A DNA stretch of 64,000 nucleotides from Octopus sinensis (Eukaryota): the NCBI RefSeq assembly GCF_006345805.1, contig NW_021832374.1, forward strand, positions 62,001 through 126,000, given 5' to 3'. Positions 1-64,000 of this stretch are shown here, piece after piece. A program made the translations under genes and the position numbers. The notes beneath the pieces are model-generated. The model was not told the DNA's origin. It made no database searches and saw nothing but the letters and a program-made list of their open reading frames with translations. The first letter of the stretch is position 1, and each line of letters starts with the position of its first letter.

Positions 1-98
1 ATTAAAATTATGTTTGAATATAAAAAAACTTATATATTTATGTTTTTTATTATACAAATATATTAAATATAAAATCCTGATTAAAAATGTGTTTTGCA
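1..98. repeat. ~95-bp AT-rich dispersed repeat, copy 1 (may extend beyond the window start)
   Basis: attaaaattatgtttgaatataaaaaaa...gtgttttgc aligns at about 90% identity by eye with 10437-10532. Confidence 0.8.
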
Positions 99-913
99 AG
101 CCAAAAAGAACTTTTACATTCACGTAGCGCTGAGCTAGAGTGAAGTCTTCTCTTCTACAAACATGGAAACCCTTGTGCTCTAATATGGACAAACATATAA
201 TGCAATTGCGGAGACTACGGCCAAACAAATCTGCGCGGACTCACGTGAAGAAAACGGGGGTACTTATTTGTTCCATTTTTCTTGTTCTGTTTAAGGAATA
301 AAAAAGACATTAAAATGAATCTACTGGAAAGTTTATGATTTAACTTTCGTCAAGTTTTTTGAGGTTTCACACCAATCAGCGTAGAAGGTAAACTTCCTTA
401 AGAGAAAAATCTTTTTACCCTGTCAAATCAAAAATTTCTTATTTGATCGACATTCACATAAACACTTTTTTGCTACAAGCATACCTTACCGATTTATTTC
501 TCAGTTTCGTTGCTTTAAAACCCAAAAAATTGAAGGAGGGGATTATTTATATTATAAATTTGTTTTAGGGAAAACTTTAGTATGATGTAGCTTAGAAACT
601 CCAAAAAAACTGGTTGATAAAAAAAGATGAGAACAAGTCTCGGAAAGCCATGTGGCTTTAACGGATTTCTCGGAGGATTCTCGAATTTAATTCTCAAAAC
701 GTCTCCCTCAAAAGTTTTAAATACTAAATTAAATGTGATCGTATATATTGTATTAAAATAATTCGGTAAGTATATCACCAAATATAGCGATCTTGAGGTT
801 TTTAGTGAAAAATTATGACAATTTTTCACTTGAAAAGATAATTGAGTGTTTCTTCCAATTAATTATCAATTCGTAATAATTTTTCTTAAATAGTCGTAAA
901 TTATTATCAAAAA

Positions 914-1683
914 ATGGTGCTGGCATGCATTAAAACTTTCTATATGATTATTTGTTTGATTTTTTGGGGGTAATTGAGTTTAAACTAAATATAGATCATC
1001 TCTATTATAAGTTGCTTTGTTGGAACTGATATATTAATAAATTACAAATTACAAAAATTATTTGAAAATTACTATTTGAAATATGTGGGAGTTATTTCAT
1101 TAACCATTGGTCTTATAGCATTTCTTGGAACGGTTTCTGGAAGTTTATATGCATATAAGAAAAAAGGATTTTATGCAAAATTTTTCGTAAGAAATTTTTA
1201 AAAACAAATTAGTTTGCTTTTTCCCTTTTTACTATTCCTATTTTGTTATTTGGAGAAACAGTTATATATTGCAACAAAAAACAAACAGTTATCATTTTTA
1301 ACCACAATTATTAGGTTCTAAACGAAATGCGCAATAATTTCATCAATGCAGTAAAAAATTATCCAATAAATAAACATGCTCTGGATAAATACCAAAATTA
1401 TCATAAATGTTGTGGTTACTCATCTCCATTAAATTGGAATGGGAATTTTCCAAAAAGTTGTTGTTCAATTAGTCCTTGCAATATTTACAATGCAAATCAA
1501 GTTAATTTATTTTTCAGTCATAATGTTTAGGGATGCATTAGAAAACTTGAAAACGACGCAGAAAATTATAAATTATATTTGATTTTTGGGACTGTGATGG
1601 TTTCTCTAATAGCGGTTATATGCGCTAATTTAATTTAGTTATTCGGAATCTATTCCGCCTACGCAGAAATTACTGAAAATTAG
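914..1683 (+). CDS. Tetraspanin, 6 exons; apparent 1-nt frameshift in the G-run at 966-970
   Basis: Spliced product MVLACIKTFYMIICLIFW..four hydrophobic segments..HKCCGYSSPLNW..CC..C..GC carries the CCG motif of the large extracellular loop. GT-AG introns at 970-994, 1187-1212, 1288-1314, 1501-1530 and 1615-1638. Confidence 0.9.
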
Positions 1684-2189
1684 GAATGTCGAAATTGATT
1701 ACTAACTTATATTAACTATAGTATTTGTAAAAAGTTTTTAAACATTAATATCTAGTAAAAAGATAAAAAAAATATCTAGAAAATTTATGAATTTTATATT
1801 CAATTTTAGATAGATTAGTCCGCGTGTATTTTTTCATGAATAAAATCTAATTTTTTAACAAAACAAAGTAATCACAAAAAGCTATCATTAAAACGACAAT
1901 CATCAAATAGCAGACCGCCCGTCGTTAATCATAATCATATAGCATTCAAAAACCAAATCACACAAAAATTAAAAGTTAGTTAAGTTAAAAAAAATTCCAC
2001 AGTAACAACAACTAAAAAAGCTTAAACTAACGTGTAAAAAATCTTTTTAACAATTTCTGATCATTTAAAATTAACAAATAAATAACTATAATTTAATTAA
2101 TTACTATTATTTTTCAAGTCCAAATCACTCTTAATCCTTTATTCGTTGAAAGACTGGTAATAAACCTAGACAAAACGGAAAAAACTACC

Positions 2190-2760
2190 ATATCCCATCT
2201 ATGGACGAAAAACAAGAAAAAGTAGAAAACATGCAAGAAAGTTGAATCTCTCTTTGAGGACTCGTTATTCGAAGGAAAGTGCTGGCTCTTGCCTCTTTCA
2301 AAATTGGACAATCTGGATGAGACATAGAAACCCGCTTTCGAATTCGACTGTAAAACTTCAATGTAGAATTAATCCTGCTCTACAACTCGGGGACCAGAGT
2401 CTAACCGTCAAATAACTAAAAAAGTTTAACTCTTCTCACAAAAAAAATTAAGACTACTCTTAGGAATTCGCTGGCCAAAAAAGATGAGCAATAAATAACT
2501 CTACATAACTACTTATACATTCGAAATCGCAGAAAAAAGTTATGTCCAATGAGTGATTGCTCTTTGGAGATGTTATGGAATCTTAATTCTGCTTACCAAA
2601 CAAAACAACATATCGAGGTCATAAAGAATAACATCACCGACCACGCTTGACCATGAACTCAAATTGATTGGAAGAAAACTGAAATCGATAGGTGATCTGG
2701 ACGATCTAAGAAATCTTACACGAAACAGGAAGGATGGAATTGACTAACAGGAAATATACC
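2190..2760 (+). mobile_element. Decayed 3' part of an RTE-like LINE
   Basis: Interrupted translation IRL*NFNVELILLYNSGT...KKLRLLLGIRWPKKMSN..LY...LDDLRNL parallels the RT C-terminal ORFs at 18332 and 31869. Confidence 0.7.
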
Positions 2761-3158
2761 GAATCGCATAGAAATAGTGGAATCGTACTTAACTTCATGA
2801 TTTTCCAAAAATTGCATTAATAAAAAATAATTAATCACTCTTTGCTAGTTATTTAATGCCAAAGAGTGTTCAATCCGCCAACAAATTAAATCGAATTCGA
2901 ATATAAATAATCTCATACACTTAAATAATTAATCAACTTAGCTTTCAGATACAAGTAAAGATAATCAATAAACTAATTAAACATCGGAAACAGGCTTTAA
3001 ATTGTCTCAAGTGCAGACGACTTAAAAAATTGAGTTTTTTCATCAAAATTTTTCAACCATAAATTCACTTTAAATCTCAGTTGTTAAATTTAAGTAAAAA
3101 ATAAGCATAAAACAGAAACCCAATTAAAATAAGAATATCACGATATTATAAAAATAAA

Positions 3159-3598
3159 TTAAGATAAACGAGGAAACTCTTCCAGACTCGATAAGTTGAT
3201 ACTTCCTGTATTTTTCTGAACTCTATTATTGATAAGTTTTCCATCGGGTCCATATTGAATAAAAGGAACAAATTTCTTTTCTTTTTCTTCCTGTTTTGGA
3301 GCAAATTTGATAGGAGCTTTATTCCAAACATTTCCAGAAGGAACAGGAATTTCCACAGGCTGGGGAACTGGCTTTTCACATTCCAAAATCTCGTCAGTGC
3401 TTAAATATTGTTAATTAAATTATACTCTTTTGCTACTGGAATTGGCGTTTCTTCCTCAAAATCATCTTCTTCCACCTGTAAATACAAATTAGAGGGGGAG
3501 ATGTGATTTACCTTGTTTTGCTTCTCAGAATTCGCCATTTTTAAAGCATATTTCTGCTTTTCTTCATCAATTTTTTTGAATAACCGCTGCAAACTCAT
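3159..3598 (-). CDS. CDV3: CDV3-like small protein, 3 exons
   Basis: Introns 3476-3511 (36 nt) and 3400-3425 (26 nt) join the two track ORFs. The product has three motifs in CDV3 order: MSLQRLFKKIDEEKQK (cf. SLDNFFAKRDKKKK), SGNVWNK (cf. SGPWNK) and INLSSLEEFPRL (cf. EIYSDTQFPSL). Confidence 0.6.
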
Positions 3599-3734
3599 CG
3601 TCGTTGATTAACAAATAGAGCACAAGAAATATCAACAAATCGATAATGATATATATTTTATTTATTAATCCAATTATACATAAAAATAAAAATATAAAAT
3701 AAATAAAATAATAATCTCAAATATAAACTTGATC

Positions 3735-4450
3735 AACACCGCCTGGCCTGTCTGCTTTCGGGGTCCCAAAAGTATTCAGGAGCCTGACTGACAGCTATCC
3801 CAATGGCGTCAGTCGAGACATTACTGGATAACGAATGCCTTTACATAGCAGTTTCTCTGGACTTGGGATTAAAAATCTGCTGTGAGAATGAATTCCGATC
3901 GACATTCTAGGATTACACTTGCTGTCGTAGTGCTGGCCGATTTTGTGGGCTTAATTATGTGGCAAGCTGCGTCATTACATCTGCTGGATTCCCTAATGTG
4001 CTAGAACTAGTCGTGTTGGATCGCAAAGATGGAAAGCGCCCAAATTGCCTGAAAATATTACCCATTGATCACGGGAAATGCCTCATCTGAGACGCGACAT
4101 GCTCGGACATATTTTTAGCACATAAACTAATCTCGACAGTTGCTGAGTCCGATTCGGCGGCAAAAAACGCGGAACTCGTCAAAAAATACGCGTCCTTGGC
4201 TAGAAACCACACATTTGCACCAATAGCCGTTGGGACATTCTGACTCATCGGCCCAAATCGCTTTCTTTTCTACGTCGACGTGGAACAAAGATTGTAAAAA
4301 ATAAGGAACCCAACGAGACTCGTCATCTTTCCTTGTTAAAAAAAAATCAAAATCAAAATTTATTCCAAAGACCACCGTTAACCAAAAGAAAAAACTAACT
4401 AGGTGATCCCGACGAATTTGATCATTGCTCTCAGCTTCGCTCTGTGCTGC
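3735..4450 (+). mobile_element. Decayed CRE-clade non-LTR retrotransposon 3' part (restriction-like endonuclease)
   Basis: Interrupted translation WLTAIPM..LGLKIC..CRSAGR..LDRKDGKRP..DATCSD..FAPIAVGT aligns with the better-preserved copy at 59615-60230. Confidence 0.8.
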
Positions 4451-4459
4451 TCTCTTGAG

Positions 4460-5040
4460 CCCACACAAGATCGTTGAGGGCGGATCGTTTCTTTATACCA
4501 TTGATGCCCTTTTGTATTCTTCTCAATGAGAGTTTCGAAAGAGATTGGTGGTTTGATAGCTTCACCTGTATACCACCTTTCGGTAAGTGTGAAAGCTCTT
4601 TTCTGGGTTGCGGAGATTTTACGGATGTTTGTATTTGAAATCAGTGGCCCCCATGAGGCACAAACATATGAGATACATGGTTCCATATACTGTGAGTAGT
4701 GTTTTAACTATAGAGTGATTTCCCATTTTCCATAAACCAGTTAGGCATTTCAGGAGGTTGATTTTCTTTTCACACTTGTTCAGCACATTTGTGACATGTT
4801 TAGAGAAGTTCATGTGCGTGTCATAAGTTAATCCCAATATCTTTTGCCATTTGCTGAAAGGTAATACTCTTCCCTCCACAACAACTTCGATTGAAATTTT
4901 CGATAGTCTTTTGACTGAGGAGTAGAGAGTTGTGACAGATTTTTCTGTGTTGATCGACATCCGGTTTACGTTAAACCACTCAACTAGGTGATCCAGGTTT
5001 TGTTGTAATCTTCCTTTTGCTGTTGGAACTGGATTTTATG
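4460..5040 (-). mobile_element. Jockey/I-like LINE RT C-terminal fragment
   Basis: ORFs 4619-4960 and 4399-4686 (KILGLTYDTHMNFSKHV..KKINLLKCL; PCISYVCASW) resemble 56142-56675. Confidence 0.8.
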
Positions 5041-5245
5041 CGCCGGCAATTTAAAATAATCTTTTTCTGTGTTTTCTTTTTTTTGAAAAAATCTATACTC
5101 ATTATTTAAATATTTACCTTGAATTAAAAAAATTCTTACTAATCGCCAAAAAATTCATAATGGATCTCAGTCCCTTCTACAACTAAAGTTTAGATTATTT
5201 AAGTGAAATTTAAAGGTTAATCAAAAATCAAATTTAAGGTTTAAA

Positions 5246-6421
5246 TTAAAGAACTTCAAAGTTGGCAGAATAATCATAATTTTCAATTAAAGAACCCTTG
5301 GAACTGCATTTTGCTGCATATAAAGCAGCTCCGATAGCTGCAGTCTTTTTTAGATAAAGTAATCTATAGTCGACAGTTGGTTCCATTCCAGATTTGAATC
5401 CAGATTTCAACAAATCCCAACTTTTCCACATGGATCCTGTACAGACAATATCTACTGATGATTCGATCCCTGCCTTTCTTATCACTGCCATTATATGAAG
5501 AGCTAGATCTCTTCCAGCTTTATAAAAAATCGACTGTACTAATTCATCTCCATCTCTACCCAAATCTATCCAAAATAATAACAATACAAAATCAACCGCA
5601 AAGTGGTTTAGCGAGGGAAGCAATATTTGCAACCTTGAAATTCGAATAAAACAATTCCAAAAGATTGGTTATATTCTCCAACTATTTTAAATTTAAACTT
5701 CAATCAACTTAAAATGACTCATTATCATTTTTTCGGCACGTTCTATACTGAATGTTGACTTTTTTAAACCTTCAATGTCGTTTAATACGGTTTTAATAGT
5801 TTTTAATGATACAAAATATCCTAGAAAATATAAATTCATTCTACCCGATCCCTGATCTCCAAGAATGTAGCCCCAACCTCCACAAGTAATTTGGTGTCCA
5901 GTTTCAGTTAATAATGTGCAGTTTGATCCAGTCCCTGAAATAAGAGATATTCCACCTTTATTTTTAGAATAAAAAATATTAAACCACTAGGAGTAGCCGT
6001 ATATATTGATCCCACCGTATCATTAACAACTGTAAAGCTTTTAGCGACATTTGAATAATTCTGATAACAAATTTTTAAAATTTTTTCTTGACATGCTGAA
6101 GTATTCACACCAGCTAAAGCAAGTCCCTGATATAATGATAAATATATTATTAAATAAACCACAACAAGCACGTTTACTTCATTCTTAATACGCTTGAGTG
6201 CTTCATCAATTAGAGACATGATTCTTCTAACACATTCCTCAAATCCAATATGCTAGAATAAAACTAAATAATATTAAAACCCAGTGATTAGAAGATTCTC
6301 CGACAGATTCTGATAAAATGTTGCCCTTTAAATCAGAAATAATTGCAGTCGTGCCTGTTGCTCCACTAATAGAACAATAATTATATTACAGTAACCCTTC
6401 TACGCCTGCCAAAACATCCAT
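5246..6421 (-). CDS. NAGK: N-acetyl-D-glucosamine kinase, multi-exon
   Basis: Spliced MDVLAGVEGGATGT..SNHW..GLALAG..VVNDTVGSIYTATPSGGISLISGTGSNC..CGGWGYILGDQGSG..VCTGSMWKSW..AAIGAA are BadF/NAGK motifs; introns are about 24-33 nt. Confidence 0.93.
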
Positions 6422-6813
6422 TATTTGTTAAACAACGACGGTCAGCTTAAAATATCAATTCTGCCACACCTTAATACTTTTGAGGTTTCTTTTGATCAAA
6501 ATAACTTGTTATTTCAATATTATCATAATTGATTAAAAGTAATTATTCCTCATTATTACTATTGATTATGGAATAATCCTTAATTCTGTATATTTAAATA
6601 TTTAGTTATGGAATATTTGGTTATGATTTTTTGACATAATTAATAAAATGCCTGAAAAATTCAAATATTGATATCTTTTTTTCATTTATATAACAAATAT
6701 AAAAACTAATTTTATTCTTTATCTTTTGTTAAATTTTTTTTAAATGATTTCAAATATATTCTTTTAATAAAAGTTAATTTAGTTTATTTTATTTTGCTTC
6801 ATTACAGGATTTA
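6422..6813. promoter_or_regulatory. Short divergent (probably bidirectional) promoter region between NAGK and PGAM5
   Basis: Head-to-head start codons 392 nt apart with a very AT-rich spacer and no transposon. Confidence 0.5.
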
Positions 6814-7764
6814 ATGTGGAAAAAATGTTTGACTTTCTTTGCTGGTATTCTCGTCTCGTATTATATTTTGCGAAAACGAATTCCCAGATTTATTCTTAGC
6901 ATTTTTTATCATCAAGCGACAGTTTCCACAAGTTCTCAGGTTAATATTACCCACCAAACTTGTACAAAATGGGACTACGATTGGGATAAGTTGTATTTAA
7001 TAATATCCATCTACTAGTCCAAGTCCACTTAACGGAACTCAAATTGTTAATTCAAGCGCAAAGAGGAAAATTTATTTAATCAGACATGGACATTTCGATG
7101 TTGAAGATAAATCAAATATAGATAATTCTTTGACTAAATTGGGTTTTTATATCGTTTAAAAAATGTTAAAGGTCGTGAACAGGCACATTTTACTGCCATA
7201 CGGTTACTATCGATGAATATCCCTATACAATTAATTACAACATCGACTATGGAACGATCTGTTGAAACGGCCAATATTTTTTATAAGTTGCTTAAAAAGC
7301 GATTAAAATCTAAAAATTCGTCAAAATTCATTTTGCCGAATTTTGAATCGTCGGATATGCTCAGAGAAGGGGCTCCATTTCCCCCAGAACCTCCATTAGA
7401 GTCATTTCATTCGTTTATCCAACATGTTGGTGTTTTGAGATACAAGTTTATAGTTTTTTAGTATTTTGAAGATGGTCCTCGTATTGAAGCTGCTTTTCAT
7501 AAATATTTCTACAGGCCACCTTCGACACAAAAAAATGGCTCAGTAGACCTCCTTTTTTGTCATGCCAATGTTATTCGATACTTTGTTTTCAGGTATAAAT
7601 CAGATTTATATTTTAGGGCTTTACAATTGCCACCTTGTGGATGGTTAAGAATGACTTTATCTCATGCTTCTATCACTGAGCTGACAATAAATTCTTCGGG
7701 AATTGTTTCGATGCATCTTCTAGGTGATTGTGGACATATTCCAGCTGAGAAAATCACATCTTAG
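6814..7764 (+). CDS. PGAM5: Mitochondrial Ser/Thr phosphatase PGAM5
   Basis: N-terminal hydrophobic anchor, WDYDWD (WDxNWD motif), LIRHG, LTKLGREQA, LREGAPFPPEP, FEDGPRIEAAF, CHANVIRYFVFRALQLP, LGDCGHIP; short GT-AG introns. Confidence 0.95.
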
Positions 7765-7911
7765 TTGTATTAATTTTGTAAATACTTATGACGAACTTGT
7801 TTAACGAAAATTCCTTTAAAAATCTATATTTATGCGTCATTAGTATTTCAAGTCACTTTGATTAAGGACGTCAATTTAATTTTTTGAAAAACTAAGTAAA
7901 AATTGGTTTTG

Positions 7912-7945
7912 TGTTGTTGTATAGCCCCGATCTCACATGATAGGC
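7912..7945 (-). repeat. Isolated copy of a LINE 3' terminus with (CAA)n tail
   Basis: tgttgttgtatagccccgatctcacat (27 nt) is identical to 8107-8133. Confidence 0.7.
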
Positions 7946-8106
7946 TGGTTTAAATTCATTAGCTATTTATTTTATCACCAAACATAACAAAATTGGCAGT
8001 GATTCAATAAATAACACTAAAATTAGTGTAATGGATACAAACACTAGTCATCACTAAATAAACAGCTCGGCACGCAACAATTGTTATGCAACTACAGGTA
8101 CACGCC

Positions 8107-9700
8107 TGTTGTTGTATAGCCCCGATCTCACATCATGGTATGAGACCAGCGGCTAGTAGAAACGACTGCGTTTTCAAAGGTTACTCCCAAAGGACCTCGG
8201 GGAGTGAACAGCAAGTTTGGGAAGTAGACTAGAGTAGCGAAAAAGATGATCAGTACTCGTCAACACAGAAAAAGTTACAGAAAGGAAAGCTCTAGAATTA
8301 AAGATATAGAGATAAAAGTGTGAATTTTTTTCATTAGCTGTAAAAATGGTTTAACCCAGGGGTCGGCAGGATTTTTGTCTTCGCGGGCCAAAATTTTATT
8401 TTTGTATGCGATCCGGGCCAAACGAGAAAAATCCTTATCGGTCACAAAAATAAGGCAACGCTTGCACATTGCGATCTTTCTTTATCAAGTTTTTTTTGCA
8501 ACTTTCTTACGAAATAAAAATTTATCAGTTAAAAATGATTATAAAGAAATAATATATCGTTAATCTGACTAGTTGCTAAACGTAATATATCGTTAAGATG
8601 TGAATCGGTAATCCTCGTTCTCAGACAATTTTTTACATTATTCATTTTAGAGAATAACTGTTCACATAAAAATGTGCTTCCAAATATACAAGCCATTTTC
8701 ATAGCATTGTCGGTTAATTGCGGATATTTTCTGACACATACAAAATTTTTGTAGAAGCTCAAAATATCCATTTCAGAAAAATATTTTGATTTAAGTGTAC
8801 TGTCGCATTGAATTTCAAGTAATTCCATTTGATAACACCCTGGTACTGTCTCAGTTTCAACATCAAATGGGATTGAAAAAATGTTGAAAAGATTTTTATG
8901 AGCCTTAAAAATTATATATGCGCATTTTACTCTTAAAAAAATGTTGTTTGCTTTTGGTAATTTTGTTCGAGTCTCTTAATTTCCTTTAAGCGAGATTCTC
9001 CTGTAAACTTGCTGAATTTTTCTTGCCGACCCCTGGTTTAACCCGTTGATTTTAGCACGGATCCGGGACTATTCTTTAGCGGGCGTGCTTTTCAGTCCAC
9101 AGCCATTGTTATTTAGCATGTTTAGACCAGTGTAAGGGTGATAGAATTTACACGAAACAAATAGGAATTATGGTCTTCTCATATTTACATGTTCTTTTAT
9201 CAGAGAAGATTGGTTTCGTAGTGCAGATGGTCGGTGGATGTTGATTTCAGACACTTGGATATAATGCGCTAGTTTTATTTTGAACTGATTGAAGTTGCTC
9301 GGTAGAGCTTGCAGATAAACAGGGAGCCCAGCTCGGACTTTCGTAGCTTAGAACAGGGAGGATTTATTGTTTCTAGACTTGTTTGAGAAATGATTTCTTG
9401 ATACCATTTATGCAACCACTTAATGCTTTTAGAATGTTTGTACGTCTGCTTGCTTTGTCCAAGATCTTCAAGACATGTTTGTTGAAGGACATGGCTGGGA
9501 AAAAAATAAGTCGGATAACATTTGGGTGCTTAGATAGCGAAAGGTCAGAAGCAAAGAGAGGTGGCTTGGGATGTGTGTTTAATTGTCTTAAAAAAGTGAA
9601 TACTTGGATGATGAAGACTCGAGTCTGTTTTCAATGTGCAAATTCTCAACGAAAAATAGTTGTTGCTGAATGTTGAAAAAAAAGCTTTCTAGTCTTCGTG
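8107..9700 (-). mobile_element. Jockey/I-like LINE 3' portion, interrupted by a hAT insertion at 8357-9035
   Basis: Minus-strand MSFNKHVLKILDKASRRTNILKAL..LPVLSY..SWAPCLS (9300-9500) continues after removing the hAT to LW..PLKTQSFLLAAGL* and ends in a caacaaca tail at 8107. Confidence 0.75.
8357..9035 (-). mobile_element. Internally deleted non-autonomous hAT (GTF2IRD2/SPIN-like), 679 bp
   Basis: TIR caggggtcggca (12 bp perfect) at both ends and an 8-bp TSD gtttaacc (8349-8356, 9036-9043). ORF 8529-8828 carries the hAT dimerisation motif IFGSTFLCEQLFSKM. Confidence 0.95.
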
Positions 9701-10436
9701 TTTTAAGGAAATAATAATGTCGTCTTTGTAAGATAGTGTCAAGTTGTTTAAGGTCGTTGACCGGAAAGTCGTAAAAATAACATGGTTGGAAACAACATAA
9801 AACCAAGCGGTACCCCGTTTGAAAGATAAAGTTGTTTGGAAAAATGGTCTAAAAAAATAAATTATTCCACGTTTTTCATCATCGGGAGCCACTATAAGGA
9901 GGAGTGCGCGCTACGGGTAGCAGATACTCGATCAAGTTGACTAAAAGTCGGGGAAGAACTGGATCGGCGAACATCAAACGAGATACTTTCAGGTACTCTT
10001 CAGGATCCTATTAAGAACAATTGACTGCATATAAGCATGTAGTAACTTATCCACAACCAACTGTTTTAAGTACCTCTTGTTGTACTTAGTTACATGCTAA
10101 AAGAGCACTTCATGTTTCATCTAGATTGACTTTACTAAAAATGATCCAATCCGAATAAATAAAGAACATAACAAAAATAAAAGATTTTGGAAGAGTTCAG
10201 AAGTATTTTAAATTGTGAAAAATAAATGGCTATCCTTCCATACAAGGGTAACAAGTCGCTTTTTGGGCAAAATATTCAAAAAACTTTTGCGCCTACTATC
10301 CCAAATTTTTTAGATATGACTGCAAAATATTTCTCTTAATTCAATTCCAAATAATCTCATTTCTAGTGGGTAAAAAGTATTGCAAATAAATCTGTTTGCT
10401 ATGTGTTCAAAAATTGAATTATTAACTAATTCTATT

Positions 10437-10532
10437 TTAAAATTATGTTTGAATGTAAAAAAATTATATATTTATGTTTTTTTATTATATCAAATATATT
10501 AAATATAAAATAATATTAAAAACGTGTTTTGC
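10437..10532. repeat. ~95-bp AT-rich dispersed repeat, copy 2, directly upstream of RPS12
   Basis: Near-identical to 1-98 and immediately followed by the pyrimidine run cttttctct. Confidence 0.8.
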
Positions 10533-10572
10533 TTTTCTCTGGTGGTGTTGTCAATTTTTTATTTTATTATAG

Positions 10573-11041
10573 ATGACATCTACTATTACTCCTGAAAATG
10601 AAGAATCTGTACAAAAATTGTTTCAGGCTGCCTCTCTTGAAAATAAATTAGTCTGTGGATTGAATCAGTGTGTAAAGGCTCTTCAAGACTTGTATTAATT
10701 CAATGATAAAACTTTATTTAAGTGAAGCTCCAGAATTATGCTTTCTTGCAGCAGATTGTGACAAACCAGAATATGTTAAACTGATCCAAGCATTTTGCAA
10801 AACAAAGAATGTCGATCTTCTAACAGTTTTCTAAATTTAAGAAATATTTTTAAATTAGTTTCCACAAAGAGCGAAGCTTGGTCAATTTTGTGGACTATTT
10901 AGAATGGATAGGGATGGGGAAATTATTCACTCTGTTGGTTGTAGTTGTGCTCTTATTAAGGTTTTATATTTAGTAATATATTAGTCCGGCTTTGCTGATT
11001 CTGGGGATTTCTTGAAGCTGAAATCACTTGTTAATAAATAA
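10573..11041 (+). CDS. RPS12: 40S ribosomal protein eS12 (divergent), 4 coding exons
   Basis: GLNQCVKAL..LCFLAADCDKPEYVKLIQAFC..KLGQFCGLFRMDRDGEIIHSVGCSCALIK matches the eS12 pattern ([44 protein letters not shown]). A TOP-like cttttctct at 10532 is followed by a probable 5'UTR intron. Confidence 0.85.
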
Positions 11042-11329
11042 TTTGTTCTGATTTTCTGATTTACCTTTTTTCTTTTGAAACTAATATCTTGTTCAAAAAT
11101 CATTTATATAGTCTTTATATTTAGAATGATAAATTTATTTTAATGCTGTTTTTTAGTATATTACATTTACTAATGCCTAGCCGTGATATTTCCTATTTAA
11201 TAAAAATGAAGTAGTATAAGTGTTTTATTTTTTTATTCAAAGTTATTTTCGACCAAGAATCTATTTTAATAGTTAGGACTGGATACTTGAGTTGCTATTG
11301 AATAAAAGCTAAAAATTGATTTAACGTCG

Positions 11330-12400
11330 TAGTTTCTCTAAGTTTGTTTAGGTCGAATTAAATCTGGGCTTAGGTCTCGATTCTTGGGCCGACTTTAGTT
11401 GCAGACAACCGCTAATAGGTCTCCATTCAAGATGGTTAAAGGTGTCGCGCTTGCTTTTCTACGGAATCCAGACACTGTTTGGGCGAAGAAATGATTCATT
11501 CCGAAATTTGAAAATACTAGGTCGATTGAACGTAGAACGTGGCCAAAAATGATCTATTTTTATTTGACAATATCTTTTGACAGGACACTAAATTTTCATT
11601 ATTTATTTTCATGGGCCATTTGATTTTATTCATTGATTTTAGCTAGGTTTTGTGAAAAGAATCAATAAAAAAACTTTATATATCATTTTTGAACCTATTT
11701 TTTCCTTGTGACTCCATTTAGTCGATATTTTTTCGATGCACTTATAGCAAGAGTCTTCCTGCGAGTAACATCTTCAAAGTCTTCTAGAAGCGGACCCGCT
11801 TTCTTTTGCCTTTTTCATAAATCTTCGAATTTTTGATTAGCATATATGATCATTGTAAGTCCCGTTTTGTCGGGATTTACGGATAAAAACCATTTCAAAA
11901 ATACTTCTGAATCCGTTTCCGAACTGGCAGAGGCCTCCTTGGCTTATCCTCTTGGACAGATGCACCTCAGCATGCCCTGTCTTCCAGAAACAAAAAACTC
12001 TAAAAGTTAAAAAAATCGCCTCAGTTGTCTTAACTCACAACATGTTTTCTTTTTGCTAAAGAACAGCCTGCATGTCCCTAAACTTTTATATACATTACGC
12101 TTTTTAGGGTTTTTATCTCCATACCGATTTCTTATTCAAACCTCGAAAGTCCCTAAAATCATCAACTAAGTCGATCCTCAGGTTTGATTTTGATGATATT
12201 GTATAAAGGCAAGAAAAACTTCTGGCGAGGTTTGAAAGGATTTACTGGATTCACCCAAAGATCTTGTTTCCCAGGTCCACTTCTTCTCGATTTCCAGCAG
12301 CCGTCGCCTTTTCCACAAGACTACGCTTTTCAAAGATCAAAAAGCTACACTTAGTTCAAAAATTGCAGCGGAGGCTTATAGCAGTTATACTTACACCTAT
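11330..12400 (-). mobile_element. Decayed RTE-like LINE
   Basis: Minus-strand FLKWFLSVNPDKT..GPLLEDFEDVTRRKTLA parallels GEWFLKMNPNKT..SLLDDREDIIRRKIL in ORF 31869-32543. Confidence 0.7.
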
Positions 12401-12507
12401 CAAATAAAGATTTCCTGACTATTATAGGTCAGAATATTATTCACAAAATAAAAAGAATACTGATTTAGTGAAAAATATCAATAATTAAATAACCACAAAA
12501 ATGTAGT

Positions 12508-14021
12508 TTAGTTTTCACTTGAATCAAGTCTATAAATTTTGTACTGGTCTCCGTATTCGGTTGTCGCGATTTCGAAAATGCACCCAAAACATAAAAGAAC
12601 TTCCCCGGAATTCATATCTTTGATTATCTATATCGATTCAATAAAAATATAATTGTTTATCACATTAAGAAGTGAAAAGTATTCAAGAAATAAATTCTTT
12701 TCCATTAAATTATATTTTTGAAGCTGAAACATAAACTTGGATAAATATTCGTGGAACTCTCATTTTGTATGGAATAATTAAATTGAGAATAGCAATATTC
12801 TTGAACAGGGATCTTATATTTTGTGCATAAAATAAGATTACTGATATCAAAGAAGCCATTTCGTTTCCAAGAGAATAAATTTTTGTGATAATCTCTATGT
12901 TCATATTGTCCGATCCAGTGAGCCTAAAAATATAATATAGAAAATATTTCTCACATCATGTTCCATAAAAATTTTGAATAAATCTCATCTAATTGTACAT
13001 TCAAGTTAATCTAGCTTTGTTTATTTTATTTTCAGTCATATACCCAAAATTTTACTAAATAAAATGCATATTTAGGGCCTTGTTGAAACATCCTTCCATA
13101 TTGTGGAGAAAATTTGTCGCTAATTTTATTTAGATTAATTTTCTAATAAATATATTTTAAAAAAATCGATAAACTTCATAAATGAAATCACAGGTAGATT
13201 CTATCCGTGAGAAAATATGTTTTTGCTTCGATATAAGCTTAAGTTAATTAGATTAAATATCTATACACATAACTGAAGCTTTTTAGTTTCTGAAAATATG
13301 TAATAATTATGTAATCTCAGTCTCACCCCGATAAAACCTCTGAAATCTAAATTATGCTGCATAATGTTGTTTATTGAAAGATTATATTGAAGAGGTGTTT
13401 GGTTGGAAAAAGAATTTCTAAAAGTTTTAAAATTTACTGAAACTTAGACTGTTGATTTGATGATATAATCTTAAAATATTTTAATCCAAACATTTACATT
13501 ATTAGAAGAAAAATTAAAAAATTTTGAGCATGACATTTTTGATTTGTCTGGAATAAAGTAATTCGTACTAAATGGAAATGATGCTTTGAACGAAAAATCA
13601 AAAGAGTAACTATTTGTTTGTTTGTTTTTAATAAATTGCTTAATTTTAGAGAATATTTTAAATATACATCTCTTTTTTTCATTCGACGATTTAATACCTG
13701 GATGTGACTTGATACTTGTTTCCGAGTACGAGTCTTGCCAGTTTTTTTATGTATATAACGAGCAATAAGTTCGTTCCTACCTAATGATATGTTAGATATA
13801 AAATAAAAAGGCCAACCAAACATTTTCTCGTCACTAGCAACAACTATCTTTTTTCTCCCACACGGGGGATATATATTTAAGGCATCTTGAAAAATTTTGT
13901 CAACTTCGGACGACCACACTCCTTCAGAAATTGAATCGTCGTCAGAATTGATTCTTAGCTCAGCGTTGTTGACGATTTGATTTTTTTTGTTGTACCTTCC
14001 AAAATCGTTCCAGTTTTCCAT
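12508..14021 (-). CDS. TEAD: TEAD/scalloped transcription factor (internal exon boundaries partly uncertain)
   Basis: TEA domain [53 protein letters not shown]-binding-domain pieces: [32 protein letters not shown], and the C-terminus [26 protein letters not shown]. Confidence 0.93.
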
Positions 14022-14590
14022 TTTAAATGAACAAAGTCTGAAAATATAGAGAAACTCTATCTTTCAATTAATTCTTTTATGCTGAATTAATTAAATAGAT
14101 TCATAGAATTTTTAACATCAAGTATTGACAGTTAACTATTCTATCTAGTCTACATAATCGATAAAAAACTTGCTATTGTCGTTCTCTAACGATTTGTTAT
14201 TACATATTGAAACTTAGTAAACTTAACTTAGCATTAATAATCACAAACTTAACTAAATTAAAGAGAACTAATTCAATTAAAAGCAATATTGATGTAGCTA
14301 AAATAATGAAAACATGAGAAATAGTTTATAAATTAATACAGGAAAGTATCAAAAATTTAACAAGCTTGCGGTGGCTCTATTTCTTATCGCAAACCAAACT
14401 TAACCTTTGATTGCAGAAAATTAATTTTAAGCGGCAATTTTTTAGAAATGGATTTTTATTTCAATAGGCTTACGAGTTGCGTTTTTCGCAGAAAATTGAT
14501 ATTAATTAAAATTTTTTGATGGCTTATCTCATGAGATTATTGCAGCTTTTGTCAATCTAGACATAATCCATCAATTGAAATATTTAAAAA

Positions 14591-14640
14591 CTAGCTCGGC
14601 AGCTCGCTTCGCTCACCGCAAAGCAGCAGGTAAAGAAGCA
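14591..14640 (-). mobile_element. Helitron-like 3' terminus (GC-rich hairpin followed by CTAG|T)
   Basis: The minus strand reads gcggtgagcgaagcgagctgccgagctag|t; it is GC-rich in an AT-rich context and lies where the hAT transposase homology breaks. Confidence 0.4.
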
Positions 14641-14699
14641 ACAGGAAACAGTTTTAATTAAATACCTTAAGCTCAGGTTTTTTTCGGATTCGTTTTCTT

Positions 14700-15730
14700 T
14701 TTTTCAACTCCATAGCCAATCAGGATTCTAAGAAAATGCCAATGGCTTGTTGTTTTCTTAAGAAAATTCTTTAAAATCTGACAATAATTCTTTGAAACAA
14801 GTAAGAACTAATCCCTTACTTAACCATCTTGTTTCACAATGTAAAAGTAGATCGCCATAGATTGCATCGACTTCTCGTAGAAAAAGTCGAAATAATCATC
14901 TTTTTAAGGTCTTGGCTCGAATAGAATTGATCATTTTAACGATAGTCTCCATAACATAGTTAAAATTTAACATTTTCCCACATTATGCATGTTAGTGAAT
15001 AATGCAATGATATGTTAAAAAATTCGGGAAATGAACATCTATCCGACAAAATGCAATAAATCCATTTTGATTTCCGATCATTGCAAAGGCTCCATCTTTT
15101 GTTATGGATACAAGTTTCTTCATTAACGGTAATTACTCAGATGATAACAAAAACTTTTTAAAAGAATTATAAATATTTTCACTACTTGTTCTTTCTTTCA
15201 GAGCTATGATAGCAAATAGCTCTTCTTTCACAGTTAGATCATTGAAGAGTAAACGAAAAAATACACATAGTTGAGCAATATCAATCGCATCGTTTGATTC
15301 GTAAAACTGTAGAGAAAAACATAAAAATGCCTACAGATTCTTTTTTAATCGCGAAAAAAAATTTTCAGAAATACTTTCAGTCCTTCTGACAATAAACTGT
15401 TTTGAGAGTGGCAGGTTTTTAATACAATTTGAAATTTACTGTTCATTTTTTATATCATCAAATAGTGAAGCAGAAACTTTCAACAAACAAGATTTTAAAA
15501 TTTCACCATCAGTGAAATTTTTTTGTGGTTTAGTAGGAGACATGTCACTCGCAATGATGCAATTGTTGCAAATCTGGACGAATTGATGAAGTCTTTCAAA
15601 ATTTTATGTTTTGTAAAAAAATATCTTTTTAATTTTTCAACTTTCTCTTTTCGTGATAAGGAATTTGAGGGAAAGTTTTTAAATACAAAATATAATTTGC
15701 AATTTATATATCGAAGGCGATCGACCAAGA
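14700..15730 (-). mobile_element. Decayed hAT transposase (GTF2IRD2/SPIN-like)
   Basis: Interrupted minus-strand ESNDAIDIAQLCVF..VKEEL..LVSITKDGAFAMIG..YHCIIH..DLLLHCETRWLSKG. Confidence 0.85.
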
Positions 15731-15744
15731 AATGCGCCTCTGAT

Positions 15745-16220
15745 AAAGAATTTTTCTAATTTTTTGGTGGGAAAGTTTTAAGGATTTCATCATGTGAGTC
15801 GGGGACATGGTTGTTGTTCATTTTAACCCAAATAGAGAATTTTTTAATTTTTTGGGGAAGGTTTTAAGGACCTCATCATGTGAGTCGGGGACATGGTTGT
15901 TGTTCATTTTAACCCAAATAGAGAATTTTTTAAATTTTTTGGGGAAGGTTTTAAGGACCTCATCATGTGAGTCGAGGACATGGTTGTTGTTCATTTTAAC
16001 CCAAATAGAGAATTTTTTAAATTTTTTGGGGGAAGGTTTTAAGGACCTCATCATGTGAGTCGGGGACATGGTTGTTGTTCATTTTAACCAGAATAGAGAA
16101 TTTTTTTATTTTCTTGGAAAAGGTTTTAAGGACCTCATCATGTGAGTCAAGGACATGGTTGTTGTTCATTTTAACCATAATCTAAAAAATATTTTTTTTA
16201 ATTTTTTGGCTAGAAAGTTT
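15745..16220. repeat. Tandem repeat, 86-88 bp period, five cores plus partial flanks
   Basis: tcatcatgtgagtc recurs at 15787, 15873, 15960, 16048 and 16135. The core aaggttttaaggacctcatcatgtgagtcggggacatggttgttgttcattttaacc is followed by a T-rich linker. Confidence 0.97.
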
Positions 16221-16507
16221 TGACAATTTATTTGTACTTTGCCAATTCATTAAAACCAGCAAACCATCCCGAAAATTAATGAAACTTTTTTTGGAAAATG
16301 CCCTACCAGAAGAAAAATATGATTAATAGTCTAAACTAGACTGATTATAAATAAAGAAAAATCTCTCCAATTTTAGAGCGGGTGCAACAATTGATTTTTC
16401 AATATCAAGATGACCACCCGTAACTTTTTCTACACGACATGACATGAGCATTGAAATTAAAAAAAACTAAATAAAAATTTTGTCGTATTCCAGTTTGATA
16501 ATAAATA

Positions 16508-16883
16508 ATGAAACGAAAACCACCGCAAAACCTCCACGGGTTTACAGTAACGAAGAACCTGAAATACCTTGGGGTTGAAGTTGGATCCAAGGGTTCTTAC
16601 TTCAGATACATCGACTCGAAGAGAAGGAAATGCGCTCAAATTCTCAGGAGCATAATTCATTTCCACCTTTGTCCGGAAACATTTTTATATGTTAATAAAA
16701 CGTGCGTCGAATTATTGCCTACCTACGGGTTCGAGGGATGGTACCCGACTGCTGAGAGGGATGGCTAAGCTCGAAAAGACGAGACGATATGCCGGTCAAA
16801 TTGGCAAATGGACTCCAGCTGGACAAATTCATCCCTCAAAAGACGGAAACGATTGGAACTTTTCATCCCGAATCTGGAATTAA
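16508..16883 (+). mobile_element. LINE RT C-terminal remnant
   Basis: KNLKYLGV..LYVNKTCVE.L..YGFEGW.P matches the post-RT pattern of non-LTR elements. Confidence 0.55.
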
Positions 16884-17929
16884 ACATAAAAAAGAGAGAA
16901 ACAACACAAAAGAAGCATACTTTAATTTTTTCTTTCTTTTTCGGCTTTTCCTTTAAAATAAATAAATTCATTTATTCATTCAATAAATAATTAAGGTTGG
17001 TAAAAGCTTACAAAACTTAACAATATTGCCAAAAAACAGAGATGGAATATCTTCAAGTTTTAAATCTCTACTTTAATTTTTTTATAAATACACGTTCATT
17101 GTGATTGCAGAATTATAATTGAAAAATAATTTTTGTCAACTATAGATTTTGTAGCTATTTAAAATTATTATTTTTTTAGATTAATTATTTATTTTAAAAA
17201 ATTTTTTAATTACTAATCATTTTTGGTTGCTTGTTGTGGATAAAAAAGAATGAAACAAAATGAATTGAATAAAAACAGAAATGGAGATAATTTTATCTCT
17301 AGAATATTAATCATTTTATATCGTGAATATATTACAATAACTTGCCATTCTATTCTGGACTTCCATGAACAAATTTTAATACGTATGATATTTGTTTTTT
17401 ATATTATTTAAGATGGGATTTGCCTATTTTCCTTTTTGACATTATTTGTGGCCTTCTTATATTACATTCCTCAACATATCAAGTCGATCCTATCTTTAGT
17501 TAAATTTTAATATTATTCATAATAATTATCTTAATTAATTCTATTTCGTTTTGAGTAGTAAATTTTTTTGATAAGTAGATTTAATGCACTGAGCTAACGA
17601 GATGGTGAACTCTCTCTATCTTCTCCTCTGCAATAAGTATGGCTTGAGGCGGTCTAGAAAGCTTATCGATGTGTAAGAATTTAAAGGCGTGTATTAAGGT
17701 GGATAACCGAATACGAATTTCAATTGTTGTCCAGCATAACAAACCTGACATTGTGGTTCCTGACATTTAGTTAGTAAGGAGTACTAAACTGCATTTTCTC
17801 GGGACTTCAAAGGGCTTGACTCTAGTACTTGGATATGAATATTCTTTATAAAATAATAATCTAATTGGCTATCTAATAATCTAACTGAGTACTGAGACTT
17901 CTATTTTTAAAAAAGATTTAAGACATTTA

Positions 17930-18540
17930 TTCATCAGGAGATCTTTTATAGGGATGATCAGGGCACTCTTATCAGAAACCTATCTATCGGTCAGGGTACG
18001 AGACAAGTGCTCTAAACCATTTGAAACAACATCTGGAACACCTCAAGGGGATTCGCTATCTCCTATACTGTTTGTCATATATCTGGAAGCTGCATTGAGA
18101 GAACTAAAACCATACTATGAAAGAAAGATCAATGTGGTGGCATACGCGGATGACGTGGATTTTATTTCTTCAGACAAGGACGCTCTGGAAAGCCTATTGG
18201 AGGTGATGCCAAATAGACTTGCTGAGTGGTTCCTCAATGTAAATGTGGAGAAAACAGAATTTACTGAACTAGCAAGACAGAAGTCTAAGCTGGACGAACA
18301 TTGGAGAAAAGTATAGAAACTCGGATCTCTATTGGGAGACGAACAAGACGTGATTATGCGGAAAACACATGCAAACAGTGCACTACGCAGCTTGAAGGAA
18401 AATTGGCTAAAACACAAAGGACTCAGCACAAAAACACGGATACGACTATACAGTTCACTAGTGAAGCCTATACTTCTATATAACGCCGGAACTTGGGGAC
18501 TTTCCGCTACAGACAATGACTTTGCCAAGTGAGGGCATTG
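17930..18540 (+). mobile_element. RTE-like LINE RT fragment
   Basis: GTPQGDSLSPILF..AYADDVDF (RT motifs 4-5), followed by LVKPILLYNAGTW. Confidence 0.9.
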
Positions 18541-18989
18541 AGTCGGACTTAAAAGCAACCACAGAGGAGGCTGGCCCTGTGAGATAGATGAGTGTGCTTA
18601 ATCGGCTTTAATTCGAAAAGGAGAATCGACTGAGAACAGACGCATTAATTGAAAATTAATCATTACTCATTGTTCTGGTCAATAAACTAGTAATTGAATT
18701 AGTTTAGTTTTAACCGCGTCATTGCTAATTAAATCTATACATTAAATAGATAATTACATGAATTGTCCTTGAATCCGATGTAGCTACTTATTTAAAGATG
18801 AAATTTCAATTGTGCTCGATAAATGGAGGTTTGGTTTTTACGCAAATTTAATAAATATTAACTATTTTACGGGCAATTAAATTTATGTTAAATAAGATCA
18901 TTCCGAGTTAGCTCATGATGAGTTCCTTCGGAAAATCTTTTAGGCGATATATAAGAAAAGTCACTTGAAATTTTTTTCTTGTTTTAGAA

Positions 18990-21892
18990 TACTGATAAAC
19001 AAGATTCCACTACAACTCTTTTTGAAAACTATGTTAAAGGAGTTTCTAGATCTTCTAAATCTATAATTTGTCATAAAAACGAACAATTAAAATCAATGAG
19101 CTACCCTGATATGTTTGAAGAGATAATTATGGACGTCGCTACTGAACTGGACGTGGCTTTGGTGTGTTATAAAATAATGCTATATGTTCAGGTTTTTGTT
19201 ACTTTGAAGATATTTCAAGAGTCTGATAAAAGCAGATCGAAGTAGTCTGTTTTTAATTGATCAAGAAAGTAGTATGAAAGAATTAGTCCCTTTTTTATTT
19301 GATATAAATCAAACTTCAACTCTTGAAAATGCTCGGGAAGGGTCGCAAAAAAATGTTTCAATTCCATTGGGATTTGGTATTGCTGGCTATGTAGCACAAC
19401 ATAACATTCCTGTCAATTTAAAAGATGCATACGAAGTATTTTACTCAGATTTGATAATGTCTTTAATAGGACGCTAGATTTGACGATTCTATTGATAAGT
19501 TAACAGGATACAAAACCAAAAGTCTTCTTTGCCTGCCAATTACAGATTCTGATAATCAAGTGATAGGAGTTGCAGAAATTACAAACAAACTTGACGGAAC
19601 AGAGTTTTCAGAAGAAGATCAAAATGTACAACGTCCTGATTAGAGTCTAGAATTTTCGTCGTTACTTAATTTTTTGTGGCATCAGTTTAATGAACGCGAA
19701 ACTCTTTCAAATGTCAATCCAAGAGTTCAAAAAAAATGAGGTAAAAATTAATAGCAATATATAAATAGATTGTGTTAAATATGGCTCAAAAAATAATGCA
19801 AGAACAAAGTTGTTTATCCGATTTTTTAAAAAGCATAATGACAGAATCAATTGAAATATTTTCATGTGAATCTTGCTTAATTTATCTTTTAACCAATCCT
19901 TTTGAAATCGGTACAGATGTTGTAAGACTTAATTATACTAAATATTATTCACAGAAATTTGAATTCAGCAATATTTACAAAATTAGCAATGATGAAACAT
20001 TCATGAAAATCCCGTAATCAAAAATTTATTTATTTGGATTTTAGATTGGAAGAGTTTATTGATAATAGTCTTACGCATATTGCAGTTACTTCAATTAAAT
20101 TAAATGAAACTTCAAAAATTAACAAATCAAATTCCGATTCATACAAAATTGGAGTTAAACTAGAAAATCATATTTTTAGGATAAAACATATTCATTTTCG
20201 TCTTTAGTATGCACCCCAGTTTATGATAAATCAAAAAATATAATTGGATGCGTTCAGATTATTGATAAAATTGGAGGAAATACTTTTTCTTCGTACGAAA
20301 AAAGCATTTTAGAAGTATTTTGTTATTATTAATAAAGGCCTTTGCTATCTTTTGTGGTTTAGGAATAAAAAATGCAAGGCAAATGGAAGAAACACATACA
20401 TTAATGCAAAAACAAAAACTAACATTAGAAATGTTCACATATCACATGTCTCCGTCTTCACAAGAGGTCAACAGAATAATTGTACCTGAATATAATTTTA
20501 AATAGTAAGAACTACAAATTGAAGAAACCAGATTATAAGTTGAATACTTTTGAGTTTAACGATTTTCCTCTGTCAGACGATGAAAATATAATGGTCATTG
20601 TTAATATCTTTCACAAGATGGATATTTTGAATAAGTTTCAAATAAAATATGAAGTTATTAAAAAATAATTTTTAATAGACGTTGGTAAAGTGGATTTGTT
20701 GTGTTAAGAAAAATTATCGAAACGTTTTATACCACAATTGGCGACATGCTGTAAATGTTATGCAGACTATGTTTGCTATGCTGGAGGTTGGTAATATTAT
20801 ATACTACAAATTTTCATTTAAATAAATTATAGACAGGGAAAATGATGAGCTATTTTACAGATGCTGAAATGTTTTTGCTCTTAGTAGCATGTCTATCACA
20901 CGATTTGGATCATCGGGGGACTAACAATGCATTTGAATCAAAGTATTCATGAATTAGAATCATTAAAAATCAAGGATGGCCTCACCTTTGGTTAAATTAT
21001 ACTCAACATCTACTCTTGAAAGACATCATTTTGACATGACATTACTTATAATACAAACTGAGGTGAGATTTTTAAAAGATTTATAAAATAAAGGGAAATA
21101 ATATTTTTGAAAACTTTACAGAAGATGAATATAGATTTGCTGTAAAAATGTTAGAAAAAGCTATCTTGTCTACTGATTTGTCAATCTATTTTCAGTAAAA
21201 TAAAATGAATTTACTTTCGAATAGAAAACGGAGTAAATTCATAAAATTTACAGAACAAAATAAAAAAATTGAAACTGAAGAAGAGTTAGATCTTTTAAAG
21301 TACACAAATTTAAATTAATTAAAAGAGCAATGATGATGACTGCCTGTGATGTTTCGGCAATTACCAAACCGTGGCAGATTCAAAAATATGTTGCAGTAAA
21401 AGTAGCAAGCGAATTTTTCGAACAAGGTGATATGGAAAAAAATATTCTAAAATCTCAACCAATTGTACTATTTAATTATATTCATCAAATTTCTAGGATA
21501 TGATGAATCGTGACAAAAAGAATTTATTACCAAAAATGCAGATAGGTTTTATTGATGGAGTTTGTATGCCTGTGTATGAAGTATTATTAATATTGCCAAA
21601 TAAAATTAGGCCTTTTCAAAGCTACAGCCAGAATTAACTCCACTTCTCAGTGGAATTCAAAATAACAGAAAACAATGGCTTCGTCTTTCAAACAAATATG
21701 AAGAAACAAATGAATCCGGTATTTTTATTTATTTGTACAATAGTTATAAATTTTGACGAAATTTTGACTGGATGCCCACCAGAGAATATTTTTTATGAAT
21801 CAGATGAAGATGGCATAGAATCTGCTCCAGTAAAAACTCAAAAAAATTCGCAAAAATCAAATATAAAAGTTTCTGAAATTATTTTTACGTAG
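18990..21892 (+). CDS. Dual-GAF cyclic nucleotide phosphodiesterase, PDE5/6/11 group; about 20 short introns; true N- and C-termini lie slightly outside (about 18800 and 22070)
   Basis: GAF-A: [57 protein letters not shown] follows. Catalytic motifs: [66 protein letters not shown]. Confidence 0.93.
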
Positions 21893-23360
21893 GTAAAAAA
21901 CGTGCTACTGGGAGAAACGACCAAGACAAAAAAAGAGCCTTTGAAAATTACAAAATTCAAAAGAAGTCAAAAAAGTTTCTTTTATTTTAATATTTGTAGT
22001 AGTGCCAACAACTACAAAGAAAAAATAACTGTATATGCCATAATAAATGTTGTCTCTAATTTTATTAAATAAAACTAATTCATTTTGCACAATAAAAATT
22101 TTAATTTACCTAAATTAAATAATATGTAAGAATGTCAATTTTAATCTTTCTCATACTTTCTTGACTTTCTCTATTCGTAAAGTGATTCAGATATGCAGAC
22201 TCGCCTTTTTTAAAGTGCTGACAGACACTGGTGAAATTGTAGTCATACCGATTTAATGATAAATCTCTTTTATTTTTTTGTCCAGTACAAGATTCCTTTT
22301 TAATGATTCCAGTCCATCTAATGTTAATACAATGATTACTATTTTGACTCTCAATGACGAATTAATTTTAACTCTTTTGATAAAAGGTTTCAATCTCCAC
22401 TTGTTGTAAATTTAGGAAGATGTTATTTCCAGTTGATGCCCGTGCCAGAAACTTCGATCGGGTTTGACGAGTTACGCCGTCATAGAAATCTGATCACATA
22501 AAGATTCCAAATACGAATACGATTTCGGATGGGATTTCACGACCTTTCTAGTTTAGAACAGCCGCATGCCAATAAAAAAACTCAAAGGACAAGAGAAACT
22601 CATTCATGTCTTAATCTCTGAATTAATCAGAATAACTAACTTACTTTTTCTCTCTTTTGCTCTTTGTGTGGCTGGAAAAAACAGAACTTAATGCACTTAC
22701 GTCATTACACACGGAATGACATGGACTTTAAACTGGTGCATCAGCGCTAGCTCGTTTGGGAAAAAGTTGTACTTATTTCTCTTTTCCATTTTCACTTTCT
22801 TCAAAAGATCTAGAAATGTGATGTCTACTGCCATAATAAAATCTTCCCACTTTATCGCAAACCACAATGTCGGATTTGTTGTCCTGGACAACAATCAAAA
22901 TGCGTATTAGAGTATCCACCTCAATGCACATCTTCGAGTTCTCAAACACTAATTAAACTTTGTGTTAATAAAATTCTTCAAATGATGGAGGTGTTTTACA
23001 ACTAGTTGAAAATTATATGTGTAATAATGGTTACTCCCCACCTCGTAGCTAAATAACAAACAGTTATCGCCTAACTTTAAAAGTGATCACACCGTTTCCA
23101 TTGACGATTAAAAACGTTTTAATCTTGCAAATATGAGAATAGCTCTTCTTATTTTATTTTCTCTTTTAATAGAAGCAAACATAGACAGATAAAGCTGTTA
23201 TTTTTTGGGTTCTTGATGCATTAACAAATTCTTCAAATTTGATATTGACTAAAAAAATAAATTTTATTTGCAAAAAATATTTTTAAAATGATAAAAAATT
23301 TGAAAAACAAGTATACACGTTTAAAATAACCATTAATATTCTTAAAAAGTAGCAAATATT

Positions 23361-23824
23361 TTATTTAAGATTAAAATCAATCAAATTCCTTGCTTGCAGT
23401 ACTACTTGAGATGGTTTGCACATTATTAAAGCAGGTTGGACTGTTTTAATTTGCGGACACGATGCTCGATGTTTAATTTTTGATAAATTAGTGGAATCGT
23501 CATATGAATAGCCAAAAAAGCTTTGTCTTTTAAAATAATTTTCAGGATAAATGGTTTTTTCATCAAATTTTGATATATTCCGGTCATGTGAAGAATTAAA
23601 TTCGAACCATTTTTTTCTTTTATAGCTTAATTTTGGGAGATTTTCAAGATTTATTTTTAATACATTAATCCTATCTGTATATTTTTGAAGGATTTCTTTT
23701 TGTCATTTTCGATTTTTTGTAATTCCTTTATAAGTGACTGAGAGCTGTAAATATTCTTTATTCTATAGTCTTTTAGAGATGTATTTATAAATGTTTTAGA
23801 ACGAGCATAGTCGTAAATGACCAT
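23361..23824 (-). CDS. Orphan, apparently intronless 155-codon ORF with one frameshift at 23697-23701
   Basis: ATG at 23824 opens MVIYDYARSK..ELQKIENDKK. The -1 frame continues KEILQKYTDRINVLKINLENLPK.. with no stop for about 110 codons to TAA at 23361. Confidence 0.45.
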
Positions 23825-24813
23825 ATAATCATTCAACTGTTGATTAACAAATTAATAATTATAATCTTCCCGTTAAATCAATTATTATCAAAAACAATAC
23901 AAATTAACCGTTCTTAAGACAATTTTTCCTACACAAAAAATTTGATTATAGAAGTCTTGACTAAGGCGTACTTTCAATTAGTGGCAATCAGGAAAACTTT
24001 GAAATTCGTAGTCGTTGAACACAAACGTGGCACTACGGTTGATAATCAAAACAACTAAAAAACAAAGTTGCGAAAGAAAAGAATAGTCTTATCGATAGAG
24101 GAGAGGAACTGGGAGTATCAGTTGACATGTCAGAGAGTCGGCCTTCTTAAAATACGAAGAAGAGAGATGTCAAAACATGACCTATCAACTGAGTAGCTAT
24201 CCTAAAACGAGAAGAAACATTAATTAATGATAATATAATCTTCGAAGTATTATATTGACTATTATTCGATCTCAAACAATTTTTATGAACAAATTAAATT
24301 TTTTTCCTTGTGTTTCAAAACAGATCAACATTTATTTTAAAATTGCAAAATATGCATGGTTTGTTTCTGTGGAATGATTTTTATCATTTCCCTAATTAAT
24401 AATTCAGGTGGATTGCCTAAAAATTAAATATTTTTATTTGTTTAAAAACTTTATTCATTAATTGTAATAAAGAATCTTAATTTTGGCATTTCTAAATTCT
24501 TTAAAATCACTGGGAGGTTAATAATCGTGATTTTCATTATTCGAAAATTGTTAATCTTTATGTTTAGACAAAAATAAAGAAAACTAATTCACCTCATTAT
24601 AACAAATCAAAGTTCTAAGTAAATAAAGCAAGAATCAATGATAAAATTTGATTAAAATACAAAATTTTTAATTAGAATTTAACTTATTAAATAAAAGTAG
24701 AAAATTGTATTCTCATTACACGTCTAGAGGATATATTTATCAAAAAGAAAACCGGTTAGAGTTATCGTCGGAGTTATAAGTTAATGTTTTTTCCTATTTT
24801 ATCCAGGACTTTC

Positions 24814-25916
24814 TCAACATAAATTGATGTGTTGTTCAACATCATTTGATTTTCTATTATTAAAATTTAATTTGATGAAACTTTGATAATCATATTGATC
24901 CAAAATAGCATAAATGTCCGATATAATCTGATTTTTAAAGATTTCTCTGTCATCGAGTGCATTTCTCAGTACATAAATAATTTCTTTTATAATGATCAAA
25001 TAATTTTCTATTTGTATAGGTAAGTAAACAACTTTGTATTTGTTGAAAGAAATCGAATTTTATTTTATTTGCTTCATGTTGTGATTTTTTTCTTAATCGG
25101 CAAATTCTAAAATAAATATTGAGATAATAACTTTGAAGAGAGATTTGCTCTTTTCTTTTTCACAGATTTTCGAACATCTTGGCTTTGATAAGTTGATATT
25201 TTTTCAATACTTTCAAGTTGTAATTTTATAATGTTTATTTCCTCACCAAACTTTTTAAGTTTCATCGGACATGATAAAATTGTATTTGAATCTCCTCTGC
25301 GTATTTTTTTTAATGGATTCATCATATTTATTGGAGCCATTGTAATAACGGGATCCGTATAGTGTATTTCTTTAATTGGATTTATTTCATGTATTCCCGT
25401 AAATAAGAAGTTTTCTTTTGGTCCTTTTTGATAATTATTATATTCCCAAAAATATTCTTTTTTAGATTTGTTTGACTTTTGGAAAAACGTTAATTTATCT
25501 TTTTCTATCTTTGAGTTAAATGAATAGTTTTCATAACAATTATTTAAGTTTTGATCGTAATAACCCTTGTCAATAATATTATGGGAATAATCATAATTTG
25601 GAAAAATATTTGTATCGTTTAAATTAAAACAATTATTTAGTGTTTGGTCATAGCAATTGAAATTTTCATTAAAAAAATTATCTGGCTGAATTTGATATAA
25701 TTGATTGTATGATTCTCCTTCGCAATAATCATTTGAATAATAATTATAGTTATTAAAACAATCAAAATTATTATAAAATGTATTATCTGGATACCAATAA
25801 GGTGCATTTAGATATGATGTTGATTCATATATATCGTTTACAAATGATGGGGGAATTACAAAACTATTTCCATCAATTTCATAATTTAAATTTTGATAAT
25901 TATTCCATTGAGACAT
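24814..25916 (-). CDS. CREBRF: CREBRF/REPTOR-like bZIP transcription factor, 3 exons
   Basis: Splicing the 25-nt introns 25107-25131 and 25008-25032 gives KKRANLSSKICRLRKKSQHEANKIKF..IIKEI, matching the CREBRF basic region [26 protein letters not shown]. Confidence 0.85.
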
Positions 25917-26936
25917 TATCAAAATTTATCGCAACTAAAAATGAACTTTTCTACTTATATACAGTTAAAAATCTAGAAATTTCGCACTTAAAAATCGAGT
26001 TTCATTTTTTACTTTAATATTAAAAATTAATAAATATTTTTACTATAACTTTTATTATTCAAGGATCATTTTAATAATGTTTATTTTTGATTTAGACTAA
26101 AAAAATTTGATAAACAAGTAAATCTTGTAGATCCAATAAACAAAGTTATTTCGTAGTTATTGAAAACGAAGTCCCGAATTTATAATTTTTGACTGTGTGT
26201 ATTTATTTTAACACAGGAAATATAAGCTTTAGCAAAAAAATCAGCATTTAAAATTAGGTTTAATAATTTGTATATAATCAATATTTGTTAACCTAAAAAT
26301 TGATTTTTAGATAAAATTTGCAAGTTGAATTAGAACTTTAGTTATCAGATTTTTATAATTACACTCAAGATTATTTTATTGGACATACTGTATCTCACGT
26401 TGCTGATTGTTTTTTAAGTTCTAATGTGATCCTGTGAACAGTCAGATAATTATAATGAGTACTTAATAACAGAACAAAAATAATCACTCTGTAGTCTGGA
26501 TTACAATTTTAATACTAATTATAAAACTTGATCACATGTTTTTTTACCATAATAAAAGATAGTAAGATTTTTTAATCACCGCACTAAGCCTTTAATTTAA
26601 TTTGTTGATATTTCTTTGTAGATTTATTTTTAGAATTTGACGGTTATCAAAATGAAATCTTTTTAAGCGTATGGTCAAGATAAAATGAAAATACAGCAAT
26701 TGAAATTATTTTCAAAATCTACCTTTTATGACTATTAATTGAAACTATTTGATTGCAATAAATGCTAGTTAAGATCTTAGTAAAAGTACCATATTTGTGT
26801 ACAAAATTATGATTTTGTATTAAAACGGTTTTTGATCTTTAATTATAAATTAAAAACTAATAATTTCAAATTTAAACTTTTAAAATATTAAAATTTAATA
26901 CATTAATTCTTGTGTAATGCCTTTATTGCCAAAAAT

Positions 26937-29574
26937 ATGAGTAAACTACTACTTCTAGTTTATACTCAATTGGATGACAGCTTTAAAAATAAAGAAAAAT
27001 TTGTTGATGAAATTTCTTCATGTGTACTGAAAATTGGTGTTCGATATCTGTATAACAGCCTGAGAAAACGCAATTCGTTTCAATGGGCCTACAAATTTCC
27101 AAATGAATTACTCAATAACTGGCATAACTTTACAAGTATTGGATATTTTCAATTTCGTCAAACTTTGCTTAATAAAACTATTCAATTTGAAAATCCACTT
27201 ATTCATATACTTCGTAAAACATTTAAAGACCTCATATCAAGTTCAACTCTGTGGGAGTCTCCTACTCTATTATCCCCAATGGGGAAATCCACAAGAACCC
27301 CTGCAAAACATTCAAAACTTCCATCTGACTATACGAAACACGTAATTATAGTTGCCCGTATTCCTAATAACGAACAAGAAATTGGTGAATTTTCTAGCTT
27401 GTCTTTGTCAGAGCTAGAAACTATGGGAAGATCATTTGGGAATCTTATTCTGCCAGAAAATATTTGCAAAACTTTAAAACATAAGAAAATTTCAATTTTT
27501 TGGTTAAATATTGGCAATGGGGGTCGCTTTGTCAGTTTAATTGACAGTCTTCTCCGAAAAGTTAATGGAAGAGTTCTTGAAATATCTGACTTGATTAATT
27601 ATCCTTCTGATCTTTATGGATTTTCTAGTTTATTTTATGAAAACTTTTACCAACCGACTGTTCTAAGTGAAATATCAACGATTTTGAACGTCAAATTGCT
27701 CGGTGAAGCTTCAAGTTTTGAATTAGAAATACATTTTCTTGCAAAAAGTGTCGAATCTCATCCACAATTGGATGAAATGTTTTTGCTGGCTCAAATGGAT
27801 TATAAATTGCCTTCTCATCATTTTATTGAATTTTTTTCTCCACATTTTATATTTGCTCGTGTACCTGGAAATCAGTCGTCTTTGATTTTGGGAAATTTGG
27901 TAGATTCTTAAATTTTTAAATTGTAGTTTTTGTTTTCAAAAGGAAAATTCTGGATTTTATGTTGGCACGACTTTTCTCGTTCTTGTGGTTTTTTATATCC
28001 AGTAAAAGATATCGAAATAATCAAAACATGTTCCAATTTTTGTAAGTTTGTTTTGTAAAATGCTTTAAGGTGAGTCAGATACTGCCATAGATTTCAAACA
28101 AGATTATCTCGATCCGATCTACCAGCCACCAGTGGACGCATCATTTCATAAAGATTTTGAGAATTTTGATTTTTTTGAAGACTTTGTTGTGGACTGCGAA
28201 GATCCAAACGAAGACCTGGAAATACTTTCTAGTTGTGTATCTCAAAATGCTTCCCCTATTTTGGAATGTATTTATTTGATAAATTTATTTTTTAGTGTCT
28301 GAATTGGATGGAGAATGGTTTTCTAAGTTTGCACATGATTTGTATAAAAATCGGCACAAATTTTCATTTCAGGAGTTTATTTCTCGCCTTTATAACTCTG
28401 CTAAAGTATATTGGATTAACACGGAAAAAAATGTTTATTTAAGTTGTATTATGTTTATACAGTGGGAAGAAAATCTTGGTCAGTTTATTTACGATTTTTT
28501 TCTTTTGAGCTTTCCCGATCTTTTAACTAAGTTTTCAAACGATGAAATTGATGCAGATGAGTTTTATATTTTCTAGTAATTTTAGACTTTTATTTCAACT
28601 TTTGCTGTATTTTGAAGTAAAAACACTCCAGAATGACGAAATTGTCAATTTTTCAGTTTTTCAAGTTTGTTTTACGATTTAAAAAAGATTGAATCGTTGC
28701 TAAAGCAGGTTACTTTTAAAGCCGGACCTCCGAAAGTCGCCAAGTATATAAAGACTTTATATTACATGTGTAAATCTTAAATCAAGAAACTGAGTTTTAG
28801 GTATTATGATGTACTCCCCACTTTTGTTGAAGAAATTTACGATTTTTTGATGGTGGAATTGCCAGAAAACGAAAGGGAGGAAACTTGTGATGTTTTTGAA
28901 GATCCGAATTCTGACGATACTAAATCCCTGGTTTCATTAGAAGTCCCAAAAGACCTTTCCATCAACGAAATGTGTCAAAATTATATTTACATATTTTAAA
29001 GTCCTCTCCATCAGAGACCTCGGTTTTCAAGTCAAATTGGCTATCGATTGGATAAGGCGCCAAAAATTACTGTTCCATACTCAAGTGAAGATTCTTTTCA
29101 GACAAATTTGGGCTAATTTGTTTAATTTAGTATTAGATGCGGAAAAGGGGAAAATTCGACAAAAGAGGAGGGAAAGAAGACTATATTTGGGATCATACGA
29201 GAGTTGAATTTTTATTAAATAATTGTTAGAAACGCGTCAAAATCGAGAAAGAATAATGAAAATTGTTCAGGAAACTCCAGAAAAATATCACGGAATTTCT
29301 GTTTTTCACAGATCTAAAATCAGGGATTCGGTCGAATTTGTCTGTGAAACTCCGCCAAAATCTGGCACGCTTTATTTGGCTTAATATTTAAGGAGTATCT
29401 CAAAATGAGTTTAAATCAGTTCTTCCAGATTATAACACTTTTAATACTTCTTTTTATGGATCTGAAGTTGTATCAAGAATTGTTAAGAAGTCAGAGGAAT
29501 CTAAAACATCTGCTGAGCAAATTAGTCCGAGAAAAGCCAATAGGATTATATTTGAAGAATTTTTTGACGATTAA
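26937..29574 (+). CDS. TICRR: Compact Treslin/TICRR (Sld3 orthologue), about 750-800 aa
   Basis: N-terminal blocks FQWAYKF (cf. HWAFKF), LWESPTLLSP (QWDRPEITSP), IVARIPNNEQEIGEF (LLAPCPHSQRELLQF), LILPENI..KISIFWL (LLPKRV..KITFYWV). Sld3-like core LLFQLLLYFEV..YYDVLPTFVEEIYDFL. Paired CDK sites IVQETPEK and FVCETPPK. Confidence 0.8.
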
Positions 29575-29697
29575 TTTTGTTTATTTTTGAAAACTATTTT
29601 TTAATAAAATAATTAGATATGTTAATTTTTTAACTGATTTGACAAATTCAGTGATTTTTAACTACAAAATGACAAATTTTATGATATGCGAATATAT

Positions 29698-31446
29698 GAG
29701 TAAAACCTCTCGAATCCGCCGATTTTGGGACCGACCAAAAATCAATTAAATAATATTTTATAGTTGAAACATGAACTTACAATATAGATTAAGTATTTCT
29801 TTTTATATACAAATGGCTGAATACATAAAATTATTTATATTCAAAAAATCAGAAATTTTATTTTTTTAATTAATTTTCTTAAAATTTCCCCAATTCGCAT
29901 AATATTTTCATGATCATCTATATCTGCATTTACCTGAGAAGCATAAGTTTTAATAATCTCTAGAGCTCTGAAAGCTTCTGAGAGATCAACTCTTTTCTCA
30001 TTTGATTCCTCTTCAATAATTGTTTCCTAAATATAATTATTAAATAAAATCACTAACTGATTGAATTCATTTTCAGTATATCCATAATCAACAAATTCAC
30101 TATAAGATATTGGATCGTCAATTTGAAATTTCTTAATTATTTCTTCATAATTATTTTCGTAGTTCTTAGATTCACTGTTGATTGTGATTGTTTCACATTT
30201 TATCCACTGTGCATGACGGAAACAATTTTTGATGGTTGTAGGAGTAACTTTATTCCAAGCGAAAAATGTTAATGTCGCAGCAGTTTTAAGGGTGATTGCA
30301 TTAATTGCATTCTGACAATTTTCCCCTGCCTCAACCTTTTCGATTATATCATTTATTTTCAAATTGGTAAATTCGGCTTTAAAGCATTTTATAATTCCTT
30401 GATCCATTGGTTGCAAGAGCGAGGAAGTTCTAGGAGGCAAAAAAAGAATTTCAATTGAATTTAACGTGACAATAATTTGATGAGATGGACATTGATCTAT
30501 TGCAAGTAGAATTTTTCTTTTTTTCTTCGCAAGTTCACAATCAAAATCACTGAGCCACTTGTTAAAAATTTCACGGTTCATCAATGCCTTATTGGAATGG
30601 ATGTAGGTAACATATTTTCCAATGTTGAAATTTTTAAAACACCTTGGACTTTTGAATCTTCCTATCATTACAGGTCTTCTTTTATCGGAACCAGAACAAT
30701 TTGCGCATAATTAGTAAAGAAAATCGATCCTTCGACAACTTTATTCCAGGCCTTGGTTTAGTGCACACACTTTTAGAAAGAATCGCCTTGTAAAAAACAT
30801 CAGTTTTATCTGAATTATAGACATTATCCAATCCATATTGTTCAATTATTAAACTGATTGTTTCATTAAAATCAGCAATATATTTTTCATCATGATTTAC
30901 TGATCCACTGTCTCCATGAAATTTTTTCAACTTGATACCATTTCGTAATTTACACTTTTCTAGCCACCCACGACTTGCTTTAAATTCTGGATCATTTTTA
31001 AGAGCTTTTGTAATTAACATAGAATCTGATAGAATTGCTCCACTAGATTCCATTAAGTTAATCCATGTTATCATCGCTACATCAATTTCATTAAATTTGA
31101 GTTTTGGAATTCTCGTTATGTTTAATTTTTTGATGTCAGTCCTATTCAAAAGGTCCGATTTTGATTTAAGGTCGTTTATAGTTCTCGGAGAAATTTTCTT
31201 TTTTAATCGTGAAGAAAAAATTCTGGAAATTTGAGGTGCAGAAACGAATGGATTGTCAAAAATATAATGTAGTATAGAAATTTTTTCGTTGATAGAAAGT
31301 CTAACACAACGACGCATCACAAAAATACAATTTAACGTGTAATTAAAATTTTAAACAAGAGGATTCAAGAATCATTCATAGGAAATTTCAAATTTTTGAT
31401 TAAAACAAGCGGATTCGAGCAGCGGCGGATTCAAGAGGTTTCACTG
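29698..31446 (-). mobile_element. pogo/Tigger DNA transposon, nearly full length, frameshifted transposase
   Basis: TIRs gagtaaaacctctcgaatccgccg / cagtgaaacctcttgaatccgccg, with TA at the right end. CENP-B HTH (ASRGWLEKCKLRNGI) and DDE_1 (LAIDQCPSH, FLPPRTSSLLQPMDQGII). Confidence 0.92.
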
Positions 31447-31569
31447 TATTCCACATATGTTTTTATATACATTTTTAATAAATACTAAATTTGTGTGGTT
31501 TAAATTTTGATGTATTTCTTTTTATAGTTTCATTAGTTTAAATACCTATATTTTGTGTTTAAGTCTGTA

Positions 31570-32610
31570 TTATTATTTTAGCATATTCCGTGGGGACATA
31601 AACCGAAAAGAGTTATATTCCTACACGTGCCACACACGACACGACCTTCTGTACCAACGATTTTCAGCTTCCGCGGTTTTGGGCCAGTATCCGAAGTTCG
31701 TCACAGGTCTTCAGGGTTTTCTTTAAAAGCTTCAAGTCGTCTTGCAGAACAACCCCGATCTTGTAAATAGTCGAGTTGCTGATTTTCTTCGACCAGTGTA
31801 GGCAGTTCAGGGAACGAAGCTGGTTTCTGTGGAGAGTCGAGGTTCTTTAGATCTGAATCAGAAATGCCTCATGTTGAGGAGTTGTAGAATAGTACAGGTT
31901 TGACGAAAGCGTTGTAGACTCTAGCGCGTAGTGATGGGCCCATCTGGCAGTGTCGTAACCAATTCTTCATGACAGTTTTTAGAGCAACAGCAACCAGTAT
32001 TTTTCTACGAATTATGTCCTCCCGGTCATCAAGCAGTGAGCTAAGCTTCTTGGATAGTCTCCATGTTTCCATAAGTTGAGTGTCTGAGCGTGATATCTCA
32101 ATCACTTCCGTCTTGTTCGGGTTCATTTTTAGAAACCATTCCCCGAGTTTTCCTGGTGCAATCTCCAGCAGTCTAGCCAGTAAGAAGTCGACATCATGCG
32201 CGTAGATAATTTCAATAATTGACTCCCCATATAGGCTTCTCAGCTCTCGTAGGGCAGCTTCGAAGTAAATCCCGAAGAGCAGTGGTGAAAGGAAGTCACC
32301 CTGAGGAATTCCCACATTTGTTAAGAAGGGTCTGGACAAAGTCCTCCCAAGGCGGACAGTAAGTTCCGTGTTTGTCAGTAGTACCTGGATAATTCTGGTT
32401 TCATCCTCTTCTAAGAAGTTCCGCAGGATCTTCATTAGCAGATCTTGGTGAATGCTGTGAAAGCTCTCGACATATTGATCCCCAGGATGATTGCGGTACT
32501 TTTGAATCTTTGGTAGGCTGCACACCGCCATCAGTAGCCCCACATAACGTCTGCGGTAGATCTTTCTTCTCTGGGCGGAGGTTTTCTACTGGGCCAATAG
32601 GTTTGTTAGA
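31570..32610 (-). mobile_element. RTE-like LINE, 5'-truncated, with (TAA)n-like tail
   Basis: ORF 31869-32543 contains GIPQGDFLSPLLF..IYAHDVDF..FVKPVLFYNSST. Confidence 0.9.
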
Positions 32611-33602
32611 TTTTTAAATAGGTATTAAAATCCCGGATCCAAGTGGGAGTAAGTCGTTAGGAGTAAGTTTAAGTCTGTAGACTGTAATCTTTCTAAAAAA
32701 TTCTCGTTCAATTAGCAATGCTGGTTTGTTTGGTGCCTCCATTTCCTCATTCGACATTTTATTTTCTAATTTTTCTTCTTTTTTAATCTCTAATAAAATT
32801 AATCGAATTTTTTTCATACATTGTTATTTTCTACTTATTGCTTTCTCTTGTCTTCATGTCCTTAATTTGTTTCTCAAACATTCCTTTCCATCGATTTGTT
32901 ATTACTTTGTTAATACCAAATTCTGATTGTGTAACTTAGGATTTTCAGTAAGCATGTCGTTGTTTATCGCATTGAGCATATGTTTTATTTTATTGTTGTT
33001 TAATTTTTCGTTTTCTATTAAATTTTCATGGTTTTTTAGACTAAAACAATTGACCAATTCTTAATTTACCAATTTTTTAATGTATTTTTTCAGAACTTCG
33101 TTTAATGATCGACGACATTTTTCTTCTGCTTTTGAAAGTGTGCATAATCTTTCATCAGGTTCTTTAATTGTTATATTTCATGAATATTTTATGAAAACAA
33201 AAACTAAATAACTGCTTACAACAAAAAAAAGTATAAAAATGACGGAAAAATTTCCATTAACTCTTTCGATCACGTCTCAACGTATTTCTCTAAAAATTCT
33301 TCAACATCATTTTTACCTAAATACAAGAAAAATTTTGGATTTCCATGTTAAATCATATAGAAATTTTTAATATCTTAAAGAAGGGGAATGGTAATAGCCT
33401 TCCAGTAAATATAGAAAGCTGGAAAGAATTAATGTATATACAGTGGAGCAAAAAAGTCATGGCACCTTTGCAAATTTTGACTAAATTTAACAATTCTTTG
33501 CAAAAAAAATTATTAAATACATTACTTTAAAAAATAAATTAGTAATATAGAACTTTTTAGATAAATTATTAAAAAAACTATCTTAAAGGGAATTGTAGTA
33601 TT

Positions 33603-33848
33603 TCAGACTAGATGCAGACCTCTTAGGAAATGGAGAGTTACTATGGTCTTCTTTTTTCTGAGAGATTTGAAGTAAATAACCTGGGTACTTTTATGGTTCG
33701 TGTCTGATTTTCGGCAATCATTTATGTAAGTCTTAATGGCGTAAGAGTAGCATAGCATTGAATTCTTCAAGGCCCAATTTAAAGACTTCAGGTCCGTGAT
33801 TGTATGAAATTCTTTTGAACTCTGATCACTAGGAAAAGACATTGTCAA
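33603..33848 (-). mobile_element. Possible Ty3/gypsy RT remnant
   Basis: FHTITDLKSLNWALK resembles the R-x-x-x-D-x-R/K-x-L-N motif; otherwise decayed. Confidence 0.35.
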
Positions 33849-33911
33849 TGAGGCCTGAGAATGTTTCCATTTTTTTAAAGATTAATCATTTAAGAGAAAA
33901 GTGTTTTGAAA

Positions 33912-34420
33912 TTAACTTAATCGGCCAGCAAGCCAGATGGAACAGCTATTCCCGCGCGCAACGGCCAACAAGATCAGTTGGATTAGGAAAGTAAATTCCC
34001 TCGGATTCTTGGAGCGTAATGAACAGAGGTAGCCAAGTTTCTTGAGATAATTAACTGTCTTTGTTCCAAAGACATGCGCAGTCTCGACTACAATTGTCCA
34101 AAACCAAAACCTGTCTAAGCAATGAGAATAGAAAAGCAGCGGGAACTCCTTAGGATATACTTGATTTTTTCGATCAAAAGATAAAATAAGCAGAGTGGGG
34201 ATCAACATCTGAAACTTTATCACAAAGGGAAGAAAGAGCATTTCTTTTGGAATTAAGAATACGGATTTGAGCACCCAAGATTTCAAGATCTGCAGTACAA
34301 ATAGGCCTTAGATCGAGCAACAAGCCTATGTTCCCAATTGATCTTTTCGAGATTTTTATTTGTCTACTTGCAACCATAAAAGGTATTCTTCGCATTGAGG
34401 TCACCAGTAACAAAGGAGTA
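33912..34420 (-). mobile_element. Internally deleted CRE-clade retrotransposon remnant
   Basis: VVETAHVFGTKTVNYLKKLG..FLIQLILLAVARGNS matches the CRE C-terminus; an RT-region piece (EILGAQI..DPHSAYF) is fused upstream. Confidence 0.75.
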
Positions 34421-35752
34421 AGAAGTACTGGAGTTTTTTTAGTAACTCTCCTTAATCAGAATTTTTTAAGCCAAAGTTATACGTTTTTTCTTTAAGGATA
34501 GAAATTCACAATCTTCTTTTTCGTTTTTTATCTCCAAGGGTTGCGGATGAATACCTATGGGAACTGGTTACATTTTACCTTAAACAAATCTTGATATTTT
34601 AATCATTGTAGTGGCCTGAGTTTTCATCGATCAGATTTAAATCAAATTTGAATTTTTTATAACTTTGATAAAAATAAGTAGAATCAATTGTTCATCTCAC
34701 AAAAACGCATAACTTTCGGTCGGCTTATGTTGCTGATCTTTTCCTTTCTAAAAGGAAATGCTGCAACTTGTTTGTACTTAATCCATCTTTTGTGCTGCAG
34801 TGGGAAAAGAATTTCACCAGCGATTTGACATTTTTCATATCATTGTCCCTGGTAAGAAAAGAGAATTAGAATTTTTTAACATCGGATTTAGTAACAGGTT
34901 TTTTTTGATTTTGAATCAGGATGATTTCTTCTGGGAGCCACAATCGATTTCAGACAAAGCCATTTGAGGTTTATGACAACTTTTCTGTGTAGTATAACGA
35001 AAATGTTAGCATCTAAAGCACCTCAGGCTTATTCCAGCCACATTTTATTTTCGAAAAATAAAGCCTACGAAAAGTCGCTTATATTTTAAAGTCAAGTTTT
35101 AGTTTTCCCTCCGTAATTTCAAAGCATTCCAAGTGAATTTTTGAAACATTAGTTATGTCAACAGTTACCTAGGATTATGGTTACATCAATAATTACATTT
35201 ATACGTTACATCGTCATATAGATTCGATAATTAATCAATTGTGATGCTCCAAACTACGACCACAAAAGTCTAGCTATTATTGATACAATTGTTCCATCAA
35301 GAAACATCCTTGCGGTTAAATAATTTGAAAATCGTGGTAATTAAGGTCGTTATAAAGTATTTAATAAGTGTTCTGAAATATAAATCGTTAAAAAAAAGAT
35401 TGTTACTAAACAGTAAAAAACTGATTTTATACTAAGTATAATAAAGTTTTAAAAAGTAAAATCTAAAATAAACCATTTTGGTTTCACATGAACATAAATT
35501 ATAAGAAAAAATTAAAATATCAATGAACGCTAAGGTAAATATTGACAGCTTAAAACATTTTGTTAAGTTGAGCATTAATCATTTTAATGATTATAATTCG
35601 GTACACATTAATCAATTTATATTGGCAATTCACTTAGAATTTAGGAAGAATTAGCAGCAGTTGCTTAGCGCTGTATATTATTTGCGTAACTAGGACAATT
35701 TAAATAATTGTATGCCAGCAATTTGTGCGCCGTATTTTTAAGTTTGCTGAAT

Positions 35753-36959
35753 ATGGCCGATGAAACCAGAAAGCTAAGCAAGAGTAGCAAAGAGAGTTTT
35801 GAAGAAGAAACAGCCTATTTAACAAACCTTCTAAAAGACAAGAGAATTCTTCTTAACTATCCCAATATATTTATACATTTAGAGCGTTTGCTGGATGAAG
35901 GTGCTCAAACTAATATATTTTATCATAAAATTAGTGATTTTCGATATAAAATATTAATACTAATGCTAATTATAGAGATCAATAGAACTCGCTTGTCCCT
36001 ACTGAATTATAACAAAAAAACTGTTTTTGATGAACCACTTCCCGAACAAGCTGGACCTATCGTTACTTTAACAGAAAAAATATTCATTCCAGTTAAAGAA
36101 TACCCCGAGGTAAAAGTAAATGATTGATTTAAACAAGTTCAATTTCGTTGGTAGAATTCTTGGACCACGAGGTATGACAGCAAAGCAATTAGAGCGCGAT
36201 ACTTCATGTCGAATTATGATTCGTGGTCGTAGTTCTATGAGAGATAAAATAAAAGTTTATTGTACTTGTCACCAGAGTATGTAGCTAGGAAGAGCAACAT
36301 CGTGGAAAACCAAATTGGGAACATTTAAACGAAGATCTTCATGTTTTAATTTCAGTAGAAGATACGCAAGCTCGTGCTGAGGTTAAAATGGAACGGGCCG
36401 TTTTAGAAATAAAAAGACTTCTAATTCCTTCTGTACTATAATCATATTTAATAACCATGTTGCTGAAATATTGATCAGCAACATCAGCTATTATTGATTC
36501 ATCTAATTTTATATCTTAGTTGGAGGGTGAGGACGAACTTAAGAAGCTTCAACTTATGGAACTCGCAATTCTTAATGGCACATATCGCGATGACAGTAAA
36601 AGCAGTAAAATTTATGTTTTTAATCACTTAAAGAACCCCTAAATCAATCTTATTCATTCGATTCTTCTGCATCTACAAATCAGCTAATGTTCTCTCCTTA
36701 CCAAACTAATTATACATTTCCGATCTGCTATGCTTCTTCTATAAATACACCAAATTCCCAACAAGGGCAATCTTGCGTACAGAATCAACAATCTATGGGA
36801 ATGATGGGATATTTTTCAACGAGTCCTTATATAAATCCAGTTGATTTTTCGACTGTTTTTTATGTGGATCCCTATTCCTCGATTACCGGGTCTGCCTATT
36901 TCGACAACACTCAGTCTTCCACAGACTTAAAACCTCCTATGGATCCTCAAGAAAGTTAG
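35753..36959 (+). CDS. QKI: Quaking/How/GLD-1 STAR-family RNA-binding protein
   Basis: QUA1 [23 protein letters not shown]; [49 protein letters not shown]; QUA2 [22 protein letters not shown]. Confidence 0.97.
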
Positions 36960-38806
36960 ATAAATAATTAGAGTTATTTATTTAAATTATGGATATTATT
37001 TTTCTTGAGTCATTTAATGAATTTTGATACTTTTTATGTGACGTAATATACAACGCAGGTAAATTAGGAATTAAAAATATGATAGATTTTTAATTTTAAT
37101 TCTTTGTTTTAGTACAAAGCTAGTTCATACTAACGCTATAATTTTAATACTATGTAACCTAGATAAAATTAAAATATCGTCTAAAATAGTAGGAGAGCTA
37201 TAAAATTTTAAAAATTGTTATTCAAAAATCTGCGTTTAATTAAATTTTTATTCGAAAGTTCTACAAATGGTATATGATTATTGAATTTATCACTTTTTAT
37301 CATAATATAACGGTAGAGAAAAATGTAAATTAAAGTGAATTAAAATTAGGAAGGAATAATTTTAATATTCCTAAATGCATAATAATAAATTTAACTTTTT
37401 AAATTTTATGGAAAATTTCATCAATTTGAAAATTTTCGTTTGTCAATATTATCTGTTTTTAGTAAATAGTGAGAACAGCTGTTTTCTAAATTATTTAAAA
37501 GTGACTATAAATAGAATAATTAAGTATTTTTTCTAAAAGGGTGATCTTCAGATTATGAATTGAATTAAAAACGATAATAATTCATTATAAGAAAGGGGTT
37601 AACGTCATTTAAATTTAAAAAATTGTTTCTCCCCAAAAAACTATTTCATTAGTCTTAATCCTTGGTTACGTGAAAAATGATATTGAATATCTAAATCTTG
37701 TAAATGCAGCATTCTGACAACCATTAACAACTATATCTAAATCAGAAAAATGAATCGAATCAATTTATAATAGTTTATGATGCTTCATAAAAAGTGTGGT
37801 GAATTCTATTTCACTGTGAAACGCTCAATTATTTAATAGATTAATACAAGGCTGCAAAATTTGTAAATTTAACAAGGCATTGAAAGTAATTTGAAGTAAA
37901 TATACTTAATTGAAACTACATAGATTTGAATTCCCATTTGAAGAATAGGAAAAAATAAAAAAATGTTGAAAATATGTATATGATTGCGTCCAAATATAAA
38001 ATAGTCTTTAAATAAACAGTTTTCAGTTAAAAGGTGAGGAAATGTGTTCTTTGTTTACATTAAAAATGATCTTGGACCAGTTTTGTTCGTATAAACATAA
38101 ATGCGTTTTTAAAACGACTATTTTGTACATTTTCTGCAATGACTTTTCTCTTTCTAAATTACTCTCCAAACGGTGAATATAAATCCTAGTAGATCAAACC
38201 ATTTAATTGACCACATGTAGCAGTGACTTTAAGAAAGGTTTGAGACTAAAATGATCAGTGACTCAGAATATATTAGTCTGTCTTTAAGGTTTTTGTTTAT
38301 ACTTTTTTTTATATTTCTCAAATTCATATTTAATTAATTATAATAAAATTTAATCACGTTACTTATATCTCTTCTCATGTAAATAGCATGAAATAATGTT
38401 TCGTGTTATGCTGAATCTATTTTTATAGGCGCAAAATCTTAAAAGATCAATTTTATTAATTTTCGTTATTTAAACAGAACTATTTCACGCCAATCCACGT
38501 CCGTGGAAAAAATCAGAGTTGAAAAATAAAATAAACTTATTTATCGGCACAAATATTACTCTCTTAAGAAATTAAAATTTTATTATTTTGACCTTCAGTA
38601 TGGACATGTAGGTATTTAAAAGAATCGAATTTTTGCTGTATAAAATCTTTTTTCTGCATAGAAATTAAGGCAGTTAATCTTATTGCTGTAGATCAGCTAC
38701 TTGGTGGTTTTTTGAAAAAAATGTGAAGATGGACTTACTTTAATTAGATCATTAACTTAATCTCGGCCATTTTTAGATTAAGATATTGAATTTCAAGATT
38801 TATTCT

Positions 38807-38884
38807 CAGTTTTTGACCTAATTGGTCAAATTATGCACTAGATTAGTGTCTCTCGAGATCTCGGGCTGGATTCCCATATGACTA
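38807..38884 (+). pseudogene. Decayed tRNA or tRNA-derived SINE head
   Basis: About 77 nt. A-box-like tgacctaattggtcaa, T-arm-like ggg-ctggatt-ccc, and partial acceptor pairing (agt..act); several stem mismatches. Confidence 0.4.
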
Positions 38885-40261
38885 TATTTTAAATAATGTT
38901 ATAAGAATTCATTAATCATCTGATCCAGATCGATTGAAGTCAATAGACCGTGTCACGTGAATACAATTGGTATCTTTCTCATTTTTACGTATATTGACTG
39001 CAATATTTTAATTGAATATATTTTCTTATTTTTTCGATTTAGATCTGTTGTCAATCTTTAGAGATGGTACTAACATTTGAATAAACAAATTTAATTTTTT
39101 ATCAAGGAAAATTTAAATTCTACAATTCGGACCGACTTATTCAACAGTAAATGATATTTGAATTTTTTCATGTGAAGGCCAAATTCTCGACAGAGATGTA
39201 ATTCTATACGTATTAGTACTTTAAAAAAAAAATTGGTATTTTATTTATGTAAACCAAAAGAGAAATAGTCATTGGCAGATAGCCAGAGTATTGCCTCTGA
39301 CTATTGCTATAGATATTCTTTCGATTAAATACCGGTGCTCACACGGGTCGCCGGTAACCCTTCCGATTAATGAGGCAATGCGCTGGAGTAGGGTCCGAGT
39401 ACTTTAAATAAAGCAATAAAAGTCGCTACAGGTCGTGTTTTATTGATGAAAGTGAAAACTTTATATTCGAATAATTAAGTATTGATTTATTAAAAAAATC
39501 CAATAAAAATGAATTTTCAATAATTTTAAAAATTTTTTCACATATCTATTTTAAGATAGGGCGAATTCTTTATGAATATATAACTGACGAAAATATCTAA
39601 AATTGATATTTTTACAAGACTGACGATAATAAAAGTTATAATTGAAATTCTTTATATGAAAAAAACAAGTTGAAGTGAAAAAATTTCACAAAGACCACCT
39701 GCCTGGAAACAAATTGTCGGTTCTCTATGAAGCAAAAATAAAAAATTATTCCGTTAGTTTTGACAAAGACATAGAATGAAGGTAGACGACGAAGAGTATG
39801 TCTCCTCGCAATCAAGTTGTGGTGTTGGCATGCCGCGAGAACACTTAGCTGAACAAAATTTTACATAGAAATACAACAGGAAAGTAAGTTTTTGGCAAGC
39901 TCTTTTTTCAAGCAAAGAAAAAATCACTGAAATTCTGGACTCCTAAATAGATAATAGTTAACTATAATTAAGCGATTTGATTTGACATAATATGAAAAAA
40001 ACTATTTTTAATATTTTCAAATGCCATAAAAAACCGACATAATGATTAAGATGTTTTATAGACTTAAAAAAATCGGTTTTATTAAATCAAGTATACAACA
40101 TTTTAACCTTTAAGTTATGATAGAAAATGCGAACTAAGAGATGACCAAATATCGTAGGAAATCAAAAATCAGGCTAGCAGTCGATTTTAAAAAATAATGA
40201 AAAATACCAATTACCAGAAATAATTAGTATATATTAGAAAATTAGCAAATTTCAATCAAAA

Positions 40262-41985
<1,724 letters not shown>

Positions 41986-42239
41986 TTAATCTCCTAAAAA
42001 AAGTACTTAATATAATTTGTAACGATTAAATACCACAGGTGATGCTAATTAAAATTTGAAATTAGGTTTTCCATTTAAAAATATATTACTAATTGAATTA
42101 ATTGAATTTAATAATTAGATTAGTTGATGTTTTAAGATTGTGTAAACATGATTAGGCTGAATAGAAAAATTGAACTTCAAATAGCTTGTGGATAAACGCT
42201 TGCTGGGTTATTTTGAAATCAGCAACAAGCGGTCCATTT

Positions 42240-43600
42240 ATCTGATAAAATTAAATCTATCTTGGACAACGAATCAGTCACCACTCGGCTATTTGCGACC
42301 GATTTACTGTGCGTGGTGGAGGCTTACTAACTCTCGTTAGAACCTGGTTAAATATCCATGATTGTTCATCTCAATTAAAAATTTTTGATGATTCACCGAT
42401 TAAATTCATTGTGATAAAATCACCTACTTTGGTCGGAAACTTGGTTATATATCCCTATCCCTCCATCAGGCCAAAGGACTTTAATCTTACTTTGTCCGAC
42501 TTGGATAATATGGAGAGTCTGATACTGTGTGGCGATATGAATGCAAAGCATTCAACTTAGCTTTTATTATCACAATTTGAACAACCTGTTGTACTGAAAA
42601 ACCCAAAGCAAAACATGAGAATTCCCTAGATGAAAAATAACTCAGTTACCTCCCCAGACATTTCATTCTGTTCACCACAGCTATCTTCATTCATTCATTG
42701 TTCTATTTCTTACGATTTACGAAGTGACCGCAACCCTGTAATATTGAATCTCGACAATATATCCTCCGTCAAAACAAATTGACACCTTGCTTTGAATTCA
42801 ACAACGCTGACTGGACAAGTTTCACAAATTACGTTGACTATGCTTTGACTAACTTTAACATCAATAACTTCAATTCCCTTGATTGTGCCATCTACTACTT
42901 TAACAATGCAATCCTCGACGAAAGAAGACTTTTTGTTCCAAAACGAATAATTAAAAATGAGAGATTCAATCTTAGAATAAGGAAATCAACTGCAATGTAA
43001 GAAGACTACAAGCAAGAAAAGTCACACAACTCAAAACAGGCGTGAGTAAGCAATTATCGCTCTCTCGTTTATGAAAAATGTTGAGAAGTTTTAAAAATTC
43101 GAATTAACCAATGAAAATGTATGGATCATACTCAAACCAAATCTCAACAGACTAATGAAACACTATTGTCATATAAGTCACATTCTACACAAAAAACGTA
43201 GTCGTATTGATCTCAAAGATTAAACCAAAAAAACAAATTTCCTCTTTTCATACCTGATAAAGTCTACGACGTGATCATTCGACTAAAAAATGCACATTCA
43301 TGCGAACCTGACAAAATCCTAACCATTTTAATGAAAAATCTTGGACCTGTGGCCATTATGGCGCTGACAAAATATACACCTACAATACAATCCCAACCAC
43401 ATGAAAAAAATCACAGATCCACCCAATTCTGAAGCCCGGGAAGCCAAAGGACAAGCCTGCCTCATATAGACCCATCTTTCTATTATGCGTGCCATCCAGA
43501 AGCCTGGAGAAACTAATATTAAAACTGATTTAACCATCTCTCTCACTTGTATCGTTTCAATATGGTTTTAAGAAAGTACTATCTACATCAGAGCTTTTCA
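42240..43600 (+). mobile_element. Decayed jockey/I-like LINE (APE endonuclease plus start of RT)
   Basis: RGGGLLTLVR..LILCGDMNAKH, SPDISFCS, and later PGKPK..YRPI.LL. Confidence 0.8.
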
Positions 43601-43639
43601 AAAAATAATTCTCACGGCACACTAATCTTAAAAAAATCC

Positions 43640-44654
43640 ACGGCACACATTAAAAATAAAAAAAATAAATTTTTAAGATATGTAAAACTAATTAAGACTT
43701 AATTCGAATGGTTGACAAAGCCACCCGCATTTCAGCATCAATGTTTCTCAAACTTTCGCGTTTGTTATATTTCATATTATGCAGCTTAGAAAAACCTGCT
43801 TCGCCTAAATAGGTCGTTGAAAACTGTAAAATTATGGTCAGTGCTTGTTTTGATAAACTGGGATATATGTTTTGAATATATATCCAGAATTCTCAAATGT
43901 CTAACTCCGTCATCTTTAATCTTAAGGATCGATCATAAAATAGCGAAATAACTTCTTCATTTTCTTTAATAGACAAGTTTTTTGATTCAGGTTATCTGAC
44001 AAAGGTATCTTCATTATTTTTTGTTCATATTTATCACCAAACATAGTTCGAGCAATAATACGACTATCAAGTTTTCGCCAATTGTGTGAGGTTTTAGTTG
44101 TTTTGCTATCAATTCTGAAATCAGTTATGAACATTTTAATGATCCCTTTGTGTTTACAAAAGTTTCATTGAACATCATTTGACTAGATCTACGATACATA
44201 GTAAAAACTAAATAATACTTGTATTGTTTTTTAAAATGGATAAAATAATCCACAGATTTTTCGGAATAGTCCGGATGCTTGGAAGTAAAATGTCTCTTTA
44301 GTTTGCTAGGAACCATAGCATCATTTGCCAAGACTTCCATGAAAATTAAACATTGAGGTAGTTTATTTTTATCATTGCATATAAATCCAAATGACAAATA
44401 AGAATTTTTATAAGAACGACGAACTGATTTACCCATAAGCACGTTGATACGCACGTTATTAAAAAATTAATAAATAATGGCTAACCATGTAATTGTCATT
44501 TAATATATAATAAAAAAATGATTATTTTAATTTTAGTAATTATTTTAATTTGTTTATCTTTTTGAATTAATTTGGAGAAAAAAATTGTTCAAATTTGTAT
44601 TTGTCAGGCGGCACACTAGAAATCGTCTCGCGGCACACCGTTTGACAACCTCTG
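43640..44654 (-). mobile_element. hAT (ZBED5/SCAND3, Buster-type) 5' part
   Basis: ORF 44125-44454 RRSYKNSYLSFGF..PQCLI..LANDAMVPSKLKRHFTSKHP; terminus cagaggttgtcaaac with subterminal gtgtgccgc repeats. Confidence 0.85.
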
Positions 44655-45907
44655 ATCTACATCCTCATATCTGAAAAAACTCTAACTTTATTTACGAAGG
44701 CTTTAAAACAAAGTCTAACACAGTGGTTCACAACCTTTATTTTTGTATCGCCCCCTTGGAATTTTTTTCGCCCCTCCAATTTTTATATCGCCCCCTTATT
44801 TCATTAGTAAAAATTTTAATTTAAAAAATAAGAGTTTTAATGAGATCCTTGTGGTTGATGAAGATTGACAAGTTTTTCAAAATTTGTACTTCTTTTCGTA
44901 AGTGTAATTCTAATGTCGCCTCTTTCTTCTATATTTAGTTTGTTTCTTTTTTTCCGATCATACTATTCAGAGTGCTGAATCCTCTCTCTACGCAGTATGA
45001 CGTAGGAAAACATAATATTATTGGCATCATTTTTTCCCATAATTTCGGGAATTTCATTTTTATAGATTTTTTTCTCCTCAGAATTGTGTCAGGTTTTCAT
45101 TTTTAAATTTTATTTTCAGTTCTTCGTCGTTTTTTAGTTCTTTAATTCTTCTTGACATTCATCATCAGAATCATAATGAATGGGCAACCAAGGATTAATC
45201 ATCCAATCAGAAAAGTTTAAATTAATTAAATCTTCAAATCTTTTTTCAAATCTTGTTCCAAAGATTCTAAATGAAATTCATAAATTTTCAGATCGTTGTC
45301 ATCAAAAGTGTGGTCACAAAAATCGAATTTTCCAAATTTTCTATTACTTAAATTAAATTTGTAAAATTGAATTTTTCAATGAATGTATTTATAAATCGTT
45401 TGCAATCAATTAAATTAACATAATCTCCTTGTAAAGCCAATGAAACTTCATTTAATTTTTTAAAAATCCAATTTAAATAAAAAATATTTTTTCTATGAAT
45501 TTTGCAGGAATTAAACAATTTAAATTCTTCTTGTAATCTTAAAAAATCAACAATTGCACCAAATAATATCACAAATCTTTCAAGACAATTTCCCTTGGAT
45601 AACCATCTTACTTCGGTATGTAAAAGTAACCTAACATAATCTTCATTTTGATTAGTGCAGTATTCACGAAAAATACGATCGTACTTGCGTTTCTTTTAAT
45701 TTTATTGATAACTTTGATAACAATTTGCATTGATGCATTCAATTCTTCAGATAATTTTTTTGCAATTAAATATATTCATCTTTATACATTCTGACTTTTT
45801 TTTGAACACGACCCATAAAGATAACTAGAAATCACGCTTAGAAATTTAAATAAAATATAATAAAAATATCATATTATTAATAAATATTATTAGACTCGAT
45901 TATATAT

Positions 45908-46954
45908 TGTGACCGGTTTCTGAGCGGACCCGGTTTTTGGGAGGACCAGGTGCGTATATTAAAATAAAAAATGGATAAAATAATTTATTTTCATTAGAAA
46001 ATAAAAATTGGTTTTATTTTTTATTATATTATTGTAATAATTAATTAATTAAATTCAACATAAAAAATGGGTTTCGTTGTACTTTCAAAAGCAAATCTTC
46101 AAAAAATTTAAAAAATCAAAGAGTTGAGGGATCTAGATGAAGTGATTGAAAAAGAGAAAAGCATAGATTTAGAATTCACGCAAAAAAATCTGAATTCTCT
46201 GACGGAAAGGCATTTGTTCGAAAAAACAATTGCTTACTCAGATTTTTTTGTATAGAAGAGAAAGAACTAAAACTAACAATGATTGAGGTTATTTATAAAT
46301 CTCCTTATGTTCATTAAACTGATATCGAAGAATTCTTTTTGGTTATAATAATTATGTTATAAATGAAAATTTTAGAAGGCACATAATTATAATCATTTTG
46401 GCAGAGATAGAATGATTAGTCAGCTGTCAGAAAAAATTTACGGTGTTACTCGAAATGAGATTGAAATGTTATTAAAAACTGTGTTTTTTGTCAGGTATAA
46501 TAATTAAAATAAGGCGATTAGTCAAAGAGATTAATGGCAACAAATTGGAGATTTCGACTGGATTTGGAAACGCCGAGGGGGCACCTAATGCTCACCGAAA
46601 AAGGACCAATAGCTCTCCTACCCCCTGGGACATCGTCGTCGCAGGACGATGCACTTTGCATAGGATTGAACCTTTCCGGAGGATCTCCGTCAAAGTGCGT
46701 CGGGATCACATGCTAATTAGTTCGGTCTTAACTGTGGTCTTGGTGTTTAATAAATAAATAAATAAAATAAAATAAAAAGCACTTTAGAAGGGTATGTTGG
46801 TTTTGTGAGCAATGATAAAATCAGAAACAGCTTAAGAAATTATTTAAACGTGGTCTAATTTATTGTATAACTATTTTCAGGATAAAATAAAACGATTTAT
46901 ACAATTTTTTGTGTGGTCCTTCCAAAAACCGGGTCCGCTCTAAAACCGGTGACA
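45908..46954 (+). mobile_element. Ginger-like non-autonomous DNA transposon C
   Basis: TGT...ACA ends, about 40-bp TIRs (tgtgaccggtttctgagcggacccggtttttgggaggacc / tgtcaccggttttagagcggacccggtttttggaaggacc), 5-bp TSD tatat, and an integrase zinc-finger remnant HNYNHFGRDRM..(frameshift)CVFC. Confidence 0.8.
46505..46780 (+). mobile_element. GC-rich retroposed insert with (AATA)n tail (LINE 3' end or SINE)
   Basis: Abrupt rise in GC that interrupts the integrase remnant just after CVFCQ and ends in aataaataaataaataaaataaaataaaa. Confidence 0.55.
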
Positions 46955-48269
46955 TATATCTTTATTTTTTCAATGATTATCGACTTCTAACATAAGATTT
47001 TAATTTTTCAAACATTAGCAATCAGCCATCGCCCCCCTGGCAGAAAAAATCGCCCCTAGGGGGCGAATCGCACACCGTTGAGAACCACTGGTCTAACATA
47101 TGTAAAAGACCACTCTTCTACAAGCGCTTCAAATGGAATGTTTGGAGAATATCATGCAAATATTAAAAGAATTGTCTACGAATACAATAATTATAAACAT
47201 GACACTACGAAGCATATTCCATTTAACATTTTTAGGGGAGTGGGATATGAAAAAAAATTAGATGATAAGATTATGCAGTCTTTATTGGCTTTTACTGGTA
47301 ATTATGAAATTATTTTACGATAAGGAGAAAATGAATACGAAGAAGTAGATTTTGTGTATCAAGAAAGCGAAGAACTGAATAAAATGCAAGAAGACGTACT
47401 TAACAATTTGCAAAGTGCGGGCGAAAAAATGAAAAAAAGGAGAAGATGGAGATTTGATGAAGAGGAAATATCAGTTGGAGATTACGCACTTTTACGGATG
47501 GATCAAGATATAAATGAAAACACAGGAAAATATCCTCTGTATGACCAGATAGATACATCTGCATATAGAGTGATAAAACAGGACGGAGGCACATTAGACT
47601 TAGAAAATGAGGAGGGGGATATTATTGAGAAAGTACATTTTAGTCGGCTAAGGAAATTAAAAAAATAATTTTTAATATTTTAAAATTGTTTCTCTAAATA
47701 CGGAATTGCTAAGTTTTATAGATTTATCATATTTAGTTCTCTTTTCAATAAAACTATTGATAGTGTCAATATTTTGTGAATGAGTTTTTTCCTTATGTAT
47801 TTTTAATTGTGACATTTTCAGAGAGTTGTTTTCCATTATGACGTCGCATATCTGCGTTTTATCGACGTTGTCAGATCCACTATATTGGGTAAAATTCATA
47901 TTGGACATAAAAATCGTTCCATTTTCAATTAACCAAATAATACAAAAATTGGTCATAAATATTAATCGACCCAAAAATATTTTTGGGGCCACGTAAAATT
48001 TTTGGGGACCACATTAATAAACACTGTTCTATACGGACTGTAGTCATATAAAATTTGTAGATTGTTTCTTGTGTCTATTTCTATCTTTAAGAAGCAAGCA
48101 AAGATATGAGCTTATAGAATACATATGAAAATTGAGAACTCTTAATAGATTTAAATTTTCCGGATCAACAATTTTTTAACAGATAAAAAATTGAAATTAT
48201 CAATTTGTGAATTTTAGAAAGCCAATGCCTAGAAAATCAAAGTGAAAAGATTAGAATTTAAAAGGATAT

Positions 48270-49380
48270 ACAGTCGGGTCATAAGGATAAAATGATTTGT
48301 GAAGGATTTAACATTTCAAAAGGAATGCTATACTAAAAAAGAAAAGAGAAGGAATCCTAGCTCAAGGCTACACAACATCCAAAGTGATAATTAGATACGA
48401 ATTGAATGCCCAGGTTTATAAGATTTTTCGTTATCTCAGTTCAAAAGGTTTCCCAATCAATTGGCCCAACCTTACAGCTTATTACAAGTAAAATTGCATA
48501 TAGAAACTGCAATCATGATTTCACTGTTTCTAATGGATGACTTTACAGATTCAAGAAACAATTCGACATAAAATTCAGACTTTTACATGGAGAATCACGA
48601 TAAGCTGATAAAGGATGTGCGGAAAACTTTTGATCGACTTTCAATGATTTGCTTGAAAACTATGGCGGAAAAAAACATTTTCAATTGTGATAAAACTTTA
48701 TTATTTTATAAAGCTGTTTCCAAAAGAGTTTTGTTAAAAGAAATGAGTCACAAATAGGACATAAAATAAGAAAAGAACGTATGACACCTCTTTTGTGTTG
48801 CAGTTAAACAGGAGAAAAATATAAACCGCTTATAATTGGGATTACGAAGTCACCAAGAGTATTAAAAGATGTGAATCTGAAGAAATCGGCATTGAATATG
48901 ATGATTCATGCAAAGCCTGGATGACAAAAAATATGTTTAAAAATTGGTTATCTCGATTTAACAAAAAAATAAGAGAGAAAAGAAGCAAAATAGGATGCTA
49001 TTTCATGTCCGAAATTTGCATGGGACGAGATTACAGACACTTCAATACAATATTGATTTAAAAAGCTTTGGAATATGACTGCAGCGAACTTGAACATTTG
49101 GATGATCAATAAATTATAAATAATGCGGAATGCGCATTCACAATGCTGCTAAATGTTATTCAGCAAGAGACTCCGGAAAATGTACTTGATCTATTCAGAT
49201 TCAAAGCAGATGTAAAAACAAAAAATATGATTAAAATTAATTGATTTTGTATTAAAAAATAAAAATTGTAGTTCTTGGTTATATTATTAAAGTAAGAAAT
49301 CGAACAGGATAGACCTAAATTTAAGGAAAACTCTCTTTTTGAGGAAAAACCTCTAAACTGAGATTTTCGTTTACGGAATC
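48270..49380 (+). mobile_element. Decayed pogo/Tigger transposase
   Basis: DFTVSNG.L.RFKK..LLHGES; KERMT.LLCCS.TGEKYKPLIIG..SPR..KAWMTKNMFKNWL..FNKKI. Confidence 0.85.
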
Positions 49381-49549
49381 ATGAAATGAATTTGAACAAA
49401 TTCTTAAGCTTCTGTAAATAATCAAAAATGATCAAGATTGTCGTTAACTTTAAAATGACTTTAAGCACAATAACATCGGGAATGAACGATGTAATTCAAA
49501 CTGATTAGAAAATAAAAAAATTATTTTTTCTCATCAATTTATGAATTGG

Positions 49550-49650
49550 AAAGAAGTCCAATGACCACTGGGAAACCAGTTTGCTGTACCAGGGGGTATC
49601 TATAGCAATCTTGCGAGGTAACTTGTTTGCGGCCACTGGCGAATTCTAAT
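49550..49650 (+). mobile_element. Very short CRE-clade 3' end
   Basis: LYQGVSIAILRGNLFAA* matches LERLSIAVIRGNVFA at 60130-60180. Confidence 0.6.
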
Positions 49651-51209
49651 TTCCTTCTTTTAAAATAATTTTTTAATTTCACTATCAAAGTGTTTAAAAA
49701 TTTTATGAATTTTGTACTCTTGTTAAATAAAAATATAATAAAAATATTCTTGATAAAATAAAAAAGTTATCACTTAAATTAAATTAAAAAATAAATAATA
49801 AAATTAATGAGAAAACCAAAAACGAGAGACCCTATTCCTCAATTCGGATTAATTAGCATTACTAATGTGTTCTCTTGTTCTTGCACAATTGTGTGGCTGA
49901 CACTTGTGTAGTTTAGGCACTTACGTGTTTCGAAAATATCGAAATGTTCATATTAATGAGAAAACCACAAATATTTCATGGTCAGACAAAAAATTTCTTG
50001 TCTGGAAGGCTACTTGGTCTAAGCTTTCTCTTATGAACCTCGTTTTGTTGACATAACGCCCACGATTTGCAATTTTCAATGCCAAGGAATTTTAAAAAGT
50101 CTAGTATCCTGTTGTTTCGCTGTGATAAATTATCTGAATTCGTCTATATCTAGAGAGAAAAACATTGTGGTTTCTCGATAGATTTATCTAGTAATCTACA
50201 ATTCAAAATTTTAAATTCTTCTATTACAACAAATATTTTATTATTTAGATTATATAAGTGTACCAATATTTTTAAAAAAATTTGGCAAATAAATATTGCG
50301 GTTTAGATTAGACGATACATGTTATTCATTATTTTTATTTCTGAATGATCAATAAGACAGGCGACAAATTTGACATTTCCATTAAAGCAATTAGTAAAGA
50401 AATTGTCCTTCATCATACATATAGTAATATATTTTAATTCTTAATCCAATGAAAATATCGAGTTTTTTTCATGTTTATCTAACAAGCTATTTTGAAGTGG
50501 TAAAAAGTCAATTAGATAAAAATTATTTAAAGAACACTCGGGTGTCAGTTTGATTGTCATTTCTCAACTTTAAGTGATTTTGGCATAATCATAATATTAA
50601 TGTTACTTTGATCTCATCTATAAATTAAAAAAACTAAAACGAATAGTGCCAATTTTAAATTTATAACTGAAACTAATTTTTTTTAATTTGAGATTACTTG
50701 ACATTAATATAAACGCTTTACGTTGAGTTAATAATCAATTTGCGCATTGTGTATCTATAATTTTTAGAACGCCGTATTTTGAATCATATTTTTAATATGG
50801 ATTTGACAGGAAATTTTTTACATAAGGTTTCACATTTTGCTAGCGCTATTACAATAAGTGATGATTTTTACTTCAAATTAATACATGATTTTAAATATTA
50901 TATAACACAAATTAGTGCGATTATAATCTCAATAAAAATGTGGTTTATCAATATTGTTTTATCGAATGCTTAATCGTCGCCTTACATGTAGACAAAAAGT
51001 ACTTTATTAGATAAAATTTTGTAAAAATAGTTTCATTTTTTAATAAAATCTTTGCTTGAAAAGTGAAATATAGTTAAATACTATAGTTTAGTAAATTTTT
51101 AAAACTTATATTAACAACTCAACACTAAAATTAAGTTTTAACTGCTTTTTTAGGTCTGATATCAATTTTAAATTTAAACTTGCTTTTATAATAACTATTT
51201 AAGAACTTT

Positions 51210-52295
51210 ATGAACTTATGTTCGCTTTGTACTTGCTCAAAATTCGTATGTAAATCTCCTTTGAGTCGTGAATGTTATTCTTGTCATCATTTCTTGATCT
51301 GTCATGGTATGAATTAGATGTTGAATTTGACTTTGTAGTAAAATCTAGTCAATGTCAATTATCTCAAATTTATATTGGAATTTTTGAAGCTATTTTATAT
51401 ATGAATTGTCAAATTCCAACGTCTTTGCAACATTTTTGTCGATTAGTTACCACACTCCTTCCAGGAAATCAACTCTGTGAAAAACTCAATATTTTGGGCT
51501 GGACTTTGGAGAATTTTAATAGATATTCTAAAGTAATTTTATAGGTTATAATAATTTTAGAATAGCGAAAAATCCCAAATAACCTTAATATCAAAAGAAG
51601 AAGAACATTTTATTTTATTAAAAATTCAAAAACTTTATACCGATCATAGCCAAACGTATACATCAAAACAGCACAAACCGGATGATTCTAGAAATATTCA
51701 AAATGCAAAATTCAACGTTGAAAATTTACATAAAAGCAATTTTCCCACTTTTGAAATGTTTGTATACTCTATCTTTCAACATCAATGTGAGCTTTATATG
51801 AGTCAATTATATGAGATTTTTGCCAAGCAAATGCAAAATGTTGTAATACAAAAAACATTTTCACAAGAGCAGTTAATCAATAGTTACAATAAAAACTTTA
51901 ATCGTTCAAATGATACGAATACATCCGGATCGGTCATTCCGATAATAACCAAAACCAAAAAAAACTTCTCGTTTCAAGAAAATTTTTACGGAGGTATTAT
52001 AACTGAACAAAACGGAAAGAAACGAGTTCTCTGTAGTAAGTGCAGAAAGACATTTTGTGACAGAGGAGCTCTAAAAATACATGTCAGTGCAGTGCATTTA
52101 TGCGAATCTCATTTCTGTACTGTACCTGGCTGTAAAATGAGCTTTTCTTCTAAGAGAAGTCGAAATAGGCATAGTGCTAATAAGAATCCTAAATTGCATT
52201 GTTCAACAAGGTTTTCAACTAAAAAGTCGGAAATCTCTCCAAAAGATATTACAACAATGACTTCAAAATCAGATATATCTTATCAAAAAATTTAA
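51210..52295 (+). CDS. BNC: Basonuclin/disconnected-family zinc-finger protein, 3 exons
   Basis: Exon 1 [20 protein letters not shown]....H is the BNC N-terminal Cys/His motif. Exon 2 [22 protein letters not shown] (cf. LHALDWTLQDYIR). Exon 3 has the C2H2 pair [56 protein letters not shown]. Confidence 0.92.
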
Positions 52296-54058
52296 TCATC
52301 TATATTTCTAACATTACATACTAATGAACTTGTTTTATTTTTATTGTCAAAAATTGATTTGTTTTAGTCCAATTTTTTTTCAATTTGTTTTCCAATATTA
52401 TTTTCTCAGCAGAAAAGGTCTTATTGTAACTAAAAATAAAACCGTGAAATAGACTGGATGAATACTTATATTGTAATTATAGACAACTGAATCAAGGCTC
52501 GTAAATCGTGATTTATTTAAAAATAGTCTTTTTTGTAATCAGCGTGTTAACAATTGATTACACTTTACAATTTAAGCCTGTGATTGAGAGTGCCTTGGGA
52601 TATTAAACCCCCATAAAACTTTAATATGGCAAAATTGACTGAATGAATATTTCTATTGTATTGTGAAATAGACTACCTCTTTCGAATTAGTCATTCTGGA
52701 AACCAAAATTTAGAAAAAATATCAAATACGTTAAAATTATGTTTGAGGTCATGATTTCTTTCAAACAAGCGACTAAAATCTACCATATCGATCTTGAAAT
52801 GCTCTCTTAAAGATTTCGCTTTAATTTCCATAAAAGAAATGTGTGCTTTTAACGGCTGACTTTGAAGAAACTCCATACATTCACCACAAGCTTTTCGGAT
52901 TATAGATCTCTGATATTTTCAGAGTATTCTCTTAATTTTTTTAATCCACAATGCGTTTTCAAAAGTAAATTCAGACATTTAATTTATCGTTTTTAAATCA
53001 TCCTGATAAATTACAATTTTTTGTTTTGTCGTGGTTATTAGCTTAGATAATTTTAGTAAGAAACATTTTGTCTTATTTAGAAATCTTGACTTCTTTATTT
53101 TAGTTAAACATCCATCAATCTTATTGCTTTCTAATCACCAATATTTTTATACTCTTCAATAGTTGGTACTAAATTTTTATGCAGAATTTTTAATGAAAAC
53201 AACAATGTCTGAATATCAAGTTCGAAATCTAGATTAAAAATGTAACAGAATAGAATATGTAAAAAATATCTCACTACAATCATTAATCCTAAAAAAACTA
53301 CAAAAACTATAAAAGCTTGTTTATAGATAGACTATACACTTAAAACATCTCGATTGGAATTTTTTTCTACTGTAATTGAGGTCTAGGAGCAACTCAAATT
53401 TATATAATTATAATACTGAGTTTCTACGGACTAGATAATTTCAAAATTTCGCTAAAAAACGATTTAGCCCTTTTTTCGAACATCAAACTTAAGGGTTTGT
53501 ACAAATAATTGACTTTAATGCTCTACTATAACAAAAATGGGTTTTAAATCGAATTCAGTTATTAAATCAGTAAAATAAATTAAAGAAAATGACTATTTTC
53601 GAATTTTTGGGAATGATTATGAAGACATAACGTGCTATATGTACTAACACTGAAGCCAAGAAAGCAAAGTAAAAGAGACGCCCGATTTTCCAAAATAGTT
53701 TGCCTTGAGATTAATCCGAATATTGGAACCAATCTTGAGTTCCATTTAAGAAATGTCCTATGATCGAATTAATTAAAGATTTTATAATAAACATTATCAA
53801 CGTGGATCACTTAGCAAAATACAGATAATTTTATTACTTAATTTATAAGTAAAAGACTAAAATGTTAATTCTTTGATTTAACATTGATAACAACTGTAAC
53901 TTTTTCACTCTCTGCTCGCCACATAATATATACATTTTTTTTAATTAACTATATTATTTAAATATATTTTTAATTTAATTATCAAATAAATTATTATTGC
54001 TTTGTTACACCTTTAAAAAACATTTTAAACATTTTGTTGCATTAAAACTTTCTGAAAT

Positions 54059-55636
54059 ATGTCCATAGTTAAAGTAATGTTACATTTTGAAAATGAATCC
54101 ACCCCTTATGTCTATGAAATAAACAGTCAAAGATGGAAAATATATTCCGAACTTGATCATATGCTTGTTCCAGTCCATTTACTTAAAAACGAATTAGAAA
54201 TATCTAATAATTATCGTTTTTTTGTAACATCCCAAGATGATGAAATCGGGTAATCTTTAATAATTATTTTAGTTCTGTTCGACGTGAAATTAAGGACACA
54301 GATTCTATTAAAATCAATCCAAATGGAAGAATTGATTTATGGGTTTTTATTTTCTCATATATATTAACAGTTGATTAAAATTAGTGACAAGAATTCACCC
54401 GCAAGTTCCGCCTGTGTTGTTTCTAACAGGTTACTTCATATTGTAGCATATGCCTTTAAGCGATTATAAATATATTGATTAATATATTAATTTAGATATC
54501 AGGAATCTGTTGATATTGGTGGAGAACCAGCCCGATCGACTCAATCTTGGTATTTAAATAGTCATTAATTTATTCTTGTAGTATTTCTTCTATAGCTACA
54601 GGTTTTTCCTGGTCAAATCTAAATCGGAAATTAAAAAGAAAAGTAATTATTTTTTAATAATCGAAAGCAATTTCCCTGCAGTAGTATTTGTCAATCCTCA
54701 AGCATAATGAGCGGACTTTCATTTTCTGATGTTAAAATTGTGCATGTGGACTTGAGATTGTCTCCTTATGTCCCATTCGGGATTACTTTTTCCGGTCGGA
54801 TCAACTCAATCGGGCACGATCAGGGAATATTTATTGACTCAGTTCTTCCTGGGTTTATAATTCTGGTCATATTTAGTGGAGCGGCTGATATTTATGGCAG
54901 ATTTCGTGTAGGAATGCTCATTCTTGAGGTCAACGGAACTTCTTTAGAGAATATTTCAAATTTCCAGGCTTTAAAACTTTTAGAAGACTCTCTTAAGCCT
55001 GAAAAGTATTTTATTTATTTTAAGCAAAGATATGGCCTTTCTCTTGTTTTGGCGGAGTTTTCGTCTCCAAATTTAATAAATTCGTTGCAAAAGGATCCGA
55101 ATTTAAAGTCGGCTCATTGCAGTGATTCGGGGACTTTGGTCTCTGCCAGTAGTTGTATTGAAAGTTAAGAAATTTTAGGGAGAATAACTCAGAATGATAG
55201 TTTGAGCATAAATTCAGATATGTTTATTATTGTGGCGAATATGCTCAGAAGTGATATTCCTCACTCGTTGCCTATTCGTGACAGAGTTTGGCTTAAAATG
55301 CCAATTTCTAACGCTTTTCTGGGCTCGGATTTGATTGTCTGGCTTTTGCAGAATGTTGCTGGGATCAGACGTAGAAAGGAAGCTTTGGCATATGCAATGA
55401 CAATGTTGGACACTGGGTTTATCAGGAGCGCTATTTTGTCAGATAAAAAACAGGATTTTTCACAGCAGCGTTATTATATGATTGCCCCACCAATTGTCGA
55501 ACGTTGATTTTTGTTTTTAATTTATTTAGGGCTGCGTTTGTCTTCGGGTGCTGTTTCTTTGTTTAGTGAGAGTTTGGTAAGTAATATAAAGCCAAAAACC
55601 TCCCGTCGTGTTAGTGAACCAACTTTTTCTTTATGA
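54059..55636 (+). CDS. DVL: Dishevelled (DIX-PDZ-DEP), short C-terminus
   Basis: DIX STPYV..YRFFVTSQDDEIGSVRREI..NGRIDLW; PDZ PFGITFSG..GIFIDSVLPGGAA..MLILEVNGTSLENISN; DEP LPIRDRVWLKMPISNAFLGSDLIVWL..RKEA. Confidence 0.93.
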
Positions 55637-56049
55637 CTACTTTTTTTTATTTATTCTTTGATTTTTTGTGGGTTAATTGTATTTTATTAATTGAAATTAG
55701 TCTAATATCTTAGCGATTTTTTAGGACAGATCAATTTTTGAGTTCATTTTGAATGTCATTTAACCGATTATTAAAGTAAATAAATAGCAGCTTAATCTAT
55801 ATTTTTGTCGATTATTAATTTACCATAAGTGGTAATAGATAAATAAAACCAATTAACATTTGTTGCATATAATTGTACCATGTCGATACTTTATTATAAT
55901 GAACCTTTTACTAAATAAATACAGTAATTAACTACCTAATTTTCTCAGAGTGAACAAGTAATGTCACTCCACATACTTATTTCTTCCTCTTTTTTAATTC
56001 TTTTAACCTCTAAGAAAGCACAGCTTTACGCCTCTCTCTAACCAAATGT

Positions 56050-58090
56050 CAGAAAAAAACTAAATTTTAAGGCACCGAACGAAATATATAGAGTTCTTAT
56101 AAGAACAGCTCCATTAATACAAGCACTTAGATTCAACTGCCTCAGATAACTTTTTTACTATTAGGTGTTCTTTTCGTTCTATATAATTTATTTATGCTTT
56201 CCCATACTGTACATCCGTAAACAATTGTCGGTTTAATGTATTGGGTGTATAGAGACTCTAATCGGTAATTTCCTTTGGCGTCTTCCAAGTTTCCAAGAAA
56301 TGCTTTAAGAAAGTTTAGTTTCTTATTGAATTTCGTCAACACGTTTTCCGTATGGGGAGTAAAGGTTAGAAAGGTGTCAAAGGTGATCCCTAGTATCTTT
56401 AGAGTTTTATTTTGAGGAATTGATTTCCCTTCCATGATCACATTTATCGACAAATTCCCCAGTCTTTTGTTAGTTGTGAAAATTGCTAGCTCAGACTTTT
56501 CCGGGCTTACTTTCAACAGATTGGCATTGAGCCATATACACAGGTTATTTATATTTTTCTGTAATCTTCCCGTAGCTTCGCTGACACATATGTCTTTCGA
56601 TGCAACGATTATATCATCCGCATATGATAGTAAAATGTCATTCTTGTTTTCAGGAAGAGGCATATTGTTCAACATTAGGTTGAATAATATGGGGGATAGG
56701 GGGAACCTTGTGGCACTCCATTCGGTAGTAGCCTCGATGCAGATCTTCGATTGCCCTTGTAGACTCTACCCCGACGTCCATTCAGAAAATTGGCGAGCCA
56801 TAGTTTTAAATTTGGTTCCATATTAAAAGAGTAAATTTTCTGCGTAAGAATTTTTCGGGAGACCGTGTCAAAAGCCTCGTAAATATCAATTTAGCATACA
56901 ATCGTTTTTTCTTGTTTTAGTTTCCTTCTCAACCCTTTTTAATAAATTTTAAGATTGGATGGATTTTTGATTGTTTCCATATATTTGGAATACTGTTTTC
57001 ATTTACTGACTGGTTGTAGATGGCCGTTAATGCCGTGATAGCTACAGGGCCCAGTTTCTTGAGCAGAATCATTGGTATTCCGTCTGGACCACAGGAAATT
57101 GTATTCTTTGTGTGTTGGATTATCAATGTGACTTAATCATGTAGAAAAGGGGTTGATAGATGTCCCTTTTTTGGTTTTCGTACAAAATTTGGTGGCCTAT
57201 TGTGTTTCTGATATGGTTTGTAGTTGTGCTTCATAAATCTTGCTCCGGATCGCCATATTCAGTGTCCTTATTCTCTTTGTTGTTTCTTTGGTTAAAATTT
57301 TTTTGCGTTTGAGGAAGTTTCTTTCCTTTATCAGTTTGATAATTTCTGGGTTTTGTTTTCTTTCTGATATTTTCCGGTATACTGCCCTATCGAAAGAGTT
57401 GGGTTCCGGATAAAATGTGGAAAGTTTCGTATCGACGTATTTCTTATAAGCTGACCATTTTTCATTATTGTAATCGTAGTAGGAATCATGTTTCTTTCGG
57501 GTCATTGGAGAACAATTTATCTGTATAATGATTGGATTGTGATCAGTCTGTAGATCATAGTTTACCGTCCAAAAAATAAATGGTGCTAATTTCGGGGAAC
57601 ACAAGGTTAAGTCTGGGGATGTGGTCGATTCTTTTCCGTTATATGGCGTCCTTGTATTTTTCTTTGGATCGTTCATAATGGACAGCCTCTTGAATTGGAA
57701 AATAATGAGGTTTTCTCTCGCATCCGCCGGTTGTTTTTGAAACCACAGAAGGTGTTTGGCATTAAAATCTCCGGAAAGCAGTAAGTTGTCCACAGTAAGA
57801 CAGATCGACAGTAAATCCTTTGGCGCGTGACCCCGGTGGGGGAATATATAAGTTTCCAATACTAATAATTCCGTTGGAGGTATAAATACTAAGTCCCATG
57901 ACTTCAGAGTTAGCATCTTGGGCCAGTTTTGTAAAGATTTCATGAGTTTTGTGAATGCAATTCCCTTCCTGATAAGGGTCATTAAGCCCTCACCCGACCC
58001 GTGGGTAACTTCGTTTCTTGTAGCAGGCAAATATCGATATTCTTTCTTTCCACGAGTTTGTCCCCCTTGCTTTTGAGACCACTGGCGTAG
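56050..58090 (-). mobile_element. Jockey/I-like LINE with APE endonuclease and RT, frameshifted
   Basis: LLLSGDFNAKH..SPDLT..TDHNPI (APE); SCGPDGIP; LLSYADDI..LKILGITFD (RT). Confidence 0.9.
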
Positions 58091-58478
58091 TTGGTAAAGA
58101 AGCCGAGAGATTGTTGCGTATGCTCTGCGATAAAATTGCCTTGAAGACCCATGACCGGAGGGATTTTTTATTTCATTTCATTAAGAAGAAGAAAAATGGT
58201 CAATTATATAAAAACTTGATCGAAAAATTGACAATCGTCATTAATACACCCATTTTTTATTTTGCATGTCTGTGTATTTTGAATCAATTTATGTTGTCAT
58301 TATAATTAATTTTATTGATTGGATACAATTTTGATTGTAGACGACAAAAGGAAGTTAAAGTCGTATAATATTACGGATTTTAAATTAATGATTTTATGAT
58401 TTCGTATCTAAATGAAACAATAGATTACTCTTAATTATCTATGCACTAATTTAACAAAATAATAACTATTAAACAAAT

Positions 58479-58850
58479 TTAATTTCGAAAGTTAGAATTT
58501 TCAAAGCACATTGAATCATAACACCAATAATCTACACCGGATTCAAAATCAAAATATTCGAAGGTCAATGAAAATTTTCCTAATACGAATTTTTCCTCAA
58601 AATCGTGCGAAGAATTGAAATTTTCAAAGATTCGGTACTCTATTGTCTCAAATCGGACTTTCTTTGCTTAAAATAATCATCTGAAAGTATTACTATTTGT
58701 GATATCTTTATGTTGTCTGTTGTTGGAATTGTTCGGTTTTTTTAAAATTGAACGAATTTGTAGTGTTTCTTTTTCAGGCTTCATTTCATCGGAGTAATCC
58801 CTTCCGTTCTTTTTATTATTAAAATTTATTTCTGTTATTTTTTCTGACAT
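58479..58850 (-). CDS. Orphan 114-aa protein with SILK and RVxF PP1-docking motifs, 2 exons
   Basis: The 27-nt GT-AG intron 58667-58693 joins MSEK..RSILKKP..DITN to TKKVRFETIEYRIF..SNFRN* in frame (345 nt CDS). Confidence 0.65.
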
Positions 58851-59038
58851 TTTTGTTTTCAAAATGCGTTAACAAAATCTTAGTTAAAACTGTATTTAAC
58901 TGGAACTATACTATTTATTATTTGAAAAAATAAAAAAACTAAATTCTAAATACATTAATTAAAAAAATAAAAATTATTTTTTGACCATGATCAGGCTGGA
59001 AATATTTTGAATTCGAGCCTTAATTACAAAAATATATA

Positions 59039-60511
59039 CTGTCAAACCTCTCCAATTTATCATCTCTATAATTTACCACTCTCCTTTTTTATTAAAAAAA
59101 TGAAATTCTGTTTTCCCTTATATTTTTTATTTTTTGCCATTTTATTAAAATTTTTTTATTAAGGGTTATTAAAATTTTAAATTAATCACGTGTTTTTGTC
59201 TCGTGTTTTGGGGAATCATTGTGTTTTTTAAGTTTATCAAAATACAGGCTATTTCTATTAGAAAAACTATGCTTGGAGTGACATTTACTCTAAGACTATC
59301 GACAATTGCTGGAATAAAACAAGCCTCACGAATTGAATAATTGATGATTTTTTGTATGAAATCGGGAAATTCGGAGAATTACTAAATGAACTAAACATTA
59401 TTGATGTACCCGATTAGGAGAAAATCCTAGAGATCGACTTAAGAATAAAAGATCGGATTATTGACGACAGGATTTTTAACAATGACAAAAAACTTGGAGG
59501 AATGTGAAATGGAAATAGAAGGTACTGAAAATTTAAAAATTGGATTGGATGATGCTGTGAATAATTTCAACAATTTCAAAACACTTTTTGTTTTGCCCGA
59601 ACATTTTTTTAATGATTGAACTCCGTGTCGGGCTGAAAATCTGCCAGTCGCACAAATGCCGTTGTGGGGGAACTGTTGACGAGTACGGTTTGCATCCCCT
59701 CGCTTGCCGGCGGAGTGCCGGTCGTGCCCCCCGTCACAGTGAACTCAACTCAGTCGTACAGAGAGCCCTCGCCTCAGCAGGCATCCCGTCTATCCTTGAA
59801 CCTGTTGGATTGGATAGAGGGGATGGCAAACGCCCTGACGGCATGTCCACCTTCCCCTACGAGCAGGGGAAATCCCTTATTTGGGATTCTACCTGCTCGG
59901 ACACGTTCTCGCTGGGAAATCTCGCTCTGTCCGCCGCCAATCCTGGGCACGCTTCCAGGCAGGCCGAGGAGCGAAAGATTCTCAAGTACGGCCACCTGTC
60001 CAACTCGCTGCTCTTTACTCTAATTGCCTTGCAGTCCTCCGGGATCTTCGGTCCCAAGACACTCCGCTTCCTTCGCTCGCTCGGTCGACGGATTTCAAGG
60101 ACTAGTCACGATCCAGAGAGTTTTCTTGGCTCCTGGAACGTCTGTCGATCGCTGTGATCCGAGGGAACGTCTTCGCCATTCGCGCGGCTGGTCGGGTGTC
60201 TCGTGAGGCCTTTAACTAACTTAGCTATCTGTAATTTTTGTCTTGTTTGTATAGATTGTTATTGTATTGAAAACTATCGAAAACATACTTAACAAGGAAC
60301 GGAGAAAAAAAATATTATTAGATTATCTAACTGTTCCTAAAAAAATTTTATCTTCTTTATTTTGACTAATAAACCAGCTGGAAACAAAAAATAGAAAAAT
60401 AATTAAAATCATGATAAAATGACATTCAAGCTTTAAATCTTTTTTTACCACCTTATTTTTTGCCACTATTTTTGTCGGTCCCGTCGTTGGCAATAAATAG
60501 AGGGTTGACTG
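59039..60511 (+). mobile_element. pogo/Tigger-derived non-autonomous element containing a CRE insertion
   Basis: TA-flanked ends ctgtcaaacctctc / cagtcaaccctcta. An acidic transposase C-terminal remnant (EECEMEIEG..GLDDAVNNFNNFKTLF) stops at the CRE and resumes after it (IENILNKER..LLDYL). Confidence 0.6.
59615..60230 (+). mobile_element. 5'-truncated CRE-clade non-LTR retrotransposon, well preserved and GC-rich
   Basis: CCHC knuckle CRCG..HPLAC, RHSELN, endonuclease core DGKRPDG..WDSTCSDT..EERKILKY, C-terminus LSIAVIRGN; one frameshift near 60125. Confidence 0.9.
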
Positions 60512-60639
60512 TATCCAGCTACTAAAAAGATTTTTAAACTGTTTTTAAATATTCAATTTTGCGAAATACTTTAAATATGAATTCATAAAAAGTTAATTTT
60601 TTGTTAAGATGATGAATTCACTTTTTTGCACAATTTTTT

Positions 60640-61400
60640 TCTCAGTTTTGTATTGGCACCCTAAACGCCTAGGAACTCAATCCCATCTACAAGAAACTCC
60701 AAGACGCACGAGATCTGGAACAACAAAAGATGTCTATCTGTTGGTTGCAAGAGAAAAAAATACACAACATAGACGCTCTAAGATAGCAGATTACACGCTT
60801 TTTACTTTCCTACCTATTGTCACTATGACCTAGGGTTTGTAATCAAGTAAAAATTGAATAAGCATATATTCTGAGTGTGGCCCGTCTCGGACAGGATTGC
60901 GGTGTCTTAAATCAAATGGGGAACCAGATTTAACTTCCTGGTCACAATCATTAATGTGTAGGTGCCGACTGGAATCAAAGTCCTTGCTAACTTGGAAGAA
61001 CTTGACTTATTCTATTCTACCCTCATACATTCATACAACAGTATCAGATTTTTGTAAATGTGCTTCATTGCTAGAGATTAGAACTCCAGTGTCTTGAAAG
61101 TCAGACTCGGAGAAACATCTTTTGGATCGCATGGAAAAACAAAAGAATTATGCCTGGAACCGCCTTGATTTAATTCTTTACTTGTTTAAACCTATTCTTA
61201 TGTAACACGAAAATTCCTTATCCAGCCAAGCACAAGACGACCTGAATATTCTATTAAATAAGCTAAATTCTCAGCAAAGATGCATTTACTTGTAAATTCG
61301 TGGTCATATTGAAGACAGATGATGACCACAAGCTAGCATATAACTAACTGAACAGGAATGCATGGAAACGTATGTGTAGAAGGATAATAAACGTGGCAAA
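60640..61400 (+). mobile_element. Decayed RTE-type APE endonuclease region
   Basis: GTLNA..LEQQKMSICWLQE, YDLGFVIK, WPVSDRIAV are interrupted by stops. Confidence 0.6.
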
Positions 61401-63962
61401 AAAACTTAATTATGAATTTGAGTCGTTTTTAATATTTTTTGTAAAAGTCGTCTTTTTCCATAGTTACATGATTGTTTAAAAAAATCAATTATAATGATTT
61501 ATGTCGAAAAATAGATACGTCGATAATGGAGGTGGCTTTATAATTACGTTAATATTTCTAGGGCTCAGTCACAGATGTGCAGAATAAAATTTGATACGAG
61601 TATAAACTAAATGGAAACCGATCAGCCAAATTGACTTTGTAAGTGCCTTTAGATTGTAACTTGAGTGTTTTAAATAGATTAAAAATTGGCTTAATTTCTT
61701 TGCCAAGAATGAATCTCTAATAAATCACAATTCCTTGCTTCAAGACAGAATTGAAAAGAAATGACATAGACCTTTATGGAATTTATCTAGTAAGATTTAT
61801 ATTGATTAGAATAACTGGAAAAGACACCACGATCAGGAAGTAGCTAGTAAAATTCCATAAACGGCCAGTCTAAAAATTATTTTAAAGATTCATGTGCCAA
61901 AGATAAGCAATTCTCTGAAATATTGGTTTAATGATGACTGAGTAAATATCAAAGAAAGAGTTTTTAAAATACCTTTCAAGAAATAATTAAAATTAATAGA
62001 TCATTATTATTAGACACACTTTCGCGATGCCTGCTCCATCTATTTTCTTTTGTGCTGTGGCTGAGATAGACATCCTGTTCCGCAGTGGAATAATTAATAG
62101 ATTAGTACAGAATTAATGAACACGATAAGCTTAATGATTTTATAGCAAGTAGCAGATATCCATTTTAAGTTTCTTTTGACTATTTTGACCTTCTTTGGTC
62201 TTTAATTAGGTGTACTAGCTTTAGATTTCAATTGTTGGCTATCAAATGCCCTGCGAGAAAGTTGCATAATTGTAGAAAATATCTAATTAAAATTTTTCTT
62301 CTAAAATAGCCGCGATTTTTTGTTTAAAAAAATATTAAAAGCTCGTGGTATTATAGAGCTGCGCTTGAATATGGTACAAAGAATCAATACAAATTCTTGG
62401 GAATTTAATTTTTATTAAAAAAACAAAGTTAAGTCTCTTTAGCTAAAATATTAGCTTTATAGTTGCCGCATTTTAGTATCTTACAAGTGTTAAAAAAATT
62501 TCTTATAGACTACATAGTTGATTAATCTGATTAAATATTAAACCTTCAAAATATAAGTATTTTAATACTAAACCACATTTTTGTGTTAATAGTTCGCAAA
62601 AACCCACAATTTCAAGGTCTATGATCTTTACCGCAAGTAAAGAAAGTCTGTAATTAAAATAAATTTTAATTTTGAATTTATAAAATTTTGAATAAATAAA
62701 TGTCAAAATATTTCATTAAATAACTTTATCGATCCAATACATCTAGAAAATTAGTATTTAAATCAATTATCTCAATTGTTTCTTGAAAATTCCATTGTGG
62801 AAATTTCCACTGTGGAAAATTCCAGCGTAAAAAATGAATATAAAAAGCCGACGGCGCGTCGTGCTTGTGTACTTGTCTAATGTCAGTGTCAGTTTGTGTT
62901 TGTCGAAGAGGCTCTTTTGTTACAATCCTTTCTAATGATGAGAGGGTGCTTGAATTTGGTCTTTTTATTTTTTACTAGGAAAATAATGATCAGGTTGTCT
63001 ACGATGAAATGTTTGAGACTCCTGAGGAGGGAGTTTCTACACTTGTGAGACGCCTTTCGGATGCTGGATTCACTCAAACAAGCAATTTTGAATTCGAGAC
63101 AGATGCCCCAGACGATGAGATTGTCTCTGCTCTCACTGAGGGCACTGATTAAGTCTTCTTGTTTTGTTTCTAACTTGATTTGGTTTCTAAAATTTTTGGT
63201 TTTATTATTGGTTAGACAGTAAAATTGATTTTTCATTTTGGATAATTCCTTTGTTATTTAGTCGATAATTTATTTGGATGGTTTCACACTCGATTAAAAT
63301 TGATTCATGCTTTATAAATTTTTAAAAGCAATTTGTTTTGGGTAATGTCAAAATAACTATTTTGACCTACATTTTGTATTTATATGAATCAAGTTTACAT
63401 AACATTTAATTTTGAACATGTTTTATAATCAATTCTGTTAGCTTAGGGTTCAAAGAATATATTAAAGACCTAAGCGCTTACAACGATTTAAGCTCGAAAT
63501 TGGTATTAAAAATGTCAAACTTGAAATGAAAATGGTATAGACTATATAAAATATATATGGTATCGACAAGTTATTAATAATGATATAGATAAGTGAAAAC
63601 AATGATAAAACTAATTATTTAAAAAGAATTTAATGAAAAATTTTAGTATTAGAAATTAATGAATTTATGCATAAATAAATATTTATTATAGTACATAAAA
63701 TTATGATGAATATGAATTTAAAAATAATCTGAGGTTAACGATATGGAGTAACAAAATTGAGATTGGAGTGTTTTAAAATCATTTCTTCTTAAATATCAGA
63801 CCGATGACTGATGTGATCAAAGAAACGTGAGTTATCGATTTGAAAATCATTAATAAGTGCCTTCTGAGTAGAATAGAAAACGCTACTAAAATATTTCCTG
63901 GCTTCGGTCGTAGATTTTAGAATTTTTTAATTTAAAGAATATAAATAACTGTTTTCTTGTTA

Positions 63963-64000
63963 CAGTAAAACCTCTGGTGCTCGCCACCTCTGTTACTCGC
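63963..64000 (+). mobile_element. Left end of a pogo/Tigger element running out of the window
   Basis: TA followed by cagtaaaacctc, the same terminus type as 29698/31446. Confidence 0.65.

What the first reader, a model, noticed from the sequence alone, without database searches (positions are those of the whole stretch)
29084..29392. Two candidate GC-AG micro-introns bracket the Treslin CDK-site region
Seen: the frame hits TAA at 29114 unless a 25-nt GC-AG intron (29112-29136) is spliced; the alternative is a 53-nt GT-AG intron from 29084. After the second TP site, an in-frame stop is avoided only by a 28-nt GC-AG intron (29365-29392), which opens a further 60-codon exon. Every other intron I resolved is GT-AG. 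Inference: weak donors could control, by intron retention, whether Treslin carries its TopBP1-binding sites. That would be a splicing switch on origin firing, relevant to lineages with endoreplicating somatic cells.
Basis: partly seen in the sequence, partly recalled or inferred. Interest (0 to 1): 0.7.

Follow-up and report, generated by a model that had tools for sequence, protein, structure and literature searches.

The report
Candidate GC-AG micro-introns, orphan gene end
At the end of a fast-evolving gene in an animal genome with 25-30-base introns, one claimed 28-base GC-AG intron is probably real and the other is a coin flip, while the gene's identity as Treslin and the proposed splicing switch on DNA replication have no support.

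Summary
The GT alternative starts at 29085 (52 nt), not 29084. The gene (ATG 26937, stop 29573-75) has eight other GT-AG introns of 23-33 nt, in a roughly 31% GC animal genome whose introns have a median of about 28 nt, as in myxobolids and dicyemids.

Site 2 is probably a real GC-AG intron. The 60-codon exon 29393-29575 scores as strongly coding (+19 to +27 bits), has no ATG, and so must be spliced on. The GC donor beats the overlooked GT-AG alternative (29344-29395, 52 nt, which deletes the second TP site) by 3.6-7.6 bits. It beats termination at SGTLYLA* by 9-12 bits.

Site 1 is unresolved. Using the second GT of a GTGT donor (28974 instead of 28972) puts the exon in frame 0, which reads through 29112-36 with no intron. 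That model ties with the GC-AG model in likelihood.

"Treslin" is unverified. Pfam, two very large protein searches, PDB sequences and a metagenome scan found nothing, and the AlphaFold2 model was unusable. Retaining intron 2 would not remove the TP sites. The splicing switch is speculation that needs RNA data. Interest is low.

The parts
26937..29575 (+). It has no detectable homologues and its Treslin identity is unverified.
   Evidence: The ORF and exon chain were built by hand and recovered by my own gene finder at 198 bits. No Pfam, homologue or PDB match was found.
28972..29001 (+). GT-AG intron with a tandem GTGT donor. Donor 28974 (28 nt) leads to frame 0, the read-through model B.
   Evidence: Sequence and translations. 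The two models tie in likelihood, 0.0 against +0.2 bits.
29002..29111 (+). Exon whose frame is in dispute. Frame 2 gives PLHQRPRFSSQIGYRLDKAPKITVPYSSEDSFQTNL. Frame 0 gives LSIRDLGFQVKLAIDWIRRQKLLFHTQVKILFRQIW.
   Evidence: Codon log-odds are +9.3 for frame 2, the median of true frames. Frame 0 scores -5.8, and only 0.3% of true frames score that low. The absolute-codon likelihood ratio is only 2-3 when calibrated.
29112..29136 (+). Candidate GC-AG micro-intron 1: 25 nt, phase 1, GCTAAT...TATTAG, with an in-frame TAA at 29114-16.
   Evidence: Sequence. It is 80% A+T with 4% C, which is intron-like; only 9% of exon 27-mers are that AT-rich. My judgement is a posterior of about 0.4, weighing the likelihood tie and the calibrations.
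29085..29136 (+). Alternative GT-AG intron at site 1: 52 nt, GTGAAG..., which removes SEDSFQTNL.
   Evidence: Sequence. It scores 1.3-5.4 bits below the GC-AG model. The 27 nt it would remove score as coding, +3.5 bits against the intron model.
29137..29202 (+). 66-nt basic mini-exon encoding (D)AEKGKIRQKRRERRLYLGSYE.
   Evidence: The frame is open. Its codon score is uninformative at -1.6. It is 59% A+T, which is exon-like. The 145-nt intron that would skip it scores 6-10 bits worse.
29203..29229 (+). Ordinary GT-AG intron: 27 nt, phase 1, 85% A+T.
29230..29364 (+). 135-nt exon carrying two full CDK-consensus sites, TPEK (29274-29285) and TPPK (29349-29360), 25 residues apart.
   Evidence: Codon log-odds +10.3. 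Motif positions. Skipping this exon scores 19-23 bits worse.
29365..29392 (+). Candidate GC-AG micro-intron 2: 28 nt, phase 1, GCACGC...TTTAAG. If it is retained, the frame ends at TAA 29382-84 (...SGTLYLA*). A 31-nt variant ends at AG 29394-95.
   Evidence: Sequence. It was chosen by the gene finder even with a 7-bit penalty on GC. It is the best of all the site-2 models.
29344..29395 (+). Alternative GT-AG intron at site 2: 52 nt, GTGAAA..., which deletes CETPPKSG, the second TP site.
   Evidence: Enumerated from the sequence. It scores 3.6-7.6 bits below the GC-AG model. Its first 21 nt are 52% A+T with 29% C and score +4.3 bits as coding.
29393..29575 (+). Terminal coding exon of 60 codons plus TAA (VSQNEF...EEFFDD*). 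It has no ATG and contains a third CDK-consensus site, SPRK (29524-29535).
   Evidence: Codon log-odds are +27.3 and +18.8 with two models. The five other frames score between -0.6 and -102. Ending the protein at 29384 scores 9-12 bits worse.
29603..29608 (+). The only AATAAA between 29380 and 29700, 28 nt after the stop at 29575. It is a possible poly(A) signal.
   Evidence: This is weak evidence, because stop-to-AATAAA distances in the other predicted genes range from 18 to 424 nt.

Best explanation
This is the 3' end of an ordinary, constitutively spliced but very fast-evolving gene. It lies in an animal genome whose introns are almost all 20-35 nt and whose 5' splice signal is little more than GT. 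Myxobolid myxozoans and dicyemids are the two lineages known to be like this.

The last 60-codon exon (29393-29575) is real. It is most likely attached by a 28-nt U2-type GC-AG intron (29365-29392). I put the probability of a GC donor there at about 0.8.

The first claimed GC-AG intron (29112-29136) is unresolved, at about 0.4. The equally likely alternative uses the second GT of the tandem GTGT donor at 28972/28974. The exon is then read in frame 0 and the 25-nt segment is simply coding.

Shown here: the letters, the frames, the coding statistics and the absence of homologues. Inferred: which junctions are actually used. Nothing indicates a regulatory role. Two full CDK-consensus sites in the penultimate exon and one in the last exon suggest a CDK-regulated protein, but that is not evidence that it is Treslin.
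For: - The window's predicted introns have a median of 28 nt and donors reduced to GT[A/T]. This matches the published figures: median 27 bp and a 'GTa' signal (PMC13644364; PMC6543705).
- The terminal exon has codon log-odds of +27.3 and +18.8, no ATG, and five non-coding alternative frames.
- In the full likelihood comparison at site 2, GC28 scores 0, GC31 -2.4, GT52 -3.6 to -7.6, and a stop at 29384 -9.5 to -12.4 bits.
- The 21 nt between the GT and GC donors at site 2 are exon-like: +4.3 bits, 52% A+T.
- At site 1, GC25 scores 0, the read-through model B -0.8 to +2.2, and GT52 -1.3 to -5.4 bits.
The 25-mer is intron-like at 80% A+T.
- With GC allowed at a 7-bit penalty, only these two GC donors are picked among about 80 predicted introns.
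Against: - No RNA evidence of any kind could be reached, and no orthologue exists in any collection searched, so every junction is inferred from statistics trained on 5-6 thousand codons and about 63 self-predicted introns from this window alone.
- GC-AG introns make up less than 1% of animal introns (PMC7072748). Two within 280 nt of one gene would be unusual.
- Neither GC donor has the strong flanking consensus that usually compensates for a GC donor.
- Control dinucleotides rescue the same two places almost as well as GC, with gene scores of 163-165 against 167.
- Frame 0 is open for 49 codons upstream of 29137, which happens in only 1.9% of off-frames. That favours the read-through model at site 1.
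Confidence: 0.6

Rival explanations
1. Both 29112-29136 and 29365-29392 are GC-AG micro-introns, spliced constitutively.
For: It is the top or joint-top likelihood model. Both introns fit the local length mode of 25-28 nt. The flanks are exon-like and the 25-mer is intron-like in composition. The codon score favours frame 2. Published work reports that short introns cluster in the same genes (PMC13644364).
Against: The read-through model B ties at site 1. The calibrated absolute-codon likelihood ratio is only 2-3. With a GC-AG prior below 1% (PMC7072748), two in ten introns has a probability of about 0.4%.
Confidence: 0.33
2. Both junctions are canonical 52-nt GT-AG introns (29085-29136 and 29344-29395, both starting GTGAA). 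The protein then lacks SEDSFQTNL and the second TP site.
For: Both are frame-compatible. Longer introns of 44-87 nt do exist in the window. No rare donor type is needed.
Against: The joint model scores 4.9-13 bits below the GC/GC model. The segments that would be removed score as coding, +3.5 and +4.3 bits. The second is 40% G+C with 19% C, unlike local introns. 52 nt lies in the thin tail of the length distribution.
Confidence: 0.05
3. The protein ends at SGTLYLA* (TAA 29382-84), and 29393-29575 is 3' UTR that happens to be open.
For: No non-canonical intron is needed.
Against: The downstream frame scores +19 to +27 bits, above the mean for true coding windows of 12.5 with sd 6.4. This model scores 9-12 bits worse overall. 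The only AATAAA lies 28 nt after the 29575 stop.
Confidence: 0.02
4. The GC donors or the frame break are assembly artefacts: a T miscalled as C at 29113 or 29366, or a 1-nt indel between 28990 and 29113 that shifts frame 2 into frame 0.
For: At site 1 a single indel would remove the need for any intron, because frame 0 is open throughout.
Against: At site 2 no single indel can work. Frame 0 stops at 29382 and frame 1 is closed until 29391. Two independent T-to-C miscalls at exactly these bases are unlikely, which is an inference.
Confidence: 0.05
5. One reading: the gene is Treslin/TICRR, and regulated retention or alternative use of the weak GC donors switches its TopBP1-binding CDK sites on or off.
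For: - TPEK and TPPK lie 25 residues apart near the C-terminus. The known Sld3 sites (600 and 622) and Treslin sites (T969 and S1001) have similar spacing (PMC8807876).
- Exons 29137-29202 and 29230-29364 are bounded by phase-1 introns and are multiples of 3 nt.
- The GT(29344) against GC(29365) choice would toggle the second TP site.
Against: - No homology to Treslin by any method.
- Retaining intron 2 keeps both TP sites.
- All donors in this genome are 'weak'.
- Skipping the TP exon scores 19-23 bits worse.
- There are no expression data.
Confidence: 0.03

Closest known systems
U2-type GC-AG introns, the major non-canonical class (under 1% of animal introns; PMC7072748)
   Same: GC at the 5' end and AG at the 3' end. 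Excision restores a continuous coding frame. The rest of the segment looks like the local GT-AG introns in length, A+T richness and acceptor.
   Different: At 25 and 28 nt they would be among the shortest GC-AG introns in an animal. They lack the strong flanking donor consensus (AG|GCAAGT, recalled from my own knowledge) that usually accompanies a GC donor; here the donors read G|GCTAAT and G|GCACGC. No RNA evidence is available.
Ultra-short introns of myxobolid myxozoans and dicyemids (PMC13644364; PMC6543705; PMC6736024)
   Same: The window has a median intron of about 28 nt, donors reduced to GT plus A or T, acceptors reduced to AG, about 31% G+C and LINE and DDE transposons. Henneguya salminicola is reported at 29.1% G+C with a median of 27 bp, and Dicyema sp. 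at a median of 27 bp.
   Different: The species of the window was not identified. The papers I read do not mention GC-AG introns in these lineages.
Treslin/TICRR-Sld3 origin-firing factors (PMC8807876)
   Same: A large N-terminal region is followed by two S/T-P CDK-consensus sites about 25 residues apart near the C-terminal end. At 787 aa the overall length is close to Sld3.
   Different: There is no detectable sequence similarity to the CIT/vWA, M or STD domains or to any Treslin or Sld3 protein. The structure prediction failed. The two TP sites alone are not diagnostic.

Membership tests
GC-AG (U2-type) intron | GC dinucleotide at intron positions +1/+2 and AG at the 3' end | tested here: met
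   29112-13 GC and 29135-36 AG; 29365-66 GC and 29391-92 AG.
GC-AG (U2-type) intron | Removal joins two coding exons in frame, and retention gives a premature stop | tested here: inconclusive
   Site 2 is met on statistics: the downstream exon scores +19 to +27 bits, has no ATG, and GC is the best model. Site 1 ties with a model in which the segment is coding.
GC-AG (U2-type) intron | Spliced junction observed in RNA | not testable with these tools
   No transcript-derived protein or contig for this gene exists in any searchable collection.
GC-AG (U2-type) intron | Strong remaining 5' splice-site consensus compensating for the GC (a typical feature, not an absolute one; recalled from my own knowledge) | tested here: not met
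   The donors read G|GCTAAT and G|GCACGC. However, the local GT donors show no extended consensus either (PMC13644364).
GC-AG (U2-type) intron | Length and composition typical of the genome's introns | tested here: met
   25 and 28 nt against a local median of 28. A+T is 80% and 68% against an intron mean of 74% with sd 12.
Treslin/TICRR-Sld3 | Sld3-Treslin domain (STD) and M domain (Ku70-like beta-barrel) detectable by profile or structure | tested here: not met
   No Pfam family of any kind at E<=1 on the whole protein. With the protein split into segments at E<=10, only two sub-threshold unrelated matches appeared, HEAT_SCC3-SA and Mis12. No PDB sequence match. This could reflect extreme divergence.
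Treslin/TICRR-Sld3 | N-terminal CIT/vWA domain | tested here: inconclusive
   No Pfam hit. No homologue among 1.84 billion representatives. The AlphaFold2 model of exon 1 had pLDDT 31.7, so no fold comparison was possible.
Treslin/TICRR-Sld3 | TDIN: two CDK sites that bind TopBP1/Dpb11 BRCT repeats when phosphorylated | tested here: inconclusive
   TPEK and TPPK lie 25 residues apart, which is compatible in pattern. The full protein has four [ST]Px[KR] sites. Binding cannot be tested here.
Ultra-short-intron animal genome (myxobolid or dicyemid type) | Median intron below 30 nt with reduced splice-site motifs, in an animal | tested here: met
   73 predicted introns with a median of 28 nt and GT[A/T] donors. 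A TEA-domain gene with animal homologues is present. The species was not identified.

The most novel reading that the evidence does not exclude
The gene is an extremely diverged Sld3/Treslin orthologue. Competing 5' splice sites would then produce isoforms with or without the second CDK site or the whole C-terminal CDK cluster: the GC donor at 29365 against the GT donor at 29344, and the GTGT tandem at 28972/28974 together with the GC donor at 29112. In a lineage with ultra-short introns, this would couple splice-site choice to origin-firing competence.
Probability: 0.03. Interest if true: 0.55.

Novelty: new member of a known kind. Interest (0 to 1): 0.2.

Why it matters
If RNA data confirm it, a 28-nt (and perhaps a 25-nt) GC-AG intron would show that the stripped-down spliceosomal signals of ultra-short-intron animals still tolerate the commonest non-canonical donor. 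It would also flag a trap for annotation. A gene predictor that allows only GT-AG would truncate this protein at SGTLYLA*, or would delete a CDK site by choosing a 52-nt intron. Beyond that the locus is ordinary. There is no evidence of regulation and no secure gene identity.

Tried and rejected
- **Gene identity.** I searched Pfam on the whole protein and on four segments. I also ran the 5.8-billion-protein search and HMMER against 1.84 billion representatives with exon 1, and searched PDB sequences and metagenome loci. I looked up the exact product of exon 1. All were empty. The AlphaFold2 model of exon 1 had pLDDT 31.7, so I ran no fold search.
- **Species.** A TEAD query found only relatives at or below 70% identity and no same-species protein. 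Rfam and tRNA scans of the window found nothing.
- **Gene finder.** The first run, with introns up to 300 nt, chained unrelated genes together and was discarded. A flat length penalty produced spurious long introns.
- **Rejected junction models.**
  - GT43 plus GT30 (28972-29014 and 29072-29101): -11 to -15 bits.
  - The 145-nt intron 29085-29229: -6 to -10 bits.
  - The 58-nt intron 29072-29129: -5 to -9 bits.
  - Skipping the TP exon: -19 to -23 bits.
  - An 18-nt GC...AG segment 29112-29129 leads into a frame that scores -9 downstream, so I dropped it by hand.
- **Antisense or transposon origin of the last exon.** The minus-strand frames score -12 to -46. The neighbouring transposon's inverted repeat begins only at 29699.
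- **Literature.** The held papers on dicyemid and myxozoan genomes contain no mention of GC-AG introns.
Full report
**What is at the coordinates**

The window is A+T-rich, about 25-37% G+C in 2-kb bins.
- 29112-29136 is GCTAATTTGTTTAATTTAGTATTAG, 25 nt, with TAA at 29114-16.
- 29365-29392 is GCACGCTTTATTTGGCTTAATATTTAAG, 28 nt. The frame-0 TAA is at 29382-84.
- The GT alternative at site 1 begins at 29085 and is 52 nt.

**The gene**

A gene starts at ATG 26937. Exon 1 is 321 codons long. Short GT-AG introns follow:

| Intron | Length (nt) |
|---|---|
| 27900-27926 | 27 |
| 28042-28069 | 28 |
| 28268-28295 | 28 |
| 28561-28585 | 25 |
| 28665-28687 | 23 |
| 28768-28800 | 33 |
| 28972-29001 | 30 |
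| 29203-29229 | 27 |

A small gene finder that I wrote for this window recovers the same chain. It uses codon log-odds, a penalty on intron length and dynamic programming on both strands.

**What kind of genome this is**

- The window carries a TEA-domain gene with animal homologues.
- It also carries PDZ and C2H2 exons, LINE fragments and a DDE transposon.
- The 73 introns predicted in its better genes have a median of 28 nt. Their donors show little beyond GT followed by A or T.
- This matches the two animal lineages known to have such introns. Myxobolid myxozoans include Henneguya salminicola, with 29.1% G+C, a median intron of 27 bp and a 5' signal reduced to 'GTa' (PMC13644364). Dicyemids have a median of 27 bp (PMC6543705), and Dicyema japonicum has 36.7% G+C (PMC6736024).
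- I could not identify the species. No protein of the window is in the large collections.

**Gene identity**

'Treslin' is not supported by any test I could run.
- Pfam gives no family at E<=1 on the whole protein. At E<=10 on four segments it gives only two sub-threshold, unrelated matches, HEAT_SCC3-SA and Mis12.
- The word-indexed search of 5.8 billion proteins returned nothing.
- A full HMMER scan of 1.84 billion representatives with exon 1 returned nothing.
- PDB sequences gave only noise.
- Metagenome contigs held no relative.
- AlphaFold2 on exon 1 without an alignment gave pLDDT 31.7, so a fold search would have been meaningless.

Some features are compatible with an Sld3/Treslin-like protein. 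There is a large N-terminal region, and two full CDK-consensus sites, TPEK and TPPK, lie 25 residues apart near the C-terminus. A third site, SPRK, is in the last exon. The published definition is CIT/vWA, M beta-barrel, STD, and a TDIN with two CDK sites: T969 and S1001 in human Treslin, positions 600 and 622 in Sld3 (PMC8807876). A pattern of two TP sites is not diagnostic. The label stays a hypothesis.

**Site 2 (29365-29392)**

The exon downstream, 29393-29575, is coding.
- In the frame VSQNEF...EEFFDD* it scores +27.3 bits with the first codon model. It scores +18.8 bits with a model trained without this gene.
- True 60-codon windows average 12.5 bits with sd 6.4.
- The other five frames score between -0.6 and -102.
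- The exon has no ATG, so it must be spliced onto an upstream exon.
- It lies outside the neighbouring transposon, whose inverted repeats are at 29699-29721 and 31423-31445.

Enumerating the phase-compatible donors gives three options.
- The GC at 29365, with acceptor AG at 29392 or 29395.
- A GT at 29344 paired with the AG at 29395.
- No splicing, with the protein ending at SGTLYLA*.

I compared these in a full likelihood: absolute codon probabilities, a first-order intron model, an empirical length prior, an intron-entry probability and a prior on GC donors. The priors were varied from 0.3% to 2% for GC donors and from 12% to 25% for the long-intron tail. Animal genomes have under 1% GC-AG introns (PMC7072748).

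| Site-2 model | Bits relative to GC28 |
|---|---|
| GC28 (29365-29392) | 0 |
| GC31 (29365-29395) | -2.4 |
| GT52 (29344-29395) | -3.6 to -7.6 |
| Stop at 29384 | -9.5 to -12.4 |
| Skipping the TP exon | -19 to -23 |

The 21 nt that GT52 would remove look like exon. They score +4.3 bits as coding against the intron model, and they are 52% A+T with 29% C. Nominally the GC donor has more than 90% of the posterior. Allowing for a crude model trained on one window, I put it at about 0.8.

**Site 1 (29112-29136)**

The upstream donor is a tandem GTGT.
- Using 28972 (30 nt) gives frame 2, which runs ...SSEDSFQTNLG and then stops at TAA.
- Using 28974 (28 nt) gives frame 0. That frame is open from about 28990 to 29205 and reads through the 25-nt segment with no intron. 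I call this model B.

- Frame 2 scores +9.3 bits over 29003-29110, the median of true frames. Frame 0 scores -5.8, and only 0.3% of true frames score that low.
- In leave-one-gene-out windows where an off-frame is also open, none of 209 showed a reversal as large. A normal approximation gives a likelihood ratio of about 37.
- The 25-mer is 80% A+T with 4% C. Only 9% of exon 27-mers are that A+T-rich. Its flanks are exon-like at 67% and 59% A+T.

Evidence against it:
- Calibrated on absolute codon likelihoods, the ratio is only 2-3.
- Frame 0 being open for 49 codons happens in 1.9% of off-frames.

| Site-1 model | Bits relative to GC25 |
|---|---|
| GC25 (29112-29136) | 0 |
| Model B (no intron) | -0.8 to +2.2 |
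| GT52 (29085-29136) | -1.3 to -5.4 |
| GT58 (29072-29129) | -5 to -9 |
| GT145 (29085-29229) | -6 to -10 |
| GT43 plus GT30 | -11 to -15 |

I put the first GC-AG intron at about 0.4.

**Control for chance**

I allowed the gene finder a second donor dinucleotide at a 7-bit penalty.
- With GC, exactly two such introns were chosen among about 80 in the window, at 29112 and 29365.
- Ten of the 14 control dinucleotides (AT, CT, TT, AA, TG, CA, CG, AG and others) were chosen at one or both of the same two places. Only two uses fell elsewhere, AT at 54466 and TT at 3872.
- The gene's total score was slightly lower with controls, 163-165 against 167 with GC.

So these two spots really do lack a short canonical solution. 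The preference for GC rests on prior knowledge that GC-AG is the common non-canonical class. It does not come from anything specific in the coding scores. A phase-compatible NGC codon within the last 9 or 12 codons before the stop is expected in 15% and 19% of cases.

- Retaining intron 1, if it is an intron, stops translation one codon later, before both TP sites.
- Retaining intron 2 adds only TLYLA* and keeps both TP sites. It loses the last 60 residues, which include SPRK.
- Only the GT(29344) alternative would remove a TP site.
- The last three introns are all phase 1. Exons 29137-29202 (66 nt) and 29230-29364 (135 nt) could therefore be skipped in frame. Skipping scores far worse than inclusion.
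- 'Weak donor' does not single out these introns, because the donors in this genome lack an extended consensus (PMC13644364).
- No RNA data, orthologues or raw reads were reachable. Regulated retention, endoreplication and origin firing remain untested speculation.

**Verdict**

- The second GC-AG micro-intron is probably real.
- The first is a coin flip against a canonical read-through model.
- The Treslin label and the splicing switch are unsupported.

This would be a new member of a known kind, U2-type GC-AG introns in an ultra-short-intron animal. Its main practical value is as an annotation caveat.

Noticed in passing
window 29699-31445 (transposase ORFs 30027-30668 and 30682-31320, minus strand): A pogo/Tc5-type DNA transposon lies about 120 nt downstream of the gene's stop codon. 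It has a DDE_1 endonuclease (E 8e-27) and an HTH_Tnp_Tc5 domain (E 2e-10). It is bounded by 23-nt inverted repeats, 91% complementary, at 29699-29721 and 31423-31445.
   Followed up: partly
window 13781-13816, minus strand, inside ORF 13494-14021: The TEA-domain (TEAD/scalloped-like) gene has a 36-nt GT-AG intron (GTTGGCC...CATTAG) that is a multiple of three and has no stop. Plain ORF reading therefore inserts [12 protein letters not shown] into the conserved ...[14 protein letters not shown]... motif. My gene finder missed it.
   Followed up: partly
window 3849-3978, minus strand, in the predicted gene 3159-6421 (BadF/BcrA-type ATPase exon at 5246-5632): This is the main other region where the gene finder reaches for non-GT donors of many kinds once the penalty is lowered to 4 bits. 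It also places a G+C-rich 46-nt 'intron' there. The cause may be a mis-modelled longer intron, a frameshift or a decayed exon.
   Followed up: no
window 4619-4960 (-), 17954-18316 (+), 31869-32543 (-), 56142-58030 (-): There are several fragments resembling non-LTR retrotransposons. Pfam confirms reverse transcriptase at 31869-32543 and 56142-56675 and endonuclease-reverse transcriptase at 57197-58030. The ORFs at 4619-4960 and 17954-18316 look RT-like by eye only. This fits the LINE-rich genomes described for these parasites.
   Followed up: partly
window 59588-60157, plus strand: A 189-aa ORF, noticeably richer in G+C than its surroundings, overlaps a second open frame at 59664-60023. It has no Pfam match. 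It is probably part of a mobile element.
   Followed up: no
window 29393-29590: Two plus-strand frames are open for more than 60 codons across the terminal exon. Only one, VSQNEF..., scores as coding. The other, EYLKMSLNQFF..., scores about 0 and is reachable only through a GT donor at 29340 that would delete the second TP site.
   Followed up: yes
window 29085-29136 and 29344-29395: The two canonical alternatives at the disputed sites are both exactly 52 nt. Both begin GTGAA, and both contain a similar TTTGG(G)CT(T)AAT stretch. No explanation was found, and it may be coincidence in A+T-rich sequence.
   Followed up: no
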